This document shows positions 1-17,958 of a DNA stretch of 17,958 nucleotides, in pieces; within the stretch, counting starts at the first letter, position 1; each line of letters begins with the position of its first letter. The position numbers and the translations under genes are program-made. Below the pieces are notes generated by a model, which saw only the letters and a list, made by a program, of their open reading frames with translations, did not search any database and was not told where the DNA came from. The DNA is from Paraspadella gotoi (lineage: Eukaryota; Animalia; Chaetognatha). The DNA lies in the NCBI GenBank assembly GCA_051294375.1, contig JBJCIZ010000929.1, positions 1 through 17,958 on the forward strand, written 5' to 3'.

Positions 1-232
1 CAGATACAACGGATTAGAGCGGAAAAGAGGATGAGAAAATTCAGGCTGGATTAAAGAAAAGAGATAGAAAGAGTGGAAAAAAAGAAAAAGAGGCATAAAT
101 GATATTTGGACACGAGAACTAAATTACTAATTGGACTGAGAATTGAAAAAGTTTATGGGGTTCATGTCAGATAAAGAACAAACTGTGGCAGCACGACTTA
201 GAGCTGCCTCTCTGCTCTCCGTCCTAAACCTC

Positions 233-428
233 GTCTCAATGGCCGAGCAGGCTAAATTATCTCGTGACTAACCGTGCGTCCCGGGTTCAATCCCTGGGTA
301 TCCCAGTTCTGGCTTAAATGTGACGGAGCCGGTCTAAACTTGCCAGTGACATGGGCCGGTCACCGAGGATCCGCAGCCCCTACGCCAGTTGGTAAAGGCC
401 TTAAACCACCAAAGCCAGTCCAAAGTCA
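233..428 (+). mobile_element. tRNA-derived SINE (Pol III head, body and short repetitive tail)
   Basis: A-box-like TGGCCGAGCAGG (240-251) starts at tRNA position 8 if G233 is position 1. B-box/T-arm CCGGG-TTCAATC-CCTGG at 281-297. No proper acceptor or anticodon stem. The GC-richer body ends in an imperfect CCAAAG(C/T)CAG duplication. The 3' end is approximate. Confidence 0.55.
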
Positions 429-489
429 GGGGCAAGATAGCTATTTATTAAAATGAATGGATAATTTTATATTGGTTGTACCAATTTCA
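429..489 (+). repeat. Dispersed repeat fragment, copy 1 (direct copy at 8814-8876)
   Basis: GGGGCAAGATAGCTATTTATTAAAATGAATGGATAATTTTATATTGGTTGTACCAATTTCA aligns with GGGGCAGATAGCTTATTTATTAATGAATGAGTGATAATTCTTATATTTGTTGTACCAATTTCA. Confidence 0.75.
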
Positions 490-666
490 TAACACCTCCC
501 CCGGTTTTCACAGGCAATCCTCTCGTTGCCATAAAAGCACTATTTTTAACCAAAAAACATTTTTACTTTTTAATTTTTTTTTTATGGTATTATCCTTTCT
601 TTTTTCGTTGTTTGAGAGATTAACAAAGTTTGATTTTATTTTTGCAACGAATTTTATTTTTTACAA

Positions 667-712
667 GAGCAGACATGTTTCGGCTCACAATACGAGCCTT
701 CATCAGCGCACA
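667..712 (-). ncRNA. Minimal type I hammerhead ribozyme (PLE type), intact core
   Basis: The minus strand reads gtgcg-CTGATGA-a-GGCTC-gtattgt-GAGCC-GAAA-cat-GTC-tgctc. It has the conserved core, a 5-bp stem II, palindromic ACATGT in the stem III position and a short stem I (gcg/tgc). Predicted cleavage is between 672 and 671. Confidence 0.8.
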
Positions 713-747
713 TGAGTTATGAACTTGATACAAGTTTTTAGTTCCCC

Positions 748-821
<74 letters not shown>
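748..821. repeat. (CT)n microsatellite
   Basis: Direct reading. Confidence 0.95.
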
Positions 822-825
<4 letters not shown>

Positions 826-1059
826 GGAGAGGTTTCATGAAGTTTGTTCAACTGAGTGTAGTTAGAAGTGCGATGCACTTTTATTTCAAGTCAATTACAA
901 TTTGTAAATATTTCTTGAGAAATAGGTAGCTTTTAAAGGCCCTCAAGGTGCCTAAAGCCGCAAGTAATTAATGAATTGTCTATTGGTCTATTGTCTATTG
1001 TCTCTCTCTCTCTCTCTTTTACTTTAACTAAAAAAAACTTGTATCAAGGTTATAACTCA

Positions 1060-1105
1060 TGTGCGCTGATGAAGGCTCGTACTGTGAGCCGAAACCATGT
1101 CGCTC
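1060..1105 (+). ncRNA. Minimal type I hammerhead ribozyme, variant copy
   Basis: CTGATGA (1066-1072), GGCTC/GAGCC stem II, GAAA (1091-1094), GTC (1099-1101). Compared with the 667-712 copy it has one extra C and lacks one T, which disturbs the palindrome and stem I. Confidence 0.7.
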
Positions 1106-1344
1106 TTGGAAAAATAAAATTCGTTGCAAAAATAAAATCAAACTTTGTTAATTTTTTTCTTAGAAAAAATCCAGTACTTTTTAATACGATGGCAGTTGAC
1201 TTTAAAACAAGAATTGAAGGCACCGCAGTATCTTTTGTTCGTGGACGGATTTTTCAATTATGAAGCATATGCACAAATATGGTTGATCGCTCATTAACTA
1301 AAATGACTGAGTACTATATGAAATTCGCAGCCTTGACTTTCTGA

Positions 1345-1463
1345 TCACGTGACCGCATTTCTATATCCCATCGCAGAAGGAATCAAAACCAAAAATGGAT
1401 TCGGATCCGCCGATCGGGTAAAATCTCTGATTGGACGAATCATCATCGAAATGGACCAATGAG
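1345..1463. promoter_or_regulatory. E-box plus two opposed CCAAT boxes (promoter-like, or the interior of a non-autonomous DNA element)
   Basis: TCACGTGA 1345-1352, ATTGG 1430-1434 and CCAAT 1456-1460 in a CpG-containing patch. No target gene is visible. Confidence 0.25.
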
Positions 1464-1644
1464 AAGACGGGCTTCATGCCATCGGAAAAACGAGCCCGTG
1501 TCGATGATCCGATTGTATTTTAAAAATACCTGACCATTTTGTATTGAATCTATATGTTTCAAATTCTGACACCGTCTTTGCATGTGACTTTTCTGAAGAA
1601 TAAAAATCAATTTTGGCTTCATGTTGAAATCTCTGTCTACTTAC

Positions 1645-1689
1645 TGGTGGCAATGGTGGGATTCGAACCCACACCTCCACAGAGACTGG
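1645..1689 (-). pseudogene. 3' half of tRNA-Leu (AAG/TAG type) ending in CCA; processed tRNA fragment
   Basis: The minus strand CCAGTCTCTGTGGAGGTGTGGGTTCGAATCCCACCATTGCCA-CCA matches the recalled metazoan tRNA-Leu 3' half (CCAGTCTCTTCGGAGGCGTGGGTTCGAATCCCACCGCTGCCA): long variable arm, T-arm, discriminator A, then CCA. No D-arm or 5' acceptor strand upstream. Confidence 0.8.
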
Positions 1690-1977
1690 CAATTACTTAA
1701 ATGATACATTTATGATACAATTATACAAGGATAAAACATTGGCATAAGAATTATGTACTAATACTTTACCAGTAAGCATAGAATTAACTAAAAGGACACA
1801 GTATTTAATGAAATTTGCCGCATTGAATTTTGAGTTATCTTATCATTTTTTTAGGTGTATGAGTATGACCTTACCTTTCTAAAAAGGTCTTAACTTTTAT
1901 GGTACCTTACCTTTCTACCTAATATGAATTCATTTTCTATAGTATTACCGGAGTTATAAGCATTTAAAACGTAAGTG

Positions 1978-2067
1978 GGACAGACCGATGGACAGACGGA
2001 TAGAGAGATAGATGGACGGAGAGACAGACCTATCGACCAACCGACTGACCAAAGTGTGACTTATAGA
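1978..2067 (+). repeat. Degenerate GGAC/GACA/GACC tetranucleotide tract, possibly within a HINE/DINE-1-like non-autonomous Helentron
   Basis: GGACAGACCGATGGACAGACGGA...CGACCAACCGACTGACC. A similar weaker tract lies near 9128-9160. The family assignment is inference. Confidence 0.35.
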
Positions 2068-2197
2068 ATTGCTTTGCTAGTTTACTAGCTAGGAAACCAT
2101 GCATTTTACTTGAAACTGTTTTGTCGTTGAAACTTAACTAGAATGACACAGTATGAATAAAAATATACAATTATCTAATAGAAATGAATTGGTTTCA

Positions 2198-2203
2198 TTT
2201 ATT
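2198..2203 (-). promoter_or_regulatory. Candidate polyadenylation signal (AATAAA) of the SAMD9-like gene
   Basis: The first minus-strand AATAAA I found after the stop codon at 2604, about 400 nt downstream. Confidence 0.35.
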
Positions 2204-2256
2204 AAATTAAATTTATAAACTTTGTGTAAAGACTTTCGATTTTTGTTGTTTTAGTA

Positions 2257-2440
2257 ATTAGGAGAAAAACAATTTGATTGGTTTTTGCAACGAATTGTAT
2301 TTGACGCAATAAGCAGACATGTTTCGACTCTGTAGTTTAAAACGCTGATGAAGACTCTAAACTACAGAGTCGAAGCATGTCTGCTTATTGCCTCAAATAC
2401 AATTCGTTGCCAAAACAAATCAAATTGTTTTTCTCTTAAT
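2257..2440. repeat. 83-bp inverted repeat with 18-nt spacer, derived from a PLE-type terminal repeat
   Basis: Arms 2257-2339 and 2358-2440 are reverse complements with a few mismatches. They share CATGTCTGCT and AATTCGTTGC.AAAA..AAATCAAA with the 619-1152 repeats. Confidence 0.9.
2342..2385 (+). ncRNA. Minimal type I hammerhead ribozyme with GAAA>GAAG core change
   Basis: acg-CTGATGA(2345-2351)-a-GACTCT-aaactac-AGAGTC-GAAG(2372-2375)-cat-GTC-tgc. The truncated inverted arm retains GAAA. Stem II shows a compensatory pair relative to the other copies. Confidence 0.7.
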
Positions 2441-2603
2441 CTATAAACTAAAAAATACCAAAATTTACGACCTATTGCTATGAAAATCAACAAATATTGA
2501 GTTATGATGAATATCAGTTTATCTATACAAATGCAAAAGTATTATTTTCAAAGAAAACATTCATAACCGCTTACACTTGACTCTGCAAAATCTTACGTTT
2601 TCG

Positions 2604-5600
2604 TTATTCGGCCAAGAAAACATTCCGCGCTTCGAATCCTTTTTCAATTGAAAACATGAGATTAAAACGGACCTTTTTCAAGGCATATTTTTTTCCAGAT
2701 AAAGAATCTTTCTTCTTGGGAAAAAATGACATAAACACCTCGAGCGTACTCTCAGGACCAAGATTTTCAGATATCGAAAATAATGTTTTTATATCAATTG
2801 TGTCTATTTTCTCGAGGTAAATCAGGCCGCTGAAATCGCTGACGTTTGGAGGTTTAATGTAACCAGTGCATCGGCTAAGATTTTCTTCGCCCAGGGGTCG
2901 GCCTCGATAAGAACGAATTAATCGTTTTATGCCACCCCTTCTTCCCAGCCATTCTTGAGTTTTGGCATTTCTAGAAAATTGAATCCTATGCTTTAAATCT
3001 TTCAGCTGTTGCATGAGTCTCAGTGATTTACCGTAACATTCTAAATCACCATTTTTCTTCTCTGAACCTATGCCAACTATGAAGCTCACAACGGCTGTGT
3101 AAAAAATAACCAACGGCGATCTGCAGTTTTTCAAACAAGACTCCAAGATTTTTAGAACGTGCCAAGGAGAATGATCTTGCTTGAAATCGGCTAGCCGTAT
3201 ACCAGTCATCCACTCTCTCAAATCAATTGCTAGAGGACTTGGATCTTTTTCTTCCAGGATATTTTGTTCATGCAATTTAATGACTGTTTTCAAGTCATCG
3301 CCTGACACATTTGTCAGGCTACCATAATAATCACTATTTTCTGGTTTGTTTGCTAGCCTATTTAGATACTTTTTTTTTATCATAGCTGCTTGTAAACGTC
3401 TTGAACCCTTAGTATCACCTAAAATTTTTTCAGCTGATAATTTGTCAAACACTGTTTTGTACATCAAATTCGCAGTCAGTAATCGGTCGTTTGCTTCGCT
3501 ATCATGTTCTTCCACACATCGACTGGCCTTATAGATTAACTGATCAATAATTTCAGCAGAATTTATCATGATATCTGCTGCGTCCTTTTTCCACATTTTA
3601 CTTTGTTGTATAAGAGGTGAATACAACTCTTGAATCTTAATTATTCCTTTTTTAGATATTGCACTACAAAACTCTAGTCTCATGTTAGCTTCCGCTAAAA
3701 ATGTTGTGAAATAGTGTTCATATTCCGGCTTTGTATATAATTCACGACTGAAAGTAAAATGTTCTATTCCTCTTTTTATAGTTTTTATATATGCCTTCAT
3801 TATTTCTTCATTATTTGAGGCCAGCGATGAAGATCGTTTTCTTATAAGACAAAGATCCATAAATGCATACATATTGTACACTACCCTTGCCGAGTTTGAA
3901 GCAATTCTGTCGGAACTCGTTTTATTTTTTGAGCAACTTTCAATTCCTTTTTTTACGAGCCTGAGGGCTTCTTCAAAGCAAGTTTCTGCTTCTTTATAAT
4001 CATCACGTCCTAAATAATTAAACCGTCCTAAATGAGCGTGAGCGTGAGGATCTAACTTCAGTTTATCCCTTACTTTTTCTAGCACTCTTCTCCTATCGTC
4101 GATGTCCTTAATTTCCATTATTATTTGAGTGAAACGTTTTCTGTTTTCATCTTCAGCAGAATCCTGGGTATCACGGTCTAAAAATACATTTGTAAGGACT
4201 TTTCTATCAGAGTCGTTAACTTTGTCGCAATCGCCAATTATAAAATCGATGAATTCTTCTGCCAAAATGCTGAGAGCACAGGACGAGGATTCATTTCCTT
4301 CATTATCGTCTTTTTGCTGATTCAGCTCCCTTATCTCTTTTATCGCCAGCCTTAAAACCTCCTTTGCAAGGATATTATGTACCATTTTTATTTTAGTGTC
4401 TTCACTACTATTTGAAGGCTTTACGAGATACTGAAGTAATGTTTCAATTTTTTCTTCATGTAGCATTTCCCCTTCTGGCACACCCATCACTTTAAAAAAT
4501 CTCTGCAACTCTAGATCTCTGCTTCCGCGATGGGCATAAACATCGATAAATGATAAATATTTGCAAACAGTTTTTTGTTCTGAATTCAAGTTACTATAAA
4601 TATTAAAAACGAATGTTTTTACGCCTTTAAATTTATCTATGAATGCAGTTAGATTGAATTCAATTAAGTTGCTATTTGTTTTTTCGAGTTTTTTAAGAGA
4701 GAGCTTTTGCTCTGGAGCAAATTTCGATAACCTGACAATCATCAATCGGGCCTCTGCTTGATCTAATTTACCCGACAAATCAAACTGAACGAGTCGTCCT
4801 GGATTTTTAAAACGTAAAGCTGTAGCCTTAACATGAATTCTTCTCCTTGTAAATAGAATAACAGCAGTAAAAGGCATAAGCATTCGTTTAAGGTCGTTTA
4901 GCAATGCATTATCCGGTTCATCTATTAAAACCAGAAGGGGTAAGCCGGTTTTTTGATAAATGAACAGCACGTGTTCTTCTATTAATTCAGCCAGCTCGGT
5001 GTTAGATTTCTCCATAACTTTGGACTTTACTTGAACACATGGATATTCCTTATGTATGCTCCAAAGCAACTGCATTGCAAGAATGGTGCCCCCTCCTGAT
5101 GGACTGTGTAAAATTTCCACCATTCTACTGCCAGTTTGGTTTTTGAGTAAACAAATGATTTCTGTTTTTATATCATCAAAGCAACTTCGAGGAACAGCAA
5201 TAGAATGTTCATGTAACTTTTGCCAAGTCTCCCAACTTATACTTCCTCCTTTTAAAAACTCCTTTTCCACGTTTTCCAGTTCTTCAGTACTCTCAAAATA
5301 TTCATAAACTTTATTCAAATACAATACATCAAGCGTTTCTTCAATTTTCAAGATATCTAATTGATTAAATTTGGGATTATTTTCACTATTAGGTTCTTTC
5401 ATTGGCAGTAGATACCCTGTGGTTACATAGTTTTTATCACTTGTTTCTTTCCACATATTCGCCAATACTTGGTTTATATTTAGTGGGTAGAAGCACACTT
5501 CTTCCATGGAAAGCTCTTCCAAACATGACATTTCATCATCAGAACATGCTATAAGTTTAACATATTTGACATCTGCAAAGCGTATATCTAATACTTCCAA

Positions 5601-7334
5601 AAATCTTTGTAAATGCTTTTCAAGAGATTTTGAGTCTTTATTCCATAAGAGTAAAATTTTTATCACACTATTGTAACCATTGTTTGAAAATTTTTCCATT
5701 TCTTCAGTTATATTCCGAATGCAAGCAACACTTTCTTTGAACCACTTTTTTGGATCTTTTTCGGATGGTATAAATGGTGTCCCCCTTAAGAATACCCATT
5801 TAGGAGACTGGGCTTCAATTTTTACATGCTTATCTTTCATTGTTTTCAGTTCATATAGTCGGTTTTTGTACTTTTGTATTGAGTGATACAGACCGTCAGT
5901 TAATGACATGTCATCAAAGTCGAGCACTAATAACCAGGGTATTTTTGTAATAGATTTTAGGAAACGTTGATGTTTAGCATCCATTTTTCCTAAAATTAAA
6001 ATGTAGTGACCATAATTTCGTCCAGATTGAAATCGTCCCATAGAGTTACAAAATGATGGGTTATGAAAACCCTCGAGCATTTCTTTTTCTTCCTCACTTA
6101 ACATTTCATTCTGGTCTTCGTTAAACCATTCCATTATACGAGTGTAGGTAGCATGGGCTACTCCGATGATTTCGTTTGAACTACCAATTCTCGCCCACAA
6201 AACGTCTTTTTCTAGGGTTATGCCATCATCAAAGCTTATATCTTGTTTTATAATTGCAGGGCTAACACTCGAATTTTTGCTATTGGCAATCTCAAAAATT
6301 GCAATTCGATGGCTAACTTCAGAGTCTTGGTCGAAATATGAAAATTCATAAAATATGTATTCCGGAATACTGCTTAGGAATTTGTCATTCATGAAAGAAA
6401 ATTGTTTGACAGGATGATCCGATGGCTTCAAGCCTACCACCTGCGCCTTTCCCATCTTATATGAGGGTTTGACCCCAAGTAGAATATATGCTTTTTCGCG
6501 GTCAGGTGTATTCCATAGGCTAACTATATCTTTGAATAAAATCGATTCACTCGGTAGACGCGAATGTACAATAACTGACTTGTTTGGAACTCTGCAGTTG
6601 AGGATTTTTTCAATGTCGTCTTCTTTTAACCGACCTGATTCAAAGTTAAAAAACGGTTCGCTTTCTTTCATAATAGTTTTGTCATTAGCTTGATTTTGTT
6701 GTGGATCTTTTGGCAAGACTTGGTGTAACATAAGTTTAACTTCATCCAAACTATCGAGTACGTCCCCGAAACCTGTCGCGATTTCTTCTTCATATTGACT
6801 CATCAATTTTTCCCAATATTCATTGGACAATTTTACATCGAGCGGTCCACGCCTCACTATTTCTACGTCGCGTTCTCTTTCTGGATCCAAATAAATGATT
6901 GCTTTCTCAATTTTTCTCCACATTTCTTCGAAACGATCTTCATCAATTTCCGGAAAGATCGAGTGAGCCACCTCATTCCTGCATAAGCGAATTTCTTTTA
7001 TGTGCTTGCTGAAATCCCCACACTGCAGGGCTTGGGTACAAAATTTATCAATCAGGTAGGTTAGTAACGTAATGTCCAAATCTTCTTCTACTGGTTCCTT
7101 ATCTTTGGGGAACAACTTGTTAAACTGATTTCGATTTAGAGGCTTATTTCCCTCAGAATTTCCGCCCTTTACATTTTTTAAAATGGCTTGCTTCTTGGGC
7201 ATTAACCATTCGCTCAGGGTCGGCGCGCCCTGGGAGATTCTCAACTTTCGAAGGAACTGTTGCAATGACGAGCTTCCGTGTTTCCAAAGTAGCGTTACCA
7301 ATCGTAAAAAGTTGTTTTGATCGAATTCGGACAT
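2604..7334 (-). CDS. SAMD9-family STAND-like NTPase, 1576 aa: HEPN (DZIP3-type) - AlbA_2-like - SIR2-like - P-loop - TPR - OB-fold; single coding exon
   Basis: Motifs are colinear with human SAMD9 (recalled, in brackets): AYILLGVK...QVVGL (GTIHFGVKD...KIVGI); KIPWLLVLDFDDMSLTDGLY (SIR2-like block); EFLKGGSISWETW (DFYRGGKVSWWNF); LHSPSGGGTILAMQLLWSIHKEYPC ([25 protein letters not shown]); PLLVLIDE Walker B; DPHAHAHLGRFNY..DDYKEA TPR at aa 1095; KVRFNLMFSIEKGFEARNV (VSFYLGFSIGGPLAYDI). The N-terminus NFLRL...Q..KLFP...DLDITLLTYLI...IRLCRNEVAH...FEEMW fits DZIP3-type HEPN. In-frame stop 15 nt upstream of the ATG and A at -3. Confidence 0.9.
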   Translation of the reverse strand: MSEFDQNNFLRLVTLLWKHGSSSLQQFLRKLRISQGAPTLSEWLMPKKQAILKNVKGGNSEGNKPLNRNQFNKLFPKDKEPVEEDLDITLLTYLIDKFCTQALQCGDFSKHIKEIRLCRNEVAHSIFPEIDEDRFEEMWRKIEKAIIYLDPERERDVEIVRRGPLDVKLSNEYWEKLMSQYEEEIATGFGDVLDSLDEVKLMLHQVLPKDPQQNQANDKTIMKESEPFFNFESGRLKEDDIEKILNCRVPNKSVIVHSRLPSESILFKDIVSLWNTPDREKAYILLGVKPSYKMGKAQVVGLKPSDHPVKQFSFMNDKFLSSIPEYIFYEFSYFDQDSEVSHRIAIFEIANSKNSSVSPAIIKQDISFDDGITLEKDVLWARIGSSNEIIGVAHATYTRIMEWFNEDQNEMLSEEEKEMLEGFHNPSFCNSMGRFQSGRNYGHYILILGKMDAKHQRFLKSITKIPWLLVLDFDDMSLTDGLYHSIQKYKNRLYELKTMKDKHVKIEAQSPKWVFLRGTPFIPSEKDPKKWFKESVACIRNITEEMEKFSNNGYNSVIKILLLWNKDSKSLEKHLQRFLEVLDIRFADVKYVKLIACSDDEMSCLEELSMEEVCFYPLNINQVLANMWKETSDKNYVTTGYLLPMKEPNSENNPKFNQLDILKIEETLDVLYLNKVYEYFESTEELENVEKEFLKGGSISWETWQKLHEHSIAVPRSCFDDIKTEIICLLKNQTGSRMVEILHSPSGGGTILAMQLLWSIHKEYPCVQVKSKVMEKSNTELAELIEEHVLFIYQKTGLPLLVLIDEPDNALLNDLKRMLMPFTAVILFTRRRIHVKATALRFKNPGRLVQFDLSGKLDQAEARLMIVRLSKFAPEQKLSLKKLEKTNSNLIEFNLTAFIDKFKGVKTFVFNIYSNLNSEQKTVCKYLSFIDVYAHRGSRDLELQRFFKVMGVPEGEMLHEEKIETLLQYLVKPSNSSEDTKIKMVHNILAKEVLRLAIKEIRELNQQKDDNEGNESSSCALSILAEEFIDFIIGDCDKVNDSDRKVLTNVFLDRDTQDSAEDENRKRFTQIIMEIKDIDDRRRVLEKVRDKLKLDPHAHAHLGRFNYLGRDDYKEAETCFEEALRLVKKGIESCSKNKTSSDRIASNSARVVYNMYAFMDLCLIRKRSSSLASNNEEIMKAYIKTIKRGIEHFTFSRELYTKPEYEHYFTTFLAEANMRLEFCSAISKKGIIKIQELYSPLIQQSKMWKKDAADIMINSAEIIDQLIYKASRCVEEHDSEANDRLLTANLMYKTVFDKLSAEKILGDTKGSRRLQAAMIKKKYLNRLANKPENSDYYGSLTNVSGDDLKTVIKLHEQNILEEKDPSPLAIDLREWMTGIRLADFKQDHSPWHVLKILESCLKNCRSPLVIFYTAVVSFIVGIGSEKKNGDLECYGKSLRLMQQLKDLKHRIQFSRNAKTQEWLGRRGGIKRLIRSYRGRPLGEENLSRCTGYIKPPNVSDFSGLIYLEKIDTIDIKTLFSISENLGPESTLEVFMSFFPKKKDSLSGKKYALKKVRFNLMFSIEKGFEARNVFLAE

Positions 7335-7537
7335 TCTGTTCTGGTGTCACGTTTTCATTTTAATGTTGTAGAAAAATGAAGTTTTGTTTGTTCCTCCTAA
7401 TATAATTGGATTTTACTTTATTCGGACCAAAAAAAAAAAAAAAAAAAACCGGTTAGAATCCAGTTTTTTTGACGAGAGCGATCAGTGCCAGATCTTAAAG
7501 AAAACCTTCATGTCGTTATTATTAAAGCCGAGTTGCA

Positions 7538-7561
7538 GGCTGCGGCTGCGGCTGCGGCTGC
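7538..7561. repeat. (GGCTGC)4 GC-rich microsatellite
   Basis: Direct reading; part of a CpG-rich patch about 200 nt upstream of the SAMD9-like ATG. Confidence 0.85.
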
Positions 7562-8146
7562 GACGGCGACCGCGGCGTCAGCGAAGGTTCGAGATTTCTT
7601 GAATATTTTGAACGCTCACTTATTAACATTATTGGAATGTTAAAAATAATTCTTATTGTTAAATTTTAATTTTTTTAAAAAATTTTAAATGCCGATTGAG
7701 AATTGTTAGAAAAAATACTAAAAAATTCGAATCCTAACTATCGGTTTAAACTTAAAATTAAAAACCCTTTGTCATTCAACAATCAGTAGAATTTCTGAGA
7801 ATTTTTACTCAACTATCAACAGGTTGCAAATGTGAATGAAAGAATTTAGCTTGACATTAAATTTTAACATATTTTTTTTTTTAAATAAAAGTGTTCTCCC
7901 GATTCCTGGGGGGGTGTGTCTAACAAAGAATGGTCCTTGCTTTAGGGTAAGGGGAATGAAGGAGATTCCGCCGCGTCAATATCGCTGGTGAGGCAAATAA
8001 GGTGAGAAGAATTCTCAAACAATAAAGGTTTTCCGAAATAGTTTTTTATTATTTGTTCTTTCGGTTTTTATTTCAGTTATTCATTTTTCTCTTTTGTCAT
8101 GAAATAGGATTCACAAATTCAATTATTTATTTTTAAAGATATTGTA

Positions 8147-8337
8147 GTCATCATCGTTATCATCATTGTCGCCTGTCATTATAATCGTTATCATTAAGTA
8201 ACAAGCTCATTATTCCGCATTATCAGCTTCGGCGTCATCACCTTCATTATCATCAACATCATTGTCTTTATCATTACCATCAATGTCATCATCATCGTCC
8301 TGGTCATCATTATCAGCATAACCGTTATGATCATTAC

Positions 8338-8374
<37 letters not shown>
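8147..8374. repeat. (CAT)n microsatellite, degenerate, with a pure (CAT)12 at 8338-8373
   Basis: Direct reading; explains the poly-Asp ORF 8210-8617. Confidence 0.9.
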
Positions 8375-8376
<2 letters not shown>

Positions 8377-8431
8377 TTATCTTCAGAACCGCAAAAGGAA
8401 ATCTCTTCAATCTCAGATTTTGGCAGAGAAT
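8375..8431 (-). CDS. Probable small fascin exon (first beta-trefoil)
   Basis: Follows a pyrimidine tract and CTCAG acceptor. Removing one A from an A4 run gives (R)FSAKSEIEEISFCGSEDK, which aligns without gaps to human FSCN1 RWSLQSEAHRRYFGGTEDR. No canonical GT donor is visible (AAG-GATGAT). Confidence 0.45.
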
Positions 8432-8485
8432 CTGAGCAGGATTTGTCGGAACAAAAAAGAGGGAGAGAGAGAGAGATAAGATGAA

Positions 8486-8525
<40 letters not shown>

Positions 8526-8615
8526 CAGACAGCCAGCAAAGCAGGACGATAATGAAAAGAAGAAAAAAATGCAATAAAAGATAATTTTTTTTCACCGAAA
8601 AAGTCAGGATGAACC

Positions 8616-8646
<31 letters not shown>

Positions 8647-8813
8647 CACGAACTCAAATATCATCAAAGTTGTCGAGGAAATAAAAAAACATCCGAGGTT
8701 CCTCGTTAATAAAAAAAAAAGTAAAAAAAAAACCACCAAGTCCCCGTACCAGAAGTGAAAACTCGGTGTTATGAAGAGATGGAAAGAAAAAATTATAAAA
8801 AAATTAAAAATAC

Positions 8814-8876
8814 GGGGCAGATAGCTTATTTATTAATGAATGAGTGATAATTCTTATATTTGTTGTACCAATTTCA
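8814..8876 (+). repeat. Dispersed repeat fragment, copy 2 (of 429-489)
   Basis: See copy 1. CATAACACC-C-run follows copy 1 immediately and recurs at about 8987-9002. Confidence 0.75.
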
Positions 8877-9559
8877 ATATAGATAAAATTACGATGCCAA
8901 AGAAAAATGAAACTAGAAAGGTCATTTTTTTACGTAAGCGGATTTACAAAATGTTTAGCTCAATAAGACAAGTTTTGAAAAATATTCATAACACCCCCCC
9001 CCTAACTTTGTCAAAACAATTGTTCAAAAAAAATTCATTGATTACCGAAGATTTTAAGACTTAATGAGCACGAGTTCTCCCGACTGCACAGACTGAAAAA
9101 CGTATGGACAATGAAACATACTAAGCGTGACGGACTGACAGACTTACCGACCCAGGGACCGAAGAAGTAAATTAGTTATATATGCTTAGCCAGTACTCGC
9201 GACGGTGATATTTCCTTTTGATTTGAAAAGTCGTTCGCGACGGCGAAAGTCTTTTGTTTCACAGTAATTTGGTAATTAAGTAATTCAATTTACTAATTAA
9301 TTTAGTAATTAAATTAAATAATTGGTAAAATAATGATAATAATAATAATTAAATAATAAGTAATTAAATTTAGTTGTAATAATACGAAAGGAGAAAAAAT
9401 AAATATATATATATATAAATATAATCATTGTTATTTTAATTTTTATTTATCTTTTTAAGACTGATGGGAAATTTTGACCTAAGAATTCATGATGTATGGT
9501 TTTCTTCACACACACATTTCATCTCACACAAATCGTAAATATACTCACTCAAACCTTAC

Positions 9560-9619
9560 CCACTTAGGCGCTTTGCCTCAGCAGAAATGACAGATGACCT
9601 CACCTCGCAAAAAGGCCAC
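9560..9619 (-). CDS. Possible fascin exon 3
   Basis: Bounded by TTTTCAG acceptor and GG|GTAAGG donor. One frame gives RGEVIC (cf. DGNVTC / FGNVLC in fascins), but frame continuity needs indels and the preceding intron would be only 39 nt. Confidence 0.3.
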
Positions 9620-9658
9620 CTGAAAATACCCAGTCCTGACCCAAAAAAAAAACCTTAC

Positions 9659-9822
9659 CTGCCCATGTTGGACTTGAGATAGACCCCGTCCTCGTCCTGC
9701 GGGTCAGGTTCGATGAGCCAAATCTGATATTTCCTCAACGAACTTCCGGTGGCGTTGATTTTGAAGCCGAATCGCTCGCGTCAGGTATTTGTGCCCGCGA
9801 GTTGATGAGACCCGATTCGCCA
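9659..9822 (-). CDS. FSCN: Fascin (singed-like) coding exon 2, with apparent indels in its first 45 nt
   Basis: Acceptor (CT)n-ATTTCAG and donor CAG|GTAAGG. The pieces read WRIG / GLINS / GHKYLT / [40 protein letters not shown], matching Drosophila singed [39 protein letters not shown]...IYLRSHL. The length (164 nt) preserves frame overall, but the assembled frame has a TGA at 9781-9783. Confidence 0.88.
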
Positions 9823-9829
9823 CTGAAAT

Positions 9830-9916
<87 letters not shown>
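9830..9916. repeat. (AG)n microsatellite (polypyrimidine tract of the fascin intron on the minus strand)
   Basis: Direct reading. Other (AG)n/(CT)n tracts at about 10160-10211, 10910-10980, 12381-12491, 12550-12581, 13529-13595 and 15373-15440. Confidence 0.95.
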
Positions 9917-9917
<1 letters not shown>

Positions 9918-9962
9918 GGTGTGTTGAGAGTTTTACAAAGGAAGGACGGCGAAAAATATATC

Positions 9963-10108
9963 GTGCCCGCACGGCGGGGAAGACGAACAACAAAAACAAA
10001 CCAACAACGACGACTAGGACGACGTCTGTTCGCCAGACATATTATTTTTGCGACTTTTTCTCCGGATTCTGTACTCCAAAAGACTGTCTCCCCAGGCAAA
10101 CATTGTCC
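9963..10108 (+). repeat. Diverged duplicate segment, copy 1 (copy 2 at 15202-15368)
   Basis: Shared ordered blocks GCACG.CGGG, ACCAACAA, ACGTCTGTTC, CCAGACA.ATTATTTTTG, CAAAAGACTGT and GGCAAACATT, each followed by a CT tract. Confidence 0.8.
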
Positions 10109-10211
10109 GGCAACTTTCCTCTGCTTCCTCATCCTCTTTCCCATCTCCATGCTCTCTTCATCTACTCTCTCTCTCTCTTCTCTCTCTCTCCTCTCTCGTC
10201 CCCTCTCTCTC

Positions 10212-10236
10212 NNNNNNNNNNNNNNNNNNNNNNNNN
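10212..10236. other. Assembly gap (25 N)
   Basis: Direct reading. Confidence 1.
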
Positions 10237-10908
10237 AATTTCAGTAAATTTACGTAGATAATACTTAATTTTCTTAATATGAAGTTCATTAATCATTTAA
10301 TCAATATATTCGGCGACGATAATTGGCATTACTATCTCAAAATAATTTTTTTTTAAATTCGGAGTGGTATTGTTATTGTACATCTTCGAGTTATTACGAA
10401 GGCCCTTACATTAATATTCAGATTTTACAAATTAAAAAAATAATCTAGAATTGTCGCTTAATCTAATTTGCATATTTCAGCGTCAGTTTTTTATTCTCTT
10501 TCGCACCATAAAGAGTCCACGATTTTTACATTTTGCGAATTGGAAAAACTTCTCGCAATTACAATGAGCCTAAGGTTTTCGGGAGAGCTTCGACGAAGTT
10601 CTTTTGTTAACGAGTGTCTGAGCTGCCGAAGTCCGTCGCTAGGGGCGCGCAAGACTTTTGAAGACGTATAAATAGAAATACATTCCATCAAAGTAAAATA
10701 CTGTAAACTTTTTGCAATAAAATATAACAAAACAAAATACAAAAAAAAACAACAAAAAAAAAACAAAGCAAAATAAAACGAATATTTTTCATTTCAATTA
10801 ATTTCTTTTTGCCAAAAAAAAAGGAAGAAAAAAAATTCCTTTCAATTTTTTTTTTACAAATTCCGTCGAGAGAAAACAGAAAAGGGAATCATTCTTTTAA
10901 TCAATCTC

Positions 10909-10961
<53 letters not shown>

Positions 10962-11670
10962 TCTCTCTCCTCATCTCTCTTCTTTTTTTTTTTTTTTTTT
11001 TTTTTTCTTTTTTTCCGCTTTAATCTTCCGAATGTTTATCTTTTTTCTGAACATTACAAAATAATATTTTTTTTTTATTTTTTAGAAGTTTTTGTAAGTT
11101 GTAAAAAAAGGTCAAAACTTTTGAAGACAAAACCGATGCCATTTTTTATCAGCAGGTCATTCCGTGCCCAAGAGATAACTCACTCTCTCTCTCTTCTACT
11201 TCTGTCTTCTCTCGTCGTCTCTGCTCTCTTCATCTCTGCGTCTTCGTGCTCCTCTCTCTCTCTCTCGTCTGCTTTTTCTTTCGCCCCGTTTCCCCGTTGC
11301 ATTCAACTCGGGTTGAAGAAAAATTCTTGCTGCAATGAATCGATGAATGGATTGATAAATGAATAAATAGATTGATGAATGAATTGAGAAATGAATAAAT
11401 GGATTGATAAATGAATGAATGGATCGATGAACGGATCAATGCATCAATTGATAAATAGTTTTGATTGATATCTTGCTTGGATCTTGTAACACGGATATTG
11501 AACCTAAATCCGCTTGAAAGCCTTTTCAAAGTCAAGGAACAAAGATATTTTGTTAATTGAAAGTATTTAATTGATTGCAACAAGTTGGCAGAAAATCATA
11601 CACACAGCCAATACAGATATAAAGCAGCTAATCTCGTCCGCCACATTTTCTAAAAGCGCCCTATTTCATT

Positions 11671-11866
11671 TAAAGATTAGGTTAGAGGTCAGGGATAAAG
11701 ATTAGGTTAAAGATTAGGTTAGAGGTTAGGGATAAAGATTAGGTTAAAGATTAGGTTAGAGGTCAGGGATAAAGATTAGGTTAAAGATTAGGTTAGAGGT
11801 CAGGGATAAAGATTAGGTTAAAGATTAGGTTAGAGGTCAGGGATAAAGATTAGGTTAAAGATTAGG
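11671..11866 (+). repeat. 37-bp minisatellite, about 5.3 copies, built from TTAGG/TCAGGG telomere-like words
   Basis: Unit TAAAGATTAGGTTAGAGGTCAGGGATAAAGATTAGGT at 11671, 11708, 11745, 11782 and 11819, partial at 11856. One C>T difference in copy 2. Confidence 0.95.
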
Positions 11867-12174
11867 GTGAGAGATGAAGTTAATGAGTTTTGGTTTGGGA
11901 TTAAGGTGACAGATTAAGGTTGTGATTCGCTTATTGTGACGTTTGTTAACAAATCATCGGGTCAGTTAAATACGCAATACGCAACCACTACGAAAAGAAA
12001 GGAAATTCACGAATCAATCATAAATATAATATTATTCCTATTTTTAAATATAATCTTAAGCGCAATTAATTATTATTTTCTAATAATTTCTCTTGATTCC
12101 ACTATTTTTACCCAATTTCTGTCATTCTAACAATATGCAAATGAGATTTTGAGCAATCAACGGCACGCGACCAC

Positions 12175-12342
12175 CTGAATCACGATCCTGGCTGGGTCGT
12201 CCAGCGGCAGCCCGGCGGAGAAGGATCCGTTTTGGTGGAGTTGGATCAGCTGGGCCACGCCGCCGGCGCCGCTGCCGCTGCCGCTGCCGCTGCCGCGGGA
12301 GGCGGCGCCGTTGTGGCCGTTGGCGCCGAACCCGTTGGACAT
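12175..12342 (-). CDS. FSCN: Fascin coding exon 1 (56 codons)
   Basis: GC-rich island with GCG-ATG start encoding MSNGFGANGHNG...DDPARIVIQ. It ends in phase 0 at CAG|GTGGTC and joins exon 2 as IVIQ|WRIGLIN (cf. human AVQIQFGLIN). Confidence 0.75.
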
Positions 12343-12352
12343 CGCCAGATAT

Positions 12353-12397
12353 GGAAGTGACGCCAGGATGAAAGGGAGGAAGAGAGAGAGAGAGAGA

Positions 12398-12445
<48 letters not shown>

Positions 12446-12546
12446 GAAAAAAGAAAGAAAGAAGAGAGAGAAGGAGAGAAAGAAGAGAGAGAAATGAGAA
12501 AAGAAGATGGAGGAAAAAAATAGAAGAATAAGTCAAAAGAGATGGC

Positions 12547-12584
<38 letters not shown>

Positions 12585-12850
12585 AAGATTGAACGACCCA
12601 CAAAAAAAGGAGAGAGACGCAGTCAACTTCCGGTTTTATCGATAGAGGCGCCGCTAACTTCCGTCTTCATTGTTTCATCGATCGAAAAATTGTTTCGTTT
12701 CCGTTTTGTATCGAATTGTTTTGTTTATATCTTATCTTTTATATTTTTTCACAAATTTGAAAAATCCTAAAAGTTTTTGAAGACGATTCGCGCCGGAAGT
12801 GGACGGCGTCGTGGAAGGACGGCGCCGCGATGGAAGCGGCGACGCAAGAA
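12353..12850. promoter_or_regulatory. Probable fascin promoter / 5' UTR with clustered ETS motifs
   Basis: GGAAGTGACG 12353-12362, ACTTCCGG 12626-12633, ACTTCCG 12657-12663 and CCGGAAGT 12793-12800 in CpG-rich sequence directly upstream of exon 1. Confidence 0.4.
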
Positions 12851-13029
12851 AACTAAAAAAAGAAACAGGCGCCGTTTCTGTTTTTCCTTTCGTGTTTAGT
12901 TTCGTTTTCTTGTTTTTTTTTTGTTTTTTTTGTGTTTTGTTTAATCTAAGTTACGTTTCTCTCTCATCAGCCCATCTTTGCGAAAATTCATGACTAAAAA
13001 AAAACCGTCAAATTTTAGGTAATATATTT

Positions 13030-13203
13030 GGGGCATTATTTCTCCAAAATGCCCCTTTTCAATTTTAATTCGGAATTTAGTTCGGTTTCAGATTAGTGTT
13101 TAAAATTATGGTTAAGGAAATGGTAAGCTATTGGGTTTAAGAATTTTGGTTGAAGATTATAGTTTAAGGTTGAGGATTAAGTTTGAGAATCAGGGATTAG
13201 GGT
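13030..13203 (+). mobile_element. Short element: GGGGCATT/AATGCCCC hairpin followed by a degenerate TTAGGG-like tract
   Basis: Perfect 8-bp stem 13030-13037 / 13048-13055. A related copy lies in opposite orientation at 14607-14711. Confidence 0.5.
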
Positions 13204-13523
13204 AAAATATCAATGTTAAAAAAAACCAGAAAAGGGACGCTTTTGTAAAAAAGAGCCCTAATTTTTTTTAGCAACAGTTGATTAATTAAAGTATCCAATA
13301 TATCGTAAAAACTCGATGAAAGAAGAAAATAAAAATATCGGCGACATTTTATTGTATTACAATATGTTACAATAAAATCCTTTGTTTCCAATTTGTCTTC
13401 CCTTTCTTTCCGTTCTAATTCGCGACGGAAGTTGAATGAAGATAAGTTTTTTTTTCCTTTTTTTGAAATTTTTTTTTCGTGGTTCCGTTTTTTCAGGAGA
13501 CGAAGAAAGAAGATAGAGAAGGA

Positions 13524-13595
<72 letters not shown>

Positions 13596-13664
13596 AGATT
13601 TTATTCGCATTTTCTCCTTCTTCCCCCTACTTTTCTTTCTCTCATCCTTTCCAGACGTTTTCAC

Positions 13665-13671
<7 letters not shown>

Positions 13672-13724
<53 letters not shown>
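13672..13724. repeat. (CGT)17 microsatellite
   Basis: Direct reading. Confidence 0.95.
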
Positions 13725-13727
<3 letters not shown>

Positions 13728-13748
13728 AAAAAAATAGTGCGCTTAATC

Positions 13749-13847
13749 ATTGGTCGTAATCTTTTTGCAATTTCCATTCCTCGTTCTCTGATTGGGTCGC
13801 TTTTAGTTTATGCCGGGCGGAATCGAAGCCTTCGCCGAGGTTATTGG
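13749..13847. promoter_or_regulatory. Promoter-like cluster: three co-oriented CCAAT boxes and a GC box
   Basis: ATTGG at 13749, 13791 and 13843; GGGCGG at 13815-13820. Confidence 0.35.
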
Positions 13848-14606
13848 CGTGATTCTCTCTCTCTCTCATCTCTCTCGTCTCCTCTCTCTCTCACTTCTCT
13901 CTTGCTCATCATCTGCTCTCTCTCTCTTCATCCCACTCTCATCCTCTACTCATCTCTGCTCCAACTACATATGGTCTAGGCGGCCTGGACAGATTCTCCG
14001 AGATGGACCGGCAAAAATTCTCAGATCAGGGTTCCGCTCAAACAGAACGAACAGTGCCTTCCGCTAAAACATTACGCTTGAGGACTCGGTGTCGCACGCC
14101 CGTAGAAAAACCCCCCCCGAGAATCTCCTAAAACGGCGGGAGTACGAATTGTTTCCAAATTTTTAATCTTTCGGGGTATTGGGGGGTGTAGAGAGAAGAG
14201 GAGAGAGAGGGGGGGAGAGAGAACGAAGGAGAAAAGTGGAGGGAATGAATAAATACTACATCCTTTTTTTTTTTCTGAATCCCCAAACGTGCTTCTGAAT
14301 CGCTTATAATTGTATTTCAACAAATATTTACACGGATGAAAAAAAAAAAAGGATCTTTTGTTTGATCAATGCCATCTGTCATTGATTGATTAAGTAGGAA
14401 TATTTATTAATATGTTTATAATGTCACGATTGACAGAATTATATATAATCCACATTTACCTTTCTATTCCGAAAATGCTCTATTTCTGATTGTTTATCCC
14501 AGAATTTAATTTTTACCTCAATATTTAATATAAATACAGTATAATATAATAATATAATATAGTCTCTGATTTACAGTAATATAATATAATATTAATATAC
14601 TTATAA

Positions 14607-14711
14607 ACCATTTTCTAACCTTAGTCCCTGACCCTAATCACAAACTAAGTCCTGTAATTTTTTTAACTAAAATAATTTACCTAATTGGGCGTTCCGGGAA
14701 AATAATGCCCC
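14607..14711 (-). mobile_element. Second copy of the hairpin + TTAGGG-like element
   Basis: The minus strand reads GGGGCATTATTTTCCCGGAACGCCC, then ...GATTAGGGTCAGGGACTAAGGTTAG. Confidence 0.5.
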
Positions 14712-14841
14712 ACATTTTTACTCATTATTCTTCTCCGGAAGTTACAATATTACACTAAAGTACGACGATAAATTTAATCCCGACTTTTTCAAAGACTCTC
14801 CCGTTCCTTTTTCCTTCTTGCCACCCAATTGACATTGCAAC

Positions 14842-15201
14842 NNNNNNNNNNNNNNNNNNNNNNNNNNNNNNNNNNNNNNNNNNNNNNNNNNNNNNNNNNN
14901 NNNNNNNNNNNNNNNNNNNNNNNNNNNNNNNNNNNNNNNNNNNNNNNNNNNNNNNNNNNNNNNNNNNNNNNNNNNNNNNNNNNNNNNNNNNNNNNNNNNN
15001 NNNNNNNNNNNNNNNNNNNNNNNNNNNNNNNNNNNNNNNNNNNNNNNNNNNNNNNNNNNNNNNNNNNNNNNNNNNNNNNNNNNNNNNNNNNNNNNNNNNN
15101 NNNNNNNNNNNNNNNNNNNNNNNNNNNNNNNNNNNNNNNNNNNNNNNNNNNNNNNNNNNNNNNNNNNNNNNNNNNNNNNNNNNNNNNNNNNNNNNNNNNN
15201 N
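14842..15201. other. Assembly gap (360 N)
   Basis: Direct reading. Confidence 1.
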
Positions 15202-15368
15202 GGTGCGGCACGTCGGGTGGACGACCGACACAACAACAACACCAACAATCAGCGACAAGGCGACGCACGTCTGTTCCCAGACAAATTATTTTTGTCCGAC
15301 AATAAGATTCCGTGATTCTTCCTGTCTCAAAAGACTGTAGCCTCACTCTCCCGGCAAACATTCGTCCC
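15202..15368 (+). repeat. Diverged duplicate segment, copy 2 (of 9963-10108)
   Basis: See copy 1. Confidence 0.8.
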
Positions 15369-15380
15369 GATATCTCTCTT

Positions 15381-15435
<55 letters not shown>

Positions 15436-15931
15436 CTCTCCATCTTCTCATCGCTCTCTCTACAGTCTTCTGATCTCTCTTCTCTCCTCTCTTCGTTAGT
15501 TAGTAATGGATTTTGTCGTGCGATCGATGCACTACACCTCGTGATGATTAGTCCGTCGTCGTCGTCCGTCCGTCGTCGTCTCTAAATTTCTCTCATCCTT
15601 TTTGTCAATAAATAAATTTAATTTATAAAATAATATAAAAATAATTAAACCTAATCACATCAATCCAATAAATAAATAATAAATTAAATCCAATAAATCA
15701 ATAAATCAATGAATAATCAATAAATCACTACAAGCAATATGTAATAAATAACCGATTAACAAAAACGACGTAATAATGATATCAATCCAATTAACTAACA
15801 AGCATGAATTTGACCTCGACTTTTAAACTACCAATACCAGCTACCACCTTTTTTCGCCCACTGCTTCTCAATTCACTAATTGAAAATCCACAAAACGATG
15901 TAATAGATTCAATAAACGATCGGTGAGCTAA

Positions 15932-15959
15932 GCTCTCCTCGTCCTGTCTCTCTCTCTCT

Positions 15960-15992
<33 letters not shown>

Positions 15993-16561
15993 CTCTCTCT
16001 TACTCTCTCTTCTCTCTCCTCTCTCTCTCCTCTCCCCTACTAATTTCCGCCCCCCCCCCGAGGACCATTCGCTTCTCAAATGCCTCCTCCGCCCACAGAC
16101 AATATCCACCCATCGATCTTTTCTATTCCTCGTCTCTCTGTCCTCTTCCTCTCTCATGCTCTTTCTCTCTCTCCCTATCGTCATCTACTCTTCTCCTCCT
16201 CTCTCTCTCCTCTCTCTCTCCCTCTCTCTCCCTCTCGTCTCTCTCCCTCTCTCTACTATCACTCTCCTTCTCTCTCTCTCCTCTACACACTTCTCCCTCC
16301 TGATACTGACCTGAGTCCGCCCTTCAGCTGAATGGAGAAATCGGCGAATCTTACCTTTTTGCCTTATCCTTCTTTCTTTCTCTTTCTTTCTTTTCCTCAT
16401 ATTTCTTCCTTCCTTCCTCCTTTCCTTCCTTCCTTGCCTTCCTTCTCTTCTATCCATCCTTCCTCCTCCCTCCTTGCCTCCTTCCTTCTTCTTCCTTCTT
16501 CCTTCCTGTCTTCTTTTTTCTTTCTTTCTTTCTTTCTTTTTCTTCTTCTTGTCTTTATCTG

Positions 16562-16594
<33 letters not shown>

Positions 16595-17130
16595 GTTCTT
16601 TCTTTCTTATTCTCTTCCTTCCTTCCTTCTTCTTTTCTTCTTTCTTCTTTCTTTATTCTCTTTCTTCCTTCTTTCTTTCTTTCTTCTTTCTTTCTTTCTT
16701 TCTATCTTTCTTTCCTTTATTTCATTTCTTTCTTTCTTTTTTTTCTTCCCTCCTTTCTTTCTAAATGTTTTTTTAATATGTTTTTAGATTGCTCTTTCTC
16801 TTTGCAGTTTCTCTCTTTCTGTTCTCTTTCTTCATATTTTTTTTCACCTCTCTCTCTCCTCTCTTCCCTCTTCCCCTCTCTCTCTCTCTCTCTACTCTCT
16901 CTCTCTCTCTCTCTCCAATCGACCAGCTTAAACCGGGCGGGTGCCCTCTCTGAGTTTCATTCTCGCTCGCGCCCCGTTTGGTCGAAATTCCGGGATTGAC
17001 TTCTTTTTTTCCTTTTTTTCTTTTCTTTTTTCTTTCTTTTTCTTTTTTTTTCTTTTTTTTTTCTTTCTTTTTCGTTTCTTTTTTTCTTTTCTTTTTTCTT
17101 TCTTTTCTTTTCTTTTCTTTTCTTTTCTTA
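15932..17130. repeat. Long polypyrimidine low-complexity region ((CT)n, (TTCC)n, (TTTC)n) with short unique islands
   Basis: Direct reading. An AG-rich tract of opposite polarity follows at about 17356-17607. Confidence 0.9.
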
Positions 17131-17958
17131 CATCTTTTTATTGTGACTTTTTCACCTCCTCGGCCGCCTTTTCTTGAACAACAAGCTGTTATCAACTAAT
17201 AAGTTCAACTTATCAAAAATCAATTATCAACTCATTAAAAAAAATTTAACGAAGCAACAATCCGTGATCAGTGAACAAAGGGTGAACGAAAGATCAAGTC
17301 CGACTTTTCACGGAGTCGGGAAATTTTAACGGTTGGAAAAGTCACAAAAAATGACGAGAGAGAGATGACGGAGTGAGAGAGAGAGCAGAGAGAGAGGAGA
17401 GGAAGGATCGAGAGAGACAAAGCGACGAGAGAGAGAGAGAGAGGAAGAAGAGAGAGATAGATTTTGTGTGTGATGTCCGCAGTTTTCACACCGATTTTGT
17501 CTCCTCGGATCGAATTCAAGCGGAGACCGCAGAGGGAGAGAGAAGAGGAGAGAGAGACGAGAGAGGAGAGAGACGAGAGAGAGAGAGAGCGGATCGAGAG
17601 GAGAGAGCGCCCAGTAGGTAATCTCAATGTGAAAGTCGCTGTCTACATTATCGTCATTGCATCAAATATGTTTTCTTTGTTGTACGTAGTTTAAATTAAA
17701 ATGTCTTGACTTTGTATTCAACAAGAGCATTAACAAAGATAGTAACAAAAGAATTAACCTTAGTTTAGGAGTCTACGTCGTTCTTAGAAATCGAGGAAGA
17801 CTTTTTCAATGGAGATTTTTGTTAAAATCTGACTACCAAATAATGTCAACGCCCCTGGGAAAAATTCAGGTTAAAAATAGATGTAAAAACAGTCGATTCC
17901 GATCATGTTGCATCTGAGGGGCTCGCATTTTTTTTCTCTTGACAAATAACCATCATTT

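Follow-up and report, generated by a model that had tools for sequence, protein, structure and literature searches.

Introduction

Activation of human SAMD9 has been described in structural terms: the protein is closed when it holds ATP, and activation needs SIR2/SIR2 and OB/SIR2 contacts through which the N-terminal effectors are brought together (PMC13600222, in its available text). The ATP site is made up of H737, GGT 742-744, D799, R837 and H985 (PMC13600222), and SAMD9 cutting requires E184, E196, E218 and D241 (PMC10246899). SAMD9L dimers use the same domains, the SAM domain being dispensable (10.64898/2026.02.01.703102). In bacterial Avs9, the AlbA residues are E14, D19, D45 and E65, and the D45N change abolishes killing (PMC12680541). 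Among invertebrate proteins, Lingula XP_013415988.1 is listed by PMC5445408 in its table of the SAMD9 family, and the varied N-termini of invertebrate SAMD9 homologues, which the initial annotation of the locus studied here had mentioned, are already in print there.

HEPN domains of the DZIP3 type have been described on dozens of NLR-like proteins of corals and bivalves, in fusions with NACHT, TPR, CARD and Death domains, and in the available text of these papers their cutting of RNA is a prediction only (PMC3710099, PMC9646362, PMC8260672). The characterized HEPN nucleases depend on two juxtaposed motifs, and the active ones typically have Asn at motif position 2 (10.1101/760058).

Here, we describe a gene of the chaetognath Paraspadella gotoi, located in a window of 17,958 nucleotides (the whole stretch of DNA that was analysed), whose predicted product joins a DZIP3-type HEPN domain to a SAMD9-type body with an eroded AlbA nuclease motif.

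Results

Reading frame and domain order

One frame on the minus strand of the window is free of stop codons between positions 2604 and 7334, and this 4.7-kb open reading frame, a single exon as read from genomic DNA, encodes 1576 amino acids. The frame starts with ATG and is preceded by an in-frame stop 5 codons upstream; a further exon may lie upstream of the ATG. The window is animal-like, repeat-rich DNA with this one long frame only. PADLOC and NCBIfam returned no match for the locus, no tRNA genes were found, and Rfam gave sub-threshold hairpin matches only. The features of the gene, in window coordinates, are as follows.

2604..7334, minus strand: whole open reading frame, 1576 aa, in the order HEPN, linker, AlbA-like, SIR2-like, STAND NOD, TPR, OB
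6810..7334, minus strand: DZIP3/hRUL138-type HEPN, aa ~1-175 (Pfam PF18738 at aa 52-172)
6963..6980, minus strand: HEPN motif R119-N120-x3-H124, from the ORF translation; R, N and H are the same in a diverged second copy
6630..6809, minus strand: linker, aa ~176-235, with approximate boundaries, between the Pfam HEPN match and the AlbA alignment
6105..6629, minus strand: AlbA_2-like, aa ~236-410, catalytic motif eroded (local search against the AlbA of relatives; site counts in the alignment)
5430..6047, minus strand: SIR2-like Rossmann, aa ~430-635 (alignment to Lingula XP_013415988.1; structural match to the DSR2 sirtuin)
4125..5417, minus strand: STAND NOD with lead-in, aa ~640-1070 (H743, G748-G749-T750 as SAMD9-type Walker A, D805, R831, H986)
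2985..4124, minus strand: TPR/helical, aa ~1071-1450 (Pfam TPR below cut-off at 1098-1128; model all-helical)
2607..2957, minus strand: C-terminal OB fold, aa ~1460-1576 (alignment to the OB of XP_013415988.1; strands in the model; aligned to SAMD9 residue 1589)

Fifteen allelic differences were found within the frame, of which eight are silent and none creates a stop. The junction of HEPN with the body is carried by one 2440-nt contig from run X1 (4472-6911), which reaches from the last part of HEPN into the NOD; X1 may be the source sample. In record 14 of X6 (6659-7029), which comes from another study, the motif is joined to the linker up to ~aa 226. None of the contigs listed for independent samples among the public runs crosses from HEPN to AlbA. 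A 5704-nt joint that would skip the gene (2415-8120) was set aside, one of its sides being 21 bases in a high-copy repeat. Run X5 was likewise discarded as a source of RNA: its tables are nearly equal to those of the DNA run X6, and the two are probably the same data.

A SAMD9-type body with a conserved ATP site

Human SAMD9 was the only protein matched in a sequence search of the PDB (6 sequences; best E 3.9e-12, aa 440-973), and a 30-row profile retrieved it at E 6.8e-35. The model of aa 420-1576, built from a 52-row alignment, reached a pLDDT of 85.5. When this model was submitted to Foldseek, the top 6 matches were human SAMD9 (E 2.7e-32 to 5.5e-29), followed by Avs5 (E 3.9e-12). Sequence and predicted fold thus agree on a SAMD9-family STAND body, as had been annotated. 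VIA-align superposed residues 4-1156 of the model on SAMD9 389-1589 (Z 19.8, rmsd ~32), and it follows that the domains of SAMD9 are matched but packed differently (TM 0.35); this arrangement, unlike that of SAMD9, counts against the reading preferred below. Residues 5-211 of the body model matched the DSR2 sirtuin domain (Z 11.5, rmsd 3.6), and the SIR2-like region aligns to the SIR2-like coordinates given for XP_013415988.1 in the supplement of PMC5445408.

The Walker A of the SAMD9 family, GG[TS] with an upstream His, is present as H743 and G748-G749-T750. All four positions are conserved in each of 51 relatives (T or S at 750), and the remaining ATP-site residues R831, D805 and H986 are conserved in 50, 47 and 44 of them, respectively. 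The family core order AlbA - SIR2-like - P-loop - TPR - OB is present as well. The description of the locus as a "complete SAMD9 body" therefore holds for the core domains and their order, but not for the catalytic motif of AlbA. In the Pfam scan of the protein, HEPN_DZIP3 was recovered, AlbA had no match and TPR stayed below the cut-off.

Relatives and the variable N-terminal slot

A search of 50% representatives yielded 573 proteins at E <= 0.001, and the best 150 of the 573 were examined. In a tree of 143 cores, the P. gotoi protein grouped with 74 others, with a support of 1.0, apart from the bacterial-type rows; 13 of 20 proteins checked carry names, and these come from molluscs, a brachiopod, a crinoid and tunicates. 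A quick tree of 32 rows confirmed this grouping: it placed the protein in one clade with Lingula XP_013415988.1, a published SAMD9-family member (SH-aLRT 99), on a long terminal branch of 1.8 changes per site. In the unconstrained tree, bacterial rows came between the invertebrate clade and human-type SAMD9, the latter represented by two metagenome proxies; with the same proxies, a single animal clade was not rejected by the AU test (p 0.31). The invertebrate clade may have arisen separately from bacterial Avs9-like genes, by another transfer of a whole gene into animals.

Pfam found neither HEPN_DZIP3 nor SAM in any of 68 relatives scanned (68 of the best 150 of 573). Instead, their N-termini gave matches to CARD, Death, RHIM and winged-helix/OST-HTH domains, several of them below the cut-off. 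A Pfam scan of the P. gotoi protein also showed no N-terminal SAM of the vertebrate type, and in the order of domains HEPN stands where SAM would be. Since there is no SAM in the 68 relatives scanned, HEPN is not a SAM replacement in this lineage, contrary to the initial annotation; it fills a variable N-terminal slot. A profile found a winged-helix-like domain in 28 of the 75 clade members (6 of the 28 being profile seeds), and 57 of the 75 have a zinc-ribbon-like Cys-pair tail at the C-terminus, which the P. gotoi protein is without. In the P0009-P0090 group of the invertebrate SAMD9 clade, the winged-helix/OST-HTH-like front is sometimes accompanied by a weak RHIM match. The winged-helix-like front and the Cys-pair tail are both missing from the domain table of PMC5445408.

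With the P. gotoi HEPN as a query, no match was obtained among 157 other proteins or 32 metagenome loci, many of which are truncated; nor did this query find a locus in metagenome contigs, viral contigs or plasmids, or a solved structure by sequence. Word-based searches returned 2 bacterial matches and none among 361 candidates (aa 1-200) or 5811 (alignment A1), blanks that carry no weight, since relatives exist. In the ESM Atlas, a cluster with 84 members, represented by a protein of 1444 aa, has HEPN_DZIP3 on 45%. Its score, computed with no alignment, was 0.91 with the whole protein and 0.86 with HEPN removed. As a lead, the cluster suggests that the combination of HEPN and a SAMD9-like body recurs, and the caution in the initial annotation, that databases may already contain the fusion, seems justified.

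The HEPN domain and its motif

The Pfam profile HEPN_DZIP3 (PF18738), which is 144 positions long, was matched at its positions 15-143 by aa 52-172, with E 8.3e-14 and a score of 52 bits where 27 is the cut-off. The domain had been annotated at aa ~5-150; its type stands, but its end does not, as the domain reaches ~aa 172. The motif R119-N-E-V-A-H124 was found exactly where it had been reported, at nt 6963-6980. Because R-x4-H is found at two places in the protein, 119 and 1272, the bare pattern is weak evidence. A single-sequence model of aa 1-433 showed aa 1-184 as all-helical at a poor pLDDT of 36.5; a wide fold search with this uninformative model gave a best Z of 6.1, to unrelated proteins, with no HEPN or AlbA among the matches listed.

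A second HEPN copy, 83% identical, is present in the same species; it was seen in X9 (155 nt with 26 differences) and also in X6. In this copy, the codon for Arg119 has changed at 2 bases without altering the amino acid, N120 and H124 are the same, and residues 125, 126 and 127 differ. The motif is thus conserved in the one homologue checked. The 28 differences listed between the copies alter 22 codons, 10 of them silently, and over codons 93-136 pS is 0.58 vs. pN 0.13, uncorrected (Fisher p 8.5e-6). In this comparison, R, N and H are held by purifying selection, as expected of a catalytic site. The second copy is seen here as a HEPN piece; X6 also contains a diverged AlbA piece, which may come from another gene.

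In addition, a variant copy with 5 differences at 6837-6911 was seen in all four runs compared; it leaves the window sequence where the linker starts. We read it as a putative paralogue with a diverged linker, or with another partner.

The HEPN domain could also be mainly an interaction module, comparable to SAM, CARD or Death in other members of the SAMD9 family. Once activated, the sensor would then attract HEPN proteins encoded elsewhere, and any active site would form in trans. Since relatives carry non-enzymatic domains in the N-terminal slot, the slot need not hold an enzyme, and adaptor-type domains do occupy it in relatives (PMC5445408). Furthermore, invertebrates have undergone large expansions of HEPN_DZIP3 proteins, some carrying NACHT and others lacking it (PMC9646362, PMC8260672), and P. 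gotoi has at least one other HEPN copy. However, selection on R, N and H is of the kind seen for a catalytic site, and no partner was identified. We consider this explanation unlikely.

That the fusion is a recent accident of domain shuffling with no function in immunity, or that it is an RNase for stress or housekeeping which has nothing to do with infection, is in our view improbable. Either would fit the long branch and the fact that HEPN is missing from every close relative seen; neither is easily reconciled with a 4.7-kb open frame in which allelic differences bring no stop, with purifying selection between the HEPN copies, with the apparent presence of the same combination in an Atlas cluster, and with the immune context throughout the family.

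Erosion of the AlbA nuclease motif

In a local search, aa ~236-410 matched the AlbA regions of relatives with E down to 1e-14, and they align to the published AlbA coordinates of the Lingula protein; in addition to the absence of a Pfam AlbA match, a PDB search with this part gave chance matches only. The catalytic sites of SAMD9 and Avs9 were equated by motif spacing with E15, D20, D40, and E60 or D77 of the bacterial match P0002, the mapping being an alignment to bacterial relatives plus motif spacing, with no structural overlay. An AlbA match was obtained for 100 of 153 proteins, and the acidic triad was counted in rows covering all three columns, three animal-type fragments being placed in the invertebrate group. 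On this count, 56 of 58 bacterial-type rows have an intact triad, compared with 0 of 34 invertebrate-type rows. In the P. gotoi protein, the triad columns hold P, I and D269, of which only D269 is acidic; the fourth acidic site is ambiguous and corresponds to K289 or, by a one-column shift, to D306. The motif E-x4-D-F-K occurs in 57 of 61 bacterial domains and 2 of 38 invertebrate domains, and does not occur in the P. gotoi protein. All 36 of 36 invertebrate domains retain D269, which corresponds to D45 of Avs9, and this invariance suggests that AlbA still does something; it may bind RNA or metal.

Alternatively, AlbA could have kept its nuclease activity with a rearranged active site; it would then be either a second RNase of the protein or the principal one. 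Besides the invariant D269, W274-N275 is invariant in alignment A1, D306 may match the conserved acidic pair, by the shift mentioned above, and a diverged copy has Asp at 307. The loss of E-x4-D-F-K from nearly all invertebrate domains and from this one argues the other way, as does the finding that single acidic-residue changes abolish activity in SAMD9 (PMC10246899) and Avs9 (PMC12680541), and an active AlbA is, in our estimate, quite improbable.

Since the AlbA triad is absent, HEPN carries the only intact nuclease motif in the protein, and erosion of the AlbA motif therefore makes a stronger case for HEPN as the effector. The idea that the arrival of HEPN caused the decay was rejected: the decay is clade-wide and is seen in relatives without HEPN, so the loss of AlbA is not a consequence of the gain of HEPN. 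The invertebrate relatives checked lack both HEPN and the triad, so that the greater part of the clade functions with neither motif intact.

The AlbA of the invertebrate clade is of the bacterial type, and bacterial Avs9-like proteins give this clade far better scores than human SAMD9 does.

Repeats elsewhere in the window

Fold-back repeats lie downstream of the gene, at 2234-2463 and 619-1152, with 106-nt arms that are 87% complementary and further arms of 87 and 43 nt. They are a high-copy element family; contig depth is very high at 2228-2441. The repeats contain a CUGAUGA - short stem - GAAA layout at ~1066-1095 (plus strand), 678-707 (minus strand) and 2345-2373 (plus strand), which we take to recall the minimal hammerhead ribozymes of Penelope-like elements. 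The stem folds, with weak z-scores, and Rfam listed no hammerhead for the window. A tandem array of a ~35-nt unit with TTAGG-like words is located at ~11670-11870.

Discussion

We propose that the P. gotoi protein is an intact SAMD9-type STAND with an AlbA domain devoid of its nuclease motif, in which HEPN is the likely RNase effector, switched by dimerization of the sensor, probably in an intracellular immune response. We regard this reading as just on the probable side. Sequence and predicted fold show the SIR2-like, NOD, TPR and OB body with the ATP-site residues of SAMD9. By analogy with human SAMD9, the protein would rest in a closed, ATP-bound state, and a trigger would favor SIR2/SIR2 and OB/SIR2 dimers. 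Two R-N-x3-H motifs would then meet and, as in other HEPN enzymes, make up a single active site that needs no metal. The RNA that is cut could be cellular or viral (tRNA, rRNA or mRNA), and translation would stall, while the eroded AlbA might serve as a spacer or an RNA-binding helper. The gene would presumably be expressed, and its role could be antiviral.

The mechanistic fit between an oligomerizing sensor and HEPN, already pointed out in the initial annotation, is good, since SAMD9 is activated by dimerization and HEPN RNases need two motifs. What counts against HEPN as an RNase is that the literature on the DZIP3 type only predicts such activity. The output of HEPN is cleanly testable here, because the activation switch is structurally understood from human SAMD9 and the resident nuclease motif is gone.

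Tentatively, one can envisage that an animal SAMD9 lineage lost the AlbA tRNase early and that this branch re-armed the same ATP-bound, dimer-activated sensor with a HEPN RNase, a history that we find plausible but somewhat short of probable. If it is true, a single invertebrate protein would combine a HEPN ribonuclease with the sensor that gates it, and would offer a direct test of whether the large animal family of DZIP3-type HEPN domains are immune RNases. The loss of the triad is clade-wide, and many invertebrate "SAMD9-like" proteins are therefore probably not tRNases, which affects how this annotation should be read.

Comparison with known systems

With human SAMD9/SAMD9L (PDB 9zjr and related), the P. 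gotoi protein shares the fold from SIR2-like to OB and the ATP-site residues, at 15-17% identity structurally; it differs in having no SAM, an eroded AlbA tRNase motif and an added HEPN. It scores 47.8 bits against human SAMD9 and 137 bits against a bacterial relative, by the same program in different databases. Collinearity with bacterial Avs9-like proteins (AlbA_2 + nSTAND5) starts in AlbA and lasts to the end, at 23% identity over aa 252-1473, and includes the helix motif around D269. These bacterial proteins keep the triad in the proportion given above and have nothing before AlbA in the rows shown, whereas the P. gotoi protein has lost the triad and has a HEPN front. "Avs9-like" here denotes architecture only, and the comparison with published Avs9 (PMC12680541) is by description.

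Relatives of the Lingula XP_013415988.1 type (23-26% identity over 1300-1400 aa) share the AlbA - SIR2-like - GGT-type P-loop - TPR - OB order. Their front is winged-helix-like, CARD, Death or RHIM, in contrast to the HEPN of P. gotoi, and most have the Cys-pair tail that it lacks. Invertebrate HEPN_DZIP3-NACHT NLRs (PMC3710099, PMC9646362, PMC8260672) place the same HEPN family before STAND + repeat sensors, with the same proposed logic; as described in the available text, they have NACHT and are without AlbA, SIR2-like and OB, whereas the P. gotoi protein has a SAMD9-type NOD.

A HEPN-SAMD9 fusion was not found in the literature searched, on which a pearl oyster supplement and figure architectures may bear, or in the supplements of PMC5445408, PMC12680541 and PMC3710099 (the last two as short text), and SAMD9 does not appear in the accessible part of PMC8195603. 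In invertebrates, NACHT-type STANDs that carry HEPN are well documented; a SAMD9 body as the carrier of HEPN did not appear in the literature searched.
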